Origin: a virus | Reading direction: 5' to 3' (one strand) | Length of the DNA: 64,000 bases | IMG/VR virus record: IMGVR_UViG_3300017987_000071 | Location: 19,733 to 83,732 of that record | In this document: in pieces, positions 1 to 64,000 of the stretch | Layout: the number at the start of each line of letters is the position of its first letter | How positions within the stretch are numbered: the stretch's first letter is position 1 | Made by a program: the position numbers and the translations under genes | Notes under the pieces: model-generated | Databases searched by the model: none | Told to the model about the DNA's origin: nothing | The model's input: the letters and a program-made list of their open reading frames with translations, nothing else

Positions 1-308
1 TTGTTTCCACCAACTCGAACTTCAGTAACAATATGCGATGTGCGATTGATGTTAGAAATTCCCTTATCAGGATGCTCCATCTCTCCCCACACCCGCATCT
101 CATTCAACCGCTTGCTAAATATGCTTTCTGCAAGCAGTTGCTCCTCAAAGCGTTCTTTAGGATATACCCGTTTGTTTTCGTTGGCTACACCATAACGCTG
201 AAAAGGGCCACATACCGACAAACGCTTATCGGTACCGAGAGGCGTATCTACGCTTTCGTTTAAAACCTCGATGGGTTTGAAAAGGAATGACTCTACCAGT
301 AATTTCAC
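1..308 (-). CDS. Prohead (capsid maturation) protease, T4 gp21-like, 3'-truncated by window edge
   Basis: Hand translation from GTG at 308 (not in ORF track): MKLLVES...VCGPFQRYGVANENKRVYPKE...WGEMEHPDKGISNINRTSHIVTE. Matches the GxFQ..N.NxRxYP...GEx(D/E)HP...xSH signature of T4 gp21-type proteases. AGGA SD upstream. Confidence 0.9.
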   Translation of the reverse strand, partial: MKLLVESFLFKPIEVLNESVDTPLGTDKRLSVCGPFQRYGVANENKRVYPKERFEEQLLAESIFSKRLNEMRVWGEMEHPDKGISNINRTSHIVTEVRVGGN

Positions 309-579
309 TTGCTAATCCTGTTAGTTCGCGTGGCGGTTCCATATAGTACTTTCCGATCAACGGAAAATAATGCACACGGCGAAAGCTCCACAGATAATCC
401 AAAACCTTATCGTCATCGGCCTTCAAAAACCGCAAGACGTAAAGTCTCAATTGCTCTATGTTCTCAACCGGCACTCTATACGAATCCCCCCACTCTACAT
501 AATTTACGATAATCGAATCATCAACATCCCGCTCCAAATACAAGTGCTTTGGGTTGCGGTCTGTTGGCAGCTCCATCAT
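226..579 (-). CDS. Hypothetical protein (likely start ATG 579; overlaps protease 5' end)
   Basis: Open frame 226..687; ATG at 579 directly follows the upstream gene stop at 581. Confidence 0.55.
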   Translation of the reverse strand: MMELPTDRNPKHLYLERDVDDSIIVNYVEWGDSYRVPVENIEQLRLYVLRFLKADDDKVLDYLWSFRRVHYFPLIGKYYMEPPRELTGLASEITGRVIPFQTHRGFKRKRRYASRYR

Positions 580-580
580 A

Positions 581-961
581 TCAATTTTCGCCAATGTTGA
601 TGGCGTTTGCAAAGTCGTCGTTGTCAAACACCTGAAATACACCCTGAGTCTTTCCAGAAGCGTAAAAACGGAAATGGGTACTGGCACCCTTCACATAGAA
701 AGCATACTGCTCTTCTACACGAACCTTAATGGTCTTACTTCCAGCGGCAACGTCAGTCCAAGGACCATCAGCACTCTCGGCCTCCTGTGCCTTAAAAACC
801 ATATCTTCAGCGTCGCTGTCTCGACCCACATTGGTCACTACACAATTGAAGCTACGCTTAGGGCCATCGCCCTGTAGATTCAAAGCATACGGACCTAAAA
901 CTACTCCTCCTGCTGTAGCGGAGGAGAATCTTTCTTCTGTTCTTGCTACTTGCATTATCAA
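581..961 (-). CDS. Small beta-rich virion-type protein
   Basis: Beta-strand pattern (FKAQEAESADGPWTDV...HFRFY), similar in style to neighbour 1061..1390; AAGGA SD. Confidence 0.6.
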   Translation of the reverse strand: MIMQVARTEERFSSATAGGVVLGPYALNLQGDGPKRSFNCVVTNVGRDSDAEDMVFKAQEAESADGPWTDVAAGSKTIKVRVEEQYAFYVKGASTHFRFYASGKTQGVFQVFDNDDFANAINIGEN

Positions 962-1060
962 GTCCTTTAAATAACGAGAAGAAGAAGCGAAGAGGTGGGA
1001 CTTACCTTAACGGCACAATCGCCTCTCCTTCCCAAATCGAACAAAGGAAGTGACTAAACG

Positions 1061-1390
1061 TCACGCCGATAAGTCGCGGAGAAGTTCCCCACGACTAGGT
1101 TGGGTTATATAAAATCTTACTCCGTCCGGTGCATCAGCACTAATACGCAATCGAACATACTTCCGACTGCTATTAACAAAAAGATGCTGCCATCCTTTAG
1201 CAACCACTGCTCCCGAAGTTACATTGGTGTACGCTGTCCCATTCGTACTGTGGTCAACATAAGCAGTAACATCAACGTCGCTGTTGTTGAAAACAAAAAC
1301 GGATGCCCCTACAGGATGAATTGGCTTTAATCCCTCTAAAACAACAGGAGTATCAACCAACCGAACTTCTTCCTCAATTTTGTTAATCAT
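1061..1390 (-). CDS. Small beta-sandwich virion-type protein
   Basis: VDHSTNGTAYT...KYVRLRI pattern typical of jelly-roll/discoidin-like domains; GGAG SD. Confidence 0.6.
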   Translation of the reverse strand: MINKIEEEVRLVDTPVVLEGLKPIHPVGASVFVFNNSDVDVTAYVDHSTNGTAYTNVTSGAVVAKGWQHLFVNSSRKYVRLRISADAPDGVRFYITQPSRGELLRDLSA

Positions 1391-1448
1391 ATCGACTCCG
1401 ATTTCTCGGATTGTGTATATCTTTTCGTGGGCAGATTTTTGCCCTATT

Positions 1449-1919
1449 TCAACCTAAAAATAAATTCACCGCTTCTACAGGGTTTACACCCGCAGCAACC
1501 TGCTTAAAGCATTCCTCTAATCGCTGCTCTGCGCTTTCAGTCAGCGTAGTATAACGAGAACTACCACACTTATTACAACTGTAGTGCATTGCTTTTGGAG
1601 CACTAAGTTGCTCATGCAAACAATCAACACACTGCACCACCCAACCAGCAACACTCTCCTCCTTCTTCTTCTCAGTTTCAGGTGGCGGAGTAGTTGGCTT
1701 CTCAGGGGGTGTGTCTACTTTCTCAGCTTCAGGTTCAGGTTCTGCCTCTGGAGGCTCCTCTTCAATTCGTCTAGCGGTAATCTCAAACTGAGTGCCACAT
1801 TTTGGGCACTTTATTGTGCAAGCTTCGTTTAAGCGCCCAGTGCCCCGCGACAAATTAATCGCTTCGTCTAGGCTACATTCCCTTGCACAATCGGGACATG
1901 TATAACTTTTTGCTAACAT
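1449..1919 (-). CDS. Double zinc-ribbon protein with C-terminal shared tag
   Basis: Four CxxC pairs, Pro/Glu linker, C-terminal LTES...FKQVAAGVNPVEAVNLFLG. Confidence 0.75.
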   Translation of the reverse strand: MLAKSYTCPDCARECSLDEAINLSRGTGRLNEACTIKCPKCGTQFEITARRIEEEPPEAEPEPEAEKVDTPPEKPTTPPPETEKKKEESVAGWVVQCVDCLHEQLSAPKAMHYSCNKCGSSRYTTLTESAEQRLEECFKQVAAGVNPVEAVNLFLG

Positions 1920-1981
1920 AGAATGTCCTTTCGCTCTAAACTCAATTCTACAAACCTACGCCCCGTCCGTCAAATAAAAAA

Positions 1982-2644
1982 TTACTTCACAACGATATTT
2001 CCAAGCATTTCCACTTCGGCAGGCACAGGCTTTTTCGCGGGCACATTAGCTTCTGGTTCAGTAACATCAACGGGTTCAGCCAATCGCGTGGGGGCTTGTG
2101 GCACCTTAACATCAGGGATAACTTTTTCGCAAGCAACCACCACCCAAAAGCGGATGTTTTGGGGATCAACCGTAATTTCGCCAGGAGCACCACGCAAATC
2201 ATCAGGAGATGCTGCCAACTTTGTACCAGGCAAAAAGGTTTTGATTTGTTCAACAAGTTGCTCTACAGAATCCTTGTCAGCAGTTTCGTTGATAAAAATG
2301 AACAGCACATCGAGGTTGTCATCAACCTCAATCTCTTCCAAATAATCCAATAGGTCTAAAGCATTCAGCTTCAGCATCACGCCATTAACCAATTCATCAT
2401 AAGACAACCTCGGTTTACCCTGGGTCAAGTCCTCCAAAATGGTCGACAGTGATGCCCCCTGAATCAACTGCTTAACGCTTTCCTCTACACCATCAGTTTT
2501 AGCAGCCTCTAAGCCAGCGATAAGCTTCTTGCCTTTATCGGTCATAAAGAAGTACCGTAGCAACTGCCTAAACTTGGTTCGATTTTGTCGGGTACCAACA
2601 GTCTGCAACCGCTGCTGGCGGTAATTCGGTCTTGGGTCACCCAT
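1982..2644 (-). CDS. Hypothetical head-associated protein with internal shared tag
   Basis: GGAG SD; VEESVKQLIQGASLSTILE motif. Confidence 0.65.
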   Translation of the reverse strand: MGDPRPNYRQQRLQTVGTRQNRTKFRQLLRYFFMTDKGKKLIAGLEAAKTDGVEESVKQLIQGASLSTILEDLTQGKPRLSYDELVNGVMLKLNALDLLDYLEEIEVDDNLDVLFIFINETADKDSVEQLVEQIKTFLPGTKLAASPDDLRGAPGEITVDPQNIRFWVVVACEKVIPDVKVPQAPTRLAEPVDVTEPEANVPAKKPVPAEVEMLGNIVVK

Positions 2645-2653
2645 AACAATCTC

Positions 2654-2962
2654 CTAATAACCTAATGTCAATGCCACCTCGCATATCTTCTGTGGCAAAA
2701 ATATCCAATAAATATCCTCTTTTAGCGTACACAACCAGCAAACGGGTATCTTCTTAGAGCGATCTGGCGTTATAAACACCCTCTCATTAGTGTCATATAG
2801 CCAATGGAGGTTTTGGTTTATGTAATCCAGCATCTGGGTATGCCACCCCTCAGCAGGCTCATCGCCAGCAATAACATCCCCCAAACAAACGTGTATTGGA
2901 CGAGTCATCGGCGCAAAAGGACCCGAAGCTAAAATGCTATAATCTCGCCACAGTACTACCAT
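2654..2962 (-). CDS. Hypothetical protein
   Basis: Tiles between neighbours; GAGG SD. Confidence 0.55.
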   Translation of the reverse strand: MVVLWRDYSILASGPFAPMTRPIHVCLGDVIAGDEPAEGWHTQMLDYINQNLHWLYDTNERVFITPDRSKKIPVCWLCTLKEDIYWIFLPQKICEVALTLGY

Positions 2963-3789
2963 TCCTCAGATACCTCTATTTCGTTAAATGGGTCATACTC
3001 CTCCCAACCTTCATCTTTCTTAATCTGCCGATACAAACGATCAGACGTTGCTCGAATCTCTCGCCATTTTGGGTTTCGCTTGATGCCTGAATTAGGTGCT
3101 GGATGGGATATGCCACCAACCTGCTTCAACCAAGGCACCTTCGGCAAAAAATACCTCAAGCACAAATACGTCCGCCACCCTGCTTGGTTATTCCGCTGAG
3201 CAAAAAGGCTGTCAAACCTATAAAAGAAAAATCTCTCATCCCACGCGAAACCAAACATGTCTATGACATCAATTAGCGCTGCCGCTCGATGCATATTGCA
3301 ACAACTAGACACCATCGACACCAAACCATCAGGCATAGTAGGAACATTGCCTATATTCGCTTGTGGCCAAGCTACAATTCCTGCTTTTGGATAATGCTCC
3401 ATTACATGAATCATATCGCTTGCCCACCCATCATGCACAAGCACATCCTGGTCAAGAAAAGCAAAATACTTCAAATCAGAATACTTCTCTCTAAAATGAT
3501 CGAAAACCCGATTGCGAGATACGGAGCAGCCAACGTTGTACGGACTGTCGATAACCGTAAATCGCTGGTCGCCAAACTCCTGAACTGCCTTTACGTTAGT
3601 CCTATTATCCTCTGTATTGTCAAAAATGCAGCACTCAAAAGGCACAAAAGTACTGCGTTGGATATGCAACATACAGCGGATTAAATCATGCACGCCACCA
3701 TAAGCAAGAATGCCTATTGCCAAAACAGGCCCAGGATCAATCTCCTTTCGCCAGTTGATTGGTTGGTCAACTTTATCTAAAGACTTCAC
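2956..3789 (-). CDS. Glycosyltransferase family 2 (GT-A)
   Basis: IFDN, NVGCSVSRN, FLDQD (DxD), WDERFF motifs. Confidence 0.85.
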   Translation of the reverse strand: MKSLDKVDQPINWRKEIDPGPVLAIGILAYGGVHDLIRCMLHIQRSTFVPFECCIFDNTEDNRTNVKAVQEFGDQRFTVIDSPYNVGCSVSRNRVFDHFREKYSDLKYFAFLDQDVLVHDGWASDMIHVMEHYPKAGIVAWPQANIGNVPTMPDGLVSMVSSCCNMHRAAALIDVIDMFGFAWDERFFFYRFDSLFAQRNNQAGWRTYLCLRYFLPKVPWLKQVGGISHPAPNSGIKRNPKWREIRATSDRLYRQIKKDEGWEEYDPFNEIEVSEEW

Positions 3790-4445
3790 GCCTTCTCTCC
3801 CCTCAATATAAAATGCTCTTGCCCCGACAAGCGCACACCAGCACCCGTAAACTCTAATTCTGGGAACATATTCCTGTACTCTGTCTGACTGCGAAACGTC
3901 AAATATGGTAGAGAAGCAATCTTTTCTGTATTCTCTACCAAAACAAGCAAGCCTCCGGGGGCCAACATTCGATTAAGAAATGCTACAGTTCTCTTTAGCA
4001 TAGATGGTACAACGATATGCTGCAACACAGTACAGCAAAAAACGATATCAAAAGGACCCTCATTGAAAGTATTCAAGTCATCCAAAACCACAAAGCGACC
4101 TGTTGGATGCTGTTGCCTTGCTAAGCGTATTGCTTCAGGAGTACAATCCACACCCAAATACTGCAAACCAGTATATCTTTGAGACAAACCCCAAAAAACA
4201 GGAAACCAACGCCCAACCCCGCAACCAAAATCCAACAAGCGAGCACTTCGTTTATTCGCTGAAAGCCAAATACCCATAGCCCCCTCAACATTAGGTTGCA
4301 CCGCCAACGCCCACTCAAGTTCCACCTTCCGTTTTGCTTTGTCCGATTTAGTCGAGTTAACATGCAACACAGTATTGCAACCTTGCTTCTTATATCGCTC
4401 ATCCCAATACCGTTGATGTTCCTCTTCAGTCTGAAATTGCTTCAT
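3786..4445 (-). CDS. Class I SAM-dependent methyltransferase
   Basis: LLDFGCGVG motif I, GVD, FDIVFCCTVLQH, LAPGG. Confidence 0.9.
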   Translation of the reverse strand: MKQFQTEEEHQRYWDERYKKQGCNTVLHVNSTKSDKAKRKVELEWALAVQPNVEGAMGIWLSANKRSARLLDFGCGVGRWFPVFWGLSQRYTGLQYLGVDCTPEAIRLARQQHPTGRFVVLDDLNTFNEGPFDIVFCCTVLQHIVVPSMLKRTVAFLNRMLAPGGLLVLVENTEKIASLPYLTFRSQTEYRNMFPELEFTGAGVRLSGQEHFILRGEKA

Positions 4446-4451
4446 GTCCCA

Positions 4452-5252
4452 CTACTCCATAAATTCAATAGAAGAGTCAATAATGCCATCACAAGCACAG
4501 CAACAACCGTACTCGTTACATTCAGTTCTAACTTCCCGTTGAACAAACTGCCAATCAGTTTCCCAGAATACTGGGTCAGGCGTCCGCCAACCCCTACGCA
4601 TATAAGTCACACAAGGGTACCTTGCCCCGTCTGGCCCATACAAGTATATCCTATTCTTGCAAATAACTCTACGCGGTACGCCACAAGTCTTATGCTTAGC
4701 AGAAGTCACCCACTGGTTTTCGGATATCACCAACTTCGTCCCCGAAATGCGATTAAAATGGCGCAGGTATGCTACCCGCGAAGGCGACCCATCCACCACA
4801 ATAAGCACAAAATAATCAACCATATTGGACTTTAGAATCATATCCACATGCGTCCGGTACACATCCAAACCACCAGGCGAATGCAAACTGCCTCGGATGC
4901 CCACCTCTCGCTTTAACTTTCGCAGTAGGGTATCAGGAGGAATCGTTAAGTTGGTATAAACAATCACGCCAATAGCAGATGGTATAGCATTAATCAAATC
5001 TGCTAAACCAGGATACATCAACGGTTCGCCCCCCGTTATATGTACCCCCGAAAATTGCCCTGATTGCAAGCGAACTAATCCCTTCACCCATAACTCCGGT
5101 TTAGCAGAAGGCAAGCTACCCCCACCAGAACCATTTGAGCAATATGAACATTGCATATTGCATTGAAGCGTTGGATATATGCGCAGGATTTTATCAGCAC
5201 TGCCCTTATTCAAATCTACTCTGCGTAATTTCAATTCCATAAAAGCCCCCAC
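4452..5252 (-). CDS. Radical SAM protein with Cys-rich C-terminal (SPASM/twitch-like) region
   Basis: CNMQCSYC (CxxxCxxC), ITGGEP, YTN; C-terminal C...GPDGARYPC...CCCAC. Confidence 0.9.
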   Translation of the reverse strand: MGAFMELKLRRVDLNKGSADKILRIYPTLQCNMQCSYCSNGSGGGSLPSAKPELWVKGLVRLQSGQFSGVHITGGEPLMYPGLADLINAIPSAIGVIVYTNLTIPPDTLLRKLKREVGIRGSLHSPGGLDVYRTHVDMILKSNMVDYFVLIVVDGSPSRVAYLRHFNRISGTKLVISENQWVTSAKHKTCGVPRRVICKNRIYLYGPDGARYPCVTYMRRGWRTPDPVFWETDWQFVQREVRTECNEYGCCCACDGIIDSSIEFME

Positions 5253-6082
5253 CTCTCTCTTATTTTCTGGTGCACAACAGGGTACGTATCCGTCTCCTCT
5301 TGCTGTCTAATAAAACGTACATCCGTAGAAAAGGTTGAGCGAAAAGCAGTCTTAAATCCCTCTTCACCCTTTGAAACCTTCGCCCACTTCACCAAAAACT
5401 CAGTAGTACCCCAAGCAGACTCCAACCTCCGTAAAGGACGCTGATTGCATAATTCCCACATCGGCAATAGCAAACCCGACTGGCGATCAAGTTGGCGACC
5501 AAAATGCACAGGAAACCGTCGCTTGCGTAAATACAACCCACTTGCTTCCTGTATGCGCAATAACCAATCCTCTGCGAGAACTGCATTGCTAAACCGAACA
5601 TCGAACCAACCCAACTCACCCACCACCCGCATATCCATTGCAAACCCATACCACCAGCATAACCGCTGTCCGCATTTTGGCACAAGGGAGCACAACACAT
5701 ATCTGCGTTTAGCCTTCATTATATGCCAAACGCTACGTAAAAAAGGACCAGGGGCAACACGCACTTTATCCGATACAAAAACAACATAACGAGTACACAC
5801 ACGCAAAAGTGCTTCATTCATCAATTGCGAATCCGATACTCGTCGTCTATGCCATCCTATCTTTACCTTGGGATGCACACGCTTAGGCCACGTTTGCATG
5901 TCTTCGTCGAAATAATGCCCCCTGCGCAGTTGGTATTTAACCCCCCAAGAACCACCGGGCGCTGGGCCACTACCTGATATATAGATGGGTATCTTGGGGG
6001 GCACATGCGGATGCAATTTCTTCATAACACGCATGCTGCTATCCAAATCATGCCCAATGACGACTATCGTAAATCGTTGCAT
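5231..6082 (-). CDS. Divergent GT2-like glycosyltransferase
   Basis: N-terminal FTIVVI, NEALL..TRYVVFVSDKV, GWFDVRF..EDW pattern. Confidence 0.6.
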   Translation of the reverse strand: MQRFTIVVIGHDLDSSMRVMKKLHPHVPPKIPIYISGSGPAPGGSWGVKYQLRRGHYFDEDMQTWPKRVHPKVKIGWHRRRVSDSQLMNEALLRVCTRYVVFVSDKVRVAPGPFLRSVWHIMKAKRRYVLCSLVPKCGQRLCWWYGFAMDMRVVGELGWFDVRFSNAVLAEDWLLRIQEASGLYLRKRRFPVHFGRQLDRQSGLLLPMWELCNQRPLRRLESAWGTTEFLVKWAKVSKGEEGFKTAFRSTFSTDVRFIRQQEETDTYPVVHQKIRERWGLLWN

Positions 6083-6091
6083 CGTTTCTCA

Positions 6092-6183
6092 CTTTATAAA
6101 AGGGTCGTCCCTCCTAAACCATTTATCCTTAGAGGCCCTTTATAAAAGGGTCGTCCTTCCTAAACCATTTATCCTTAGAGGCC
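6092..6183. repeat. 46-bp tandem duplication (2 copies, 1 mismatch)
   Basis: ctttataaaagggtcgtcc(c/t)tcctaaaccatttatccttagaggcc at 6092-6137 and 6138-6183. Confidence 0.95.
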
Positions 6184-6824
6184 CATTGCTGCCAACCCTC
6201 AGCAACACCAAGCACCAAGTCCACTGCGCTAACTTTAGGTATTGCTAACCCTCTACGGGCCCAATCAGCAGCCATTTCATTAACCTCCTCTATTTTGGGT
6301 TGTATCCTCCTATTAAATTCAGTGAAGCCTCGCATATAACCAGTCAAAACACGATCCAATTGATTAAATGGACCCCCCTTAACCATCACATTCGGTTGTC
6401 TACGCTTCAACCCCAAAATCTCGCGCCGAACATCCTTATACTTTCGTTGCATACTAGCAAACACCTTTGACCAAGCATTCAACACTTCAATTGCATCATC
6501 TGACCAAGCGTATTTTACCTCATGCACCCAATCCAGCATCAGTTTGCCCAACGCTTTTATTCTACGCTCAACAAACCAAGTTGCACGCTCTTCGCGAGTC
6601 CCAACCCGCAACAGTTTACGAATGCCATTAAACAATTTACCCAAGTAATGAAAAATCTCTTGCACCTGAGCAGCCAGCATCCGCAATCCCCCGGACTGTA
6701 GAAAACTTGCCCAAAAATCAGGAGCAGTAAAGTTCTCACTTAGCACATCAGCAACTAGCGTTCTTGCTTCCTCAACAGGAGACCCGCCAGCAACTACACG
6801 ATCTACAGATTCTGCTATCTCCAT
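6129..6824 (-). CDS. Basic helical protein with N-terminal shared tag (putative internal head protein)
   Basis: MEIAESVDRVVAGGSPVEEARTLVADVLSE; GGAG SD. Confidence 0.7.
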   Translation of the reverse strand: MEIAESVDRVVAGGSPVEEARTLVADVLSENFTAPDFWASFLQSGGLRMLAAQVQEIFHYLGKLFNGIRKLLRVGTREERATWFVERRIKALGKLMLDWVHEVKYAWSDDAIEVLNAWSKVFASMQRKYKDVRREILGLKRRQPNVMVKGGPFNQLDRVLTGYMRGFTEFNRRIQPKIEEVNEMAADWARRGLAIPKVSAVDLVLGVAEGWQQWASKDKWFRKDDPFIKGL

Positions 6825-6833
6825 AACAATCTC

Positions 6834-8114
6834 CTAGACATCTAACTCAAAACGACGTACACCACCCCATTCTTTGCCGGTTAACTCCTGCCCGACCTCT
6901 TCTCGTCCTAAGCCAATCGCTTCGGGGGGTTTGCCCTTACCACGACTCCATTGCCATTTTCTCCACCACCAAACAAGCTTGCCCCACAAACCTAAATCCT
7001 TTGGCTTACCAGCAATTGAAACGGTCGCCTGAGCAATACGCTTGATGGTAACATCATAAGTAGGAACATCCATGAAACCAACTTTGCTATCAAACGACAC
7101 CCACAAGCCAAAAAGCACATCGCGGGTCTTAACCGTAACGTACCCTTCAGCAGAGATGTAAGCAAAGCAATTCACAGCATCCAAACGCTTAAGCACCGCC
7201 TTTTCTAAGAATCCTCGCTCATACCGAATAAACTCAATCTCCTTGGCCAACTTATCTGGAGATATGTCCTTTTTTCTATATGGTCCTTTCAACACCATTA
7301 ATATGTTATATGCTAAATGAAAAGCCATAACATCATGCGAAGGACCATCTGTTCTAAAGAACGCTACAGCATCCCGCAGATTCTCTATAAGTCGCTTCTT
7401 CTGTAATAATGGCAGAGGCAAATTGTCTTCATCAGGAAGGGGATGCGGAACTTCATTCTTGCTAAGAGGTACATTAGGATCATATCCCGCAGCAGTTTTT
7501 AATTGATCATAGGAATACGGAGCAGCGACCGTCTTACCGGTTTTCTCGTCCTGCATCATTGGCTCTTGATAAAGCTCCCCAGTCACAAAGAATAACTTAA
7601 TAAACTCAACATTGATTTCTTGCACTAACTCGTTCAGATTCCTTTGCAACATTGTCTCGCGAGTTGCAAGTTCGGTCATCTTACGCTTGATGGTAACATT
7701 AATCTCTTCACTACGCTTCTGTGTTGCCTGATAATCATGCACCAACTTAAGCAATTCTGCTTCATCCTTAACGTCAAGATAAGGAGAAATGAGCATCACC
7801 CTACGCAAATCATCACGAGATAAACTAGCAGCACCAGGAGCATCACCAGCAGGATGCGCTCCGATCTTAGCGGTAGATACTTCCTTAACCGATAAAAGCA
7901 TCTGTATCCACACATTGATCTTGCGAGCATAATCAGGCACCGACCTCACCGAAGCCAAAGCCAGAGGACGATCTCTAGGAATGCTTTCATATAGCAAATT
8001 GCCCCCAAGCGCTCGCGGGAAAAAGGTTTGAGGAATCTCATCACAAACCAACACCACAGTCTCCTCAATCGGCTGCACCGCTGCATGTACTACTTCTACG
8101 TTATGGTTATGCAT
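6834..8114 (-). CDS. Hypothetical protein, coiled-coil
   Basis: 426-aa ORF overlapping upstream stop; no recognised domain. Confidence 0.75.
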   Translation of the reverse strand: MHNHNVEVVHAAVQPIEETVVLVCDEIPQTFFPRALGGNLLYESIPRDRPLALASVRSVPDYARKINVWIQMLLSVKEVSTAKIGAHPAGDAPGAASLSRDDLRRVMLISPYLDVKDEAELLKLVHDYQATQKRSEEINVTIKRKMTELATRETMLQRNLNELVQEINVEFIKLFFVTGELYQEPMMQDEKTGKTVAAPYSYDQLKTAAGYDPNVPLSKNEVPHPLPDEDNLPLPLLQKKRLIENLRDAVAFFRTDGPSHDVMAFHLAYNILMVLKGPYRKKDISPDKLAKEIEFIRYERGFLEKAVLKRLDAVNCFAYISAEGYVTVKTRDVLFGLWVSFDSKVGFMDVPTYDVTIKRIAQATVSIAGKPKDLGLWGKLVWWWRKWQWSRGKGKPPEAIGLGREEVGQELTGKEWGGVRRFELDV

Positions 8115-9261
8115 AACTTGGCTCCTTAAATGCTAATTCCTTATCAGCGAGTGGAAAACTGAACTTAACAATCTTCAATTCATGATCAGTACTGCCTAAC
8201 GCTCTGCCAAACATAACACGATCTATAAAATGTGCTCTTACAGTCACACTCTTAGGGCGCCCAGGTTTCGGATGTAGCATCAACGTATAATCTCCACTGA
8301 ACTCATAAGTAGTATGCCCACTCTGCTCTACACGCGTAATCTTAACAAGCACACGTTGAGGGCGTAAATCTTTACCCAACAAATCACCACCATACTTCAT
8401 AGGAATACCAGCAGTAAACTCATCTACCAGACGCATCCACATATTCCCTGTGCGGTTTTCCTTCTCGTCGGGCACAGACACACCACCACTCAGTTCTGGG
8501 GAGCGAGATAAACCATCAGCACCACAAGGCAACTTATGCTCATCCACATTCACAGCAACTTGCCTCATAGTTAATGCTAAATCAAGTTGACGCCGAATTG
8601 CTTCAGGAGCATCGCTGTACTTTAAAACTCCCACCTCTACAGCACCACCTACCTTCTTAGTCAATCGAGCAACGATAGTGTGCACAACCTTATCGTTGCC
8701 GATTTTTTTTGCTCGCGCCCAAGCATCCAACTTATCCTTAAGCACATACAGTTTGCCAAACGCCTTCCGTATCTCAGCAATCTGCTTACGCAAACCATCC
8801 ACAAAGTTTCTTTTCTCATCAATGTAGTCCTTTAACTCCGCCGTAAGCAAAGGGGCTAAATCACCCTCACTTATCTTAAACAGAATATCATTCTCAAGAG
8901 TCGAAAAAACTCTATCCAGCGTTTTGCCAACCACCTTGCCTTGTGCTTCTGGTGTCATAATGGGGAATTTGCGTTTGCCCGAAGGAATTGGCTCCTTTTT
9001 AAACAAACCCTTTGCCATATTCCACCACCGTTTTACGGTAGATACAACAGGCTCAATAAACTCATCCAAGCGTTCGGGGTCAACACCCTCCTTAAGCAAC
9101 TCTTGCTTTATCCAGGCCTCATCGAGCACCTCAATAAGGTTCTTAGTCATCTCCTGCTGAACTGCATCCTCAGTGATGAATTTCGCTTTTAACTCAACCG
9201 GAGACGCCGACTGCTGCCCATGCAATATGTTCAGCATACAATTCTTTTCTTTACTGTCCAT
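8107..9261 (-). CDS. Hypothetical protein with N-terminal xxE-rich propeptide-like region
   Basis: GGAGG SD; ITE, LIE, LDE, LKEGVDPERLDE in the first 70 aa. Confidence 0.75.
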   Translation of the reverse strand: MDSKEKNCMLNILHGQQSASPVELKAKFITEDAVQQEMTKNLIEVLDEAWIKQELLKEGVDPERLDEFIEPVVSTVKRWWNMAKGLFKKEPIPSGKRKFPIMTPEAQGKVVGKTLDRVFSTLENDILFKISEGDLAPLLTAELKDYIDEKRNFVDGLRKQIAEIRKAFGKLYVLKDKLDAWARAKKIGNDKVVHTIVARLTKKVGGAVEVGVLKYSDAPEAIRRQLDLALTMRQVAVNVDEHKLPCGADGLSRSPELSGGVSVPDEKENRTGNMWMRLVDEFTAGIPMKYGGDLLGKDLRPQRVLVKITRVEQSGHTTYEFSGDYTLMLHPKPGRPKSVTVRAHFIDRVMFGRALGSTDHELKIVKFSFPLADKELAFKEPSYA

Positions 9262-9269
9262 AAACCCTC

Positions 9270-10034
9270 CTACAGTTTGCGCTTAAGCACTATACCATCG
9301 ACCTCGATAGGGCGAGCCAACAAGGCACTATAAAGACGCTTTTCACCCCCCACGCCATGAGCAGCATTCAGGGTTAACGTAACCAAAATATCTACTTCAT
9401 GCATTTCTGTGCGAGTAGATGCCTTCTTCGTCCTGCGATCTCGCAAGGTTAGTATACATGGCATAGCCAAACGAACTTGTATACCCGACTCAGGATCAAC
9501 AACATTCTTAGGTACAACTTGCGTAACCCGTAGATTAGATTGCATATTCATCTCTACAAAAGAAAAGTTGCGTTCTACAGCAAAAGCCAAAGCCTTGGAA
9601 ATGCCAATCTTTATAACCTCCTTGCCAAACTTCCGCTCACTCCGTTGTATCGACTTTAAAACATTTAAAGCCAACAGCAAAATGCTAGGCACAACATTAG
9701 GAAAACGATAACCCGGATCATCCATCTTTTTGCTGGACCTTATAGCTTTTGCTTCAGCATCCTCTAGGGCCCGTTTCAGATCAGCAACTTCTTGCGCTAT
9801 TGCTTTATATCGCCCCTCTGCTTTACGCACATCCTGGTTTAACCTTCTCACCGCAGCAAGATCACTTCGCCATCGAGTACGCAAAGCCTCCCATTCGCCA
9901 GACCCAGACTTATACTCTGCCTCTAACGACCTAAGAGCATCCGATACTGGAATGCTTTTTTCTGGTTCTCTTAATTCTGGTGGGATAAGCGCTTCCTCCA
10001 AGCAAGTTATCCACGCTTTTAGATTCTCAGCCAT
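9270..10034 (-). CDS. Hypothetical coiled-coil protein
   Basis: 254-aa ORF; GGAG SD; early CLEE site. Confidence 0.7.
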   Translation of the reverse strand: MAENLKAWITCLEEALIPPELREPEKSIPVSDALRSLEAEYKSGSGEWEALRTRWRSDLAAVRRLNQDVRKAEGRYKAIAQEVADLKRALEDAEAKAIRSSKKMDDPGYRFPNVVPSILLLALNVLKSIQRSERKFGKEVIKIGISKALAFAVERNFSFVEMNMQSNLRVTQVVPKNVVDPESGIQVRLAMPCILTLRDRRTKKASTRTEMHEVDILVTLTLNAAHGVGGEKRLYSALLARPIEVDGIVLKRKL

Positions 10035-10956
10035 CTATGTCTCCAAAGACCTCCAGCACATCAGCAACTGTAGGATCAACCAAAGCATGCCCATTAGAGC
10101 ACCAAGGCTTATTCTTTATGGGATTCGAGATCCCTTCTCGAAATATGCCTATTACAGTCTTACCATACGCTGCCGCTACATGCATCAAGCCACTGTCATT
10201 CCCGATATAATAATCTGATCCCATTATAACCGAAAGCACAGTACCAAGTCCAGTCCCACATAAACTTTTGCAACCACTACGCTTCTGAATATCCTCTCCA
10301 TCTGCCTTCTGATCCTTATGATCCCCCACCAAAACCGGTATAGCTCCTCGCTCCTTAAGTTCTTGTATCAGTTGCACATACTTAAAATTGCCCCAATGCT
10401 TCTGCCTCCACCAAGGGTGATCCTTAAGGTAACCAATGCCAATAGCCACCTGCACCTTATTTTTATCAGATGTGAAGCGTGTAGGTGGCTGCGACTCGCA
10501 ATATAACTGCATGTCCTCATCAGTTATTTCTCTACTAATCAAACCTTCACTTAACCGAAGACATGCCGTAACCTCATGCTCCGAAAACCGAAACGGATAC
10601 TTCTTATCCTGCTTGTCCTTATCAGTTGGTATAACCCGTTGGTGACGAAATTGTCCCTTTGGGGGACGAATTCGCCCCGGCGGATGGCAATAAAGAACAT
10701 AATCGTAAACCATATCAAACAACAGGGGGTTGTCTTTAAGCAAGCAACCCGCCTTCGTTAGCATGTTAATAATAAGCCACCCCGCCACCCGATTGGAGCT
10801 AACTATGATGTCTACGTGGTGTTCACGCGACAAGACCCTGATCAACGGGGTGGTTAAAATCAAATTACCTATTCCATATTCCTGTACTACAAGAATCTTC
10901 ATTAGGGGTCTCCTGCATAAATGACCTGCATACCCGTATATCTTGGGAGTTGCCAC
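10027..10956 (-). CDS. Glycosyltransferase family 9 (heptosyltransferase-like); likely start MKILVV ~10902
   Basis: GIGNLILTTP, KHW, IGNDSGLMHVAAA (GT9 signature). Confidence 0.9.
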   Translation of the reverse strand: MATPKIYGYAGHLCRRPLMKILVVQEYGIGNLILTTPLIRVLSREHHVDIIVSSNRVAGWLIINMLTKAGCLLKDNPLLFDMVYDYVLYCHPPGRIRPPKGQFRHQRVIPTDKDKQDKKYPFRFSEHEVTACLRLSEGLISREITDEDMQLYCESQPPTRFTSDKNKVQVAIGIGYLKDHPWWRQKHWGNFKYVQLIQELKERGAIPVLVGDHKDQKADGEDIQKRSGCKSLCGTGLGTVLSVIMGSDYYIGNDSGLMHVAAAYGKTVIGIFREGISNPIKNKPWCSNGHALVDPTVADVLEVFGDIDG

Positions 10957-11125
10957 ACGCTGGGCAAATTATTGTCCCCTGGATCGGAGAATCCGCTGAG
11001 CGAAAACCTCTGTATGGTACCTGCACAATAACATTAAGATGCAACCTTTGCCCGCACGCACAGATCACATCGCCAGTGGTCTTCTGCTTTCCAAGTCTAC
11101 TCATCCTAACTACCTGCATACTCAT
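10865..11125 (-). CDS. Small zinc-ribbon protein
   Basis: CACG...CPACG; ATGA overlap with upstream gene. Confidence 0.6.
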   Translation of the reverse strand: MSMQVVRMSRLGKQKTTGDVICACGQRLHLNVIVQVPYRGFRSADSPIQGTIICPACGNSQDIRVCRSFMQETPNEDSCSTGIWNR

Positions 11126-11642
11126 ACCAAACCTCCTGCAAGCGCAAGCGGACTGCCACCTTCCAGTATTAAGTCTATTGTGTCACTTACGCTAGACTCT
11201 AAGTAGCGTTTTGCGGTTGCTTTTGGCTGGACGCCCATCCGACTCCAGCGATCAAGGTCTGCTTTTCTCAAACCAACATCCTCATAAGCACCACCAATCT
11301 GATGCGCTGTATTCAACGCTACGTTAATTGCCAACAACTTAGCAGGAATACCTTGCTTAAGACTAACATTAAGACGATCCACCGCTTTAGCATACACCAA
11401 ATTGTATTTCAAACGCCTACGATACACACCTTGCATAACATCACTCGGTTGCTGGTATCGCTTAACAGAGGCAACAGCAGACCCACTATACGGAAACTTA
11501 ATCTGTGCTATTCGAGCATTTCGCTCAGTTTGCCCTATAAGCCGTTATCCTGCACCCAACCTTCATGCTCCAACTCATAACGTAATTTCGAGTACCAAGG
11601 CTCCAGTACATATATCGCTTCGATATCTCGTCTAAGCGTCAT
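11122..11642 (-). pseudogene. Internally deleted, frameshifted copy of the RDIEAIY paralog family
   Basis: ATG 11642 gives MTLRRDIEAIYVLEPWYSKLRYELEHEGWVQDN, then a TAG at 11535-11537. The conserved C-half (QTERNARIAQIKFPYSGSA...KATAKRYLESS...) continues in a different frame from ~11543. Confidence 0.8.
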
Positions 11643-12229
11643 GCTATAATTCTCCTACGCAACTTCCTCAAATCCTGCTGCAATGCAACCTTACGCTCTT
11701 TGATGAAGCGAGTATCATAAAGCATATCCCGAAAGTCGCTCTCCACCTTCCAGAACATTTCGCCTTGAGCATACCCCTTAGCATCCAACCGCTCACCGGT
11801 ACGCTTAAAGCGGCCATGTAAACTAACCAACGCCCCACGCAACTTCAATGCTGACTCTATTACCTTAACAACATCAGCAGGCCTCGGAGGGGTTTTAGGT
11901 TTGCCGTTGGTGTAACCCAACGCACGAACTTGCTTAATCAAATCCGCTAACCACTCTTGCAACTTCTCAAGCCTTTCGCCGTAAGCATCAGCAAGTTCCT
12001 CAAACTCAGGGTCCTCAACGATCTCTCGCCGTTTGCGAAGTGCTTGGAGTTTACGACCCCAATTAGGTCGTCTTCGACGCCTGGCAGCATGCCAAGCAGC
12101 AGCCCCAAAAGCAGGCAAGAACTCCTCTAGGTTGGTAGCATTCACTAAACTCTCTGCTACCCCCACAGCAGATTTGCTAACCAGCAGTCCGCTGACCGCT
12201 TCTGCTATATTGTGTTCTGTTAGTTTCAT
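11639..12229 (-). CDS. Basic helical protein with N-terminal shared tag
   Basis: MKLTEHNIAEAVSGLLVSKSAVGVAESLVNATNLEE followed by an Arg-rich body. Confidence 0.7.
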   Translation of the reverse strand: MKLTEHNIAEAVSGLLVSKSAVGVAESLVNATNLEEFLPAFGAAAWHAARRRRRPNWGRKLQALRKRREIVEDPEFEELADAYGERLEKLQEWLADLIKQVRALGYTNGKPKTPPRPADVVKVIESALKLRGALVSLHGRFKRTGERLDAKGYAQGEMFWKVESDFRDMLYDTRFIKERKVALQQDLRKLRRRIIA

Positions 12230-13137
12230 ACCATAGTCTCCACAAGGCTACCCGCCATCCGCTGGGGGCTAACACCATCCAAAATTAAGTCTATTGCATC
12301 TAGCACACTAGATTCAAGGTAGCGTTTTGCTGTCGCTTTTGACTGGACGCCCATCCGACTCCAGCGATCCAAGTCTGCTTTGCTAAGTCCAATTACCCCC
12401 CCAACACTCCAATTCCGATGCGCCGTATTTAATGCTACGTTGATAGCAAGTATCCGCTCAGGAATCTTACTCCCACTTTTGGATGCTTTATTAAGATAAT
12501 CCGCCGCTTTAGCAAAAAGCAAACTAAACCCATAAAGCTCCCGCCCTTCAGCACCCCCATAAAACCCCTGTAACGCTTTCTCTTGCCGTCTTTGAACTTT
12601 TTGCACTGCGCTTCCAGTATAAGGGAACTTCATTTGCTTAGCGCGCTCGTCTCTCTCAGTCCTTAACAAGCGATCCATACCACTCAAAAAGCGTTGTACA
12701 TGTGGGCCTGTAACTGTCCACCCATTATAATGGGCCCCACCAAAACTCTGCACAGATTTCAAAAAATCTAGTATAGGAAGCGTCACAAAATACAAAAGGC
12801 GATTCTTATAACTACCATACTCACCCTTTTGTGGAAAACACGGGTACGATAACCTTATAGTATCTGGAGCAAGAACCTCCAAACCAGTCAAATACAAAAA
12901 ATCCCAGTCATCAACCTTAGGAGACCCCAAATCTGGCCAGCCACCACGCCAAACACCGCCTAGCACTGTCGGCCCTAACCATCGAATAACTCGCTGCGTC
13001 AACCGATCAAGCGACCGCTTCAACTGCTCCCAAAAAACGTTGTCTTGTACCCACCCTTCAGTTTCATACTCGTATCGCAACTTGCTATACCAAGGCTCCA
13101 GTACATATATTGCTTCGATATCCCGCTTTAAACTCAT
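12226..13137 (-). CDS. RDIEAIY paralog family member (C-terminal shared tag)
   Basis: Conserved N-terminus and ILAINVALNTAH...MGVQSKATAKRYLESS-tag C-terminus shared with 4 other loci. Confidence 0.85.
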   Translation of the reverse strand: MSLKRDIEAIYVLEPWYSKLRYEYETEGWVQDNVFWEQLKRSLDRLTQRVIRWLGPTVLGGVWRGGWPDLGSPKVDDWDFLYLTGLEVLAPDTIRLSYPCFPQKGEYGSYKNRLLYFVTLPILDFLKSVQSFGGAHYNGWTVTGPHVQRFLSGMDRLLRTERDERAKQMKFPYTGSAVQKVQRRQEKALQGFYGGAEGRELYGFSLLFAKAADYLNKASKSGSKIPERILAINVALNTAHRNWSVGGVIGLSKADLDRWSRMGVQSKATAKRYLESSVLDAIDLILDGVSPQRMAGSLVETMV

Positions 13138-13146
13138 AACGATACC

Positions 13147-13851
13147 CTACCAATTCCAAACATCATTTGCTTCCCCCGCATCCATTCGCCGAAGGTATTT
13201 TGCTACTTGCTCTGGCTCCTTATATGTTTCCCAGTCAATTGTAACTACTTGTGTGCCCATATCCTCAACCGCAGGCAGCACAACGCCCTCATATACCGAT
13301 TGCAAATCGGCTAAATACTCAAGTTTTACTCCGACCTCATATTTGTTTTCACGCTCCCGCAATCGCTTCAGGCAGGTCGCTGGGGACGCTTTGAGATAAA
13401 TACAAAGGGAGGGGCGAGTTCTGCATATTCCCTCCATGTAAAGACGTTGCATATCCATATATGTCTTGTAGTCATCATCTTGGATGTAACCGTCATCATG
13501 TAGCAACTCAACAAATGCCCGATCCCCAGGCAAAGAGCGATCATGCAAGGTATGAACACGCACAGATTTGTTGGGGTTATTTGCTACTTCATAACCCACA
13601 CCATCAAAATGCTGCCAAAAGCGATCAGCAAGCACACGAAACTGCAAACGAAACGCATGAAAAGACGGTTTAACTTCATTAAGCAAATCAGCATAAAACG
13701 GTGTAAGAAACGCTGGACGCACCGTCTCAGCATAAACCTTATTGGGTTTAGCAGTCGGAACAACCGTCTTAATCTTAGCATTCAGATACTCAGCAAACGG
13801 TTTGATAAATGTACTCTTACCAACACCAATGCAACCCTCTACATAAATCAT
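13147..13851 (-). CDS. Deoxynucleoside kinase (dNK family)
   Basis: IYVEGCIGVGKST P-loop, DRS motif, IYLKASP..C..R...R...E lid. Confidence 0.9.
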   Translation of the reverse strand: MIYVEGCIGVGKSTFIKPFAEYLNAKIKTVVPTAKPNKVYAETVRPAFLTPFYADLLNEVKPSFHAFRLQFRVLADRFWQHFDGVGYEVANNPNKSVRVHTLHDRSLPGDRAFVELLHDDGYIQDDDYKTYMDMQRLYMEGICRTRPSLCIYLKASPATCLKRLRERENKYEVGVKLEYLADLQSVYEGVVLPAVEDMGTQVVTIDWETYKEPEQVAKYLRRMDAGEANDVWNW

Positions 13852-14474
13852 TATGCTTCCTTTCCCTCTAGTGAACCAACATAACCTTGTTTGTCCACTA
13901 CAGCATGATAGCAACTACGACACATAGGAGCATACTCTGCCCCTTTCTCGACCTCAGCAACCAACTCAGTGCCCCCAGACAACCTATACGAGTAACGAGC
14001 CACGGCACCGCACAACTCACATTCCCCTTGCCGTGCTTTAAGCACCTCATCAGCATACATCGCTAACCAGGGAAGATTCTCAGCAGGTTTGCCGTTGAAG
14101 GTCACATCAAAACCAGAGACAAACACACGCTTGCCATACTGCTCGCTAAGCGTTAGCACCCCCACTGCCCGCTGCTCATCTAAAAACTGCACCTCATCAA
14201 TAGCAAACACATCATAATCATCCCGCACCCAACGATCCAAGAAGTTGAAGGTTGGTGGGACCAGAAAAGCATGATTAGTTTCCAGCACCATACCATCCCA
14301 CGACCGCACCCCCTTCTCCAGCAATGTCTTCTCCTTTACGAATGTTGCTATCTGAAAATAGCCAACTCGCATCTTCCTCCTCAGCAACCCATTCAACCGA
14401 GCCACCAGCATATTAGTTTTTCCGCTTTTCATTGGCCCGCATATAACCGTCAACCACTTATCTTTGTTCATCAT
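13851..14474 (-). CDS. tdk: Thymidine kinase (type II/TK1-like)
   Basis: GPMKSGKT, IDEVQF, CxxC and YAPMCRSC zinc lasso. Confidence 0.92.
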   Translation of the reverse strand: MMNKDKWLTVICGPMKSGKTNMLVARLNGLLRRKMRVGYFQIATFVKEKTLLEKGVRSWDGMVLETNHAFLVPPTFNFLDRWVRDDYDVFAIDEVQFLDEQRAVGVLTLSEQYGKRVFVSGFDVTFNGKPAENLPWLAMYADEVLKARQGECELCGAVARYSYRLSGGTELVAEVEKGAEYAPMCRSCYHAVVDKQGYVGSLEGKEA

Positions 14475-14484
14475 AACTCCTTTG

Positions 14485-15384
14485 CTACACCAGCAGACCG
14501 CACACCGCGGTCCGCAAACTTTGTCCTTCTAAAAGTTGGTCTATCGCCCCACGAACACTCAATGACTCTAAGTAGCGTTTTGCCGTTGCTTTTGACTGGA
14601 CGCCCATCTTGCTCCAACGGCCAAGAATATCCTTATCTATATTCCATAATAAATCTGCTACGGAAAGAGTTTCATCCGTATGTACTGTATTCAAAGCTAC
14701 ATTAACTGCTAAAATACGACTTGGGATACGATCTCGATAACTTGCTTTCAACCTATCCGCAGCAACAAGCAACCGTACACCCGCATCCAGCAAATACTTC
14801 GGCATCGAAATACCTTTATACCACCGAACCTGACTAGATGCACTAAACTTACAACGATCTTGCACACTTACTAAACCACGCCTAATTATAGCAGTAAATT
14901 CCGCTAAAAACTTCGCACCAAGATACCAAACCAACTTTCCGTCTCTACGTTGTATAACATCTGGCTTCAATCGCTTAAACAATGCCACAACAGGATACAA
15001 AAATAACGGTGACTGCAAACGTTCTACGCGATCCCAGTTATCAATAACCTTTCTATAAAAAAGCGACACGGGTTGCTCACCCCAACCATATACATCAGGA
15101 TCAAAAAATACCCGTTTACCCTTCCAAATCAAATCCAACCCACCCAATAAATTCAGTGTATAAGCATCTAAATCAAAATCCTCGACCAACGCACCTATAG
15201 CATACGTCGCTAAACTCTCCGCTAAGGGTGGAATAACCCTCTTCGTTAATCGCTCCAGCGAATGCTTTAATTGCTCCCAGAAAACATTATCCTGCACCCA
15301 ACCCTCATGCTTCAGTTCATAACGCAATTTCGAGTACCACGGCTCCAACACGTATATCGCTTCAATATCCCGTTTTAAGCTCAT
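14485..15384 (-). CDS. RDIEAIY paralog family member
   Basis: First 23 aa identical to 12226..13137; shared C-terminus. Confidence 0.85.
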   Translation of the reverse strand: MSLKRDIEAIYVLEPWYSKLRYELKHEGWVQDNVFWEQLKHSLERLTKRVIPPLAESLATYAIGALVEDFDLDAYTLNLLGGLDLIWKGKRVFFDPDVYGWGEQPVSLFYRKVIDNWDRVERLQSPLFLYPVVALFKRLKPDVIQRRDGKLVWYLGAKFLAEFTAIIRRGLVSVQDRCKFSASSQVRWYKGISMPKYLLDAGVRLLVAADRLKASYRDRIPSRILAVNVALNTVHTDETLSVADLLWNIDKDILGRWSKMGVQSKATAKRYLESLSVRGAIDQLLEGQSLRTAVCGLLV

Positions 15385-15517
15385 TTCTTACTCCTATAAA
15401 TCCAAGCGACCTTGCTACCCGCTGGCAGCCAGCGACTTACAACAGTAGGCTTTAGGATGTAGGCGCTAAGCCCCATTGCACCGTGTGAATTTCCACTAAA
15501 GAATGGAACACAACGAG

Positions 15518-16186
15518 TTACGCTGGTTTGCATAGTGGTGGTCCTCCCAATTGCTCCCGGTTATGCTGCTTGCCTTTAACCCAATAAAGCCGACTATGCC
15601 CAAAGCGCTCCACCAGAGGGCGCTCAGCAATCTGGTGGACGAAATCGTAGAAAGCCCGCCTTGCCCCCTCCCAATGCCCAAAATCATCTATAACGATTAT
15701 GCCCCCTTGATGAACTAAAGGGTAAAACGTAAAGAGGGTATTAAGCACACTCTCGTACCAATCGCAGTCCACATGAAGCAAAGCTACCCGCTTAGGCAAA
15801 ACGTCCTCAAATGAGTCCTTAAACCACCCTTCTCGAATGACTACACGCTCCACTGGGAACTCTGCAATAGCCAGCGCTTCCATAACTCTCTTTTTGCTGC
15901 CTATTGCTTTACCAGCATAAGCATATGCTTCAGGGGTATCTTGGAAGGTAGGCATCGGTAACCCTTGAAAGGAGTCGTAAAGCCAGAGTTGCCTATCGCT
16001 TTTTGCAACCGGCAAGGAAAGAACAGCAGCCGACCCGCCGTCTCTAACTCCACACTCTACGATGTCGCCTGGGATGTGCCTGGTAACAATATCCTCTGAT
16101 AAATCGTAAAGCGTAAACAATGCTTCCAACGAACTAACAGAGTAAGCATTAAGTTTTTCAACCTTCATGTTATTTATGTAATCCAT
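15518..16186 (-). CDS. TylF/MycF-family (macrocin-type) sugar O-methyltransferase
   Basis: GDIVECGVRDGGS, YDSFQGLP, GWFKDS, LLHVDCDWYES, IDDF. Confidence 0.92.
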   Translation of the reverse strand: MDYINNMKVEKLNAYSVSSLEALFTLYDLSEDIVTRHIPGDIVECGVRDGGSAAVLSLPVAKSDRQLWLYDSFQGLPMPTFQDTPEAYAYAGKAIGSKKRVMEALAIAEFPVERVVIREGWFKDSFEDVLPKRVALLHVDCDWYESVLNTLFTFYPLVHQGGIIVIDDFGHWEGARRAFYDFVHQIAERPLVERFGHSRLYWVKGKQHNREQLGGPPLCKPA

Positions 16187-16981
16187 CTACTGCTCCTGCA
16201 CCTGACACATTGCTTGACAACAAGAAGCACAAGGAATAATATCTGTATCAACAGTTACATAATACGTATCTAACCAATCGCTAAAAGCACAGCAGATATC
16301 ATTGGCTTGCTTCTTGGTAAGAGTCTTTAGGTAAGTCCCAACACCACCATCGGTAATATGCCCTGGAGTCAAAAGCGTAATGGGGTCATAAGTGCTGGCG
16401 GTTTTCGGTGGAGGTTTTAAAGCTTCCACCGCTTTGCTCACCGCAGTGGCTAAACAAAGACCAGTTATACACACACCTTTAACCTTAGCGCTACCCTCCA
16501 CTGCCAACTTGGATTTGGGGGTCCGCAACAATGATGTCAAAATCCTAACCTTAGCATTCCCCCTCACCGCCAACCCAAGATGTTGCATAACAGCACTGGT
16601 AGCCTCGATCTTATCCTTATGGATATCTTCGTAAGCAAGAGTCAGACTAGCAAACCTACGCCACTGATCATACCTTGCCACCGTAGTATTGAGAAAAGGA
16701 ATAATATCCTTATGCTTAATCTTTCCCACTCGTATAGCAGAAGCAGCAACATCCCGAAGGTCTCGCTTAGTCATAATAACCAAGCCTGCCTTCTTCCGCA
16801 AGTCCTCACGAAAAACATGCGTCTTCACCACATGCCAATCAGCTTCACCCTTAGCATCATACTTAGATTCAGTATCAGCATAAACCGAAAAGCCTGCCTT
16901 AAGCAACGCCAAGCGTACCGTGTTATAAAGCCAAGTGCTACCTGACCGATACATCCCAGCACAAACAACTAATCTACTCAT
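16187..16981 (-). CDS. Sulfotransferase-like protein
   Basis: CAGMYRSGSTW (5'-PSB loop), VKTH, RDLRDVAAS (3'-PB), YED. Confidence 0.8.
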   Translation of the reverse strand: MSRLVVCAGMYRSGSTWLYNTVRLALLKAGFSVYADTESKYDAKGEADWHVVKTHVFREDLRKKAGLVIMTKRDLRDVAASAIRVGKIKHKDIIPFLNTTVARYDQWRRFASLTLAYEDIHKDKIEATSAVMQHLGLAVRGNAKVRILTSLLRTPKSKLAVEGSAKVKGVCITGLCLATAVSKAVEALKPPPKTASTYDPITLLTPGHITDGGVGTYLKTLTKKQANDICCAFSDWLDTYYVTVDTDIIPCASCCQAMCQVQEQ

Positions 16982-18033
16982 AGGTTACTCCACAGCGTCG
17001 TGCATTTATCACGAATTCTTGCTATAGCCATTTTACAATATTCTGTGCTTAGTTCAATGCCTAAATATTTGCGAGCATACCTTCCACATACAACCCCCGT
17101 AGTTCCCGCACCGAAGAATGGGTCCAAAACTGTGTCCCCTTCTCTGCTCCCTGCAAGAATGCAAGGGGTAATAAGTTTTTCTGGAAACACAGCAAAATGA
17201 GCATCCTTAAACTTAGCCGTTGAGACTTGCCAAACGGACCTCTTATTTCTAGTTGGGTAGACCCCACCCTTGCGGATGCCGGATATCACAGCAGTTGGCT
17301 TTCGCTTACGCTTATTGCCTCTGTTGAGGTCGTTGGGATGCTTGGATGGCTCCGCAATAGCATCCTTGTCATAATAATACTTGCGAGACTTCGCCAGCAG
17401 AAAGATGTATTCGTGTGCTCTTGTTGGACGATCCTTAACCGATTCCGGCATAGCATTCTTGCTCCAGATGATATCTTGTCTAAGATACCACCCATCCGCC
17501 TGAAGAGCAAAAGCAACACGCCACGGAATGCCAACGAGGTCCTTTGGCTTCAAAATAGCATGAGGCCGATCAGATGGACGAATATCCCCATATTCCTTGA
17601 AAAAGGAATGGTGTTTTTTGTTCAATGTCTTCCTGTCAAAGTGTGTACTACTATAACGACAAGAACTTCGCCCCTTACCTCCGTAAAACGAGTCTCCAAG
17701 GTTAAGCCACAGCGTCCCATCGTCCCGCAACACTCGCTTAACCTCACTAAAGATTTCTGTTAGATGCTCGATATAAAGGTCCGGCGTTGGTTCCAAACCC
17801 AAACTGCCCAACCACGCCCCGCAAAAGCAGGTGGAGTCTTCTCGTCCCCACATATGCTCACAATCCGGCGACCCGCCCCAAACGAGGGGTGGCGTGCCGT
17901 AGTCTCTAAGCGACCAGTAGGGTGGAGAAGTTACACAACACTGCACCGAAGCATCCGGCAACCGCCGGAGCACCTCAAGCACATGCCCGTTGTAGATGTC
18001 ACCAAAATTGTCAGTATGATATGGGGTTAGCAT
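16978..18033 (-). CDS. N6-adenine/N4-cytosine DNA methyltransferase (beta class)
   Basis: TSPPY catalytic motif precedes HFAVFP and VLDPFFGAGTT (motif I). Confidence 0.95.
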   Translation of the reverse strand: MLTPYHTDNFGDIYNGHVLEVLRRLPDASVQCCVTSPPYWSLRDYGTPPLVWGGSPDCEHMWGREDSTCFCGAWLGSLGLEPTPDLYIEHLTEIFSEVKRVLRDDGTLWLNLGDSFYGGKGRSSCRYSSTHFDRKTLNKKHHSFFKEYGDIRPSDRPHAILKPKDLVGIPWRVAFALQADGWYLRQDIIWSKNAMPESVKDRPTRAHEYIFLLAKSRKYYYDKDAIAEPSKHPNDLNRGNKRKRKPTAVISGIRKGGVYPTRNKRSVWQVSTAKFKDAHFAVFPEKLITPCILAGSREGDTVLDPFFGAGTTGVVCGRYARKYLGIELSTEYCKMAIARIRDKCTTLWSNL

Positions 18034-19085
18034 TGCTTATCCTCGTTTGCCTTATCTGCTTGTTGCCCCTGCGTTGGCTTACACACCTTAGCAACATCAA
18101 CAGCAGAGTTGCTGGTAGCATCTTGCTTATCCTGCAAATTCGCAAGGCCAACTCGATAAGCAGCACTAGCAGCATCAAAACCACTATACCACTCTCTGCG
18201 CAACGCATCCTCGGTATACGGATTAGTACCCCTGCTAATACCTTGATTAAATGAATTGAAACCACAAGTAAAAGCAACCGTTACTAAATCCGGCAGAAGA
18301 GATTGTCCCACAACCAAATCCGCAGGAGTTGACCGAGAAGCCACCATAGCATACCCAGCATCCCAGGCAACATGCTCAGGACAATCACAATCAGTAAAAG
18401 GATTATGTTCTACCTTAAGTCCTACCGCAAATGAATCCACACCTGCCTGGAACGCTTCTGGATGCCGCGCACCACAATCCATATCTGTCTTTGCAGTAAC
18501 ACTACCCAATGTATGCTTATAGCACCCTATTTTAACCCCTGCAACCAAAACACCACAATACTTCCGCAACAACTCAACCACTGCCTTAGCCCGTGGTTGC
18601 TTCTCCAACTTAGCCAAGTTGTACTCCCAAAAGTCTTCCAGATTCCCACCTTTCTGGATTGTCCTCGCCAACCAGTCGAAGAACATAGAGATAACACACT
18701 CCAACGGCATCTCCTGCTCCTTAGCATCCCAATACTCTGGGTGATGCGGATTATTGAGAACATGGTGCTGAATTGCATCCGACTTAAAATGCTTCTGGTA
18801 GTCCTCATCCGTCCCGCTTTTAGCTTTAGCCAATGACTCTTGGGAGTTAAGAAAAGCCTCATACTCCTCTGCTGAAAACTTGGAAGCGTCATGCTCAATT
18901 GCTTGCTTCATAAGCAACTGGCAAAACTCCCAGGTCAATTCCTGTACCAGCGACACATGCTTGAGTTGTGTCTGGTTGAACTTGATTACTCTCTCCATCA
19001 ACGCCCCCTGCTCAGCGTCCATCAAATCTTGTATATCCATAATCGTACCTCCTTTTGCTTTATACAATCTGGCATGCAACCACAC
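18027..19085 (-). CDS. HD-like (DUF5662-type) domain fused to two RMF-like repeats; likely start MDIQ ~19040
   Basis: HDASKF...HHVLNNPHHPEY...DW; then AFQAG...NPF...WDAGY and FTCGF...NPY...WYSGF. Confidence 0.7.
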   Translation of the reverse strand: MWLHARLYKAKGGTIMDIQDLMDAEQGALMERVIKFNQTQLKHVSLVQELTWEFCQLLMKQAIEHDASKFSAEEYEAFLNSQESLAKAKSGTDEDYQKHFKSDAIQHHVLNNPHHPEYWDAKEQEMPLECVISMFFDWLARTIQKGGNLEDFWEYNLAKLEKQPRAKAVVELLRKYCGVLVAGVKIGCYKHTLGSVTAKTDMDCGARHPEAFQAGVDSFAVGLKVEHNPFTDCDCPEHVAWDAGYAMVASRSTPADLVVGQSLLPDLVTVAFTCGFNSFNQGISRGTNPYTEDALRREWYSGFDAASAAYRVGLANLQDKQDATSNSAVDVAKVCKPTQGQQADKANEDKQC

Positions 19086-20022
19086 TAGGCAGCACGCCCT
19101 CCACTATCATATCCACTGCCAGCCCTACGCTTTCTAAGAAGCGTTTTGCTGTCGCTTTAGGCAATACGCCCATGCTCGACAAGCGATTCAACAAACCATA
19201 AGACAACCCAATCTCATCTGCTACTGTAGTCTCCACAGCATAACCTCCATGCACAGTATTAACTGCCACATGAAAAGCTATTATACGCTGAGGGATGCTT
19301 TTGCCATACGCACGACTAAGCATATCTATAGCTTTAGCATAACGCAAATCACCAGCATTAACTTCCCCCGAACCTCGGCCTGTAGTATATTTCCTAATAG
19401 CTGCTTCAGCACTAAATGAGTAGGGGAACTGATGCAACTTGTTATTAGCAATCTCCGCTTTCTGCAAATAGCTTCTAAGCTCAGCATACAATCGCTTAGA
19501 AACATCCTTTGGCACATGATAAAAGCCATCGTCTCCCAACACCGCTGTATGCTTCATCTCCAAAAAGATGCGGCCTAACGGAATCCGCACGCCAAAAATA
19601 CCAAAATACCAATCATCATACAGAGCTTCTTCCCAAAATGCTGCACGACATACACGTTCATAATCCCAACCCTTAACCCCAAACACAAACTCGTCTCGAT
19701 CCCAATTGACCCCCCAATAATAAGTCTTAAGAAAAGCATGTACATTCACCCCCCAATGGTTGCGAGGCTCTACCCCATCGAGGTAAAAAGCATGGTAAGC
19801 CATATAGAGAGCCATCGTAGGAGCAATACGATCAAGCAACCTATCCAACGAGCGATTCAGTTGCTCCCAAAACACATTATCACTAACCCACCCCTCTCTT
19901 TCGTATTCGTACCGCAACCTGCTATAATGAGGTTCCAAAACATAAACTGCCTCCACATCCCGAGATATCTCTCTCCCACGCTTGCTTCGTTGCATACTCA
20001 ACCCCCTATTATCATTGAGCAA
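19060..20022 (-). CDS. RDIEAIY paralog family member
   Basis: RDVEAVYVLEPHYSRLRYEYEREGWVSDNVFWEQL...FPY...MGVLPKATAKRFLES-tag. Confidence 0.85.
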   Translation of the reverse strand: MLNDNRGLSMQRSKRGREISRDVEAVYVLEPHYSRLRYEYEREGWVSDNVFWEQLNRSLDRLLDRIAPTMALYMAYHAFYLDGVEPRNHWGVNVHAFLKTYYWGVNWDRDEFVFGVKGWDYERVCRAAFWEEALYDDWYFGIFGVRIPLGRIFLEMKHTAVLGDDGFYHVPKDVSKRLYAELRSYLQKAEIANNKLHQFPYSFSAEAAIRKYTTGRGSGEVNAGDLRYAKAIDMLSRAYGKSIPQRIIAFHVAVNTVHGGYAVETTVADEIGLSYGLLNRLSSMGVLPKATAKRFLESVGLAVDMIVEGVLPSVVACQIV

Positions 20023-20264
20023 GGCAACCGCCTAAACACGCGGATGACCTTGCATCTTGGGCAAACAAGAAATCCTACCTCTGGCGGGTTTGGATGTGCT
20101 ATTTGATAGCCTGCCACCAGCGTCTCATATTCTTCAATCTTCTGGCAGCAACTACAACGGTAGAGTGCTGGCACACGGGGCAGCATAACTATCCGTAAAG
20201 CATCACCCGGTTCACGATTACCGGTATCTTGTTCACGAAACCCGCCCCTTTGTTCACACATCAA
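19998..20264 (-). CDS. Small zinc-ribbon protein
   Basis: CSCC...CPRC. Confidence 0.5.
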   Translation of the reverse strand: MMCEQRGGFREQDTGNREPGDALRIVMLPRVPALYRCSCCQKIEEYETLVAGYQIAHPNPPEVGFLVCPRCKVIRVFRRLPCSMIIGG

Positions 20265-20803
20265 ATGTCTCCAAACTTAACGTCCTTAAACCTCTTCTTA
20301 AGGGATTTCATAAGCACACCCAATGTTTCCCACTTAGCCTTAACATCCTCAAGATTGCTGCCTTCAATAGCACTCGGCAAATCTATATTAAGACTCTTAT
20401 ACTTATCCCAAAACGCTTGGTCGGCCCGCTCATAATCATCTTCCAACGCCAGCACCCCCTGCACCAAGCGAGTCTGGTATTCGGGGTCGCTTCTTCCACC
20501 CTTCTTAGCAAGTCCTTTAAGTTCCCTTAGAAAAATGTCTGCCTCACGCCCTGCTTTCTTGGCAAGGCGCTCATATTCTTTATGGCCTTTGACCCTGGGT
20601 CTCGTCGGCAGGCGACCAGCATCTCGAATCTTCTTGACTACCCATTCTGCAACCTTTCCAAGCGTCCACCCGCCCAGCGCAATTGCTCCTGCCCCCACCA
20701 AACCAATCTCATCGAGTTGCTTTTCGACGAGGCGTCCAGCGAGGTGCTTGGGGTTTTTGCCTTCCAGTACTTGATCCACACATGCACTAATTGCTTGATT
20801 CAT
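20261..20803 (-). CDS. Tagged protein with glycine-rich hydrophobic helix
   Basis: MNQAISACVDQVLEGKNPKHLAGRLVEKQLDE followed by IGLVGAGAIALGGWTLG; GGAG SD. Confidence 0.75.
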   Translation of the reverse strand: MNQAISACVDQVLEGKNPKHLAGRLVEKQLDEIGLVGAGAIALGGWTLGKVAEWVVKKIRDAGRLPTRPRVKGHKEYERLAKKAGREADIFLRELKGLAKKGGRSDPEYQTRLVQGVLALEDDYERADQAFWDKYKSLNIDLPSAIEGSNLEDVKAKWETLGVLMKSLKKRFKDVKFGDI

Positions 20804-20806
20804 CGC

Positions 20807-21481
20807 TTAGCTCCTTTTGCTAATCCTATGGATAATTGCTAACCCGTAACTATGCGGGTAATGCTTCACAACGTAATAGCCTGTAGAGGTTTGGAAACCT
20901 CTAACGAAAGCGGCCTTCTCGTCCAGCGTCCCAAGCGCTACCTCTAGGAGGTGTTTCTCGATGGCTTGGATCACGCCACGATCAGGTTTATTGGTATCAT
21001 GAAATATCATTATACCACCTTGCCTAACAAAAGGCAACCATGCAAGTATTTCTCTGCGGGTCATCTCTGGTTGGTGGCAGGTATCGAGCATCCAAACGTC
21101 GATATCTATGGGGTTGCGCTCATCGGAAGAGCGTGTAGCTCCCCAATACTCTTGGCACCATTGTGGGAAGCGCTTAGCAAACTGCACGCTATCTGCCTGT
21201 ACAAAGGTCCATTCTGAATAAGAGCACACAGAATCACAATTTACGTGATCAACGCTTAGCAAAGCGCTAGAGACGTACTGTGCTACTTGGGCAAGAGCGA
21301 ATGTACTTTCGCCGGAGCGGACACCGAGTTCTACGATGAGCGTAGGCTGAATTGTGATAGTTTCTTGGGCAATTGCTAGGAGATGATCGCTTATATCTGA
21401 CGGGTGTGTGTTGGCGTAATGCTGGACGGCAGCGAGGACGTTGGCTTTGTTCAGTAATACAGACTTTTTATTGTTCTTCAT
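20807..21481 (-). CDS. Class I SAM methyltransferase (Methyltransf_24-like)
   Basis: IVELGVRSGEST, SVD, LDTCH, GGIMIFHD. Confidence 0.85.
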   Translation of the reverse strand: MKNNKKSVLLNKANVLAAVQHYANTHPSDISDHLLAIAQETITIQPTLIVELGVRSGESTFALAQVAQYVSSALLSVDHVNCDSVCSYSEWTFVQADSVQFAKRFPQWCQEYWGATRSSDERNPIDIDVWMLDTCHQPEMTRREILAWLPFVRQGGIMIFHDTNKPDRGVIQAIEKHLLEVALGTLDEKAAFVRGFQTSTGYYVVKHYPHSYGLAIIHRISKRS

Positions 21482-21483
21482 TG

Positions 21484-21876
21484 CTAATCTTCCCAGCGCA
21501 AACCTGGGTTATCATCTCGCTTCCAGCGTTCCACGCAAGGGTCCTTAATCCCCTTGCTAACACGGTCAACATGTTGGTACATTTGCTTAACGTCTTCAGC
21601 AGGATACCACCCACCTTTTAAGCAGACCATCTTGGATTTATATTCTTTACCCAAAATGATGAGGAGTTTCCAGATACGTATGACTCTAGCGAAGACCTTA
21701 ACACCGGGTCGCTCACTGCATACCTCATAGGAGTGCTGACTAAAGAACGTAGAATGCTTTTCCTTAGCAAGTTTAAACGTAGGAGGCCACCACTTGCGTA
21801 TTTCTTTACCTTGCCATGTGCTACCACACAGCGGGCAATGATGTGTACCGTTATCGTTTACTGATATATGCTTCAT
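21484..21876 (-). CDS. Hypothetical zinc-ribbon protein
   Basis: CPLC; tiles with neighbours. Confidence 0.55.
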   Translation of the reverse strand: MKHISVNDNGTHHCPLCGSTWQGKEIRKWWPPTFKLAKEKHSTFFSQHSYEVCSERPGVKVFARVIRIWKLLIILGKEYKSKMVCLKGGWYPAEDVKQMYQHVDRVSKGIKDPCVERWKRDDNPGLRWED

Positions 21877-22219
21877 CTTTTTTACTCCTTTGTTCTAATT
21901 CCTTGCGCCAAGCAGAAAGTTGTGCTTTCAGGTTTTGCCTTCTGCCAGATACTGTAACCTCATCAGAGCGACGCACAGATAGAGTCCAAAAGATACGTTT
22001 ATTCTCCCAGTCACCGCGTAACCATCCGCACACCTCACAGCAACCGCTCTGCCCCCGGTCAAAACGTAGGGCGCTAACTAACGTTGCCACAGAAGTGGGG
22101 CAAGTATCACTAACGTATTCAAGTTTATGCTCCTCAAAGCATGTCTCACAAGCATATAGTCCCATTAGGTTCTCCTTTTTATGCTTACGCCTCCGCTTTT
22201 GCAATCTTAAGCGTACCAA
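21851..22219 (-). CDS. Hypothetical Cys-rich protein (likely start MGLYAC ~22165)
   Basis: CETC...CEVC; AAGGAG SD before the internal ATG. Confidence 0.55.
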   Translation of the reverse strand: MVRLRLQKRRRKHKKENLMGLYACETCFEEHKLEYVSDTCPTSVATLVSALRFDRGQSGCCEVCGWLRGDWENKRIFWTLSVRRSDEVTVSGRRQNLKAQLSAWRKELEQRSKKDEAYISKR

Positions 22220-22388
22220 CCAAGGGTTGTATACTCCGACGTGCTGCTTGCCTATTTTCTGCCTGCTGTGCTAAATCATTCAACACTTGCCTCTGCGTTC
22301 TGCTATAAGGAAACAACTTACAGTCATCGCAATCCTTATCAAAACATACGCAAAAAGAACCATAACGCTTTCCGTTATCAATCCCCAT
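22185..22388 (-). CDS. Small Cys-rich protein
   Basis: CVC...CDDC; GGAG SD. Confidence 0.55.
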   Translation of the reverse strand: MGIDNGKRYGSFCVCFDKDCDDCKLFPYSRTQRQVLNDLAQQAENRQAARRSIQPLVGTLKIAKAEA

Positions 22389-22390
22389 GT

Positions 22391-22621
22391 TTATACTCCT
22401 AAACCCAACCTTGCTAAATCGTATCTGGTTGCAAAACGCTTGGCTGCATCTAGCAATGTAGTGACACGCTTTGCGATTGGGAATGATTCACGAATAGTGA
22501 ATGCAAACTCCCAAGCGGGTTGCACTAGCATTGTGCCTGTTACTTTATTATCCTCAAAAACGATGCCCTCAAAACTAACATTAGTTACTGGTCTTATGTT
22601 AATATCACTTAGTGCCTTCAT
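22391..22621 (-). CDS. Hypothetical protein
   Basis: Tiles in operon. Confidence 0.5.
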   Translation of the reverse strand: MKALSDINIRPVTNVSFEGIVFEDNKVTGTMLVQPAWEFAFTIRESFPIAKRVTTLLDAAKRFATRYDLARLGLGV

Positions 22622-23255
22622 TTGCTACCTTCTGAAGTGCTTCATAGCTTTTGAGTATTGCTTCTGCTTCTTCCAAGGTAATGGGATGCGGAGGGTTATC
22701 ATCCTCCATAACCCAAATCTGCCCAGTGCATCCCCTATTCTTATACCAGGACATAACAACATAACCCTTTACCACATCCTCAGCAGCACTAGGAACCCTC
22801 AACACACCAAACGACCCAGCAGCCAAATCATCTCTGCATTTCCACCCATTACTATCAGATGCCACGTTTACCAAACCACGCAAGGCACTAGCAGTAGCAC
22901 AGTTCCAATTATCCCTAGTAAAGACACCATTAGAGAAAGCACACTTCGGGTCCGACCCTTCCCAATCCTTGCCTTGTTGCTTACAGCGTGGGCAACACTT
23001 AGGTTGTGGTTCTGCTACTTCCTTAAGCAACTTGCATACAACATAAGCATCCTCATGAGTATCTTTAAGACCTGTCACCTTAAAAAGCAAGGCATCATCA
23101 AGAGCCACAGCGAAAGAATGTTGGCAATGAGAACAACGAATCTTAACATCAAAACATATACCACGTTGAGACAGGGTTGAGAAAAACTCACCTGAAATTG
23201 GTATCGAAACGGTGGCAGGCGTACCACAAACCGAACAGCATATTTCTTTAATCAT
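22605..23255 (-). CDS. Cys-rich phage protein
   Basis: CSVC, CSHC, CPRC...GSDPKCAF...NWNCAT...SWYKNRG; GAGGAG SD. Confidence 0.7.
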   Translation of the reverse strand: MIKEICCSVCGTPATVSIPISGEFFSTLSQRGICFDVKIRCSHCQHSFAVALDDALLFKVTGLKDTHEDAYVVCKLLKEVAEPQPKCCPRCKQQGKDWEGSDPKCAFSNGVFTRDNWNCATASALRGLVNVASDSNGWKCRDDLAAGSFGVLRVPSAAEDVVKGYVVMSWYKNRGCTGQIWVMEDDNPPHPITLEEAEAILKSYEALQKVANEGTK

Positions 23256-23392
23256 TTGTTACTCCTCTTATCCGTCATCACAATCTCCTTCCTGCACTTA
23301 GAGCAAAAGAAACCGTAATGCACACTGCCATCTGCTTGCTCAGCACTCCACAATAATGGAGACATAAAATGGTTACAAACTGGGCATCTCAT
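23252..23392 (-). CDS. 46-aa zinc-ribbon protein (below ORF-track cutoff)
   Basis: Hand translation MRCPVCNHF...FCSKCRKE; ATGA overlaps at both ends. Confidence 0.65.
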   Translation of the reverse strand: MRCPVCNHFMSPLLWSAEQADGSVHYGFFCSKCRKEIVMTDKRSNK

Positions 23393-23592
23393 TGTTCTAC
23401 CCTAACGCCCAGCGACTCATCTACACTTATGGTAAATGGCTTCAAGCAACGTGGGCAATCTGGCTCAACAGTCGAATTGCTTTTAGCATTTAAAACTATA
23501 CTGCCAGGCAGCACCACATGCTTCTTGCAGTGTGGGCAGCGAAGTGTTATGCTTTCGTTTATCGGGTCGATACGGTTTACGTCAGTCATCAC
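23389..23592 (-). CDS. Small zinc-ribbon protein
   Basis: CPHC...CPRC; GGAGG SD. Confidence 0.65.
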   Translation of the reverse strand: MMTDVNRIDPINESITLRCPHCKKHVVLPGSIVLNAKSNSTVEPDCPRCLKPFTISVDESLGVRVEQ

Positions 23593-23917
23593 TGTCCTCC
23601 TCGCATACCTTCACACCATGCTTCTCAAGTTCTGCCTTCCAAGCGTCCTGCATTTCTTTAGAGCAGTGTGCCATAGCGTCTAGCCAAGTCGGATATCTCC
23701 CATATGTATTCTGAAATAACACACTGTAATACATAGACTGCTTATTATGTGGCATCCTTGGGTCATGCTTAGTAGCACAAACCTGGCAATGACCCTGGGG
23801 AGGAGAAAGCATGTACATACCTGCCCCCTCACTTTTAGTAGTAGTAGTATTTGAACTCACCTCAAATTCCTTTACGCAAACGCTTAGGGGTAACAAACCC
23901 CAAGCAACCAACACCAT
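23582..23917 (-). CDS. Small Cys/His phage protein (likely start MYMLSPP ~23818)
   Basis: CQVCATKHDP..PHN..S.YY...PTW.DAMAHC pattern. Confidence 0.65.
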   Translation of the reverse strand: MVLVAWGLLPLSVCVKEFEVSSNTTTTKSEGAGMYMLSPPQGHCQVCATKHDPRMPHNKQSMYYSVLFQNTYGRYPTWLDAMAHCSKEMQDAWKAELEKHGVKVCEEDSDD

Positions 23918-24653
23918 GCCCCTTGCGATACAAGAGGCTAAACTTTGTTTTATGTTTCTGCTTCATAGCAAACTTTTCCCAAACCTCTGCCAGTTTGTGA
24001 CCAGGATGGTAAAGATCATCGAAAACGATCACGTCAGCAAACTCACTAACGTTCAGCAAATCTGTCATTGCTGGCACAGGATCATGATCCCCATCAACGG
24101 TAACCAAATCTATCCTTGTATTCGGATTCGCTCGACGCCATTGGGGTATAACTATTTTGCTATCTCCATCCAGATACGTAACTTCACCCTTAAAGTCTCT
24201 AAGTCTATCATCAACATGCTGATGATTCGTGGCACCACAACCACCATGCTTTCCGGTCCACGAATCACAAACATAAATCTGCTCCAACTTAGGAGCATTA
24301 TCTACAACAGCAAATAAACTTCGACCGGTTGCTACCCCAATCTCCATATAGGAGCGAATGTCAAACTTCTTGACGTAGTTTATCAAGAAGTTACTTAGGT
24401 AGTGGTCGGAGTACCGCTGGTTAACTACTCGTAGTTTCATCCTCTTACTCCTTATGCTTTCCATACCCATTAGGAAACCGCCAACGCATTTCTTCAAAGT
24501 CAGCGGCCAACCGCAAAACTTCATGCTTTGCGATATCACTAACCTCCCCCGAATCCCGGTCGCCACGATTATGCTGGACGACATAATCGTGGAACTCACG
24601 GGTATCAAACTCTGGATTCTTTTCAAGAAAACGAGAGTAATATCGCCCACCAT
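23862..24653 (-). CDS. Class I SAM methyltransferase (Methyltransf_24-like); likely start MKLRVV ~24440
   Basis: YMEIGVATGRS, GDSK, VDGDH, VFDD. Confidence 0.85.
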   Translation of the reverse strand: MVGDITLVFLKRIQSLIPVSSTIMSSSIIVATGIRGRLVISQSMKFCGWPLTLKKCVGGFLMGMESIRSKRMKLRVVNQRYSDHYLSNFLINYVKKFDIRSYMEIGVATGRSLFAVVDNAPKLEQIYVCDSWTGKHGGCGATNHQHVDDRLRDFKGEVTYLDGDSKIVIPQWRRANPNTRIDLVTVDGDHDPVPAMTDLLNVSEFADVIVFDDLYHPGHKLAEVWEKFAMKQKHKTKFSLLYRKGHGVGCLGFVTPKRLRKGI

Positions 24654-24696
24654 AAAAGTTATAATAATCGTAAGGCATAACCATAAACCACCTCAA
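24445..24696 (-). CDS. Hypothetical protein
   Basis: Fills the gap before the methyltransferase start. Confidence 0.5.
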   Translation of the reverse strand: MRWFMVMPYDYYNFYGGRYYSRFLEKNPEFDTREFHDYVVQHNRGDRDSGEVSDIAKHEVLRLAADFEEMRWRFPNGYGKHKE

Positions 24697-25109
24697 TTCA
24701 ACCGAAAATCACCAACAAGATTCATCACACCTTGCTTTATTTGATCGCGCTTCTGCGTAAGATCAAAGTAATACTTAGACGCTACAGGATCACCACAACA
24801 ACAACAACACATATAACAAACACAAATAACAACATCAATAGTCTCATGCAAAAACAACTGAATAATATCTGCAAGGCGTGCTGTCTGAACAGGTACACCC
24901 GCTTTACCCAAACTACCTATAGCATCAAAAATAATCACACCCGGCTCCCGCCCACCAAAGTATGAAAGCAACTCGGACTCCATCCCTATAACCGCAGTAT
25001 CATACTCCAACACGCCAATCTTGCCCTCCTCCATAACAGGCACAAACCCACTACCATTAACTGCCTGTACATAGCATGGGCAAGGTTCTCTCATTTTAAC
25101 ATTATCCAT
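24693..25109 (-). CDS. Hypothetical protein with poly-Cys run
   Basis: CVCYMCCCCCG; GGAG SD. Confidence 0.55.
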   Translation of the reverse strand: MDNVKMREPCPCYVQAVNGSGFVPVMEEGKIGVLEYDTAVIGMESELLSYFGGREPGVIIFDAIGSLGKAGVPVQTARLADIIQLFLHETIDVVICVCYMCCCCCGDPVASKYYFDLTQKRDQIKQGVMNLVGDFRLN

Positions 25110-25368
25110 CTATCCACTCCCTTGGTATATCAAACATTTCCAGTGAAACATCCACATCACCTCTGCTTATCGCCCCCTGCAAATAGTAGTTCGTAAAGCA
25201 ACAATGAGCAAACTTTGGTTTAGTGGGGTCATAATCATCCACCATGCCCGTCGCTAAAGGAAACACCTTAGCACCTGTTTGCGTTTTCCTGTAGATATTT
25301 TGTCCCGTTATAGCATATATTGCCTGCCAATCGTTATGCTTCAAATAATACACGCTTAGCTTCCTCAC
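25102..25368 (-). CDS. Hypothetical protein
   Basis: Tiles in operon. Confidence 0.5.
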   Translation of the reverse strand: MRKLSVYYLKHNDWQAIYAITGQNIYRKTQTGAKVFPLATGMVDDYDPTKPKFAHCCFTNYYLQGAISRGDVDVSLEMFDIPREWIDG

Positions 25369-25525
25369 TTAACTCAATCCCATTACCACAAAACGGGCAA
25401 AAGACAACCCGCTCAACAGTTGGTTGCTCAGGAGTAAAATCCCAGAAGGCAACGCCACCACCAAGCGTAGGCAATTCATCACTAAGCACGTCACGCTGGC
25501 AGCTATTACAATAACCTACTTTCAT
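25334..25525 (-). CDS. Small zinc-ribbon protein
   Basis: CNSC...CPFC; GGAGGAG SD. Confidence 0.65.
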   Translation of the reverse strand: MKVGYCNSCQRDVLSDELPTLGGGVAFWDFTPEQPTVERVVFCPFCGNGIELSEEAKRVLFEA

Positions 25526-25848
25526 CCATCAGTTCTCCTCCACGACCCACCTCGCTTATGCTCAGGCAGACTTGCCATAAACTTATATTCTGCTTTCTTA
25601 CAATTGTGAGGGTTGCCACTGCAATATTTTACCCAAGGCAAACCGCCACCCATATAAACATCCTTACCTGCTACCACCTCATAGAAGCTACACACCGAGC
25701 CACAATTCTGTGGCTTACTAGGATTATGTCTTGGCTTTCCCTTCCCCATGCTCGTTGCCTCCACGCTTAACAGGATGTTTAGGGTCCCTATATATCCAAG
25801 CATCTGGCGATGTAGCCCCACCAGTTTCTTGTACGCCCATAGCAGCAA
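25522..25848 (-). CDS. Small Cys-rich protein (likely start MGKGKP ~25749)
   Basis: GGAGG SD before the internal ATG; C..C...C....C. Confidence 0.5.
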   Translation of the reverse strand: MLLWAYKKLVGLHRQMLGYIGTLNILLSVEATSMGKGKPRHNPSKPQNCGSVCSFYEVVAGKDVYMGGGLPWVKYCSGNPHNCKKAEYKFMASLPEHKRGGSWRRTDG

Positions 25849-26089
25849 CCAACTTCTTATCAGGTAACCCCTTTATGAAGTCCTGCCACGCTTCATCCAC
25901 ATCCACCGTATCCTTAATCTCGGATATCTCTTGCGGTTTGCCTTCGCGTTCTACCTCCTCATGGTAGTCCGCCAGCAACCGCAAAGCATCCGACAACCCA
26001 CCGTTAAAGTCATCAGGTAAAGCAAACGCTATAAACTCAGCATACAATATTTTCATCCAGTCATCTCCTTTGCAGTTGAACCTCTGCAC
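25724..26089 (-). CDS. Hypothetical acidic protein
   Basis: AAGGAG SD before MKILY. Confidence 0.55.
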   Translation of the reverse strand: MQRFNCKGDDWMKILYAEFIAFALPDDFNGGLSDALRLLADYHEEVEREGKPQEISEIKDTVDVDEAWQDFIKGLPDKKLVAAMGVQETGGATSPDAWIYRDPKHPVKRGGNEHGEGKAKT

Positions 26090-26092
26090 TAC

Positions 26093-26320
26093 CTATTCTC
26101 CCCTAGCACTAAGTCCGTCGCAGCAACCTCTACACCATTCCTCACTCTCTTCAAATGCAATAGTTGCCCATAACGTAGCAGACACATTGTGAGGATTGTC
26201 TTTAAGAGAATCGCCACGCAACCCAGCAACGAAGCCAGCACAATAAGCACCAACATAAATCTCGTTATCAGGAAGTGTAAACTCATCGTACCCTTCCAAC
26301 TCAGCAATTGATAGCGTCAT
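26093..26320 (-). CDS. RMF-like motif protein
   Basis: AYCAGFVAGLRG...NPH...WCRGCCDG. Confidence 0.6.
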   Translation of the reverse strand: MTLSIAELEGYDEFTLPDNEIYVGAYCAGFVAGLRGDSLKDNPHNVSATLWATIAFEESEEWCRGCCDGLSARGE

Positions 26321-26654
26321 CTTCAGGCTTCCTATTTAATCTCCACAACCTTATATGTTGCCCAGTCATGTTACCATAAAACCAATAACGGCAACACCTA
26401 GCGACAAGACTATCCAAATCGCAAGGATGGGGTGGGCCAAACGGATTATGACCACAACCAGCACCAAACATACCAGCAATAAAACCTCTGTTATACACAG
26501 TAGCAAAAAGAAACTCCTTTGGAGGATCATAACCCTCATATCTCATCAAACCATTACCCATTGAATCCCCCACCCTACTTATTAGGCAAGGGGCAAATAT
26601 GCTCCTTGTCCTGCGGGTCGCAATACACAAGGTTCTTAAGCATAACATGCTCAC
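26301..26654 (-). CDS. RMF-like motif protein (likely start ~26561)
   Basis: VYNRGFIAGMFG...NPF...WFYG. Confidence 0.55.
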   Translation of the reverse strand: MSMLCLRTLCIATRRTRSIFAPCLISRVGDSMGNGLMRYEGYDPPKEFLFATVYNRGFIAGMFGAGCGHNPFGPPHPCDLDSLVARCCRYWFYGNMTGQHIRLWRLNRKPEDDAINC

Positions 26655-27150
26655 CTAAAAAAGGGTTATCTACCTTAGACACAGGCAAATAAAACTTCCC
26701 CCACCCTGACTGCACATATGCTAAAGTCATATGAGGAATGTACTCATCGTGTGTTGGTGGCACACAATCCAACTTGCCAGTAGCATACCCAAACATCGTA
26801 TGGCAATCCAAGGACTTTACGTCCACTTTAAGCACATCTGCTTCCTCGTTCTCGAATAGCGTAATATTCTGCAACTCACACCATAACGTGTTAACAGGAG
26901 CATTTGCTACTGCTTTACGCACCTCGTTAACCGGGGACTTAATCCCCCATTTAACTGTAATATGTGGTGGGGACTTATCCAACGCCTCCACTAACCGACT
27001 ACTAGGAATACGTTTGCCCCAACGTAATACATTATCAGCAATTGCTTTGGGCATCCGTGCTACCAAGCAACCCACCGATTTGTTCTTTCGCTCCTCAAGG
27101 AGCACCGAGCGCCAAAATGTATTTTGGCGTTTTGCAGACTCAATCATCAA
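26575..27150 (-). CDS. 2H phosphoesterase (2'-5' RNA ligase fold), T4 57B/Acb1-like
   Basis: Two HxT motifs, PHITVKWG and PHMTLAYV; GGAGG SD. Confidence 0.85.
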   Translation of the reverse strand: MMIESAKRQNTFWRSVLLEERKNKSVGCLVARMPKAIADNVLRWGKRIPSSRLVEALDKSPPHITVKWGIKSPVNEVRKAVANAPVNTLWCELQNITLFENEEADVLKVDVKSLDCHTMFGYATGKLDCVPPTHDEYIPHMTLAYVQSGWGKFYLPVSKVDNPFLGEHVMLKNLVYCDPQDKEHICPLPNK

Positions 27151-27940
27151 CCTCCTCCTGCTTTTGCTTATATTTAATGCAATGAAAATCGTTATCCACT
27201 AAAGCATTGTTCAATAAAAAACATGCTCCTACATGCGAGTTGCAAGGTTCCCAATGCTCACAATTGCCACAAGCTTCATAACCATCTATGCTCTTAGCTA
27301 AATGCAAAAGTGCATTACAATCAACAAGAAAGTAAGCACAGTAGAAATCAAGGGGAAGATCATGACAATCAAGTTGGGAGCAATAACCGTTAGGATGATA
27401 ATGAATGCAAATATTACAAGCCTCATCCAACAAACCAAGCCTACCTAGCAATTTAGCAGCACGCCCAAACTCACCTATAGTTGCTTCCTCCAACTCATTT
27501 TCCAATAACTCCTGTATATCCTCCTCTTGCTCTAAATCCTTATTGTATTTCAAATGCTGCCACAACATACACTTTTGCCAATGAACTTCATCAAATATCC
27601 TAAGAGACCGCTGTAACTCCCAACGCTCCCCACTCTTGGTTTTCACCTTATAGCGATGAGTCCAACCACAAGCTTGCACATCAACAACCTCACCATCCCA
27701 GGCACACAACGCTATACCCGGCCTGACAACAGATACACGCTGTCCTTTGCGAAACTCTTGCTTACACATTTTGCTGTCTCCAATCAGGGCAAACCTTCTT
27801 ACCAACCCTATGCCACATATGCAATGTAAAAGGATGCCGAGGTGGGCGACCTTTAGCATAAGCCCACTGATCATAGTTCTTACATGCCTGCTCATACTCA
27901 GTCTGGGGAGGCAACACCAACAATACTTCCTGATTCTCAC
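27140..27940 (-). CDS. SH3/KOW-like plus Cys-repeat protein (likely start MCKQEF ~27769)
   Basis: FRKGQRVSV...GEVV; repeated CxxCxH...C...C units. Confidence 0.55.
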   Translation of the reverse strand: MRIRKYCWCCLPRLSMSRHVRTMISGLMLKVAHLGILLHCICGIGLVRRFALIGDSKMCKQEFRKGQRVSVVRPGIALCAWDGEVVDVQACGWTHRYKVKTKSGERWELQRSLRIFDEVHWQKCMLWQHLKYNKDLEQEEDIQELLENELEEATIGEFGRAAKLLGRLGLLDEACNICIHYHPNGYCSQLDCHDLPLDFYCAYFLVDCNALLHLAKSIDGYEACGNCEHWEPCNSHVGACFLLNNALVDNDFHCIKYKQKQEEVDD

Positions 27941-28190
27941 TGATAAAGTAACCCCTTACATCCTGTATATCTTGCAAACTTGGCAACGCAGAAGCACGAC
28001 TAACAGATAAATGCTGCCACAAACCATCACTATACTTCTCTTCTGATAAAATCACAGCAAGGCCATCCTCTTCTCGCGTATAGGCTTTTGCCCCAGGCAA
28101 AACCTCCAAAACTCTCTCAACCCACTTACTCATAATCACCCCCCAACAAAACACTAACGCAGACAGCAATGCTAACTGCACATAACCCAA
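27762..28190 (-). CDS. Phage protein with WxHLSVS motif (likely start MSKWVE)
   Basis: WQHLSVSR..LPS...PP..EY...HPFTLHMW. Confidence 0.7.
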   Translation of the reverse strand: MGYVQLALLSALVFCWGVIMSKWVERVLEVLPGAKAYTREEDGLAVILSEEKYSDGLWQHLSVSRASALPSLQDIQDVRGYFISENQEVLLVLPPQTEYEQACKNYDQWAYAKGRPPRHPFTLHMWHRVGKKVCPDWRQQNV

Positions 28191-28218
28191 CCAAATAATT
28201 CACAGTGTCCCCTTTATT

Positions 28219-28644
28219 CTAGCACAGCAACGACAAAGCAAATAGCAATGCTAGATGCCACACGTTATCCACAACAATGACAAATGTAATATACGTTCCT
28301 GGAAAATGTTCCTGGAAATGCTTAAACTGGCCACGCCATTGCATCATCAACTGAGGCAACCTCAACCAGTCCTGAACGCTATGGGTAATCCAAAGAATCA
28401 ACACACACCACCAAGGCCACCGGCGACCTACAGCATAACCACAACCATAAATGCTTAGAGTAACCAATGCCCCATGAAACAGTGCGATAAGCAAACCCAA
28501 CCAGCGCCGGTTCTTCCATTGCTTATTATTCGCTTCCCAATCAGACTGCAAAATATAATCACCAATCAATAACCCAATCAAATAATCCATACTTATCTCC
28601 TTTGTCCAACGGCAGCAGAGTGCCATGCTTCTCTGCTGCCCCAA
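28219..28644 (-). CDS. DUF3307-like membrane protein (likely start MDYLIG ~28590)
   Basis: GDYILQ, HG, HSVQD, DNVWH motifs with TM helices; GGAG SD. Confidence 0.75.
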   Translation of the reverse strand: MGQQRSMALCCRWTKEISMDYLIGLLIGDYILQSDWEANNKQWKNRRWLGLLIALFHGALVTLSIYGCGYAVGRRWPWWCVLILWITHSVQDWLRLPQLMMQWRGQFKHFQEHFPGTYITFVIVVDNVWHLALLFALSLLC

Positions 28645-28686
28645 ATATAAACTTACCTTCTAGCTTATTCTATTATGCCAAAAAGA

Positions 28687-28923
28687 TTATCTAAACCCCG
28701 TGGGGTAGTCCACACCTGCAAACAACCCACTGGCAAACCCTCCTAGCGTATACGATTTAACTGTTCTTTGCTGTTGCGAATTATAAGAAGGTAAGATACA
28801 CAAGTACCGAAGTTTGTGGATAGGATTACCGTTAGGCAAAATCTTCAAATACTGAATAACACAAACCATCACGGCTTTCGGATACTTGCCAAATAATCTA
28901 TAACCACAATCAAGTTCACTCAT
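28687..28923 (-). CDS. Hypothetical protein
   Basis: Isolated ORF with weak SD. Confidence 0.35.
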   Translation of the reverse strand: MSELDCGYRLFGKYPKAVMVCVIQYLKILPNGNPIHKLRYLCILPSYNSQQQRTVKSYTLGGFASGLFAGVDYPTGFR

Positions 28924-28978
28924 AATCCCACCAAACTACTGTACACAACCTGGGAATTTCGCCATAAACGTACACTAG

Positions 28979-29794
28979 TTAGTGCCCAAAAGCACCCATA
29001 CGCTTAACACCAGTAAACTCAAGTTGAGGGTCTTGAGCATACCCATTGTACTTCACAGAATCCCTTACTCGCTTGAACAAAGTAGCACGCTCAACGTTTG
29101 GCGCTTTACGAATATGCTTACACATATAGTGGGTTAGCACCCCTTGGTACTTACCACCAATGAAAGCGTCATATGATACTTGCTTATCCCTACATCCCGC
29201 CCATAATATATGAGATTCCGACGTTCTAAACGCATGGCGAACAGTCTTTAGTTCTACATTCTCCCCCTCCCAACGGCAAGCAATATCCAGAGGTGGAGGA
29301 GCAAACTTTGCAATGGAAGCCTCTGGGTCCTTGAATAATGAAAAACTACGGATGCCGGTACCCGAATGGCAACAGTCTAACACGACTTCAAGCAATGCGC
29401 TTTCTGGAACGCGACTAAAGATATCCCGTAAAACATCATCTGTAATCATATGATGTTCCCAATCAACATCATACGGGCACAGTATCTCATCCAGCGAATC
29501 AGTGAGTTCATCTCCATCGCGATCCCGTACCTGTGACCCATGCCCTGAAAAATGGAACAGTATATAATCGCCGGACTTAGCACCGGACACCAACCAATGT
29601 AAGCGTTCAAGAATCCCCACGCCAGTTGCCCTAGAATCTGCTAAAACCCTAACATTCTTGTTATCAAACCCACCAACATGTGCTTGTAGCACTTGACGCA
29701 TATTTGCTACATCATTCAAGCATCCACGTAAATCTGGCACATAAGAATGCTTATAGTTATTTATACCAACCAGCAACGCTTTGTTCATCACCAC
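28979..29794 (-). CDS. Metacaspase / peptidase C14
   Basis: KALLVGIN, LRGCLND, FSGHG (catalytic His), LDCCHSG (catalytic Cys), QDPQL. Confidence 0.95.
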   Translation of the reverse strand: MVMNKALLVGINNYKHSYVPDLRGCLNDVANMRQVLQAHVGGFDNKNVRVLADSRATGVGILERLHWLVSGAKSGDYILFHFSGHGSQVRDRDGDELTDSLDEILCPYDVDWEHHMITDDVLRDIFSRVPESALLEVVLDCCHSGTGIRSFSLFKDPEASIAKFAPPPLDIACRWEGENVELKTVRHAFRTSESHILWAGCRDKQVSYDAFIGGKYQGVLTHYMCKHIRKAPNVERATLFKRVRDSVKYNGYAQDPQLEFTGVKRMGAFGH

Positions 29795-30218
29795 TCCTTA
29801 TTCTACGCATACCTTTAACAAAGGGTAGCAAATCCAAAAAATATAAACCTAACTCACCAACAGCGTTACAACGGTACACAACCGCTATAACGACATCCCT
29901 ATCTTCCTCAAATGCTTGTTTGCTTAGCACTCTGCCTAAATCGGATAATCTCACTGACAACCCACACTCATATGCAAACCCGCCCTCTACAACAGACCAC
30001 AAAGCCACAAACGGAGTTCTACCCCGTAGAGACTTAATCGAAACATTGCCGCCAATAACTCTAAACGATTTGTATGTTGGCAATACAAAAGGCAACACAA
30101 CAAAATATCTACTGTCCTCAAACAAGAAACCAAATGTATAACCCACTCCTCGCATTGCCCGCTTTCGATAATCACTATGGGGGGTAAAATAATCGGTAGA
30201 CAGCAGCCATTTACCCAC
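29757..30218 (-). CDS. Hypothetical protein
   Basis: Tiles in operon. Confidence 0.5.
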   Translation of the reverse strand: MGKWLLSTDYFTPHSDYRKRAMRGVGYTFGFLFEDSRYFVVLPFVLPTYKSFRVIGGNVSIKSLRGRTPFVALWSVVEGGFAYECGLSVRLSDLGRVLSKQAFEEDRDVVIAVVYRCNAVGELGLYFLDLLPFVKGMRRIRSGDEQSVAGWYK

Positions 30219-30387
30219 TTGTCACCCTCAGTTCACACTGATGTGCTGTGCAAGAAACCTGGCAAGCATTAGTGCAACCATCACTAATAAGGGCCCAGTG
30301 TTCTTCGATACTCACCTTACCCATCTTACCAGTTTGCTCCAACTTACGCACAGCATCACGCAACTTCCTTTGTTCTTCCTTGCTCAC
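30211..30387 (-). CDS. 58-aa Cys-containing protein (below ORF-track cutoff)
   Basis: GTG start overlapping upstream TGA, GGAG SD; MSKEEQRKLRD...CTNACQVSC. Confidence 0.5.
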   Translation of the reverse strand: MSKEEQRKLRDAVRKLEQTGKMGKVSIEEHWALISDGCTNACQVSCTAHQCELRVTSG

Positions 30388-30920
30388 GTTTTAATCTCCC
30401 TTGGGTCAATACACGGAAAGGGTTCATCAAGCAAATGCTTAACATCCTTACCTAAGAATAAACCAAGAGCGGACCACAAACTTGCATCCGCCCCCTCACA
30501 AATATTAAGTATAAGGACATCCTGTCCCCTACCAGCAAAATGCTGAATGATATCTCGTTCCAAAACCCGCCGTACTTTAGCAAATACAGCAGGATTATAA
30601 TCTGGTGGGGTACCATAAACCGCACAGCAGTACTCATAAGACCGACGGCCGAAAACTGGTGGTGCTACTTCCCATTGCTTCCTGCAACTCGCCATCCAAG
30701 TTACTTCATCCCTTACTGTATAAATGAATTTCGACCCAGGATACTTAGCATCTAGCATCTTATAGTTTGCCACTACAGACAAATCCGCCCCAGCATCCAT
30801 ATCACCATCGAAAACCCGTAAGTCTTTTGGGAAGTGGATAGCCTTGTACCCCAAACGACGCAAGGCAGCAACCAGCGAATGGGTTCCTGTGCGAGATAAA
30901 CCAATACCGAATATCTTCAT
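30384..30920 (-). CDS. Sulfotransferase family protein
   Basis: KIFGIGLSRTGTHSL, YPGSKFIYTVRD...W..S. Confidence 0.85.
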   Translation of the reverse strand: MKIFGIGLSRTGTHSLVAALRRLGYKAIHFPKDLRVFDGDMDAGADLSVVANYKMLDAKYPGSKFIYTVRDEVTWMASCRKQWEVAPPVFGRRSYEYCCAVYGTPPDYNPAVFAKVRRVLERDIIQHFAGRGQDVLILNICEGADASLWSALGLFLGKDVKHLLDEPFPCIDPREIKT

Positions 30921-30923
30921 CCC

Positions 30924-31532
30924 TTAACCCCAGTGAACCAGATAATCTTCCACCTGGCGACAAATACTATGTAGTACAAGCAGAGTTGCCTCCTGTATAC
31001 GAGGAGTTTCTGTGCTTGGAATCACTATTGAATGATCAATAAAGAATGTATCACCTAGCACCTTAGACTGCCCCACAATAATGCCTGTAGCAATATCGTT
31101 TCTATGTGCCCAAGCCAACGCAGAAGTAACATTAAGCGACTCACCTGAAGTCGTCAAACCCACAACTAAATCACCTTCACTTGCCTGCGCCTGCAACTGC
31201 CGGTCAAACAACTCATCCCAGTCAAAGTCATTGCCCAACGCTGTAAGCAGCCCCGTATTGCTATTCAAGCAAATCACAGGATAACCCTTTCGATACCGCA
31301 TAAACTTGCCCACAAGTTCAGTTTGAAAGTGCTCTGCTTGGGATGCTGAACCACCATTCCCAAAAATGTAAACCTTCCCCTTACGCTGAAAGGTTTTGCA
31401 AACAGCCATCGCCAAACTCTTAACAGAGGCAAGGAAACAACCACTGCCCATCTTTGCCAGCAGATCGCCAAAAGCAGTAAAGTCTGCGAAGATGCTAGTT
31501 TTCTTCATTAGCATTCTCCTTATCCCAAGCAT
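30924..31532 (-). CDS. gmhA: Phosphoheptose (sedoheptulose-7-phosphate) isomerase
   Basis: GNGGS..AEHF..EL, TALGNDF, TTSGES.NV, TPRIQE...H: SIS domain with the GmhA metal ligands. Confidence 0.92.
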   Translation of the reverse strand: MLGIRRMLMKKTSIFADFTAFGDLLAKMGSGCFLASVKSLAMAVCKTFQRKGKVYIFGNGGSASQAEHFQTELVGKFMRYRKGYPVICLNSNTGLLTALGNDFDWDELFDRQLQAQASEGDLVVGLTTSGESLNVTSALAWAHRNDIATGIIVGQSKVLGDTFFIDHSIVIPSTETPRIQEATLLVLHSICRQVEDYLVHWG

Positions 31533-31791
31533 TAAATGCCTTCTCGAATTCGCTTATGCCTTGCTCGTTGTTTAACCAAACATCAAACTCTCTATCGTGA
31601 TAGGTTTTTTGTGACTCCACTCCAACATCCACATCAATGAATAGCGGGGAAACATCATCTAACGTGTACGTAAATCCCGCCAACTTTCGTCTTCGCTTCC
31701 TCCACCACCTAGCAACAGCATTCACAAACAGCACAACCAAATAAGCAGCAATGCCACCCAGCACAAAACAAATAAACACCAAGTCCCACAT
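31495..31791 (-). CDS. Single-TM membrane protein
   Basis: N-terminal hydrophobic helix then RWWRKRRRK. Confidence 0.65.
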   Translation of the reverse strand: MWDLVFICFVLGGIAAYLVVLFVNAVARWWRKRRRKLAGFTYTLDDVSPLFIDVDVGVESQKTYHDREFDVWLNNEQGISEFEKAFNAWDKENANEEN

Positions 31792-32096
31792 TACGAATTC
31801 TCCTTAAACCACCGTGCCACACGCTTCTCAGCACACTGACCAGCATCAGCATGTTCAGCAACAACTACTCGCCCATCGCTTAAAATAGACCAATACACAT
31901 CACTCTTACGAAGCACACAACGAAATTGCGACACAATGTCAACAATCTCTGGTCGACTCAACCTCTTCGTATCCAAGGACACACGACGCAAACATGACTT
32001 CCGCCAAGCATAAATAGCATCCTGTGCATCTAAGTACCGCACCCCAAGACCGCAGGATATAGCACCCACGTTAAAATCAAAAGCAGATAATTTCAT
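31791..32096 (-). CDS. Hypothetical protein
   Basis: Overlapping stop/start. Confidence 0.5.
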   Translation of the reverse strand: MKLSAFDFNVGAISCGLGVRYLDAQDAIYAWRKSCLRRVSLDTKRLSRPEIVDIVSQFRCVLRKSDVYWSILSDGRVVVAEHADAGQCAEKRVARWFKENS

Positions 32097-32293
32097 AACG
32101 AGGACTCCTTCGTCTGTATAGGATCAGGTAGAAACAACGGCACGTAAACACTCTTCATGTTCCTAAATGCTTCAAGAGCGTTATGAACCTTAAACACATA
32201 ACATGTAGTACAAAACGTTATACCAGGCGAAGACTTACTATCCCACTCTGGATGTGTACAGGTCTTCTGGCGCTCCATAAACTCATCCGTCAT
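32093..32293 (-). CDS. Small Cys/His protein
   Basis: CTH...CTTC; ATGA overlaps. Confidence 0.55.
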   Translation of the reverse strand: MTDEFMERQKTCTHPEWDSKSSPGITFCTTCYVFKVHNALEAFRNMKSVYVPLFLPDPIQTKESSL

Positions 32294-32751
32294 AACCCCT
32301 TTATCCTTTCTATAAGTGCCGTAGTTGAATAACCCTCCTGCCTCTTATAAAGCAACACACGTCCGCCACACTTCTCAACAAGCGCAGCGCCTACCACTGA
32401 ACCATCCCACTCTGATCCCTTAATAAGCACATCAGGGCGAATCGCTTGAATCAACACCAGTGGAGTATCGTCTCTAAAAATGGTAACATAATCAACCATC
32501 GACAATGCATCCAGCACTACCGCACGATCCCTGGCAGACACAATAGGGCGCTTAGGTCCCTTCACTTCACTTACAGAAGCATCAGAATTGAGACCCACAA
32601 CCAATATATCCGCCTGAGTCTTACAATAAGTTAAGAAGCGAACATGCCCAGGATGCAAAAGATCAAAGCATCCATTAGTAAAACAAACAGTTTTCTTCAA
32701 ACAACGTGCAGCACTAAGATCATCTAACAAATCAGGCAACGACTTTATCAC
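32290..32751 (-). CDS. hldC: D-glycero-D-manno-heptose-1-phosphate adenylyltransferase (stand-alone HldE C-domain)
   Basis: FTNGCFDLLHPGH, VGLNSDASV..KG..RP, IRPDVLIKG, GYSTT. Confidence 0.9.
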   Translation of the reverse strand: MIKSLPDLLDDLSAARCLKKTVCFTNGCFDLLHPGHVRFLTYCKTQADILVVGLNSDASVSEVKGPKRPIVSARDRAVVLDALSMVDYVTIFRDDTPLVLIQAIRPDVLIKGSEWDGSVVGAALVEKCGGRVLLYKRQEGYSTTALIERIKGL

Positions 32752-33347
32752 TTAGGGATTTCCTTTCCTGCCCGCCCCAGCGTTGTCTTTACACCCTTAA
32801 CAGTATCCCGCACAAACTCCATCTTTGCCCCCATGCGAGCATCATGAGGCAAATACTTCTTAAGACGCTTTACCCGCGTCTCAACCTCCTTATAAAGATA
32901 CTTTGCTGTATTCTTCAACGTATCCAACCTTGTCCGTACTCTAGCAATCTCTTGGTCATCATGAGGATCAAACCCACCCTCAACCGATGCGGTATACAGT
33001 ACCTCCGCATCCCTATAAATCTTCTTCACTTGTCCCCAGAACTTATCAGCAACCTTCTCATATTCTGGATTGCCTTCCACACCACTAACTGCCCGTGTGA
33101 AATCATCTGCTTTATCTTTCAAATAGTGGTAGGTCTTATAAAGCGTTGTTGCCAACTTCCGATGAATAGTACGTGGGATGTCTGCTATCTTGCGATATGC
33201 CTTAACAGGCAAATCAAGAATGCCCTCATCCACCACAATGCTCTCTGCCAATTCCGATGGCAAAACGCCCTCAAGTATCAAATCTACTGCCTTAGACGTG
33301 TCCATAAAGCCTCCTATAAGGAATGTACTTTCGTTTTTGCACCCCAC
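32748..33347 (-). CDS. Basic helical protein with N-terminal shared tag (likely start MDTSK ~33305)
   Basis: GGAGG SD; MDTSKAVDLILEGVLPSELAESIVVDE. Confidence 0.75.
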   Translation of the reverse strand: MGCKNESTFLIGGFMDTSKAVDLILEGVLPSELAESIVVDEGILDLPVKAYRKIADIPRTIHRKLATTLYKTYHYLKDKADDFTRAVSGVEGNPEYEKVADKFWGQVKKIYRDAEVLYTASVEGGFDPHDDQEIARVRTRLDTLKNTAKYLYKEVETRVKRLKKYLPHDARMGAKMEFVRDTVKGVKTTLGRAGKEIPK

Positions 33348-34018
33348 TCAGGCGCGCAGCGAATCAACGGAGACTGCAACTTACCTGGCAGTGCATACCC
33401 TATCGCTGGCACCCTATGAGATAATGCCACATAAAACAATAACCCTTCTGGGCCAACAAAAGTGTCCGCTTCAGCAACAACCTTCATTGCTTCCAAAAGA
33501 GAGGTGCGTCCCACCAAATTTATCGTATTGCTAAAAACCCATGATCTGTAGCTCTCATCAGTCCCAACCAACACAGGAACAATCTTATAACCCACACGCA
33601 AGGATTCCTGTATAATCACCGTACACTGATGCAACACTCGTTGCTTCCCCAAAGCCTTAGCATTGCTGCCTCTAGTTCCACTGTTAACCTGCACCACACT
33701 GTAATGATCAGGAAAACCAAACTTAACTACATTAACTTTGCTAAAATCAACTTGAGGATAGGGTTCAAGGGGCCACGCCTCGCTATGGTCCTTATAGGTT
33801 ACATTGATTTCCTTCAACGGAAAGCGCTCAAACACTTCCCTTGTTACAAATTCCACCTTAGATACCTTGGGGTTTAACCCATAGATATCCTGTATAGCAC
33901 AGCGATCATGAAATTTCGCATAGTGCATAATACGCAAGGGAGAGTTTGCGTGATACAACTTGCACAGAGCAACCAAGTATGTATCTCCAAACCCCCCCTT
34001 AACTTTAAACTCCATCAT
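33314..34018 (-). CDS. GT9-like glycosyltransferase
   Basis: GGFGD, NLVGRTSLLE, FVGPEGLL..A. Confidence 0.75.
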   Translation of the reverse strand: MMEFKVKGGFGDTYLVALCKLYHANSPLRIMHYAKFHDRCAIQDIYGLNPKVSKVEFVTREVFERFPLKEINVTYKDHSEAWPLEPYPQVDFSKVNVVKFGFPDHYSVVQVNSGTRGSNAKALGKQRVLHQCTVIIQESLRVGYKIVPVLVGTDESYRSWVFSNTINLVGRTSLLEAMKVVAEADTFVGPEGLLFYVALSHRVPAIGYALPGKLQSPLIRCAPEWGAKTKVHSL

Positions 34019-35141
34019 CCGTCTTTATCGGCAATACGATATAACGAAAATCGCTGCCGATCTCCATTAAACTTGGACCATTAGCATCAGTGGTCCAACG
34101 CCAAACGAATTTATCTTCAGCAAATGCCAACGCTGGTAGTAGCAAATCAGGATCAAATTTAACAGGCAAGGGAACCATATCCCCCATTGCTGCCTGCATC
34201 TCATACTCCGCTTTTCCCCTAGAATTGGTACTGCTAAGTTGCAACTTTCCTGCTGGCGGGCTACTGAATGTAAACTCAGCAAATCTATCCATCGCTTTCC
34301 CCGACAATGCAGCAATCTGCTTCAGGGGAGATATAAGATCATTAGCATCAATCCTTGCTTCTGGCCCCCAAACCGAATTCAAAAGCTTCTCGTATGGAGG
34401 AAATTGAGAAGTCACTGTCCCAACCGCCAACGTAATATGCTCAGTGTTAAAAACAAAATGGTTGCCTACTACAGCAACCTCAACCGCTTCATCCTCCTCG
34501 ATGTTAGCAATCTTCACCAACTTTGCTACCTGCCTCAAACCTGACCGAGGAACGACCGCTTCCTGTTTCTTCTTTGGGGTTGGTGTTTGTTTGGTACAAA
34601 TCGCCAAGCGCTTACCGTCAGTAGCAATAAACGAAACAGAATTACTGCGTGCTTTGACATACACATTGTCTAAATCGTACTTACTTTCATCTGAAGTACC
34701 AGCAAAAATGCTCTTTTCAATAAGCTCCGACAGGTCCTCCCGCGAGATGCTAAAGCAACCCTTGGGTTGAAACTCTGGCAAATCAGGAAATACATCAGGA
34801 CTCTGGCCATAAACGACCACTCGCCCCCGTTTCCCAAAGCGAAATTGAGCATTTGTCTCTTGGGAAGTTATCTCAATCTCCTGGCCCTTCCTCGCATTAA
34901 CCACCAAATCATAAGTCAACGCTACAGGAAGCACAAGACTCCCACCACTTACTACATCCACGCCACTGCTCGGCGCGGTATACATAACAGACGTTTCCAG
35001 ATCACACGCCTGCACATAAAACGAATCCATATCAGCGGACAAATTGACTATATCCGCTGATATACCTTCTTTCTTAGGGGCAACCGCCCTAGCAAGGGTC
35101 AACCCTGCTAAAAGCGATTCCCGACTAATCGTAACTTTCAA
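34005..35141 (-). CDS. dnaN: DNA polymerase III beta sliding clamp
   Basis: 378 aa; MKVTISRE, ACDLET, FPDLP, ATDGKRLA, FPPYEKL, YIVLPIK C-terminus. Confidence 0.9.
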   Translation of the reverse strand: MKVTISRESLLAGLTLARAVAPKKEGISADIVNLSADMDSFYVQACDLETSVMYTAPSSGVDVVSGGSLVLPVALTYDLVVNARKGQEIEITSQETNAQFRFGKRGRVVVYGQSPDVFPDLPEFQPKGCFSISREDLSELIEKSIFAGTSDESKYDLDNVYVKARSNSVSFIATDGKRLAICTKQTPTPKKKQEAVVPRSGLRQVAKLVKIANIEEDEAVEVAVVGNHFVFNTEHITLAVGTVTSQFPPYEKLLNSVWGPEARIDANDLISPLKQIAALSGKAMDRFAEFTFSSPPAGKLQLSSTNSRGKAEYEMQAAMGDMVPLPVKFDPDLLLPALAFAEDKFVWRWTTDANGPSLMEIGSDFRYIVLPIKTDDGV

Positions 35142-35668
35142 GTCTGCTCCCCCTGTTTCTCAACCTGCGGTTGGCTTATCCAGATGTTACCACAAGCAAT
35201 ACAGTATTTTGGTTCTGGCAAACCAGGCATACCAACAGAAAGAAACATTGATCCTGGTGTCTTGCATTCTGCACAAAAAGGCCCATTAGCAACCTTCGCT
35301 TCAAAAGGTTCTGATTTAAGTCCAAAGACTACGAATTTCTTACAAGACCTACAAGCATAAACAGACAACAAAGTATCTGAACCACCACTATGCTGTTTTG
35401 AAATAAGCAGTGTCATATCATGATCCCAACAAAATGGACAATCGGGATCAACCGTCTTGCTTTTATCTCTCTGATAAAAACGCAAGGCCTCCGATTCGAG
35501 AATCGACAACCCATGCTCATTCACCCAAACAGCACGAAGCACATGTCCATCCACGCTAGGGCATTTAACAACATTGCGGACATACCCAAACCTAATAGCG
35601 AGTTGTTCTCGCTGTTGCTCCTCGTTTTTCTTGTCAACGAGTTCCACGATCATACCTCCTTTGATCAT
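35138..35668 (-). CDS. Zinc-ribbon protein
   Basis: Four CxxC pairs. Confidence 0.65.
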   Translation of the reverse strand: MIKGGMIVELVDKKNEEQQREQLAIRFGYVRNVVKCPSVDGHVLRAVWVNEHGLSILESEALRFYQRDKSKTVDPDCPFCWDHDMTLLISKQHSGGSDTLLSVYACRSCKKFVVFGLKSEPFEAKVANGPFCAECKTPGSMFLSVGMPGLPEPKYCIACGNIWISQPQVEKQGEQT

Positions 35669-35928
35669 CTTGCTCTACGATCCGTTAACCATAGATGACA
35701 AGCAAAAAGCACAAGTGCCGCACCAAAATAACCCAAAATAAGTTCAGCTCGTCGAGGGTTAGTGGTTTCCTCCAAAGCAGCAAACACACCAACAAGTGCT
35801 GCCACCAAACAAAAAAACCCAATTCGATGAGACAACAATCTCTCGTCATCAACCATATCTATCCTACCAATAACACTACGGTACGAGATAAACTCATACC
35901 TTCCAACAAACAATTCACAGCATCCCAC
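35665..35928 (-). CDS. Small two-TM membrane protein (likely start ~35856)
   Basis: Two hydrophobic segments. Confidence 0.5.
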   Translation of the reverse strand: MGCCELFVGRYEFISYRSVIGRIDMVDDERLLSHRIGFFCLVAALVGVFAALEETTNPRRAELILGYFGAALVLFACHLWLTDRRAR

Positions 35929-36812
35929 ACCGAGATGCTTTCCAGATATCGTCTAGCGATCTCCTCTGCTGTATCTTTAACAGCAAGCAACCGCTTTAAG
36001 TATCCAGGTGTAATACCCGACAACGCTACACCACGATACCCAACCCCCATAATAGTCTCTAAAGCACCCTTTATTGCATAGAAACGATCATAAGGAGGTT
36101 TATTATATTCTTTATTCAAATCGTCCACCTTCGCAGCGAGAAGCGCATTCACGATGGTCAATTTACTCTTAGTGGACGCCAACGGATGATGGTACTTAAT
36201 ATCGTCAACCATCCTACTGGACCCACCATACGGGAACTCAAGTCTGCTACGAGCAAAAGCAAACTGCTCCTGAGTTAACTTCCATAAATACGGATAGAAC
36301 TTGCTACGAGCATACTTGGGGTTAAGCTTCCAACGCCCATCATCCTTAACAAACTCTAAAGCCTCAACGACCTTCCAAATGTCCAAGCGAGTAGACAACA
36401 CAGTACGAGTCTGAGGTAGATTTGCTTTAAGAATCGCACGCACATCATCAGCATCTCTAGCATCCTTGCTATCCAACGCTGACGCAAAACCTACATAAGC
36501 AGAAGCATCCGCATTGCGCACCCCTTTAGGAGCACGTAAACCAAAATATGGCAGCAAGAAAGTAATATGCTGCCACGGCTTCCACTGTGACGTAGCACTA
36601 TCCCATATAAGCTTCAGCATACCACGCCCCAAGATATCAGATACTCTCTTAGTCACTTTGTCAAATGATGTTTCAACACGCCTTAAAAACGACGCATCCC
36701 AAACCCAACCGCCACGCTCTTCGGAAGACTTTTGCTTCATGTACCAAGGATACAAGGCAAACAGAGCCTCTATATCCTTCCGAGGTAATACAATACGAGA
36801 TTCTAATAGCAT
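35859..36812 (-). CDS. Divergent RDIEAIY paralog family member
   Basis: KDIEALFALYPWY...GWV.D..F; FPYGGS; ARRYLESISVWDAVNCLLEGMSL; GGAGG SD. Confidence 0.8.
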   Translation of the reverse strand: MLLESRIVLPRKDIEALFALYPWYMKQKSSEERGGWVWDASFLRRVETSFDKVTKRVSDILGRGMLKLIWDSATSQWKPWQHITFLLPYFGLRAPKGVRNADASAYVGFASALDSKDARDADDVRAILKANLPQTRTVLSTRLDIWKVVEALEFVKDDGRWKLNPKYARSKFYPYLWKLTQEQFAFARSRLEFPYGGSSRMVDDIKYHHPLASTKSKLTIVNALLAAKVDDLNKEYNKPPYDRFYAIKGALETIMGVGYRGVALSGITPGYLKRLLAVKDTAEEIARRYLESISVWDAVNCLLEGMSLSRTVVLLVG

Positions 36813-36823
36813 ACCCTATCCTC

Positions 36824-37531
36824 CTATAGCATATCTTGAATATGCTTCATTAACCACATCCAGAGTTTGCGGATAACCAACCACAATAGAATTACCGCTG
36901 TGTAACTAGCAAGCCACAAAGCCCCCATATGTGCTGTGACCAATATCCCCAAGATACCTAAAAGAGCAGGGACCGCCGTAGAAGAATCACCAAACATCAA
37001 CAATATCTTATTGATGATGCGTCGAGCTAAACCCTCACTGGATTTAGCCAATCCCATCTCCTGGTCCTCTATGTTCTGAAGGTAACCATCCACATCCTCG
37101 ACCTTCTTTTCGACTTCCTTCTGCACATGCTTGGGCGATTTCCTAAAAATACCTGTAACAGCATCCCAAATGCTACCTAGCATCCCGCGCTTCTTTACCT
37201 TCTCTGCTGTCCGCAAGATCGTTCTCTCCACTGCACGCTCAGCGGATGGCAACTCCTTACGAATTTTCTCTGGTTCAAGTTTGCTAGGGTCAAACTCTAT
37301 CCGAGTTCCCCGCAAGGTAAACTCACACAATGTTCCCTTTTCCAAACGCTCAATCGCCTGATCGACTAAACGATTAAAGCACCGCTCAAGCAAACGATCA
37401 AACGCAAAAGGATCAACTACTGCTTCAGCAACAGCATTAGGATTAACGCCTATGCTAACCGCAATCTCGTATATGTTATTCATACTTCTTACTCCACGTA
37501 CATCGAATACTATCTTACCACGTATGCACAA
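36824..37531 (-). CDS. Tagged protein with C-terminal TM hairpin (likely start MNNIYE ~37483)
   Basis: VSIGVNPNAVAEAVV, LLE/LCE sites, C-terminal hydrophobic helices. Confidence 0.7.
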   Translation of the reverse strand: MCIRGKIVFDVRGVRSMNNIYEIAVSIGVNPNAVAEAVVDPFAFDRLLERCFNRLVDQAIERLEKGTLCEFTLRGTRIEFDPSKLEPEKIRKELPSAERAVERTILRTAEKVKKRGMLGSIWDAVTGIFRKSPKHVQKEVEKKVEDVDGYLQNIEDQEMGLAKSSEGLARRIINKILLMFGDSSTAVPALLGILGILVTAHMGALWLASYTAVILLWLVIRKLWMWLMKHIQDML

Positions 37532-38346
37532 CGCTGTCCAGTAAAAAATCTAGGAAACCTAGAAATAATTTTATCCGTCCCAACCTCTCGCCGAACTGCT
37601 ATATGCTCACCCCCTAATTGCCCACGATATTCCTGCTTAAGCTTCCTTATTATATCCTTATGCGCTTGGGTTTGCTCCTTGCGATGCTTCCCTGTAATCT
37701 GACTTCGATGGCGTCTATACCAATAAAGCACATAATCTACGAAAGCCGTTTGGCACTTCGTAGTCGCCATCACCACAGCTAACTGCAAATCTACTGCGTA
37801 TGGTATACTCACATCTAATCCTGGGCTATCCAAATACTGATCACGGCGAAGCGCCCGTTGATGCTGTCCGCCCCACCACCTTGTAGTTGTAAACGCTTCA
37901 AGGAGAGACATATTCTGAGGGGTGCTTTTCGCCCACCCCTGCATAGTATGTCGCTCACCAAAAGTGCTACCATAAACGAACTTCGACCACAGAAAACCAA
38001 GTTTCCGTTTACGATACATATGATAGCAAATTATTTCCAACGCATAGGGGTATGAGAAATCGTCAGCGTCCACCACTGTCACTATTGGTGCTTGAGCAGC
38101 AAGGATACCCTGATGAGTCGCAGCAGCACACCCTCTATGCTCACCCTGAAGTATCCTTATACGATCACCATGCTCTACAACATCACACACCTCAGCAACC
38201 ATACGCACTGAAGCATCTGTAGACCCATCGTCCACCACTATCAACTCCCAATCAGCAAACGACTGGTTAATTATAGAATACACAGCAGTTTGTATATACC
38301 GTTCAGCGTTATATACAGGCATCACTACAGAAATAGCAGGCATCAT
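37510..38346 (-). CDS. Glycosyltransferase family 2
   Basis: ISVVMPVYNAE, LIVVDDGSTD, VDADD, YWYR.H..Q. Confidence 0.95.
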   Translation of the reverse strand: MMPAISVVMPVYNAERYIQTAVYSIINQSFADWELIVVDDGSTDASVRMVAEVCDVVEHGDRIRILQGEHRGCAAATHQGILAAQAPIVTVVDADDFSYPYALEIICYHMYRKRKLGFLWSKFVYGSTFGERHTMQGWAKSTPQNMSLLEAFTTTRWWGGQHQRALRRDQYLDSPGLDVSIPYAVDLQLAVVMATTKCQTAFVDYVLYWYRRHRSQITGKHRKEQTQAHKDIIRKLKQEYRGQLGGEHIAVRREVGTDKIISRFPRFFTGQRCAYVVR

Positions 38347-39068
38347 ATTGCTAACAACCTATCTGCTCCTACAACCGGAAAGCGATCCAAGGGTATCATA
38401 GTTTTACGTGGCAACGCTTTGCGAATCCGCTTACCAACAACCTTGCCCTTTTGCTGCATACGCCGATAGGCTTGAGTCTTAGTGACATCAATCTCCACTT
38501 CCTTATAAGGGTAATACACCGAAATGCGCATCCCAACCTTAGAATGTACCGACAAAAACTTAACCAAGGCAGCGGCAACCATCCGCACAAACCCTACCGT
38601 ATCATCACACAATTCAGTTGCCATCTTGGGGGTTAACGCAAACGACCGTCGAAGATGAGGAGTAATCACCCAACGATGATACAACCTTACCAACGAATCC
38701 CTAGCAGTATCCCACAAACGAAAGCGAGACGACAACAAGTCTCTGACTCCACCACTCCTAATATACACAACACAACGCACCCCCAAACTCTCTTCAAGAT
38801 GCGCAACTAAAGGATCAGCAACAGCCTTAAGAAACTGAGTACAAAGGCCAGCCAAGTACGGACCTCTACGACCAGGTGGCATAGTACTACCCCACTCCCT
38901 TACAATACCCACCAACTCATCAACATAATTGGGGGGTAACGCAGAAAGGGCGTCCTCTCCATCATCAATCATAACCTCTTTTGCATAAAAGAATCGACGA
39001 CGGCGGACGCCCTCTATACCTTCCTGTAACAACGAACCAAACACTGCAATATCTTCATGCATGGACAT
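38343..39068 (-). CDS. Hypothetical basic protein
   Basis: Triple SD upstream; early LLQE site. Confidence 0.7.
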   Translation of the reverse strand: MSMHEDIAVFGSLLQEGIEGVRRRRFFYAKEVMIDDGEDALSALPPNYVDELVGIVREWGSTMPPGRRGPYLAGLCTQFLKAVADPLVAHLEESLGVRCVVYIRSGGVRDLLSSRFRLWDTARDSLVRLYHRWVITPHLRRSFALTPKMATELCDDTVGFVRMVAAALVKFLSVHSKVGMRISVYYPYKEVEIDVTKTQAYRRMQQKGKVVGKRIRKALPRKTMIPLDRFPVVGADRLLAI

Positions 39069-39097
39069 CTTATTCTCCTTATTCTCCTTATTCTCCT
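39069..39097 (-). repeat. 9-bp tandem repeat x3 (AGGAGAATA on minus strand) forming three tandem SD sites
   Basis: cttattctc x3 immediately upstream of ATG 39068. Confidence 0.9.
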
Positions 39098-39104
39098 AAA
39101 AAAC

Positions 39105-39944
39105 CTACACTGCATAACAATCTTTCTCCGTCAACGGGGGTCGTCCCCGCAACCGTCTAAAATAATTCCTACACTTAATTTCCTCAGCAAAACCCGGCAC
39201 ATCCCGATTAACCTTTGTAGGATGAAATACCCGCAGTCCCTTAGCAAGAAACCGCTGGTACCCCAACGAAGTCCGCCAAGCAAAATACCCCAAGTCTCTA
39301 CATGACTCTATGCCAAACCCAGCACAACGAACTAGCAATGCTAACCAGGGATCATCTGCAAGGTCTATCTTACCTCTAATATCTCTATAAGGATCATCAA
39401 GAAACTTATGCTCACGCAAACCCTGCACGCCTTGCTTTGTTAACCACATAAAGCAACCTAGCACACTTTCGCCAGGTGTATATGTATTTGGCACATCCAA
39501 TATCTTGGTGACTTCCTCACGACTTTTGTAATACCGACTACGCCAGTTTGCTGAGTCACCAACGTAGCCCCCAGCAAGTCCGATATCCGTATCAGCATAA
39601 CGTTCCAAAAGCAAAGTATCTATACCCCTTGCTATAAAATAAGTATCGTAGTCTATTGATACCAACGCATCATAAGTGTATTGCTTATCCACCCACTTTA
39701 TAGTATCTGCCAACAAACCATAAAGGCCGCTGCCCCAACCCCACTGCTGCTGAGAGCAAAAAACTTCCACCTGTGGAAAGCGTTCAAGGGTAGGCAAGCG
39801 AACTGCTGGATTATTGTCTATAGACAAAACGACCAACGGCATGCTTAAGCAGTATGTAAAAACTGTCTCAACGGTATCTAGCACTAGCATCGGCCACTGA
39901 TGACACCGCAAAACTACAACCAACGGAAAATGTTTACGTCCCAC
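39105..39944 (-). CDS. GT-A fold glycosyltransferase-like protein
   Basis: SIDYD (DxD), LGCFMWL, DDPWLALL, FHP. Confidence 0.65.
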   Translation of the reverse strand: MGRKHFPLVVVLRCHQWPMLVLDTVETVFTYCLSMPLVVLSIDNNPAVRLPTLERFPQVEVFCSQQQWGWGSGLYGLLADTIKWVDKQYTYDALVSIDYDTYFIARGIDTLLLERYADTDIGLAGGYVGDSANWRSRYYKSREEVTKILDVPNTYTPGESVLGCFMWLTKQGVQGLREHKFLDDPYRDIRGKIDLADDPWLALLVRCAGFGIESCRDLGYFAWRTSLGYQRFLAKGLRVFHPTKVNRDVPGFAEEIKCRNYFRRLRGRPPLTEKDCYAV

Positions 39945-39958
39945 TATAACGTCTCCCG

Positions 39959-40213
39959 CTATTTATCTAACTTCGCCTCCAGTCGATCCAACCTACGTGT
40001 TAACTCATTCAAGGATGCAAGCATACACCCTAAAGGATCACTAACATCCTCAGACACAGAAGCATCCTTCGTTAATTTCTTCTTAGCCACTAGCAACGGG
40101 CAAATTATACTCCCATTAGTGCGTTTATCCAGCACATACTTCGCAAAACGAAAGGCAGCGGTCACCACTAAAGCAATCAAAGTAACAGTAGTTAACCCGA
40201 CCTGTTGCTCCAT
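39959..40213 (-). CDS. Small single-TM coiled-coil protein (holin-like)
   Basis: N-terminal TM, C-terminal LDRLEAKLDK; AGGAG SD. Confidence 0.55.
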   Translation of the reverse strand: MEQQVGLTTVTLIALVVTAAFRFAKYVLDKRTNGSIICPLLVAKKKLTKDASVSEDVSDPLGCMLASLNELTRRLDRLEAKLDK

Positions 40214-40286
40214 ACTTTCTCCTTTATGTAACGATAAGTAGACTCCATCAAATCAACTAACGAATACACCGCCACAAACAAGGATG

Positions 40287-41276
40287 CTACAGCAAACACG
40301 GCTTCCATAATGACTCCTCGTATAACCAGGTTCTCAATTCCTTATCAAAAACACCAGGTCCCTTAGCAAGCACCCCTATACCAGCATCATGCACCGCCTT
40401 AGCAATCACAATACCTAAAGAAATGCCAAACACCGCCTCCAAAGCTATACCAGTAGCACCCAATAGTGAAGCAATAAATTTCATCATAGCAGGAAACCAC
40501 ATGTATGGACTAATTGGTGTAAAAGGGGGGACCAACATCAACACACCAATTACCATTAACAGTGGACTCTTATGAAACCGTAAAAATAGAAGATTAACTA
40601 CCCGCTTAGCCAAGCCAACTATAAAACGCCAAAGCGCTCGCAATATCCCATAAATTGCAGAGCCAATCTTCCCAATAATTGACCCTTTCACCTTTACCTC
40701 TAATTCCTGCTCAAGACGCTTTTGCTCCTGCTCCAAAGTACGTAATGAATGCTTCACAGCAGCAAGCAACGCCCTAACAATTTCGTCTGGAGAAGCATCA
40801 TTCGGCAAATTCAAACCTTGCTTAAACTCATTAGTAAAGATGAATCTTTGCAAAAACTCAGCAGCGTCTTGCTTAGTACGCAAATCAGGAACACCCATAT
40901 CCTTCAAGGTCTTCTCCACAGCACGCTCGACCTCAACAGCAGCGCCCTCCAAAAGAAGCACTTCCTCAACGAGATTGTTCAACGAATATTCGCCATGCAC
41001 CACAGCATTAACTGCTTCTCGCAAACTCTTCTCGTAACTTGTTTCATATAAAAAATCTGCTTGCATAACCGATTCCTGTAACGAATACCCGTAAAACCTA
41101 CAGCGCTTAGTAAGTTCTGGCAAGGCAGAAGCATCATCAACTTCAACAAAATCCTTGCCTGTGATGGGGTCTGCCCGCAATCGCACAGGCAAACCAGCAA
41201 CTACCGAACTAAGCGAAGCCGTAGGCTCCACAGGTACAACCTGAAGAACCATCCTAGAACCTGCTAGTTTCAGCAA
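40287..41276 (-). CDS. Tagged protein with C-terminal multi-TM region
   Basis: LQE/LYE/LRE sites, AVNAVVHGEYSLNNLVEEVLLLE, Gly-rich hydrophobic C-terminus. Confidence 0.75.
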   Translation of the reverse strand: MLKLAGSRMVLQVVPVEPTASLSSVVAGLPVRLRADPITGKDFVEVDDASALPELTKRCRFYGYSLQESVMQADFLYETSYEKSLREAVNAVVHGEYSLNNLVEEVLLLEGAAVEVERAVEKTLKDMGVPDLRTKQDAAEFLQRFIFTNEFKQGLNLPNDASPDEIVRALLAAVKHSLRTLEQEQKRLEQELEVKVKGSIIGKIGSAIYGILRALWRFIVGLAKRVVNLLFLRFHKSPLLMVIGVLMLVPPFTPISPYMWFPAMMKFIASLLGATGIALEAVFGISLGIVIAKAVHDAGIGVLAKGPGVFDKELRTWLYEESLWKPCLL

Positions 41277-42465
41277 TCAATTGGCGCACAGCAAGAGAAG
41301 GATTAACACCACGCATAACTTTTCTAACAGCACTTTCTACCGCTGTTTTCTTCATATCAGCACCCGCAGGCAACGGTTGCTCACCTTCTACCTCTCTACC
41401 AGCAGAAGTTGACGCAGGATCATCCTTATCAAGAGGATCAGTTGTCTGCTCAGGACCCGGCACTGCGGTAGTAGTTTTAGGGTCAACAGCTTGATTATCC
41501 CCACCACCCTTAGTAGTCAATTCGTCAGCAGTAGGCGCAATAGGTGTCTTAGCACCCTCGTCCTCACCAAGCCAATAACCATCCCAATCATTTAAAGATT
41601 CCATCTCTGGTTCATCCTCCTCATCCTCTTCGGGGGGCAACTCTGGTTCTGGTTCTTCATCAGGTTCCTTATCATCAACTGGGTCTTCCTCTTCCCAAAT
41701 TACAGAATTCAAATAGTCCACATAGGACTCCTTCTTACAATCCTCCCCCTTTACATCCTTCTTACTTGCCTTCTTTTTCTTCTCTTCCTCTGCCTTAGTT
41801 GCCTCTGACTTCACCTCAAAAAGCCCATTGTAAATTGAATGTGACTCCACAGCAGCAATGCCTGGAGTAGTTGACGTTGTAGTAACCACAGAAGGAGTAG
41901 TTATCATTGGCGCTGTAGGCTCCTCATCTGGAACAACAGGCGCATCAACTTCATCACCAACCTTGGAAAGGTCCCCAGGGTGAGTGCTAACTACATTCTG
42001 CTCTGATGTAGGCATTACTACACCGTCAACTACTCCATGCGTATGAGTATAACTCTGTGGACCTGTAGCTGGATCGGTAGTACCATCACCATCCATATCA
42101 AGGTCAACATAATGAGTATGTCCATCAGCAGGATCAGGAGAAGTCACATAACGAGTAGTCACAACGTCAGGCAAAGTCTCTTCAAGTAAATAAGGAGACC
42201 TTGCAAAAAAAGACTCTTTCTTTTGACTGCCATTTACAGCAGCAGCAGTAACAGGAGTAGCGCCAACTTCGGGTGGAGCAGCCCCCTCCTTTTGAACTTG
42301 GTCTGTTGTCAATAGTACGATCTGGTCGTTGAACGGACCACTGCTAACACATTTCACCTTTAACTGGGTAGCCTCAGCGCCCTCTTCTCCTACTTCCACA
42401 ACAGAACCTCTCAACTGCAAACCGTCCTTATTAGTCCACAGTACAGAATCACCAACGTTTATCAT
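41254..42465 (-). CDS. Acidic low-complexity scaffold-like protein with HxH metal motifs and C-terminal tag
   Basis: DGHTH and HTH motifs, D/E/P-rich, C-terminal VESAVRKVMRGVNPSLAVRQLIAE. Confidence 0.75.
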   Translation of the reverse strand: MINVGDSVLWTNKDGLQLRGSVVEVGEEGAEATQLKVKCVSSGPFNDQIVLLTTDQVQKEGAAPPEVGATPVTAAAVNGSQKKESFFARSPYLLEETLPDVVTTRYVTSPDPADGHTHYVDLDMDGDGTTDPATGPQSYTHTHGVVDGVVMPTSEQNVVSTHPGDLSKVGDEVDAPVVPDEEPTAPMITTPSVVTTTSTTPGIAAVESHSIYNGLFEVKSEATKAEEEKKKKASKKDVKGEDCKKESYVDYLNSVIWEEEDPVDDKEPDEEPEPELPPEEDEEDEPEMESLNDWDGYWLGEDEGAKTPIAPTADELTTKGGGDNQAVDPKTTTAVPGPEQTTDPLDKDDPASTSAGREVEGEQPLPAGADMKKTAVESAVRKVMRGVNPSLAVRQLIAETSRF

Positions 42466-42475
42466 TGATAGTCTC

Positions 42476-44533
42476 CTATCTTAAACCAAATCGTGATCTC
42501 AGATGATGCCTTGAAACGACAGGCGCTTGCTTCTTCAAAGTTGCAACCGCAGCCCGCACAGCATCAGGCGCCACCTTCTTAAACATCTTATTGATAAGCG
42601 CATCTCTACGCTTCTTTAAATAATCCTCAAACTCTCTACGCTGCTGGTCTAAAGCAGCAAAACCCAACTGAGCAGGGGGCACACCAAATTCATATTCCCC
42701 CATACTCTTATTTACCATAGCATCAGCCAACTTGCTTGAAACAAGTTCCAAAATAGATGGATACTTACCCATCGTTGTCACACGCGAAACAGTACCCCCG
42801 GAACTAAATGCTTGCTTAAGAAAACCAGCAGCACGCTTATCCTTAACGTTAATCATCTTAATGCGATTAGATGCTATATCCACACCTTGAACTCTCCCAC
42901 GAATCAATTCCCCTTGCATAAACTCTGTCATCTTAAACGGATAAAGCAAAAGATAGTAAACCAACGAATCTATATCCTTCCCTTTAGCTTCATCTGTCAA
43001 CAACCTTGCACCCTTAAGTACTCGAATCACAGAGCGAAACATATTGAATGTTGGATTATTAGCACGACCAACAATATTCTTTAAATCCCCACCCTTCATT
43101 CTCTTAATTATCTTATCAACCTTATTCTTGTCCACTGCTTGTGCTAATCCCAACTGCCCACGAAGAACAATAGACCTATTAAACGCATTACCTTTAGTCT
43201 GAACATGATACAATTTAGCATCCGCTGCGGAGGGGTCCCCAGATAAATACCAGTCTATTGCACTAGGATAAATAGTTGGTCGCAATCTAGGTTGGTCAGA
43301 ATAGGCTAACTCTGCTTTAATCTCCCCTAAAAGCTTCTCCTCCCCAGACCAATCCTGCTCCACGACCTCCACAAATAAAAAATGCCCAACCGCTTCATCC
43401 ACTTCCTGTTTCAACAAAGGATGTGTAGCCAAATGACCTGATATCTTCTTCTTCAACACATAAGCAACCTGATCCTTATTCTTTAGCAGAATTGCATTAC
43501 CCCGCACAGCAGCATCTCGCCTATCCTTTACAACTTCAGCAGAATGCTTACTAAAGTCAGCACCAGCAACATCACGCAACCTATCCTCAACCTCACGATA
43601 TTGTGGACTACCAGGGGTTGTCCGCCGCATAAAATCCTTCAACTCCCCAATTTTTTGTTTACGCTCCTTTGCTTGACGCTTAGCTACCTTTGACACTTGC
43701 TTCTTACCACCTGAAGTCGTTGGGTCAATCTCAGCAGAGCGTAATAACTGTACATCACTATCATGACTCAAGTTAACCTTAGTGCATAATACATCGGACT
43801 GATAACCATAAGTGTTCACCAAATGAACTCTTAAGTCATCTACCGTTTTCAGTGTCTCACCTTTTCCAAAAATCGTATGAATCACGATATCATCCATTTG
43901 ACTAAATACTGTTTTAAAAGATGGAGAGCCACACAGATCGCCAAAGCCAATCTGCCAAGGGTCTTTTGGCAACTTCTGTTTAAGCAAAGTTACCAACATA
44001 CGAGCTTCATCGTCTTCCTGATCTGGCAAATCAACTAACCTACTACGAGCAAGTCTAATCTGCTCTTCCAATTGAGAGTTTAAACTCTCAATTACCAGCA
44101 GAGTCTCCTCCCCATTCTTAAACAACTCATGATAAAAACTCCGCAGATTTGCTAACTTTCCCCTATCATACTCTTTGACAAAAAACCCACCAACACCGAG
44201 CAAACGACGAGCTTTCCCGCCTATAACATCCCCTTTATCTTGGTTATCAAAAACATCCTTAGCCAAACCAATATCAAACATCTCCTTCACAGACTCATGG
44301 TCGCCAATAGCAAAAAAGAATTGCTCAGACTGTATATAAATAGCAACGATTGGAATCTGTATAGTATCAGACGGCAAATTACGACGAGCAAAATCCCCAA
44401 AGCCATACTTAGAGCCAGTAAAGTCATCCAGTTGCATCTTATACTGAAAAACAGCCACAACGCCCTCAGCGCCATAACTAACTTCAACCTCTTCCGTCAA
44501 TCTCTGCATCATCATCATCATCGCACTCCCCAC
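42476..44533 (-). CDS. Large hypothetical protein (likely start at the (ATG)5 run, 44521)
   Basis: 685-aa ORF; GGGAG SD; early RLTEE site. Confidence 0.8.
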   Translation of the reverse strand: MGSAMMMMMQRLTEEVEVSYGAEGVVAVFQYKMQLDDFTGSKYGFGDFARRNLPSDTIQIPIVAIYIQSEQFFFAIGDHESVKEMFDIGLAKDVFDNQDKGDVIGGKARRLLGVGGFFVKEYDRGKLANLRSFYHELFKNGEETLLVIESLNSQLEEQIRLARSRLVDLPDQEDDEARMLVTLLKQKLPKDPWQIGFGDLCGSPSFKTVFSQMDDIVIHTIFGKGETLKTVDDLRVHLVNTYGYQSDVLCTKVNLSHDSDVQLLRSAEIDPTTSGGKKQVSKVAKRQAKERKQKIGELKDFMRRTTPGSPQYREVEDRLRDVAGADFSKHSAEVVKDRRDAAVRGNAILLKNKDQVAYVLKKKISGHLATHPLLKQEVDEAVGHFLFVEVVEQDWSGEEKLLGEIKAELAYSDQPRLRPTIYPSAIDWYLSGDPSAADAKLYHVQTKGNAFNRSIVLRGQLGLAQAVDKNKVDKIIKRMKGGDLKNIVGRANNPTFNMFRSVIRVLKGARLLTDEAKGKDIDSLVYYLLLYPFKMTEFMQGELIRGRVQGVDIASNRIKMINVKDKRAAGFLKQAFSSGGTVSRVTTMGKYPSILELVSSKLADAMVNKSMGEYEFGVPPAQLGFAALDQQRREFEDYLKKRRDALINKMFKKVAPDAVRAAVATLKKQAPVVSRHHLRSRFGLR

Positions 44534-45219
44534 AAACTCCCGTCTAAGAAGTGCACAAGCAACCCGTTGAACATACTGAGCACCAAGCGGGAAGACATCT
44601 CCGTACTATCTGCTAAAAGCTCAACTGTTTGCTTTATCAAAAGTCCCACCTTCTCAGCAAACTGAGCATCCGACACACTAATTCGCAATACCAAATCACG
44701 AGCAGCGTCTGCTACCTTATCACCAGCCCCCTGGAGCGACCACTCCCACAGCCAACCAGCAATCTCTGGTTTGGCTGCCAAGGAAGGGTCAAACACAGAA
44801 GCAAACCTACGCTTTAACTCTTCCAAATCCTCCTTGGATACCGATTGGCGCTTAAAACTCTCAAGCACACCAACCAACACCCACTTTAGCAAAACAACAA
44901 CACCCTTATAAGTGTTTTCAGCACCCAACGGAGCCAATGCTTTAAGTACAGCATGGGCCAAATCCGTAGATGCTATGGTAGGCTTCACCTCCACGGCTTC
45001 ACGCACCCCACGATTAGAACTTCGAGTCAAACTTCGTTGAACTTTAGCACGCATGCTTTTAGCCCCAATCGACTTGCGTATTCGTCCCTTCAATTGCGGT
45101 TTAACAGGACGTTGCTTTGTACGCTTCTCCCGCTCCTTCTCCCTCTTCTTTTTGATCTCCGAGTACTGCGGGAGACGAACACCCGGGGAACTAATTGCTT
45201 TCAAGGGTTTTGGCATCAA
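44518..45219 (-). CDS. Hypothetical protein with basic N-terminus
   Basis: K/R-rich first 70 aa; GGAG SD. Confidence 0.7.
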   Translation of the reverse strand: MMPKPLKAISSPGVRLPQYSEIKKKREKEREKRTKQRPVKPQLKGRIRKSIGAKSMRAKVQRSLTRSSNRGVREAVEVKPTIASTDLAHAVLKALAPLGAENTYKGVVVLLKWVLVGVLESFKRQSVSKEDLEELKRRFASVFDPSLAAKPEIAGWLWEWSLQGAGDKVADAARDLVLRISVSDAQFAEKVGLLIKQTVELLADSTEMSSRLVLSMFNGLLVHFLDGSLWGVR

Positions 45220-46211
45220 TATGCTCCTAAATCTGCCAGCGACATAGAACCACCAGCATCTAGTAAATTCGCTGCAATATCTACCTCAAAATCGGACTCG
45301 TGTATCTCAAGTCTATAAATAACCCCTTGAGGCGTAAGATACTTCTGTGGTATAACGTCAAAATGAAAATACCCGTCGTCGTTAGTAAGCACCACTGCTT
45401 TCCTTCCCGTAATGATTATACCACCTGTTGTATAAGCCTCATCGGGATATTCCACCCACAACCTAACCTGAATGCCAGCACGAGGCTCAACGCCTAAAGC
45501 GTCTGACACATAACCATAAACTCTTGTTGTACCTGGGGGCACTGGCATATCTCCACCTCCTGGCGTACCGTAAAGTTCCACTCTCATAGCGGTATAACTC
45601 ACCGCCACCGAGTAGGGATTTGTATAGACATCTGTACTCCCTACACGATTAAGATACACCTTATATGTTCCTGGTGCAAGATTAAAAATGGCTTCACCCA
45701 AAATATTTGTAGTTTGGTAGGCAACCAACGCATCCAGCGAATTACGTACAACCACTGTAACATTAGGCACAACAATGCCACCTGTAGTCTTTACGACTAT
45801 AGTAACCTGAGTTATGCCATCGCCCGTCAGCAAGGTTGCTATTGTCTCAGCCAACCGTCCATTGAGTACACCAATCTGATTCACATAACGTCCTTTCGGG
45901 GATACACTCAACGCTTCCGCAGCAAGCAAATAATCACCATTGGGGAATTTATCAAGATCAAGAGGAACGGTATCACCACTTAGCACAATACCATAATACC
46001 CATCAAGATTTGCAGCATCTAGTTTGCTAAGCGATATGCGAGGAGAGTTTGCAGAAGCATAAGCTTTAAATGTATCATCACCACTACCACCGTACCTACT
46101 GCTAAAATCAAAGTAGGTACCATCAAGCAACGCCAACACAGCAAAATCCACCGAGGTAGTCAATGGACTTCCTAACGGATTAAATACAGGCACGCTTATA
46201 GGTAATAGCAT
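45216..46211 (-). CDS. Virion structural protein with prealbumin/carboxypeptidase-regulatory-like domains
   Basis: TTNILGEAIFNLAPGTYKV and TNDDGYFHFDV beta-sandwich motifs. Confidence 0.7.
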   Translation of the reverse strand: MLLPISVPVFNPLGSPLTTSVDFAVLALLDGTYFDFSSRYGGSGDDTFKAYASANSPRISLSKLDAANLDGYYGIVLSGDTVPLDLDKFPNGDYLLAAEALSVSPKGRYVNQIGVLNGRLAETIATLLTGDGITQVTIVVKTTGGIVVPNVTVVVRNSLDALVAYQTTNILGEAIFNLAPGTYKVYLNRVGSTDVYTNPYSVAVSYTAMRVELYGTPGGGDMPVPPGTTRVYGYVSDALGVEPRAGIQVRLWVEYPDEAYTTGGIIITGRKAVVLTNDDGYFHFDVIPQKYLTPQGVIYRLEIHESDFEVDIAANLLDAGGSMSLADLGAY

Positions 46212-46215
46212 AATC

Positions 46216-46917
46216 TCATCCTGCTAAACTAAACTCAAACCCACAAACCCCAGCACTAGCAACACCACCACTAACAACCTTATACTCAACCTTCCCATCT
46301 GTCACATGTGCTATCGCATACTCCTTATGCCCACAATAATGCACAGGGATAATCTCCCCATCATCCTCAGACTCATACGGACGAAAATAAACCGGAGCAG
46401 TCCCCATATTACACAAGCAATAACAACCATATTTAGCATCACTTGGTATCCTATGAGACACATCAATAGAAGTCCAATTCAGCACAGTACCATTACCAAG
46501 AACTTGGTTATGTGTTGCCATATCACACCGATACTTAAGAGTCCTAGCATCCATCTTCCCCGTCACAGCAAAATCTAGTATCTGCTGGGAATTCACGGTC
46601 CTAAAATAACCTATAAAACGCTTCTTAGTATATCCTTCCGGCAATGTAGGAGAGTCTTTACTCACAGATAACAACCCACCCATATGCTCAGTAGTAGGAT
46701 TTACAATAACAAAAACATTCATGAAGCAATTACTACCCAACCCACCAGTATCCATACCATTCACCCCCACAGTTGTGGGGTCAATAAGCAAATCTACCTG
46801 AGAGTTAATCGTTACAGGTTCTTCGCCGTTATCATCAGCACAGTACCCTAAAAGCACTCGGATTTTACCATCCACATACTCGTACTCATACCCCCGAAAC
46901 TCATATGGAATAACCAC
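46216..46917 (-). CDS. Tail/fibre-associated structural protein
   Basis: GVNGMDTG...PTLPEGYTKKRFIG..RT motif seen in phage fibre proteins. Confidence 0.65.
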   Translation of the reverse strand: MVIPYEFRGYEYEYVDGKIRVLLGYCADDNGEEPVTINSQVDLLIDPTTVGVNGMDTGGLGSNCFMNVFVIVNPTTEHMGGLLSVSKDSPTLPEGYTKKRFIGYFRTVNSQQILDFAVTGKMDARTLKYRCDMATHNQVLGNGTVLNWTSIDVSHRIPSDAKYGCYCLCNMGTAPVYFRPYESEDDGEIIPVHYCGHKEYAIAHVTDGKVEYKVVSGGVASAGVCGFEFSLAG

Positions 46918-47156
46918 TAAGCATCCTCCTGAATCAGTTTAAGAAGACCACCCTGGAAGTCAACCTCCCACGGCTTATTGCCTAACTTCACTCCAAGTTC
47001 GCTCTCGAAGTCTTTAACCCACAAGGCACGAAGCAAATTCGCCTCCTGCTTTGCAGCATGATAATTATCCTCTGCCAACCGTTGGCGCAAAACAATATTC
47101 TCCATCTGAAGCAATAATTTAGGAGATAACTTAAACTCATTACGTTCATCACTCAT
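46917..47156 (-). CDS. Small coiled-coil protein (possible fibre chaperone)
   Basis: Position after fibre gene; helical. Confidence 0.55.
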   Translation of the reverse strand: MSDERNEFKLSPKLLLQMENIVLRQRLAEDNYHAAKQEANLLRALWVKDFESELGVKLGNKPWEVDFQGGLLKLIQEDA

Positions 47157-48442
47157 GACTGACTCCCAACTACAACACCATCAGTATCCGACGTTGGTGC
47201 ACTACTTTTAATACGCAAGTCACCGGTAGAATCAACCCAAATATGATAACTACCCAAGGTCAAACAAGCGTCATCAGTTACAGCATCAACACGCTTTACA
47301 GAAAACTTAGAAGAGCCTTCATGCTGTACACGAAAACTCTCCTTTCCGTCAACCTGATTGCTATCTGTATCAACATCAACCGTACCCCCACGAACATTAA
47401 TATCAATATCCGTCGTAGTATACGCATTCTCAATATCACCCAAATAAATATCTGCCACCGCACCACCCGGCTCTCCCAATTGAAAGCCATTAGAAGGCGT
47501 TATCTTAGCCGGACTTCCACTACCCAAAATATTAATAGACCCAACCTTCACATCGTCAAAATACCCATAGCGCCAACGTATACTTGAAGTTCCTAAATCA
47601 TAAGCAGAATCAAGCAAGGGATGCGTATGCTGAAAATATGAAATACCTTCATGGCGAACACTACCAACAACACGCAACATCTCAGAACCAGAAAATACAA
47701 CAGCACCCAATACCAAATTTCCCGTATTCTGCCACAAACCTAAATCAACCCTAAAGGCAGCATCAGTGCCATAAGCATAAGCACCAATGCGAGTACCACC
47801 TGAGCCATCTGACTTAAAGTAACCCCCGTAGTGGTTTTTGCTCGCAGTATTTGCTTCAGAGTGTCCATACACACCGTATGACTCTCTACAAATAACAAAG
47901 CTTGGCACATGCCCACATACACCATGCAAAAAAGAACCTTGGCAAGCACCCCTTGATCCCAATGTACCATACACCCCATAAACATATGAATACATAGATG
48001 AATCATAGTTTGCATCATTCGTGTATGCTGTAAAGTATCCTGAATACAGTTTAATACCGCCTCCAGCGCTAGTATTATTTGTATTATTGATAAGCGAATA
48101 TATACCATACGCCGAGGAATAGTTATTAAAAAAACCGGAACTATTGTTCGTAACATCCAAATTGATCCCACGGCAAGAGCGAGGCATAACCATCGAATTA
48201 TTCGCTAATGAGACATCAATACCGCGAGGTTGCCCAAACGAGCTATATGTATGTGATATCGACATAGCATACGCTACAGTAGACGCACCCACACAAGTCA
48301 CACGACCAACAACACGCAAGGTATCCTGTGTACCTATAGTAGTCGCCCCAACAACAGCATAATCCGCTGTCAGCACCTCACCATTTTGCAACTCATCGTA
48401 AGAGCCATCACTTGCGATAACTAACGGTCTAAAATATGCCAT
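47153..48442 (-). CDS. Fibre/spike-like protein (beta-helix-like G/Y/S/N repeats)
   Basis: YGVYG repeats, YDLGTSSIRWR motif, C-terminal HIWVDSTGDLRIKSSAPTSDTDG. Confidence 0.75.
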   Translation of the reverse strand: MAYFRPLVIASDGSYDELQNGEVLTADYAVVGATTIGTQDTLRVVGRVTCVGASTVAYAMSISHTYSSFGQPRGIDVSLANNSMVMPRSCRGINLDVTNNSSGFFNNYSSAYGIYSLINNTNNTSAGGGIKLYSGYFTAYTNDANYDSSMYSYVYGVYGTLGSRGACQGSFLHGVCGHVPSFVICRESYGVYGHSEANTASKNHYGGYFKSDGSGGTRIGAYAYGTDAAFRVDLGLWQNTGNLVLGAVVFSGSEMLRVVGSVRHEGISYFQHTHPLLDSAYDLGTSSIRWRYGYFDDVKVGSINILGSGSPAKITPSNGFQLGEPGGAVADIYLGDIENAYTTTDIDINVRGGTVDVDTDSNQVDGKESFRVQHEGSSKFSVKRVDAVTDDACLTLGSYHIWVDSTGDLRIKSSAPTSDTDGVVVGSQS

Positions 48443-48444
48443 GC

Positions 48445-48984
48445 CTAAGCCCTTCTAACCGCGCGATTAATAAACAATACAATATCCGTAGAACTCTTAC
48501 CTATACCTACCAACTGCAAAAACGTTCCAAAACCCAAAGGAGGTAATGCTTGAATAGCCCCAGCGACCGTCGATGATATAAAATAACGAGAACCCGCTGT
48601 AAGGCCCGACTGATTACCATCTTCACCAGCAAGCAAAATCTTACCTGTATTCCCGGATGTAATTGCTTCCATCGCCACACCAATAGCAGGCATTGTAGTC
48701 CAACTATTGGCTCTTGCCTTACGCACTGTATTGGACGCAGAAACATACACCCAGTCACCAGCAGTTAAAGTCTCACCCGCCGTAAAAACAGCAACCACAG
48801 GCGAATTATTCACTACAAGTGTAGGGATCTCCGCCAAGCAAGCTTCAACATTAGTACCCACATAATTGCCCGCAGTATCTCTAACTCCAGTCTGATCAGC
48901 ACCCGATGGTGTACCCGTAGACGCTAACTCATTAGCATCTACGATTTCTATATCCACAAGTTGGTCTGCTCTAATCTTTCCCAT
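48445..48984 (-). CDS. Capsid decoration/cement-like (DUF2190-like) protein
   Basis: AGETLTAGDWVY...AIGVAMEAI..G..G. Confidence 0.65.
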   Translation of the reverse strand: MGKIRADQLVDIEIVDANELASTGTPSGADQTGVRDTAGNYVGTNVEACLAEIPTLVVNNSPVVAVFTAGETLTAGDWVYVSASNTVRKARANSWTTMPAIGVAMEAITSGNTGKILLAGEDGNQSGLTAGSRYFISSTVAGAIQALPPLGFGTFLQLVGIGKSSTDIVLFINRAVRRA

Positions 48985-49406
48985 TAGGCCTTCTCGTAAT
49001 GAACCACCAATAAATCAGGATTACCTGGAGCATCTCTTGGGGCATCACCAAGCGTAATAACTGTTTCGCCTGAAACCATATAAAACTCATCATCATCATC
49101 ATTATCGGTTGCAGCAGGCACCAAATTCAACGCTACACCGTTCAATAAAGGCTGCACATTGGTCTGATAAGGTGCTGTAGCAAGTGTAAAAAGCGTATTA
49201 GTACTATTAATTGTTCCCGTAGGCGTCTCATGCCAAACCTCGGTACGCTGAGCAGCAATCTCACGGGAATTAGTCCCATCATGATTATGTCCATCAGTAC
49301 CAGTATCAAACAGAATTTTAGTCTCCTGAATAGAAGCATCTGTTGCAACCTGAGCGTCATACAAAGACCCATCTAACGCCTGAGTATTTAATCTTACTTT
49401 ACCCAT
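48984..49406 (-). CDS. Small virion fibre/baseplate-type domain protein
   Basis: GHNHDG; ETPTGTINSTNTLFTL...LNGV; similar to 49419..49703. Confidence 0.65.
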   Translation of the reverse strand: MGKVRLNTQALDGSLYDAQVATDASIQETKILFDTGTDGHNHDGTNSREIAAQRTEVWHETPTGTINSTNTLFTLATAPYQTNVQPLLNGVALNLVPAATDNDDDDEFYMVSGETVITLGDAPRDAPGNPDLLVVHYEKA

Positions 49407-49418
49407 TAAAAAAGCCTC

Positions 49419-49703
49419 CTAAGCAATATCGTAATCTCCAGACACCACATCAGGCGCAATCTCTGAACGAGGTGCCTCAACCAACGTAACCTCGGAAGCC
49501 CCACTCACCGAGAACTCATTATTCTCTAACCGAACACCATTCAAATAGAGCACTATATTTGCAAAAGGACTAGCGGTAATAAACACCTTATTAACGCCAT
49601 TAACAATCCCTTGCAACTTCTCATTATAAACTCTTAAAGAAGACGGACCGCCACCACCTCCGCCACCTGGAGCAACAGGTCGCAACAAGCCACGATCTCC
49701 CAT
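49419..49703 (-). CDS. Small virion fibre/baseplate-type domain protein
   Basis: Poly-Gly then E...G.VNGVNKVF...LYLNGVRL...AP. Confidence 0.65.
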   Translation of the reverse strand: MGDRGLLRPVAPGGGGGGGPSSLRVYNEKLQGIVNGVNKVFITASPFANIVLYLNGVRLENNEFSVSGASEVTLVEAPRSEIAPDVVSGDYDIA

Positions 49704-49708
49704 CTATA

Positions 49709-51805
49709 TTATCCCTTCTTGTAACTATACCGTTCTTCGGTATCCTTTCGACAAAGCAAACACGAAAAGTCATTCGAGTGCTTGAGTTTAACATACTCGA
49801 TAACCACCAGGCCACAATCCTTTGCCAGCTGTTTCATCCCTGCCTCACCCACTATACACAAATGCTCACCAGCAAACAGTGTATTCAAATGTCCCCACTT
49901 CCCAGGGGACCGCAAATCGCAAGCATCTGCATCAGGACTTACAACAGATATTGCCCCCACCGGAGACAATCCATCCAGCATACGCTTCAGCACCTTCTTT
50001 GGGTCAGCAAAATGCTCCAGAGTCTGATGGCAAATAATCAGATCATATTTCTTCTCGCCAAAATCATATTGTTCAAAATCTGCAACCGCAACTTCCTGTT
50101 TCAAATTCCAATGATGTTTTGCTTCCCTAATAGCATCCTTGCTAACATCTATGCCAGTTACATCCCACCCAAGACGCTTCATCTCAGCTAACACAGTCCC
50201 AATATTGCAACCTATCTCAAAAACATTCCCATTATACCAAAAATAGGGTGCAAAACGCTGACTAAGGCTACGTGCAGAACGCTTACAAGCTTCCACATAT
50301 GCCTCATTTTTATAGATATTGAGATACTTTGTCCGACGACCATACAAGCGATGTTGTTCCTTCATATTCGGTGTTGGATCACAAACTATAGTCCCACACT
50401 TCTCACAACGATAGTAACCAAAACGCCCTTTACGACACAAAAACGAATTAAGAGAACAATAGCAAACAGGACATGTAGAAATCGAATTCTGTGCATCTGG
50501 TTTAACAAAACTAGACCGAAGAGGCAAATCACAACCCCTCTCATAAGTCTCCTGTAGAATAGCAACACTAGCACTAAACACTTGACCCGCAGTAATTTCC
50601 TCCATACACAAAGGATCATCCGTACCACGCACCCGTTTACTATTAGGACACCCAGTATGATGCAAAAAACAAGGAGCGCAATAATAATCCCTCTGGAGCC
50701 AATATGCCTTCGGATATGTTCCTAAACGAAGAGATGCATCAAAACTAGCAAAAATTCCCAAACAGGGGGTATCCACTGAAGCAGCTATATGCAAAAGACC
50801 ACTATCAGGTCCTATAACCAACTCTGCTTGTTTGCACAAACAAGCAATCTCCAAAAGGCCCAACCTGTTTATAAAATATTTTATATTGTCCGGCTCAGCA
50901 ATGTTTACATACTGTGCTGTACTCTTAGTGCGTCGGCGACTGATTTTCTTCTTAGTAAAGCGTATTGGGGCATTGCAAAAAGCACACGCAGACTCAAACG
51001 GATCTTTCGGCAACTTACCCAACATAATCACAGTATCCCACTTGCGGCACGCCTCACACTGAAACCACCGCCGCTTCCGAACATCATCATTCAACCCTAC
51101 TAAGCAAATATACTTGTCTGGATACTTCCGAGTCAACAGCATTGCCAACTCGCGAGTATACCTCAGAGGCCAATTCCGTACAGCAGTAGACGTATCTGTC
51201 TGAATAACAATTAAAGCATCTTCCGAAGCAATACCCCAATCCGCTTCCAATCGCTTTCTAAACATATCTTCTACAACGACAGGGATATGTAAATCAGGAA
51301 CCTTATCCTCAATTGGCACGCCTAACCATTCTTCATAAAGTTCATATGTGTTAACAATCTCCGACAAGGCATTGCCAGCAATAATACCAGAGAAATCATA
51401 GGAAGCATCAAACTGATCAACATAATGACCTAATTGATGCTTTGAGCAATTCATAAAATGATCAATATACGGATTATGCTTAAGAAGCTCAAACCGATGA
51501 ATATCAGTTGCCAAATGCAACTCCACCTTTGGATGCTTCTCCTTATATGCTTTTATTGCAGCAGTTGCCATAAGCACATCACCTATACCGCCCCAACGAA
51601 TACATAAAATCCGCTCTGGATCACCAGTATCTAATTCCTTAAACCAATCTGGACTAACATCCTTATAACCTAACCCAGTAAAGAAGCGATACCAATATTG
51701 CTCAGTTACTAAAGCAACCCCACCAGCAAACTTATGCCCAAAAAGGTCACCGGTAACATTTTCTCCAACCAACGGTGGAGCTTTAACAAGCCAAACTCGT
51801 CCCAC
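49709..51805 (-). CDS. GT9 glycosyltransferase fused to a Zn-ribbon and class I methyltransferase
   Basis: GGIGDVLM, RNWP, IGPDSGLLHIAA; CPVC...CEKC; FEIGCNIG, HQTLEH. Confidence 0.9.
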   Translation of the reverse strand: MGRVWLVKAPPLVGENVTGDLFGHKFAGGVALVTEQYWYRFFTGLGYKDVSPDWFKELDTGDPERILCIRWGGIGDVLMATAAIKAYKEKHPKVELHLATDIHRFELLKHNPYIDHFMNCSKHQLGHYVDQFDASYDFSGIIAGNALSEIVNTYELYEEWLGVPIEDKVPDLHIPVVVEDMFRKRLEADWGIASEDALIVIQTDTSTAVRNWPLRYTRELAMLLTRKYPDKYICLVGLNDDVRKRRWFQCEACRKWDTVIMLGKLPKDPFESACAFCNAPIRFTKKKISRRRTKSTAQYVNIAEPDNIKYFINRLGLLEIACLCKQAELVIGPDSGLLHIAASVDTPCLGIFASFDASLRLGTYPKAYWLQRDYYCAPCFLHHTGCPNSKRVRGTDDPLCMEEITAGQVFSASVAILQETYERGCDLPLRSSFVKPDAQNSISTCPVCYCSLNSFLCRKGRFGYYRCEKCGTIVCDPTPNMKEQHRLYGRRTKYLNIYKNEAYVEACKRSARSLSQRFAPYFWYNGNVFEIGCNIGTVLAEMKRLGWDVTGIDVSKDAIREAKHHWNLKQEVAVADFEQYDFGEKKYDLIICHQTLEHFADPKKVLKRMLDGLSPVGAISVVSPDADACDLRSPGKWGHLNTLFAGEHLCIVGEAGMKQLAKDCGLVVIEYVKLKHSNDFSCLLCRKDTEERYSYKKG

Positions 51806-51819
51806 TAAGTCACCTCCTG

Positions 51820-52050
51820 TTACTTCTTTGGATGCTTCTTATAATACTCTCTCAACTCTTGTTGCCATTTACCTGGCTTCAAACGGCCTTGCTTAGCCAT
51901 ATTAACAGCAGCAGCAACTGCTCGCTGATGCCCATTCTTGTACTTCTTACCCCACTTCTCAACATTCATGAAGTAAGCAATCTTTGCACTAACCAAAGGG
52001 TTCTTGCGATAATCCTTAGCCTGCTCTATCAACAAGCGAGCGATATACAA
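51820..52050 (-). CDS. Small basic head-associated protein
   Basis: RLLIEQ N-terminus; QRAVAAAVNMA motif. Confidence 0.6.
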   Translation of the reverse strand: MYIARLLIEQAKDYRKNPLVSAKIAYFMNVEKWGKKYKNGHQRAVAAAVNMAKQGRLKPGKWQQELREYYKKHPKK

Positions 52051-52068
52051 CCGCTCTGACTCTGGCAG

Positions 52069-54222
52069 TCAAGTTAAACAATCTTCTTTAGATTCCATAT
52101 GATACTTCGCCTTCAACTCCTCCAACTTAGCATCATATATCTTATTCAATTGTGCAATAGCCTGACGACGCTTCTGATCTATCCGAGCACGAGCGATAAC
52201 ATCAGCACCATACTTCTCTTCAGCAGCACGCGCAGCAGAGTTAACAGCCAATACAGACTGAAAATAATCTCGCTCAACGCCAGCCAACGTCCCACGATAT
52301 TGTCTTTCTAAGGAATTTACTTCCCTAGTATCTCGCTCAGCAGATCGACCAATCTGCGTAATCCAGTCCTTTACAACCTTAAACTTATCCGCCAACGAAG
52401 CCAAAAAACCAGTACGCTCACACAAATCTCTTATTGCCTCCACCACAATATGCTTTGGCACAGCACCCAACGACTCCTTAGTTATAGCAATACTAGGATA
52501 AGCAGCATGCACCTTTCGCTGAATAATCTTAACCAATTGCTCTAACGATCCCGTAAACCATTTAGGAGCATTATCATACTGCTTAACGCGAGCCAATGCA
52601 TTCCTTGCTTGCCCTATAGTATTTAGTTTAAAATGTCCTCGTTGATCCTTAACCTGTGGATGAGTATACGGAAGAGCATATTCGCCAACCCGTCTCTCGG
52701 CACTCTTTTTCAATGTCCTACCCGTTTTAGGATTTTTCAATTCTTGTTCAACCAAACGACTTGCCAATACCCTAACTGAACCCAGTCCTAACTTAACTGC
52801 CTCAGACACAGAAGCCTTCACTGTAGCAGGTTTCTTCTCATCGTCTTCATCATCAAACTCCCATTCCCACGGCACATCCCTACTAGCAACATTAGCTGTG
52901 GTAGTTGTTTCAAACAACAGCATATCTCGCATAAAAGACTCAAGCAAATCAGTACGCCCACCGATCTTCGACAAAATTGCTCTAGCCCGCGCAGCGCCAA
53001 ACGCACGACGCAACCACCAGGGATAAATCGTCAGCACCTGGTTCTTCGTAAGATCAAAAGACTTCCCCAACTGCCTCCACGCAGCCAAATACTGCCTATT
53101 GTCTATATCAAACTCATCAAGAAATGTGATAAACGTAGCACCATCAGCACTAAAGCGTACACCAGGTCCTAAAGTCTCACCCTTCTTGCCACCATAACGT
53201 ATATCCAAAACAGGACCAAACGTTACATGCTTATACCGAGTCCAATAAACACCCGGTAAGGATAAGATTCTCTTTAACTCCTTCATTCCCAAATCAACAA
53301 ACTGAGGAGCAACCTGCGTAACTCGCTGTCGCTTAACTCCAATATCTGGCAATCGCTCATGATGTTTAGCCCACGCATAACCCACCGAAGCAATCCCACC
53401 AAACTTTGGACTTGGGTGTGGCTTCAAAGCAGAATAAAGCAAGATGCGTTTAGACACAGGTATAGAAGTATAATTGCCCACAATATTGTATGATGGAGCA
53501 ATAACTGTACTCAAATAATCATAATACGGTGTCAAAGAAGCATCAATAACATCCATATACTTCTTCTCTACCTTCTTACCCTGGGCAACAAACTCAGGAG
53601 AACCCTGCTTAGGTTTACCTGCCTTAAGAGCACGAAGAGCATCCTCCGCTTCTCCAACCCACGAGTAGTCACTAGGAAGCAATTTATTCCAGGTAGACTT
53701 CCATCTACCCTTAGCATTTCTTACCGCTCGCGCCACTGACTGCCATGTTTTCAAAGCAGCACGATAAAACAAATCTGCTGCCATACCGGGAAAATATTTC
53801 TTTTGCCCCATCCGAACAGCATTCCAAAACCGCTTGCCTAGATTGACCTGCCAACGCTGGGTAGCAGAGTCAAAAACGATATAGTCTATCCCCATCAAAG
53901 AGTAATAAACCTTAATCTCCTCAGCACGCTCCTTTGCAGCCAACAACTTTTGCTCAGCATCCGCTATAAACAACAAAACCCGGTCCCGGAACTTAATGTC
54001 CTGGGGTCGGGGATTGGGTAGTCTATCAATCTGAAACACGATAGTCTTATTTTGCTTAATATCTGCCTTCAGATTGCTTATTTCTTCTTGTACTTGATCC
54101 CACTCAGGGCGACCATCTAACTGCACTTTGAGTCCACGAACTATCGAGCGATGCCACTTGCGGGCCTGTTGATAATAAGCATCATCGCTCGCTGTCCATT
54201 CTCTCTCAAGTAATAATTCCAT
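52069..54222 (-). CDS. Multi-module putative internal head polyprotein
   Basis: MELLLE start; internal LLES, LLFETTTTANV, RLVEQE, LCE; HFKLNTIGQARNALARV (DUF6582-like) module. Confidence 0.8.
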   Translation of the reverse strand: MELLLEREWTASDDAYYQQARKWHRSIVRGLKVQLDGRPEWDQVQEEISNLKADIKQNKTIVFQIDRLPNPRPQDIKFRDRVLLFIADAEQKLLAAKERAEEIKVYYSLMGIDYIVFDSATQRWQVNLGKRFWNAVRMGQKKYFPGMAADLFYRAALKTWQSVARAVRNAKGRWKSTWNKLLPSDYSWVGEAEDALRALKAGKPKQGSPEFVAQGKKVEKKYMDVIDASLTPYYDYLSTVIAPSYNIVGNYTSIPVSKRILLYSALKPHPSPKFGGIASVGYAWAKHHERLPDIGVKRQRVTQVAPQFVDLGMKELKRILSLPGVYWTRYKHVTFGPVLDIRYGGKKGETLGPGVRFSADGATFITFLDEFDIDNRQYLAAWRQLGKSFDLTKNQVLTIYPWWLRRAFGAARARAILSKIGGRTDLLESFMRDMLLFETTTTANVASRDVPWEWEFDDEDDEKKPATVKASVSEAVKLGLGSVRVLASRLVEQELKNPKTGRTLKKSAERRVGEYALPYTHPQVKDQRGHFKLNTIGQARNALARVKQYDNAPKWFTGSLEQLVKIIQRKVHAAYPSIAITKESLGAVPKHIVVEAIRDLCERTGFLASLADKFKVVKDWITQIGRSAERDTREVNSLERQYRGTLAGVERDYFQSVLAVNSAARAAEEKYGADVIARARIDQKRRQAIAQLNKIYDAKLEELKAKYHMESKEDCLT

Positions 54223-54253
54223 ACTCCACCCCTTAACTCATTGTCTATCTTGT

Positions 54254-54283
54254 ATTTTAACAAAGTTTAGGAGAAAAAGACAA
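54254..54283 (-). promoter_or_regulatory. Putative sigma70-type promoter
   Basis: TTGTCT-N18-TAAAAT with extended -10 TG, in an intergenic gap upstream of 54222. Confidence 0.4.
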
Positions 54284-54313
54284 CGAAAAAAGGGAGGTGG
54301 AGCGAAATTCTTT

Positions 54314-54508
54314 TCAAGAGTCATCTAAAAGCCACCGCAACTGCTCTGGTACAGAAGACCGAACAACACCCTTATCCTCAAGGTATTCCTCGATCTCCTT
54401 AAGCCTTTGGCGAAGTTTCGACAATTCGTTTTGGTGGTACTGACAAGCAGAAATAATATTAGCACGAATGGTAAGCAAATCATTAACTGCTAAATTAAAC
54501 TGCCTCAT
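54314..54508 (-). CDS. Small coiled-coil protein
   Basis: ATGA overlap with upstream gene. Confidence 0.55.
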   Translation of the reverse strand: MRQFNLAVNDLLTIRANIISACQYHQNELSKLRQRLKEIEEYLEDKGVVRSSVPEQLRWLLDDS

Positions 54509-54690
54509 ACCACCCCACGAGCCTTATCTTTCTGGTAATGGCACTTCTTATATTTCTTACCCGAACCACACCAGCAGAGCTTATTGCGAAGCGTTTTTGG
54601 AAAAAGGCGCCGGTCTGGTGTACGTGGCACACCAGTCAACGGAGCAGGTTTATAATGTGCCATAGATTGTCGTGGCTTCTTTATCTTCAC
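54505..54690 (-). CDS. SEC-C motif protein
   Basis: RNKLCWCGSGKKYKKCH. Confidence 0.85.
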   Translation of the reverse strand: MKIKKPRQSMAHYKPAPLTGVPRTPDRRLFPKTLRNKLCWCGSGKKYKKCHYQKDKARGVV

Positions 54691-55007
54691 GCTATAGCCA
54701 CCTGCATCAGCACCCTAAACACAATCCGTAAAATACGGACTATGCCATCTAAAGTTGAATCGCTTAAATCTATCTTCTTCATCTTGAGAAGATTCTTAAG
54801 GTCAAGAAGCGTAGTATCATAAGCATCACGATACTCTGCTTCCTTCTCTTTATTACCAGCAGTCTTCATCTGTGCAACCCGATAACGCAATTCAGATTGA
54901 TCCTTAGCAATTTCTTCAAACACATGGCGATACCGAGCAAAAGTATCCTCACCAGCCTCTCGACGAATAACATTAAGAGCTACAGCAACCCAATCATTCT
55001 TGTCCAC
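54687..55007 (-). CDS. Hypothetical helical protein
   Basis: Tiles in operon. Confidence 0.6.
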   Translation of the reverse strand: MDKNDWVAVALNVIRREAGEDTFARYRHVFEEIAKDQSELRYRVAQMKTAGNKEKEAEYRDAYDTTLLDLKNLLKMKKIDLSDSTLDGIVRILRIVFRVLMQVAIA

Positions 55008-55372
55008 TACTTACCACCTTTCTCTTTTGCTTTAGCTTCTTCTGCCTCAATCGCCTCCAATTGCTTACGCAACCGAAGACCCCAGTTATCAATCCAACGT
55101 ATATATACCTTCTTAGTAAGGTCATCCCACTTAGGGTCTGCCTGAATCCTACGTTTATAATCTGGTGCCATCTTATTGTAGTTTTCCAATTCCAGTTGCA
55201 CCAAATCCTTATTTGGGTTGCTTTGACAACCTGTTGTCATAATCGCTAAAAGAATGATGAAGGCAGCAACCGGCACCAACACCATCATTTTTTGAAACTT
55301 ATTCATCTCTGCCCATTGCCTCCATATGCGTTTAGCCAACCGAACCTTTTGTTCTATATTAGCTTCAGCCAT
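55007..55372 (-). CDS. Putative lipoprotein / membrane protein
   Basis: Hydrophobic stretch ending in lipobox-like MTTGC. Confidence 0.6.
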   Translation of the reverse strand: MAEANIEQKVRLAKRIWRQWAEMNKFQKMMVLVPVAAFIILLAIMTTGCQSNPNKDLVQLELENYNKMAPDYKRRIQADPKWDDLTKKVYIRWIDNWGLRLRKQLEAIEAEEAKAKEKGGK

Positions 55373-55375
55373 AAT

Positions 55376-55876
55376 CTACTCCTCAAGTTTTAATGCATCC
55401 AACCCACTGGCAACTTCGCCACCACCAGCAGTACCTGTTGTCTCTGGGGGGTCTGGTTTCTCAGTCCTAACGGTTTCAGGCAACTTATCTGGTTTTGCTT
55501 CAGGGGCATCATTTAACTTATCCATCAATCCTTGTATCTTACTACGAAACACAGAAGATTCTATTAGCATATTAAACAGTGGGAAGAACTTCTCTATACC
55601 AAGACGCTTAAATGTATCCTCTCCCATCTCCTTTGCCATAGCCTGAATGCGTTCATATGTAAGATTAGTTTCCCCCTGCTTTTTGCGAAAACCAACCTTT
55701 TGCTCTACTGCCATAAAGATGGTATCCACAACATCCTTCAAAAACCCCCATTGCTTCTGGGTAACCTCTATACCCTTTGCCTCATCCTTCTCTTTCAACC
55801 ACTTATTGTATGCCCAAGTAAACAAAGCCATGCACAAGGCAATAACAACAGGATGCAAAAGTTCAACAAAATTCAT
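55376..55876 (-). CDS. Holin-like membrane protein (LL-H type)
   Basis: N-terminal TM; 'VVDTIFMAVEQ' and 'LIESSV' resemble LL-H-type holins. Confidence 0.5.
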   Translation of the reverse strand: MNFVELLHPVVIALCMALFTWAYNKWLKEKDEAKGIEVTQKQWGFLKDVVDTIFMAVEQKVGFRKKQGETNLTYERIQAMAKEMGEDTFKRLGIEKFFPLFNMLIESSVFRSKIQGLMDKLNDAPEAKPDKLPETVRTEKPDPPETTGTAGGGEVASGLDALKLEE

Positions 55877-55878
55877 AA

Positions 55879-56637
55879 CTATCTCCTCTGACGCTGGATG
55901 CGTCGTAACTGTCTCAAATGATACTCTTTAGAACGCTGCCTACGTTGCACACGTTCAAACTCTGCCTCACCAACCTCACGAATATCAAGTTGGCAACGGC
56001 ATCGCGTCAAACATAAAGTATCCCCACTTCTAGGGGATGTAGGCAAACTAGCCTTCGAGTAGGGGCTATTCCTACGCAAATACTGGCATGACGCACAAAC
56101 CCGCCCATCATGCTCAGCAACCCAATTAATAACCACTGTTGGTGGAGCACCAATAACCCTTGCAGAAGTCATCAATCCATATAGTGTATCAATATACATA
56201 TCAACACGCTTCTCTACTGGCATCTTAAGTTTGCCAGCAACCACGTCCTTAATAAATTTGTTTACATACTTCATCTCATCCCTGATTGCAGACTTCAACC
56301 AGCGACGTTCTTCATCAGTAACTTCTCGTTGGCTTGTACCTCCAGTCCAAAAACCTACATCAAATAGTTCCGTCATAGCATCCCGAATAGCACTCCGCAG
56401 CCGAAACTCCAACTGGCTTTTACGTATTCGTCCCTGCTGAAATTTCTTAATGCTATCCAGCATCTCAATGCGCACTCGATCACGCATATAATCGAAAAAC
56501 GCAACCGCTTTTCGTCCTCTCGCAGTTCGCAAACGATTCAGTTTAAGTCTACCTCTACTACTTCTAACAGAAGAAAGTTGCGAAAGTTCACGACTACTTA
56601 ACCGGCCACGACGCAAATGTGCTAATGACTTACCCAT
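55879..56637 (-). CDS. Head morphogenesis protein (Mu gpF/SPP1 gp7-like)
   Basis: W...HDGRVCASC...P..G.T.C...CRC C-terminal signature; near portal. Confidence 0.75.
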   Translation of the reverse strand: MGKSLAHLRRGRLSSRELSQLSSVRSSRGRLKLNRLRTARGRKAVAFFDYMRDRVRIEMLDSIKKFQQGRIRKSQLEFRLRSAIRDAMTELFDVGFWTGGTSQREVTDEERRWLKSAIRDEMKYVNKFIKDVVAGKLKMPVEKRVDMYIDTLYGLMTSARVIGAPPTVVINWVAEHDGRVCASCQYLRRNSPYSKASLPTSPRSGDTLCLTRCRCQLDIREVGEAEFERVQRRQRSKEYHLRQLRRIQRQRR

Positions 56638-56641
56638 GCAA

Positions 56642-56833
56642 TTACCCTAAAAGCAACCTGCCTTTATCTGTACTTTCCTGTAGAGGGAGTCGACGCTCCT
56701 TGCCACACTCAACACACTGAAACACTCGACAACCATCAGATGAACTCACATACACCCAATTATGCTCACACTGCTGACTACGAACTGCTTCACGCTTTGG
56801 GTCATCCTCTAACAACAATCTACTTTTCACCAT
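56642..56833 (-). CDS. Small zinc-binding protein
   Basis: CEH...CVEC flanked by RLLLED and RLLLG. Confidence 0.6.
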   Translation of the reverse strand: MVKSRLLLEDDPKREAVRSQQCEHNWVYVSSSDGCRVFQCVECGKERRLPLQESTDKGRLLLG

Positions 56834-57188
56834 CTGTAACCCTCACAAACTGGTCTCTAAAAGGAGAGTTTGTAAACATCGAAGTTCCCACACCCTTATA
56901 AAGATGAAGCCAAATACGAACTCGCCCATTATCCACATGCGATTTATTAGCATGGAAATGGGATGACTTCCAGCAACCCGGTGGGTAATAAGTCGCCTTA
57001 ATCCGCCCAAACTTTGGGAAAACAACATCTAACCCTAGTAAAATAGCACGTTCCACCGAGCGGCTAAATGCAGTAATAACCTTCTCAGCGGTCTTATCGC
57101 TAATACCCCCCTCTTCCATCAGCACCTTAGTAAAATAAAGACCAACATCATCACTCATTTGCATCCCCCTATTCCTTACGATACACAT
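56820..57188 (-). CDS. HU/IHF-like DNA-binding protein
   Basis: Helical N-half, then VVFPKFG and beta-arm; paralog of next gene. Confidence 0.65.
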   Translation of the reverse strand: MCIVRNRGMQMSDDVGLYFTKVLMEEGGISDKTAEKVITAFSRSVERAILLGLDVVFPKFGRIKATYYPPGCWKSSHFHANKSHVDNGRVRIWLHLYKGVGTSMFTNSPFRDQFVRVTDGEK

Positions 57189-57504
57189 GTCTTAAAGGAG
57201 AACGACGAAATAACTTAGTGCCCAATTTCTCCTCCAACCTAAAACAAACACGAATCCGCCCAGCGTCTAAATACTCCCCTTTAGTCTTGGTATTTGTAAA
57301 ATGTATACGACGCTTCTTCCCTGGTGGGATAAACCTTCCAGTAATACACCCCAAGCGCCCCACTGGTACAGTTATACCCTGCTCCAACGCTCTGCGAATA
57401 CTCACACCCACTAATTTATGCATACGCTCAGCATACCCCCGACTACAACCCAACTCCTGCATAAAAATACGTATGTAAGCATCTCTCTCTCGTTTTGGCT
57501 CCAC
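57169..57504 (-). CDS. HU/IHF-like DNA-binding protein
   Basis: ALEQGITVPVGRLG...arm...RIRVCF. Confidence 0.65.
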   Translation of the reverse strand: MEPKRERDAYIRIFMQELGCSRGYAERMHKLVGVSIRRALEQGITVPVGRLGCITGRFIPPGKKRRIHFTNTKTKGEYLDAGRIRVCFRLEEKLGTKLFRRSPLRHVYRKE

Positions 57505-57505
57505 T

Positions 57506-59164
57506 TCAAGCCTCTCTTTCTAATGCCTCGTTAATTGCAGCCGATTTAGCAGTCTCCATCAGCACATCCAACTCCTTCATAAACTTCTGAGCATACCCAA
57601 TGTTAAACTCAGAAGAAACAAGGGACACACCATCTTCCAGCAACTGCTTTATCCTAAACTTATATAAACGAGCAGCCACCAAGGGGTCATCAACAATAAT
57701 CTTATCAACAACCTGGCGCTCCGATTCAGAAAAACCAGCAACGTCCTTCTCTACTGCCTCTTCCGTCTCATCAAACACCTCTGCAAGAACGCTAGGAGGA
57801 ATACGAGCAAAATTAAGCAACACATACTTAAACCACGGTCGTTCCTTCAACCGTGCTCGCTCGCCCAATGAGAACAACCTATCAGTAATGTCTACCCTAA
57901 TGTTGTACAATTCCTGCCGATGAAATTCATCCAGGAAACTAACTGGCGACATCAGCAACGAAAACTCATTTTCAGGTTGAAAGGGGTCCAAACCACGCAA
58001 CGCAAGATGCACAAAGCAAATCGTCATAAGACCTGTCAATGCATCCTCCTGCACCGACTTCACAACCCTTGCATAGCGAATGTCTTGTGCTGCTAAGGAT
58101 GTATTGAGGTTCAAACCAGCACCCTGATCCAATAAACCATAATAACCAGGGGGAATATTCTCCACAGAAAGAAAGCGAGTCAACCAATATCGAATATCCT
58201 CCATATCCGCCATCTTCCCACCACCACTCAACCTTTCAATCCTACTATTTTTGTTGGCAGTAACAGGCCAAAAAGCATCATCAGAAGTATTCCGAGGATC
58301 ATATTCCACATCATATCGTAGCATCGACGGGTCCACCATCCGTCGGCGTTTCATCTGGTTCCGCCAACGCATCACCGTTTGCATCTGTTGCACAGGAGAT
58401 TGTGTACCACAATCCACATAGTAAATATCTCTATCTGGAGCCATACGAATACGGTATAACAACGCAGCTTGTTCTGCCATCCGCAACTCTTCCCAGCGCC
58501 GACGGCCAGACTCAAGCAGTGAAGTCCCATATAGCGCTCCTCTGCCTTTAGAACTTACACGAAAATGAATATAATCCCACGGCAGAGATAACTCCTTACC
58601 ATCCCCTTTCTTCTTAACCTCGCCATCAGACTCCCCCATACCAACATTAAAACCACGCAAACGCCCCCAATCATCTTCTATACGATTCATCAAATCGGGG
58701 ATCACATGTTTCCAACCAACCACCCCCTTACGGGGTTCAACAAGCAATTGCTCAAAGCAATCTCCAAACTTGATCATCTCCCGCACCACCTTCTTAAACT
58801 CAGACCGAAGACCAAGAGGAGCAACGAAAAGACGATCAAGGATGTCCGTAACATCCTTATTAGCAGAATCAACCCAAACAATCTTCTTAGTTTGAAGGTC
58901 TAGTTGGCAGATATCATCGCGGTAGGTATCAAGAATAGATGCAGGGAGGTCCCCCTCTTCCTCATCCATTTCGCGGTACTCTCCATACTTACCCAAACGA
59001 TCCCGCTTGACCTCAAGTTGCTTTTCCATCCAAGCAACATATGAGAGCACCTCTTTGCTTTCCGCCCCAGGACTAACCAGCGCGGGGTCCTCCCTCGGCC
59101 TCGCTGCGGGCGAAATCGGCACATCGAGGTTAAAAACCTTCCTAACTTTGCGCCAAAAACTCAT
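57506..59164 (-). CDS. Portal protein (T4 gp20-like)
   Basis: YREMD, KFGDCF, IHFR...YGTSLLE, EQAALLYRIRMAPDRDIYYVDCG, DIRYAR. Confidence 0.93.
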   Translation of the reverse strand: MSFWRKVRKVFNLDVPISPAARPREDPALVSPGAESKEVLSYVAWMEKQLEVKRDRLGKYGEYREMDEEEGDLPASILDTYRDDICQLDLQTKKIVWVDSANKDVTDILDRLFVAPLGLRSEFKKVVREMIKFGDCFEQLLVEPRKGVVGWKHVIPDLMNRIEDDWGRLRGFNVGMGESDGEVKKKGDGKELSLPWDYIHFRVSSKGRGALYGTSLLESGRRRWEELRMAEQAALLYRIRMAPDRDIYYVDCGTQSPVQQMQTVMRWRNQMKRRRMVDPSMLRYDVEYDPRNTSDDAFWPVTANKNSRIERLSGGGKMADMEDIRYWLTRFLSVENIPPGYYGLLDQGAGLNLNTSLAAQDIRYARVVKSVQEDALTGLMTICFVHLALRGLDPFQPENEFSLLMSPVSFLDEFHRQELYNIRVDITDRLFSLGERARLKERPWFKYVLLNFARIPPSVLAEVFDETEEAVEKDVAGFSESERQVVDKIIVDDPLVAARLYKFRIKQLLEDGVSLVSSEFNIGYAQKFMKELDVLMETAKSAAINEALEREA

Positions 59165-59165
59165 C

Positions 59166-59969
59166 TCAATCCTTTCTCAAAATGCGGGTGCGAGCTGCCC
59201 ACAAGCGAGCACCAACCAACGGACACTTAATTATAGCAACATTCTGCAACCCAGGTTTATCCCTATAAACCTTCATAGGGAATTCAACAACATTCCATTG
59301 TGGTGCCTCCATATAGTGTTGAAGGATACCTCTAGCATCCTCCCTGCTAGAATTCACACAAATGATTGTAGCATCTTCCTGAAATCGAGAAGTCAACACC
59401 TCCAACGCATGCTGAGCAATTCTTCCATAACCACCCAAAATCAACAAATCCACTTTCTGGTCCTGCATACACAGTCTCCTATGTATCATATCAGCAGAAC
59501 CAAAAAAGTCAACCTTGTCTTTCACCCCAATCGGAGAAAGACCATCGGCAAGATGCTGAAAACTGTACTGCTTCTTAGCACTAGCCAATAAATCGACCGA
59601 CCCCTTCCCAAAACCCTGCACCTGCACCACCGTCTTTGGGCGCAAAGTCTGTAGCATTAGGTCAATAAAATGAACAAAGTGCGGTGTGAAAGTAGACACA
59701 TAATATGGTGTCTTTATTTCCTCAAGCACCATCTGCTGGAGTTCGCGATCAGCACCAGGATACTTCTCCAACTCTAACTCCTTCGCCTTATCCGAATCAA
59801 TACTAACAGTATTCAACACCATAGTCGGAAAGGCATCTTTCTTTTCCTCTACTATAACCTCACCGGTTAACTCTGCAACCTCCTTCTTAGGTTTACTACT
59901 TTGCTTCTTGCTCCTCGCACTTTTCTTCTTACTCATACTACGTAATCTCCCATAAGCATTTTCTTCCAA
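59166..59969 (-). CDS. Degenerate methyltransferase-fold protein (likely start MSKKK 59936)
   Basis: RPKTVVQV..G.GS, KVDLLILGG: Methyltransf_24-like layout lacking the usual acidic residues. Confidence 0.5.
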   Translation of the reverse strand: MEENAYGRLRSMSKKKSARSKKQSSKPKKEVAELTGEVIVEEKKDAFPTMVLNTVSIDSDKAKELELEKYPGADRELQQMVLEEIKTPYYVSTFTPHFVHFIDLMLQTLRPKTVVQVQGFGKGSVDLLASAKKQYSFQHLADGLSPIGVKDKVDFFGSADMIHRRLCMQDQKVDLLILGGYGRIAQHALEVLTSRFQEDATIICVNSSREDARGILQHYMEAPQWNVVEFPMKVYRDKPGLQNVAIIKCPLVGARLWAARTRILRKD

Positions 59970-61975
59970 CGGTCTTCAGCCTGCTCCTGCATAGACTGAT
60001 CTACCATAAAACTCGATACCGCCTGTGGCGATGTCTCACCACCAAGGTCCACTAACTGAATCGAATTGTATATAGACCCAGCAACAGCATCCGCAACATC
60101 CTTCAACTCATCCTCCAATCTAAATACCCTACCATCAGCATCCTCCTGCAACGCCACAGCCTCATCCACTAACGGTTTATATCTATATGTTCTAAATCGT
60201 CCAGTCAGCAAAGTGCTCCTAAATGCCTGATATGGCAAACAAGGTTTCCGATCACAAGACAAGTTCTTCGCCTGCCATCCTGCCTTCTGCAAAATCTGGA
60301 TGCTGTGCTCCGACTGGTAACCATCATAAGTTATCAACCCAATATTATAACCCAAGTTGCGAAGAAAAGCATAGAAGGCTAAAATCTTATCGTAATCTAT
60401 TCTGCTAGGAGACGCTGGCGGAGCAATCCGCAAAGCAAAATCTAAGGTAACAATTGGCAACCGAGTCTCCTCAAGCGCCAGTGCCCCCGAAGACCGCTGC
60501 ATTACAGTCTTATAACCACTAACATGGCTCATCGCCATGCCAGTAGCACATTTATTTTTAGATAAGTCCGTATGGATAGCCCTCACAGCATACGGGTTCA
60601 ACTTAGGTTCCCACATTGATTCCCGCTGCCTGCAAGTACGCTCGCGATTAAAATAAAACGACAAGGGAGTTGCATCCCCCGTAGACAATGAAACAATAGA
60701 CTTATTAAACGGATGGACCAAAATATCACTCTCAGCATCGGTAAGCAACTCAGCACCCGGCAACCAAGAAAACTCACCAGCGCAACTAACCCCTGCAATA
60801 TCTCGCAGACTACGTATCAAGTTCTCTTCAAAAAACTGCTTAAATGCTCCTGGCACCTTAATTATTCGTCGGCCCACCGGTTCCTCATCCGGCTCCAACA
60901 TCCGAGGGTCATGGTACTTATCCCCGGCATCAACATAGAAGTAAGACTTCCACGCTTTACGCTTCACTTCCCAAATAGCATACTCGCTGATAAAGACACC
61001 AGGTTTCCCCTTACGCTTAGCGGAATGCTCAGCAAGAAATGAAGTTTCAGCTCGGGCCGAACTCACCAAACACATCAGAATTGGAATAAAACCATCTGTG
61101 TTAATGAAACGAGAAGCACCACGAATCAAACCTGCCGAGTACAACTCATACGCTTTACCCTTGTTGTCCTCGTAGCGTGCTCTTTCGTAATCTGCCATCC
61201 GCTTTCGCTCTTTATCATAAAAGTTAAGTTCATCGAGCAAAAAACCCTGCAAATTATCCCCAAGAGCACTAAGCACAGAAGACCCCCCGGTCCTAACACT
61301 TACATTACTAGGGAAATCCAATCCCATTTTGAGACGGGGGTTGCGTGGGAAGCACCGTTTAAAGTAGTCTGTGTTATCTACCATTGTCTGCATTCGCTTA
61401 TAGTTGTCATCTGCTTTATAAGCATAAATCGAATACAGACCATAAAAAATTGGTGAACGAGGAAGCAAACCCGCCCAAACAGCAGGGTCTCGCAAGCATG
61501 ACAGGTGATAAATCCGGTAGAGCAGAGCACACAACGCAAAAGTCGTCTTACCCCACCCAATCGCCCCTTTCAATATGACTTCATATATCCTATGCTTAAC
61601 CTCGCTAACATAACACAGGTCCCTAAGAGCAACCTCTCCCATACCTCTAGTCATCCAACCAAGGTAATTCCCTTGCGTAAAAAAGACCTCTGGGGACACA
61701 GGTTCCCTAGCATAGTCTACTTTGCGCATATCGTTATACGTCTTCGACGTACCAGAGGATACCAACTCACCAAGTACCTTTACAAGCCACAGTTGGAGTT
61801 CTGGGTCACACTCAGACAAAAACTCAGATACCTCACACAGCATATCATACCCAGATGGATCGGAAACCATATCCAACGCAGCATCCCGATCACCCTGGTC
61901 TATGATCTTCACTATGCGAGCAATCTGCTCCCTAACGTCCGTTGCCTCCAGCATCCTTACTCTTCCTTGCTTCAA
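59933..61975 (-). CDS. terL: Terminase large subunit
   Basis: Walker A GAIGWGKT, Walker B FLLDE, LVSS, RNase H-like HTDLS, YDGYQS, KDVADA. Confidence 0.93.
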   Translation of the reverse strand: MKQGRVRMLEATDVREQIARIVKIIDQGDRDAALDMVSDPSGYDMLCEVSEFLSECDPELQLWLVKVLGELVSSGTSKTYNDMRKVDYAREPVSPEVFFTQGNYLGWMTRGMGEVALRDLCYVSEVKHRIYEVILKGAIGWGKTTFALCALLYRIYHLSCLRDPAVWAGLLPRSPIFYGLYSIYAYKADDNYKRMQTMVDNTDYFKRCFPRNPRLKMGLDFPSNVSVRTGGSSVLSALGDNLQGFLLDELNFYDKERKRMADYERARYEDNKGKAYELYSAGLIRGASRFINTDGFIPILMCLVSSARAETSFLAEHSAKRKGKPGVFISEYAIWEVKRKAWKSYFYVDAGDKYHDPRMLEPDEEPVGRRIIKVPGAFKQFFEENLIRSLRDIAGVSCAGEFSWLPGAELLTDAESDILVHPFNKSIVSLSTGDATPLSFYFNRERTCRQRESMWEPKLNPYAVRAIHTDLSKNKCATGMAMSHVSGYKTVMQRSSGALALEETRLPIVTLDFALRIAPPASPSRIDYDKILAFYAFLRNLGYNIGLITYDGYQSEHSIQILQKAGWQAKNLSCDRKPCLPYQAFRSTLLTGRFRTYRYKPLVDEAVALQEDADGRVFRLEDELKDVADAVAGSIYNSIQLVDLGGETSPQAVSSFMVDQSMQEQAEDRWKKMLMGDYVV

Positions 61976-62846
61976 CTACAGCAGTAAGCACTTCCTCGTT
62001 AGCATCACATTCAACCTGACGCCCCCCGCTTTCACGCATCTTTTGCACAAGACTTAATAATTTGTTGAGTTTGGCAGCAGCATGCTCCCGCGACTCACTG
62101 CTCTTCAAAAAACCTGGTTGTGGCACAGGTTCAGGGGGTTTATCCTGCGAGTCAACATAAACACGTTGGCTCTGGTCTATAATATACGTTGACGGGTCAT
62201 CTTTCACACCCGCAAAAATCTTCTCCAAAAACTTAAGAGAACGCTCCTGCTGAGTAGAAATAAGTTGCAAAACTGCCACCAACTCTGGTGTCTTTGCCCC
62301 CTTAATTCGCTCCTCAGAAAACAATTCCGCCTCCACAGCCCCCACTGCCTGCCCCATACGAACAAGACGCTCTATCGTATTCAGTGTTAAAGCAGCCTGA
62401 ACAGCCTCTATCTTTGCACTATCCTGACTCAACACCGAAACAACAACATCCCGCACAGTTTCTTGAGCAGCCTTTCCATTGACTAAATTATCTTCAAGCC
62501 AATGAAGAAGTTTAATCGACTTAGACTTCCGCCGATAATCAATGATTCTTCCCAACGAAGTAGCTCTACTACTCGGAGGGGGAGGCTTAGTCTGTGGAAG
62601 GGAGGAAGGTTTCTTACTTGTCTTCCGTTTCTTTTTGGCTTTAGACTTAGGTTTAGGCAGCATCTTAACCTGATTCTCTTGAAACCCAATATCCTCCTTT
62701 GGTTCTACCTGCCCCACACCCTTCACTTCTGGAAACCTCTTGCGATACTCCGTTATATTGATCCCATGTGCACCCCGCACATGCCTACGCGTCAATGACT
62801 CACCACAAATCTGACATATCTCAATCATCAAAAAGATCATCCCCAC
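61932..62846 (-). CDS. Candidate terminase small subunit with N-terminal CxxC..H...H zinc finger
   Basis: Directly upstream of and overlapping terL; CQIC...H...HG..ITEYRKRFP; helical oligomerisation-type region. Confidence 0.55.
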   Translation of the reverse strand: MGMIFLMIEICQICGESLTRRHVRGAHGINITEYRKRFPEVKGVGQVEPKEDIGFQENQVKMLPKPKSKAKKKRKTSKKPSSLPQTKPPPPSSRATSLGRIIDYRRKSKSIKLLHWLEDNLVNGKAAQETVRDVVVSVLSQDSAKIEAVQAALTLNTIERLVRMGQAVGAVEAELFSEERIKGAKTPELVAVLQLISTQQERSLKFLEKIFAGVKDDPSTYIIDQSQRVYVDSQDKPPEPVPQPGFLKSSESREHAAAKLNKLLSLVQKMRESGGRQVECDANEEVLTAVVEARKSKDAGGNGR

Positions 62847-63294
62847 TCTTTGCTTCTTCGCTAGGAGTTATAAGAGAAGAATTAGTATCCACAGGCACAA
62901 CATGCTTAATCGTAGCCTTAAAGAATCCTGTACCATACATGTTGTCGATGCAACCCTCCAAATACGCCATAATCTCTTCTGGTTTCATTGCATCCCCGCC
63001 GGGTATTAAAGCAAAATCCCAAGAATCTGCCTGCCCACCTTCAACCTGCGCTACATAATGAACTGCAAACATCTTCGTCTTTCGATTGTCACCCTTTGCA
63101 GGTAGAGGAACACAAAAGTGACTTTTAGCAAGTACACCAGCCAAACGAGTCAGCAGATTTCTATATCTCTCGTACCACCCCGGTTGTCGATTACGCTGTA
63201 GCTCCTGCATCGACTTAAAAAGTGTCCTAGCCTCAGCATTAGCTAAAACAAGATTAACAAGTTCTTCCAGATTCCCAAAAACAACTCTCGGCAT
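62821..63294 (-). CDS. Hypothetical protein (first gene of the leftward operon)
   Basis: AGGAAGGA SD; downstream of promoter. Confidence 0.7.
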   Translation of the reverse strand: MPRVVFGNLEELVNLVLANAEARTLFKSMQELQRNRQPGWYERYRNLLTRLAGVLAKSHFCVPLPAKGDNRKTKMFAVHYVAQVEGGQADSWDFALIPGGDAMKPEEIMAYLEGCIDNMYGTGFFKATIKHVVPVDTNSSLITPSEEAKSGDDLFDD

Positions 63295-63384
63295 AACGCT
63301 TCCTTCCTAAGCAAAAATTCGCTGGTCGCTAAGCATTTCGCCCAGCAAACCAGCAATATTTAATATGAATGTAGTTATATATCT

Positions 63385-63413
63385 ACTATAACCCCCAAGT
63401 GATTACGTGTCAA
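63385..63413 (-). promoter_or_regulatory. sigma70 promoter driving the packaging/head operon
   Basis: TTGACA-N17-TATAGT on the minus strand. Confidence 0.85.
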
Positions 63414-63443
63414 GCATTCTTTCGTACTGCGAAAATATTTTTC

Positions 63444-63472
63444 TTGACAAGCGCTAAACAAATAACTATAAT
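63444..63472 (+). promoter_or_regulatory. Perfect-consensus sigma70 promoter driving the RNA cluster
   Basis: TTGACA(63444-49)-N17-TATAAT(63467-72), with AT-rich UP-like region upstream. Confidence 0.92.
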
Positions 63473-63513
63473 TATACTTTTCATTATTGACGGATTTTGC
63501 GTGCAGCAAAAGA

Positions 63514-63602
63514 AAGCATCGCAACGCACCAGATGGCTCAACTGGGAAACAACCGAGACTCTTTAAAGAGCGGTAAGTTGAGTCGGTCCAGGGCTGATGC
63601 TT
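63514..63602 (+). ncRNA. Putative structured RNA / leader
   Basis: Nested stems AAGCATC/GATGCTT, GGCTCAACT/AGTTGAGTC, ACCG/CGGT, CTCT-TTAA-AGAG. Confidence 0.5.
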
Positions 63603-63608
63603 AAGTTT

Positions 63609-63764
63609 AGTGGAGTAGTTTAATGGCAAAACAGCAGTTGCAACCAAGCGCTATGCAGGATCAAAACCTGCCTAAGACGGGCAACCAACTTAGTCGTCTA
63701 AAGGTAAAGACCGCAAGGATGCTGATAACCGCCGACGCGGGTTCGACCCCCGCCTCTGCTACCA
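63609..63764 (+). ncRNA. 156-nt tRNA-like RNA: outer cloverleaf with CCA, anticodon loop replaced by a nested permuted tRNA-like domain
   Basis: Acceptor AGTGGAG/CTCTGCT+ACCA, D-arm GTTT-AATGGCA-AAAC, T-arm GCGGG-TTCGACC-CCCGC; inner T-arm and D-arm described in findings. Confidence 0.75.
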
Positions 63765-63879
63765 GAGTTTATAAAACTCCTTTCCTTCCATATGGGGGTA
63801 CTTAATAATCAATAGTAATTTGCTTCTTTGCCACTTTAATCACAAAAAGCAGCACATATAACTACTTGTACCCCAATTT

Positions 63880-63958
63880 GCTCCTCTAGCTCAATGGCAG
63901 AGCACCTCGAAGGACGCTTTGAGGATGGATGTGGGTTCGATTCCCACGGGGAACTCCA
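63880..63958 (+). tRNA. tRNA-like RNA without canonical anticodon loop (8-bp stem + GACG tetraloop)
   Basis: GCTCCTC/GGGGAAC+TCCA, D-arm GCTC-AATGGCA-GAGC, CCTCGAAG-GACG-CTTTGAGG, T-arm GTGGG-TTCGATT-CCCAC. Confidence 0.8.
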
Positions 63959-63961
63959 TAT

Positions 63962-64000
63962 GCCACCGCAGCTCAATCCGGCAGAGCTTGGGAGCAAAAG
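63962..64000 (+). tRNA. 5' half of a third tRNA(-like) gene, truncated by window edge
   Basis: GCCACCG-CA-GCTC-AATCCGGCA-GAGC-T-TGGGA..., starting 3 nt after the previous CCA. Confidence 0.65.

Follow-up and report, generated by a model that had tools for sequence, protein, structure and literature searches.

Setting of the locus in the contig

The window analysed here, a stretch of 64 kb, is the terminal part of one 83,732-bp IMG/VR virus contig, which is classed as linear by IMG/VR and has a completeness of ~39% as estimated by CheckV. The contig carries a T4-type portal gene whose best identity to the portals of GenBank phages is ~26%, and the phage has no close cultured relative. A gene for a tRNA-like RNA with two tRNA bodies is located within the final 600 bases of the window. 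It belongs to a row of genes with the following order: promoter, leader, the 156-nt gene, a second tRNA-shaped gene and a third tRNA-like gene. The features are:

57506-59164, - strand: T4-type portal gene
63413-63385, - strand: divergent sigma-70 promoter, 11/12 matches
63444..63472, + strand: sigma-70 promoter, TTGACA, 17-base spacer, TATAAT, 12/12 matches, predicted start at ~63480
63480..63608, + strand: leader of ~129 nt, with a long hairpin at ~63514-63602 and U as its last base, at position -1
63609..63764, + strand: entire two-bodied tRNA-like RNA gene, 156 nt
63880..63958, + strand: neighbouring tRNA-shaped gene with an encoded CCA, 41.1 bits with the Rfam tRNA model
63961..64000, + strand: third tRNA-like gene, of which only the start is present, the contig end truncating the gene

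The consensus promoter on the + strand lies 137 nt 5’ of the 156-nt gene. The leader folds with a minimum free energy (MFE) of -35.4 kcal/mol (z = -1.53) and showed no match to Rfam; judging from its sequence, an RNase P site is predicted directly after its terminal U63608. In the neighbouring gene at 63880-63958 the anticodon arm is an 8-bp stem sealed by the four bases GACG. This gene is therefore also without an anticodon loop, which speaks for a row of non-decoding RNAs rather than of broken tRNAs.

Two protein-coding ORFs overlap the locus (63375-63647 on the - strand and 63623-63805 on the + strand); neither gave a family match and both were rejected as candidates. Searches for TROVE (Ro60), PTH2, RtcB and the CCA-adding enzyme found no match in the contig, which represents ~39% of the genome and whose end lies 236 bases beyond the 156-nt gene. 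Since the contig is so incomplete, these blank searches for enzyme genes say little. The public runs holding this DNA are sediment and seawater metagenomes, with no RNA run among those listed. Contigs from public runs are identical to the window, with zero variants, and one public-run contig reaches ~1.3 kb beyond the window end.

Layout and folding of the 156-nt RNA

An earlier note, made by a model from the sequence alone, had described this gene as a tRNA in which a second, circularly permuted tRNA takes the place of the anticodon loop. A segment-by-segment printout by script found all of its claims on stems, loops and coordinates to be correct. From 5’ to 3’ the parts are:

63609..63615, + strand: outer acceptor 5’ strand, 7/7 pairing with 63754-63760
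63618..63632, + strand: outer D-arm, 4-bp stem, loop AATGGCA with A14, G18, G19 and A21
63634..63639, + strand: 5’ strand of the outer anticodon-stem equivalent, partner 63727-63732, one A.C mismatch, no closing loop
63640..63650, + strand: connector helix 5’ strand, partner 63712-63722, 3+2+3 pairs, three A.A mismatches
63651..63654, + strand: inner variable loop CTAT, U48 equivalent at 63654
63655..63671, + strand: inner T-arm, 5-bp stem, loop ATCAAAA with U55, C56 and A58
63672..63693, + strand: inner acceptor-like arm, five Watson-Crick pairs, a 2x2 mismatch and two pairs
63696..63711, + strand: inner D-arm, 4-bp stem, loop AAAGGTAA
63712..63722, + strand: connector helix 3’ strand
63723..63726, + strand: TGAT bulge, on one strand, at the junction of connector and outer stem
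63727..63732, + strand: 3’ strand of the outer anticodon-stem equivalent
63737..63753, + strand: outer T-arm, loop TTCGACC
63754..63764, + strand: outer acceptor 3’ strand, discriminator A63761 and encoded CCA

The outer acceptor stem consists of five Watson-Crick and two G-U pairs (U3-G70, G4-U69) and shows no recognised synthetase identity set. The outer variable loop, CGAC, comprises 4 nt directly 5’ of the outer T-arm. The outer stem has 6 layers and the imperfect connector 11, together forming a stalk of ~17 layers. No 7-nt anticodon loop was found in any reading of the 156-nt gene, as the outer stem continues into the second domain. Because the two bodies would be joined at their anticodon positions, the RNA should be unable to read codons.

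In the inner body the acceptor-like arm is capped by a GCAA tetraloop (63681-63684), leaving no free end, and is separated from the inner D-arm by the bases TC, the U8 equivalent being 63694. All tertiary bases that had been listed beforehand for the inner elbow are there: U8, A14, A15-U48, G18G19, U55, C56 and A58. At position 54 the inner T-loop has A instead of U, and the outer Levitt position would be A15.C48. A D-arm and a T-arm with conserved elbow bases are found twice, once in the outer and once in the inner body. One detail of the description had to be amended: of the variable region given as GCTAT, CTAT stands, but the leading G was counted twice, as G63650 is already part of the connector.

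When the inner module (63640-63722, 83 nt) was folded in isolation, the MFE structure was the proposed back-to-front cloverleaf, which accounts for 74% of the ensemble. Its folding energy corresponds to z = -2.95, and 2 of 200 shuffles were as good. The two-elbow secondary structure claimed beforehand is upheld both by this agreement and by the location of its elements in the sequence. The folding of the complete 156-nt RNA is unremarkable (z = -0.53): the proposed fold reaches -41.6 kcal/mol and the MFE structure -43.3 kcal/mol, a gap of 1.7 kcal/mol. Pair probabilities in the full RNA are 0.99 for the inner T-arm, 0.92 for the inner acceptor-like arm, 0.94 for its cap, 0.93 for the outer T-arm and 0.42 for the inner D-arm. 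The energy model favours another stalk, in which CAGCA (63632-63636) pairs with TGCTG (63720-63724) with a probability of 0.74, whereas the outer stem and connector as first drawn have ensemble probabilities of 0.01–0.09. The weak outer D-stem is absent from the prediction. As modelled, the stalk pairing of the two-bodied RNA appears ambiguous.

The acceptor strands pair across the two halves of the gene, with 7/7 positions in the outer and 5/7 in the inner stem, as compared to 3/7 and 4/7 within the halves. This difference supports the view that the gene does not read as two ordinary tandem tRNAs. Neither half alone folds as a cloverleaf, and the energies of the halves sum to -35.7 kcal/mol versus -43.3 kcal/mol for the whole.

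The distribution of such modules was analysed with pattern rules based on the usual criteria for tRNAs. The T-arm rule asks for a 5-bp T-stem with G53-C61 and the loop N-U-C-R-A-N-N. Alone, it gave three matches on the + strand of the contig: two in the 156-nt gene and one in the next tRNA-like gene. The nested-module rule adds an acceptor-like hairpin directly after the T-arm, two bases and a 4-bp D-stem, and further a D-loop of the form A...GG...A and a connecting helix of at least three pairs. It has a single match in the 83.7-kb contig, at 63655/63696, and 0 matches in 300 genomes of equal size simulated with a second-order Markov model. A looser rule in which no connector was required produced one false match, at the tRNA-Leu/tRNA-Ile junction of Stenotrophomonas phage DLP_6. 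This indicates that a T-arm followed by a D-arm is not rare inside tRNA rows. Since this succession is insufficient, the specific evidence lies in the trans pairing of the acceptor strands together with the complementary strands that replace both anticodon arms.

The same evidence bears on the explanation that the locus is what decay has left of two tandem tRNA genes, or of one tRNA broken up by an insertion, in which case the nested fold would be leftover or coincidental and would have no function of its own. Every tandem tRNA junction has a T-arm followed by a D-arm, and it was such a junction in DLP_6 that passed the looser rule. The mismatches in the stalk, the A.C in the outer stem, the non-standard A54 and A15.C48, the z-score of the whole RNA (-0.53) and the failure to find a homologue are all in line with decay. 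However, decay is not expected to yield trans pairing at 7/7 and 5/7 positions beside cis pairing at 3/7 and 4/7, or to leave two strands complementary to each other where both anticodon arms had been. The elbow bases are kept in all four D- and T-loops, the gene encodes its CCA, and upstream of it lies a perfect promoter. In addition, the neighbouring gene is likewise without an anticodon, yet has an intact tRNA shape (41 bits). We therefore regard a remnant as quite unlikely.

In scans with RNA models, the whole window had zero matches to Rfam at gathering thresholds. At relaxed thresholds the Rfam tRNA model matched at only three places in the contig, one of them being the next gene (41.1 bits). 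A match at 63614-63673 (22.2 bits) combines the outer D-arm with the inner T-arm, and a match at 63687-63761 (20.6 bits) the inner D-arm with the outer T-arm; the scores of both halves are below the Rfam gathering threshold for RF00005 (29 bits). An odd or intron-containing call had been predicted for tRNA-finding programs, and ARAGORN behaved in this way: in default mode the 156-nt gene was left uncalled, and with the intron option it was called as tRNA-Cys(gca) with a 77-nt intron at 35/36. Of 504 re-permuted constructs none was called by ARAGORN, but these constructs have no anticodon loop and an acceptor of only 5 bp, and ARAGORN requires both an anticodon loop and a longer acceptor.

Taken literally, the intron call would make the locus a tRNA-Cys(GCA) gene whose transcript is spliced to a decoding tRNA of ~79 nt. 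Once the supposed intron is removed, the anticodon stem contains a G.A mismatch, base 26 is missing and the variable region has 10 nt. It is only by way of this mismatched stem and this 10-nt variable region that an anticodon loop is obtained, and the claim that the RNA has none is thereby sustained. tRNA-Cys identity uses U73, whereas the discriminator here is A. At 77 nt the supposed intron falls far short of the size of a group I intron, and there were zero matches to intron families in Rfam. No bulge-helix-bulge is found at its junctions, the sole bulge having 4 nt on one strand; moreover, bacteria are not known to have the splicing endonuclease. The supposed intron is itself a well-formed tRNA-like module, and the default mode of ARAGORN makes no call at all. 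Altogether this renders a spliced tRNA-Cys highly improbable. An archaeal-type split or permuted tRNA precursor was rejected as well.

Relation to YrlA and other structured RNAs

The YrlA Y RNAs (RF02553), which occur in bacteria and some phages, resemble a tRNA that is circularly permuted and has its acceptor stem closed (PMC4201824; bioRxiv 10.1101/312249). According to Chen et al., in YrlA the stem-loops T and D are conserved, an acceptor-like stem-loop lies between them and a variable region precedes the T-arm. The same authors name seven tertiary contacts of tRNA that may form, G15:C48 or A15:U48 among them. YrlA is modified by tRNA enzymes, and its crystal structure has a true tRNA L-shape. 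The inner module of the 156-nt RNA has the same succession of variable loop, T-arm, closed acceptor-like hairpin, two bases and D-arm. Like YrlA, it is entered and left via the equivalent of the anticodon stem, and it carries the tertiary set including a Levitt pair of the A15:U48 type. The two RNAs differ in what bears the module: in YrlA it sits on a Ro60/Rsr-binding stem with the motif GNCGAAN0-1G and is encoded beside rsr, whereas in the 156-nt RNA it sits on a CCA-ended tRNA frame. The GNCGAAN0-1G motif is absent from 63480-63790. The YrlA covariance model did not match 63636-63728 (93 nt) even at E <= 10, the Rfam gathering threshold being 69 bits; its sole hit in the region scored 19.6 bits and lies across the junction of the next two tRNA-like genes.

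The earlier note had found no described RNA class with this architecture. For the inner half this does not hold, as it has the YrlA layout, but the nesting in a CCA-ended tRNA frame is undescribed in the literature searched, where we found no paper on a tRNA frame bearing a second, back-to-front tRNA body. The architecture is thus partly known: the inner permuted layout is that of the YrlA type, and what is new is its nesting within a tRNA frame. In a published model YrlA is derived from a dimeric tRNA transcript, with the T-arm coming from the first tRNA and the D-arm from the second, and the remaining tRNA parts pairing into the Ro60-binding stem. The 156-nt RNA has the dimer layout of this model, but its remaining parts still form a full CCA-ended tRNA frame.

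The closed inner arm also raises the question of processing. The two-bodied transcript could be a precursor in which RNase P cuts the inner acceptor arm despite its cap, followed by trimming of the new 3’ end, giving two pieces of ~75 nt, paired or separate and possibly with two acceptor ends. RNase P measures a 12-layer stack, and the inner T-stem, five pairs and two mismatched layers add up to a stack of exactly this size, with the 2-bp stem and GCAA cap lying exactly beyond it. Each half is tRNA-sized and scores ~21–22 bits with the tRNA model. For the YrlA of M. smegmatis, a cut by RNase P in the acceptor-like hairpin and the gain of CCA in vivo are known. The YrlA paper, however, credits this cleavage to a true 7-bp acceptor stem, while the inner arm here has only five canonical pairs, and it reports no cleavage of S. 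Typhimurium YrlA or D. radiodurans Yrn1, whose stems are shorter. Moreover, no in-register CCA is encoded after the inner stem. We consider such a cut unlikely.

With canonical tRNA (RF00005) the 156-nt RNA shares the 7-bp acceptor stem, the discriminator, the 3’ CCA, the D-arm and the T-arm, and its outer T-arm and acceptor resemble phage tRNA-Met genes. A canonical tRNA has a 5-bp anticodon stem and a 7-nt loop with U33, in contrast to the 156-nt RNA, which is without an anticodon stem-loop, is 156 nt long and draws its acceptor strands from different halves. The tmRNA (RF00023), which combines a tRNA-like end with pseudoknots and a tag reading frame, was rejected as an identification: its model gave only 14.9 bits, on the 3’ T-arm and acceptor, and ARAGORN -m finds none.

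The permuted tRNA genes known from red algae and from some archaea are similar in that the half with the T-arm is placed upstream of the one with the D-arm, a loop closes the acceptor stem and the two ends make up the anticodon stem. Their precursors are circularised by the splicing endonuclease and yield decoding tRNAs with a normal anticodon loop. The 156-nt RNA differs from them by having no such loop and no bulge-helix-bulge, and by its bacterial setting with sigma-70 promoters.

Phage T4 encodes two stable RNAs that are not tRNAs, rnaC and rnaD (species 1 and 2 RNAs, 139 and 119 nt), inside its tRNA cluster. The end of rnaC, a T-arm with an acceptor-like stem, is similar to that of the 156-nt RNA, and the portals of both phages are of the T4 type. 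The internal parts of rnaC and rnaD, however, are plain hairpins; they have no second D/T pair and no nested permuted module, and show no sequence similarity to the 156-nt RNA.

That T4 keeps stand-alone stable RNAs in its tRNA cluster also matters for the explanation that the nested structure acts not in trans but in cis, as an element for the processing or stability of the tRNA-like operon, for instance an entry platform for RNase P or RNase E or a protector of the transcript end. tRNA-like structures guide RNase P cleavage of non-tRNA transcripts, and behind the promoter and the structured leader the 156-nt gene comes first among the structured tRNA-like units. A processing signal, on the other hand, needs no second elbow, no encoded CCA and no two full sets of tertiary bases. 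Together with the T4 precedent, this leaves a cis-acting element very unlikely.

Next to known families we looked for relatives of the locus itself. A blastn search with a 601-nt query against 50,697 phage records found no homologue. With the 156-nt query (E <= 10, same phage records) only matches of the T-arm and acceptor to ordinary tRNA-Met, tRNA-Val and tmRNA genes were obtained. Pattern scans of IMG/VR revealed no homologue, the inspected matches being coding sequence or ordinary tRNAs. The scan of metagenomes had a single match, located inside a protein-coding gene of secretion type, and the scan of GTDB zero matches. Neighbouring proteins did not lead to a homologue either: the neighbouring 157-aa protein is an orphan, and the portal has only two relatives, ~55% identical and both from Logan assemblies. 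Relatives in IMG/VR identified via portal alignment show at most 28% identity and have no tRNA genes near their portal.

In addition we used a covariance model of the proposed fold, R1, which was built from the single sequence. It detected no second copy in the window. On LR756511, Phosso, XacN1, RsoM2USA and Mel-JY01 it found ordinary tRNAs, and no nested RNA was established in these five. A 152-nt match in Phosso was rejected as a nested RNA, as it consists of two cis-folded units in tandem; the match in XacN1 is weak (169 nt, 16.3 bits).

A possible role as tRNA mimic

Considering the trans pairing, the two sets of elbow bases and the replaced anticodon arms alongside the explanations weighed above, we think that the locus is probably a selected, non-decoding tRNA mimic with two elbows. 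The steps by which such an RNA might be made and act can be outlined as follows. Transcription would start from the consensus promoter at 63444-63472, jointly with the neighbouring anticodon-less tRNA-like genes. A cut by RNase P after U63608 would make the 5’ end, and 3’ trimming would expose the encoded CCA. Both pairs of D- and T-loops could then dock, giving two elbows, and tRNA-modifying enzymes may act on both T- and both D-loops, as they do on YrlA. The finished RNA would occupy or link proteins that read the acceptor end, the T-arm or the elbow of tRNA and not the anticodon. Candidate targets are tRNA-directed host defence nucleases as well as tRNA processing or modifying enzymes.

Bacterial anti-phage immunity often targets tRNAs, to which phages respond with tRNAs of their own (PMC10264068, PMC11464382, PMC11555353, PMC12851939). 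The defence nuclease Cas12a3 reads the acceptor stem, the T-arm and the CCA tail, and still cleaves its substrates after stepwise removal of the loops. Since nucleases of this kind exist, by which the anticodon is not read, a role of the 156-nt RNA as competitor or decoy is plausible by analogy. Supposing that the RNA is a two-elbow mimic, a decoy or competitor mechanism is one possibility among others, to which we would give somewhat less than even weight.

A broader proposal, which we put forward tentatively and hold to be rather doubtful as a whole, is that the RNA is one of a class of phage RNAs, widespread but still unpublished, with two tRNA bodies, one stalk, two elbows and one CCA end. 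Together with the neighbouring mimics with sealed anticodon arms, it might serve as a bivalent decoy or tether against host readers of the tRNA shape, and it might be a living dimeric-tRNA intermediate of the origin of Y RNAs. Default tRNA finders miss genes of this type or miscall them as intron-bearing, so that phage annotations hide them.

The layout of the 156-nt RNA is the intermediate predicted by the dimeric-tRNA model and thus bears on the origin of Y RNAs. An RNA that has two tRNA bodies and a CCA end but has discarded the anticodon is of no help to translation. Provided that it is expressed and maintained by selection, such an RNA would point to shape-based, non-decoding mimicry of tRNA by phages.

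The second tRNA-like gene

At the end of the window the 156-nt two-bodied tRNA-like gene (63609-63764, +) is followed by a second gene of tRNA shape:

63880-63958, +, tRNA-shaped gene no. 2, encoded CCA

The tRNA shape is well formed and scores 41.1 bits with the Rfam tRNA model. The anticodon arm is an 8-bp stem with a four-base closure, GACG, and ARAGORN reports an undetermined tRNA with an 'anticodon' of 4 bases. Within the acceptor stem there is a C2.A71 mismatch.

tRNA genes of other phages

An unannotated gene of tRNA shape was also observed in the cultured Sinorhizobium phage Phosso, immediately followed by a tRNA-Leu:

PV764938.1 427822-427893, tRNA-shaped gene with acceptor, D and T arms

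Its acceptor stem has 7 bp, the T-loop is GTCAAAA and the end is ACCA; the place of the anticodon arm is taken by a 6-bp stem with a six-base closure, ACGAAA. No ARAGORN call was obtained for this gene.

For Stenotrophomonas phage DLP_6 (KU682439.2 102956-105983) ARAGORN found 10 tRNA genes versus 7 annotated. Asp, two Met and Tyr are absent from the annotation, and the annotated tRNA-Ile-GAT (443-514 of this stretch) was not called by ARAGORN. In Erythrobacter phage R6L it found one unannotated tRNA-Met. In T-arm and acceptor, tRNAs of DLP_6 and R6L resemble the outer frame of the 156-nt RNA (its CCA-ended acceptor stem with D- and T-arm).

Promoters, leader and neighboring genes

Between the T4-type portal gene (57506-59164, -) and the 156-nt gene we located the following features:

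59933-61975, -, gene
61932-62846, -, gene
62821-63294, -, gene
63385-63472, both strands, divergent consensus sigma-70 promoter pair (12/12 rightward, 11/12 leftward)
63514-63602, +, long, imperfect leader hairpin (z = -1.5, folding)

A 30-bp gap separates the back-to-back promoters, and the leftward promoter points toward the portal-side gene block. None of the three genes matched a Pfam or PHROG family, and the 157-aa product of one of the three matched only itself among 5.8 billion proteins. The hairpin, located between promoter and 156-nt gene, gave no match in an Rfam search and may represent a processing site or an additional small RNA.

Extent of the row

A third tRNA-like gene follows the second after two bases:

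63961-64000, +, start of tRNA-like gene no. 3, truncated by the contig end

Since a Logan contig extends about 1.3 kb past the window end, the row of tRNA-like genes probably continues beyond it.

What the first reader, a model, noticed from the sequence alone, without database searches (positions are those of the whole stretch)
63880..64000. Cluster of CCA-ended tRNA-shaped RNAs with no usable anticodon
Seen: 63880-63958 has canonical D and T arms (G18G19, TTCGA, A15-U48) and an encoded CCA. Its anticodon arm is an 8-bp stem (CCTCGAAG/CTTTGAGG) closed by GACG, with no U33-type 7-nt loop. The next gene (from 63962) has C at position 8 and reads GCAAAAG where the loop should be, again lacking U33 (truncated, so tentative). 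With the dumbbell RNA, both complete tRNA-like genes downstream of a perfect sigma70 promoter appear non-decoding. Established: phage tRNAs normally decode, and several anti-phage systems (PrrC, RloC, PARIS AriB, retron PtuAB) cut anticodon loops. Inference: retention of elbow and CCA with loss of the anticodon suggests uncleavable decoys, or aminoacyl carriers for non-ribosomal chemistry, rather than decay.
Basis: partly seen in the sequence, partly recalled or inferred. Interest (0 to 1): 0.8.

Follow-up and report, generated by a model that had tools for sequence, protein, structure and literature searches.

The report
Sealed-anticodon tRNA-Thr look-alike in phage
A distant T4-like phage from marine sediment carries, behind a perfect early promoter, a gene for a tRNA-shaped RNA that derives from threonine tRNA but has its codon-reading loop closed into a hairpin, so it almost certainly cannot decode; whether it is a working tRNA mimic or a dead tRNA could not be settled because no close relative could be fetched.

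Summary
Window 63880-63958 is a 79-nt cloverleaf with encoded CCA. It scores 41.1 bits on Rfam tRNA (cut-off 29), and ARAGORN calls it tRNA-??? (gacg). Its anticodon arm folds as 8 bp (CCTCGAAG/CTTTGAGG) plus a GACG loop, with no U33 in any register.

New here: the body derives from tRNA-Thr(UGU). A model built from it ranks tRNA-Thr first in T4 and in distant relatives. All 31 metagenome genes that share its D-arm, anticodon-stem, variable and T-arm flanks are canonical tRNA-Thr with 7-nt loops. Since Thr identity uses the anticodon and acceptor pairs, and pair 2-71 is also broken, charging is unlikely.

The gene sits in a plus-strand RNA operon behind TTGACA-17-TATAAT, after a 156-nt double tRNA-like RNA and before a third tRNA-like gene cut by the contig end. 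The host record is a T4-like myovirus fragment, estimated 39% complete.

Not settled: selection versus decay, expression, and function. The decoy and carrier readings remain inference.

This scan has noted similar sealed-anticodon tRNA mimics in 20 or more other phage genomes. I found no paper describing the class in four full-text searches, none aimed squarely at it.

The parts
63444..63472 (+). Sigma-70-type promoter TTGACA-17 nt-TATAAT that faces the RNA genes
   Evidence: 12 of 12 consensus matches. A divergent 11/12 promoter on the minus strand at 63413-63385 faces the protein operon.
63474..63608 (+). Leader of the RNA operon with a long imperfect hairpin (about 63514-63602); role unknown
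   Evidence: Fold -35.4 kcal/mol, z -1.5, not significant. No Rfam match.
63609..63764 (+). It has an outer acceptor, D arm and T arm, with about 100 nt where the anticodon arm should be. That insert includes a T-arm-like hairpin, a closed hairpin and a D-arm-like hairpin in permuted order.
   Evidence: Two sub-threshold RF00005 pieces of 22.2 and 20.6 bits. Model R1 matches the outer arms with 95 nt in place of 18 (15.2 bits). ARAGORN without introns gives no call. With introns allowed it calls tRNA-Cys(GCA) with a 77-nt insert at 37/38.
63765..63879 (+). 115-nt A+T-rich spacer
   Evidence: Weak hairpins only. No promoter or terminator call.
63880..63958 (+). 79-nt tRNA-Thr-derived tRNA look-alike with a sealed anticodon arm and encoded CCA
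   Evidence: ARAGORN tRNA-???. RF00005 41.1 bits. Cloverleaf MFE. tRNA-Thr ancestry.
63905..63924 (+). Sealed anticodon arm: CCTCGAAG / GACG / CTTTGAGG. The first 5 pairs are the tRNA-Thr anticodon stem. Three extra pairs and a 4-nt loop replace the 7-nt loop.
   Evidence: -11.2 kcal/mol, z -4.7. Canonical relatives have CTTGTAA here.
63962..64000 (+). 5' part of a third tRNA-like gene, 3 nt after the CCA and cut by the contig end: acceptor GCCACCG, C8, normal D arm, then T TGGGA GCAAAAG
   Evidence: Direct reading. Only 3.8 bits as a truncated match. There is no U at position 33 in any register of the 13 nt after the D arm.

Best explanation
63880-63958 is a real gene for a non-decoding tRNA look-alike that descends from a tRNA-Thr(UGU).

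How it likely works: host RNA polymerase transcribes it early, from the consensus promoter at 63444-63472, as part of a multi-RNA precursor. It keeps a 7-bp acceptor stem, a canonical D/T elbow and an encoded CCA, and it sits 3 nt from the next tRNA-like 5' end. It should therefore be cut out by RNase P and 3' trimming like any tRNA, and accumulate as a stable 79-nt RNA.

Its anticodon arm is closed into an 8-bp helix with a 4-nt cap. It cannot pair with a codon and, by threonine identity rules, should not be charged by ThrRS.

Most likely job: a competitor (sponge) for a protein that recognises the tRNA body or the free CCA end. That could be a host tRNA-directed defence or toxin enzyme acting on the acceptor end or elbow, or a processing or modification enzyme. 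It would do this without disturbing translation.

What is shown and what is inferred:
- Shown: the fold, the missing loop, the tRNA-Thr ancestry, the promoter, and the operon layout.
- Inferred: transcription, processing, stability, lack of charging, and the competitor role.
For: - Cloverleaf and tRNA-model match well above threshold.
- Loop replaced by a self-complementary 10-mer, about 2% by chance; the arm is very stable.
- tRNA-Thr ancestry. T4 tRNA-Thr is the best hit of model R1 (48.4 bits against 34.1 for the next). The top hits in distant relatives are tRNA-Thr GGU and CGU. All 31 metagenome genes with the same flanks are canonical tRNA-Thr (30 UGU, 1 CGU). All have a 9-nt gap and nearly all an encoded CCA; none is sealed.
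- All universal core positions are kept (U8, A14, G18G19, A21, TTCGA, 15/48), read directly.
- All three tRNA-like units behind the 12/12 promoter are non-canonical. They are the only tRNA-model matches in the held 83.7 kb. The first of them is an elaborate two-domain RNA, not a decay product.
- Identical sequence in contigs of two runs from different years and habitats.
- Precedents: T4 RNAC and RNAD, stable RNAs of unknown role in the tRNA cluster (PMC3014915, PMC9697503). YrlA tRNA mimics are cut by RNase P and given CCA (PMC4201824).
- Thr identity needs the anticodon and acceptor pairs (PMC9976931).
Against: - This is a single sequence. No homologous locus was seen, so there is no covariation or conservation evidence for the three extra pairs or for the gene.
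- There are no expression data.
- Two further deviations from a good tRNA (C2.A71 mismatch, 6-nt variable region) are what a decaying gene would also show.
- The GACG cap is not a GNRA or UNCG tetraloop.
- No tRNA-related enzyme gene was found in the held part: no PTH2, no TROVE, and none among the Pfam families matched by the 105 ORFs scanned, up to 25 listed per batch.
- The record is only about 39% complete, and normal tRNAs may follow beyond 64000.
- One similar 'decoy' reading elsewhere in this scan was marked down on later checking (note e1-2653850).
Confidence: 0.45

Rival explanations
1. It is a recently inactivated tRNA-Thr pseudogene. A mutational event replaced or expanded the anticodon loop, and the gene is now drifting, still transcribed and processed only because the rest has not yet decayed.
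For: - Clear tRNA-Thr ancestry.
- Extra defects beyond the loop: C2.A71 mismatch and a 6-nt variable loop.
- The cap is not a stabilising tetraloop class.
- No relatives show conservation.
Against: - All stems other than pair 2-71 and all universal core positions are intact.
- The new loop is self-complementary (about 2% by chance) and cannot be derived from CTTGTAA by one simple indel.
- Its two neighbours behind the same consensus promoter are also non-canonical. One is an elaborate 156-nt RNA.
- Phage genomes usually lose dead DNA quickly (my knowledge).
Confidence: 0.25
2. It is a processing signal only. The tRNA-shaped units serve as RNase P and 3'-end cleavage 'punctuation' that releases the flanking RNAs (the leader hairpin, the spacer RNA, the neighbouring units). 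They have no function of their own.
For: - Tight tRNA-operon layout with a 3-nt spacer.
- The acceptor/T half that RNase P reads is intact.
- YrlA shows that RNase P cuts tRNA-like modules in other RNAs (PMC4201824).
Against: - Punctuation does not need a complete D arm, an encoded CCA or a carefully closed anticodon arm.
- The flanking leader and spacer show no significant structure and no Rfam family.
Confidence: 0.12
3. It is an aminoacyl carrier. The RNA is charged by an anticodon-independent route and donates the amino acid to a non-ribosomal reaction.
For: - Encoded CCA and an intact acceptor/T minihelix.
- Precedent that a tRNA-like structure with a 4-nt pseudo-anticodon loop can be charged: brome mosaic virus TLS-Tyr (PMC9976931).
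Against: - The body is tRNA-Thr. Thr identity uses anticodon nucleotides and acceptor pairs (PMC9976931), and both are lost or damaged.
- There is no G3.U70 for AlaRS and no long variable arm for SerRS or LeuRS.
- No synthetase, Fem-type transferase or PTH2 appears among the Pfam families listed for the held genome.
Confidence: 0.05
4. It is an unusual decoder. The arm opens to an 8- or 10-nt loop and reads a quadruplet or other non-standard codon, as ARAGORN's 'gacg' label suggests.
For: ARAGORN's 8-nt-loop reading. Natural frameshift-suppressor tRNAs have 8-nt loops (my knowledge).
Against: - There is no U33 and no purine 37 in any register.
- The closed helix is strongly favoured (98% of the ensemble for the isolated arm).
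- The ORFs of the phage read normally under table 11.
- Charging is unlikely, as argued above.
Confidence: 0.04
5. It is an assembly or sequencing artefact in the anticodon region.
For: The window's contig ends 42 nt downstream, and tRNA arrays are hard to assemble.
Against: Contigs of two different runs (2018 sediment, 2021 seawater) span 63300-64000 with 0 differences and run on about 1.3 kb further. They may, however, be the source data.
Confidence: 0.02

Closest known systems
Canonical bacterial and phage tRNA-Thr(UGU) (Rfam RF00005), e.g. T4 tRNA-Thr and the tRNA-Thr of the bacterial Thr-Tyr-Gly-Thr operon
   Same: Same D stem, position 26 and 3' strand of the anticodon stem (CCTCx/TGAGG), same ATG start of the variable region, same T loop, and an encoded CCA; the bacterial tRNA-Thr genes also share the U73 discriminator, whereas T4 tRNA-Thr has A73.. 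Best-scoring isotype with the model built from it.
   Different: The 7-nt loop CTTGTAA is replaced by the self-pairing 10-mer AAGGACGCTT. A31 is changed to G, there is one extra variable-loop base, and pair 2-71 is C.A. It therefore has no anticodon and lacks the anticodon part of threonine identity.
T4 RNAC and RNAD (species 1 and 2 stable RNAs in the T4 tRNA gene cluster)
   Same: T4-type phage. Small RNAs encoded inside, or at the end of, the tRNA gene cluster. RNAC has a T-arm-like motif and a tRNA-like 3' end. Their function is still unknown (PMC3014915, PMC9697503).
   Different: No sequence relationship (R1 gives 10.8 bits, E 0.09 on rnaC; blastn finds nothing). They are 119-139 nt and not cloverleaves with a capped anticodon arm. 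In T4 they are late RNAs, whereas here the promoter is of the host sigma-70 type.
YrlA-type bacterial and phage Y RNAs (Rfam RF02553; Chen et al. 2014, PMC4201824)
   Same: They are tRNA mimics that keep the acceptor-like stem, D arm and T arm but have no anticodon loop. They are handled by RNase P, the CCA-adding enzyme and tRNA-modifying enzymes. The inner domain of the neighbouring 156-nt RNA has the YrlA order: T arm, closed stem, D arm.
   Different: The only RF02553 match (19.6 bits against 69) spans the junction of two tandem units and is an artefact. There is no Ro-binding stem, and no TROVE/Rsr gene in the held genome.
Plant-virus tRNA-like structures without an anticodon (e.g. BMV TLS-Tyr with a 4-nt pseudo-anticodon loop; PMC9976931)
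   Same: A viral RNA that mimics the tRNA L-shape and ends in CCA, with a short capped pseudo-anticodon arm.
   Different: Those are 3' ends of RNA genomes built with pseudoknotted acceptor arms. This is a free-standing DNA-encoded gene with an ordinary cloverleaf.
Sealed-anticodon tRNA mimics noted earlier by this scan in other phages (unpublished AI notes, e.g. e1-5361997, e1-5770567, e1-5374162)
   Same: Phage-encoded, CCA-ended cloverleaves whose anticodon loop is closed into a 4-nt-capped helix, often in arrays.
   Different: Those mostly carry GNRA or UUCG caps. Many lie beside a PTH2-like gene or a phage GluRS, and several showed conservation in relatives. Here the cap is GACG, no PTH2 was found, the ancestry is tRNA-Thr, and no relatives were available.

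Membership tests
Decoding tRNA (RF00005) | Cloverleaf with 7-bp acceptor, D arm with G18G19, and T arm with the TTCGA-type loop | tested here: met
   41.1 bits against a gathering score of 29. Cloverleaf MFE. Direct reading.
Decoding tRNA (RF00005) | 7-nt anticodon loop with U33 and a purine at 37 | tested here: not met
   10 nt lie between the 5-bp stem strands, with no U in the first 8. These fold to 3 more pairs plus GACG.
Decoding tRNA (RF00005) | Aminoacylation and use on the ribosome | not testable with these tools
   Needs acid-urea gels and ribosome or EF-Tu association assays.
tRNA-Thr | Body sequence of the tRNA-Thr type | tested here: met
   R1 best hits are tRNA-Thr in T4 (48.4 bits), in distant relatives and in metagenome arrays. 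All 31 same-flank genes are tRNA-Thr.
tRNA-Thr | Threonine anticodon NGU and intact acceptor identity pairs (PMC9976931) | tested here: not met
   There is no anticodon, and pair 2-71 is C.A.
YrlA / Y RNA (RF02553) | Match to the family model; Ro-binding helix; neighbouring Rsr (TROVE) gene | tested here: not met
   19.6 bits against 69, across two tandem units. No TROVE hit in the held 83.7 kb. The genome is only 39% complete, so absence of Rsr is not proven.
tmRNA (RF00023) | tRNA-Ala-like domain plus tag reading frame | tested here: not met
   Only a 14.9-bit match to the 3' end of the 156-nt RNA, against a gathering score of 47. ARAGORN tmRNA mode finds none.
T4 RNAC/RNAD-type stable RNAs | Encoded in the tRNA or RNA gene cluster of a T4-type phage | tested here: met
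   Gp23, Portal_T4, gp25, gp15, gp19 and sheath families identify a T4-type myovirus. The RNA operon layout was read.
T4 RNAC/RNAD-type stable RNAs | Sequence or structure homology to rnaC or rnaD | tested here: not met
   R1 gives 10.8 bits, E 0.09 on rnaC and nothing on rnaD. No blastn match in the phage collection.
Sealed-anticodon tRNA mimics beside phage PTH2 (this scan's notes) | Anticodon loop closed into a capped helix in an otherwise intact CCA-ended cloverleaf | tested here: met
   The cap is GACG, not GNRA or UUCG.
Sealed-anticodon tRNA mimics beside phage PTH2 (this scan's notes) | Adjacent PTH2-like hydrolase gene | tested here: not met
   No PF01981 match at E<=1 in the held record. 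The record is a fragment.
Sealed-anticodon tRNA mimics beside phage PTH2 (this scan's notes) | Kept in related phages with compensatory changes | not testable with these tools
   No close relative in IMG/VR, JGI metagenomes, GTDB genomes or GenBank phages.

The most novel reading that the evidence does not exclude
The operon encodes a set of purpose-built, non-decoding tRNA mimics: a sealed tRNA-Thr derivative, a two-elbow 'double tRNA' and at least one more. The phage would express them immediately on infection as sacrificial substrates or competitive inhibitors for host immune enzymes that act on the tRNA body or the free CCA end. They would protect the real tRNA pool without interfering with translation. 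That would be a class of RNA-based anti-defence that I have not seen described.
Probability: 0.12. Interest if true: 0.8.

Novelty: new variant of a known kind. Interest (0 to 1): 0.45.

Why it matters
Phage tRNA genes are usually read as codon-usage helpers or as nuclease-resistant replacements. A promoter-driven gene that keeps every feature of tRNA-Thr except the ability to decode would be a different thing. It would be an RNA whose only asset is looking like a tRNA.

If such RNAs are selected, they point to unknown partners: host defences, processing enzymes or phage proteins that read the tRNA body or the CCA end. They would also give the long-unexplained T4 RNAC/RNAD-type RNAs a testable context.

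This instance adds a clear ancestry (tRNA-Thr) and a T4-type marine or sediment phage to the cases this scan has collected. By itself it does not prove selection or function.

Tried and rejected
Reaching past the contig end
The longer contigs holding the same TerL (one of 100,507 nt), and the contigs of the 53%-identical relatives P0002 and P0003, could not be fetched.
- The contig is not circular, and its start does not continue the tRNA.
- Logan contigs of runs X1 and X3 run about 1.3 kb past 64000, but read laying does not print those letters.
- No RNA holder was listed by the look-up of sequencing runs, so nothing can be said on expression.
- Runs X5 and X6 held only single 151-nt contigs identical to the window.

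Searching for relatives
- blastn of 63400-64000 against GenBank phages found nothing. The 79-mer alone gives only generic tRNA matches.
- Exact and gapped DNA patterns in IMG/VR gave 0 hits, or one unrelated high-GC tRNA lacking U33. GTDB genomes gave 0.
- Protein-guided scans with the neighbouring 157-aa protein and with TerL found nothing close in IMG/VR or in JGI metagenomes.
- The broad TerL profile found 80 loci at 39% identity or less. None has a comparable RNA operon next to TerL. A relaxed ARAGORN call in L002 lies in coding sequence and is a false positive.
- A search of 49 of those whole records with model R1 found only ordinary tRNAs and one 130-nt tRNA-like RNA.
- The metagenome contigs with same-flank tRNA-Thr genes share no protein with this phage.

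Family and neighbour checks
- The YrlA match was rejected as an artefact of two tandem tRNA-like units.
- The tmRNA reading of the 156-nt RNA was rejected.
- PTH2 and TROVE were not found.
- The neighbouring 304-aa and 157-aa proteins have no family in Pfam or PHROGs and no usable Atlas lead.
- Four literature searches found no paper describing phage tRNA look-alikes with a sealed anticodon arm. The nearest were T4 RNAC/RNAD, YrlA, and a 2023 catalogue of candidate viral RNAs (PMC10690425).

Full report
**What the record is**

The window is bases 19733-83732 of a single 83,732-nt virus record. The record ends exactly at window position 64000 and is not circular. CheckV puts it at 39% complete.

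All sizeable ORFs lie on the minus strand. They include:
- a T4-type portal (PF07230, phrog_213), the Gp23 major capsid protein, gp25, gp15, gp19, tail sheath and baseplate proteins;
- a large terminase, identified by its Walker A motif and by 27-31% identity to annotated TerL proteins.

The host is therefore a distant T4-like myovirus. Its DNA is found in marine sediment and seawater runs. No tRNA-related enzyme family appeared among the 105 ORFs scanned against Pfam (up to 25 families are listed per batch). PTH2 and TROVE were sought directly and not found. With 39% completeness, these absences mean little.

**The observation**

A divergent promoter pair sits between the protein operon and the RNA genes. 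TTGACA-17-TATAAT (12/12) at 63444-63472 points rightwards. An 11/12 site at 63413-63385 points leftwards.

Downstream on the plus strand lie, in order:
- a 135-nt leader;
- a 156-nt CCA-ended tRNA-like RNA (63609-63764);
- a 115-nt spacer;
- the 79-nt gene 63880-63958;
- after only 3 nt, the start of another tRNA-like gene (63962-64000), cut by the contig end.

Gene 63880-63958 is called tRNA-??? (gacg) by ARAGORN. It scores 41.1 bits on Rfam tRNA against a gathering score of 29, with 12 nt where the model expects 9. The whole-window gathering run had missed it.

The minimum-energy fold is the cloverleaf with an 8-bp anticodon stem (CCTCGAAG/CTTTGAGG) and a GACG loop. The isolated arm is -11.2 kcal/mol, z -4.7. 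No register gives a 7-nt loop with U33. The core positions U8, A14, G18G19, A21, the 15/48 pair and the TTCGATT loop are all canonical.

The deviations are a C2.A71 mismatch and a 6-nt variable region.

Contigs from a 2018 sediment run and a 2021 seawater run carry the identical 701 nt. An assembly error is therefore unlikely, although those runs may be the source of the record.

It has no support of its own (3.8 bits) and remains tentative.

**Where it came from**

A covariance model built from the gene (R1) ranks tRNA-Thr first wherever I tried it:
- in the T4 tRNA cluster, tRNA-Thr scores 48.4 bits against 34.1 for tRNA-Gly (alignment);
- in distant relatives, the two best hits carry GGU and CGU anticodons;
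- in large tRNA arrays from metagenomes, tRNA-Thr is again on top.

A pattern made of its D-arm end, anticodon-stem strands, variable-loop start and T arm, with the loop region left free at 7-14 nt, found 31 genes in the metagenome collection. All 31 are canonical tRNA-Thr (30 UGU, 1 CGU). All have a 9-nt gap, meaning a 7-nt loop, and nearly all an encoded CCA. Most lie in the bacterial Thr-Tyr-Gly-Thr operon. None is sealed.

Against these, the phage gene differs by four things: A31 to G, the loop CTTGTAA replaced by AAGGACGCTT, one extra variable-loop base, and the 2-71 mismatch.

The new 10-mer pairs with itself in three Watson-Crick pairs. That happens in about 1.5-2% of random loops of that composition. 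It cannot be reached from CTTGTAA by one simple indel.

**What this implies**

Threonine identity rests on anticodon nucleotides and acceptor-stem pairs (PMC9976931). With no anticodon and a broken 2-71 pair, ThrRS should not charge this RNA. There is also no G3.U70 and no long variable arm that would allow anticodon-independent charging by AlaRS, SerRS or LeuRS. These points rest on established identity rules, so this is inference.

The features that RNase P, 3' trimming, CCA repair and elbow-modifying enzymes read are all present. YrlA shows that such enzymes accept tRNA mimics without an anticodon (PMC4201824).

The most economical reading is a stable, uncharged, non-decoding tRNA look-alike made early in infection.

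**Mimic or corpse?**

For a selected mimic:
- the changes are concentrated in the loop while the stems and core are intact;
- the new loop is self-complementary;
- the promoter matches the consensus perfectly;
- all three tRNA-like units in the operon are non-canonical, and one is an elaborate two-domain RNA.

For decay:
- the acceptor mismatch and the odd variable loop;
- a cap that is neither GNRA nor UNCG;
- above all, the complete lack of comparative data.

I put a real, selected, non-decoding RNA at about 0.45 (another 0.12 goes to a role purely as a processing signal). A young pseudogene gets 0.25.

The specific decoy function is inference only. A competitor for enzymes that read the tRNA body or the CCA end fits the anatomy better.

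**Comparison with known things**

The closest published analogues are:
- T4 RNAC and RNAD, stable RNAs in the T4 tRNA cluster with unknown roles (PMC3014915, PMC9697503). They show no homology to this gene.
- YrlA-type tRNA mimics. Membership was tested and not met.

Four full-text searches found no description of phage tRNA look-alikes with a sealed anticodon arm.

Earlier notes of this scan report such sealed mimics in at least 20 other phage genomes, often beside a PTH2-like gene. That lead was tested here and not met. One such decoy reading was marked down on later checking. So this is another, weakly supported member of a kind the scan keeps meeting. It is new in its tRNA-Thr ancestry, its GACG cap and its T4-type host.

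**Limits**

No close relative exists in the collections I could search. No RNA run was listed. The sequence beyond 64000 could not be read, although assemblies that contain it exist.

Noticed in passing
window 63609-63764: With introns allowed, ARAGORN at its default threshold calls the 156-nt double tRNA-like RNA as tRNA-Cys(GCA). It places a 77-nt insert exactly at position 37/38, leaving a textbook loop TTGCAAG. The insert itself folds as a circularly permuted tRNA-like module: closing stem, T-arm-like hairpin, closed GCAA-capped hairpin, D-arm-like hairpin. The fit is imperfect (G.A in the stem, no base 26, 10-nt variable region). Intron-type calls occur at about 0.5 per 84 kb in other phage DNA, so this is only an alternative reading.
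   Followed up: partly
window 63385-63472: Back-to-back near-consensus sigma-70 promoters, 11/12 leftwards and 12/12 rightwards, 30 nt apart. They separate the terminase/structural operon from the RNA operon.
   Followed up: partly
L100 (IMGVR_UViG_3300032205_000001, record positions 120896-121025, minus strand): A distant relative (TerL 31% identical, 175-kb record) has, inside its tRNA array, a 130-nt tRNA-like gene. The acceptor, D and T arms are normal, and about 75 nt of hairpins, one GCAA-capped, stand where the anticodon arm should be. It is the same idea as the 156-nt RNA here, with no evident sequence homology.
   Followed up: no
L106 901-979 (IMGVR_UViG_3300005683_000542): A lone tRNA-like gene in a high-GC viral contig, called tRNA-Cys(ACA) by ARAGORN. 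Its loop is ACACAAT, with C in place of U33.
   Followed up: no
L112 (VFSW01001426.1) and L131 (JGI10211J34971_10003642): Metagenome contigs with 24-25 tRNA genes packed into 12-13 kb, all on one strand. These may be large-phage tRNA arrays. They share no protein with this phage.
   Followed up: partly
window 1-64000 (tool behaviour): The Rfam gathering-threshold scan of the whole window reported no family. The same gene scores 41.1 bits, above the tRNA gathering score, when only 701 nt are searched or when the genome is searched by family. The speed filters can hide odd tRNAs.
   Followed up: yes
L129 3919-3992 versus window 63962-63968: The truncated third gene begins with the acceptor strand GCCACCG, the same as a metagenomic tRNA-Thr(CGU). 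This may be chance, or a hint that gene 3 is also tRNA-Thr-derived.
   Followed up: no
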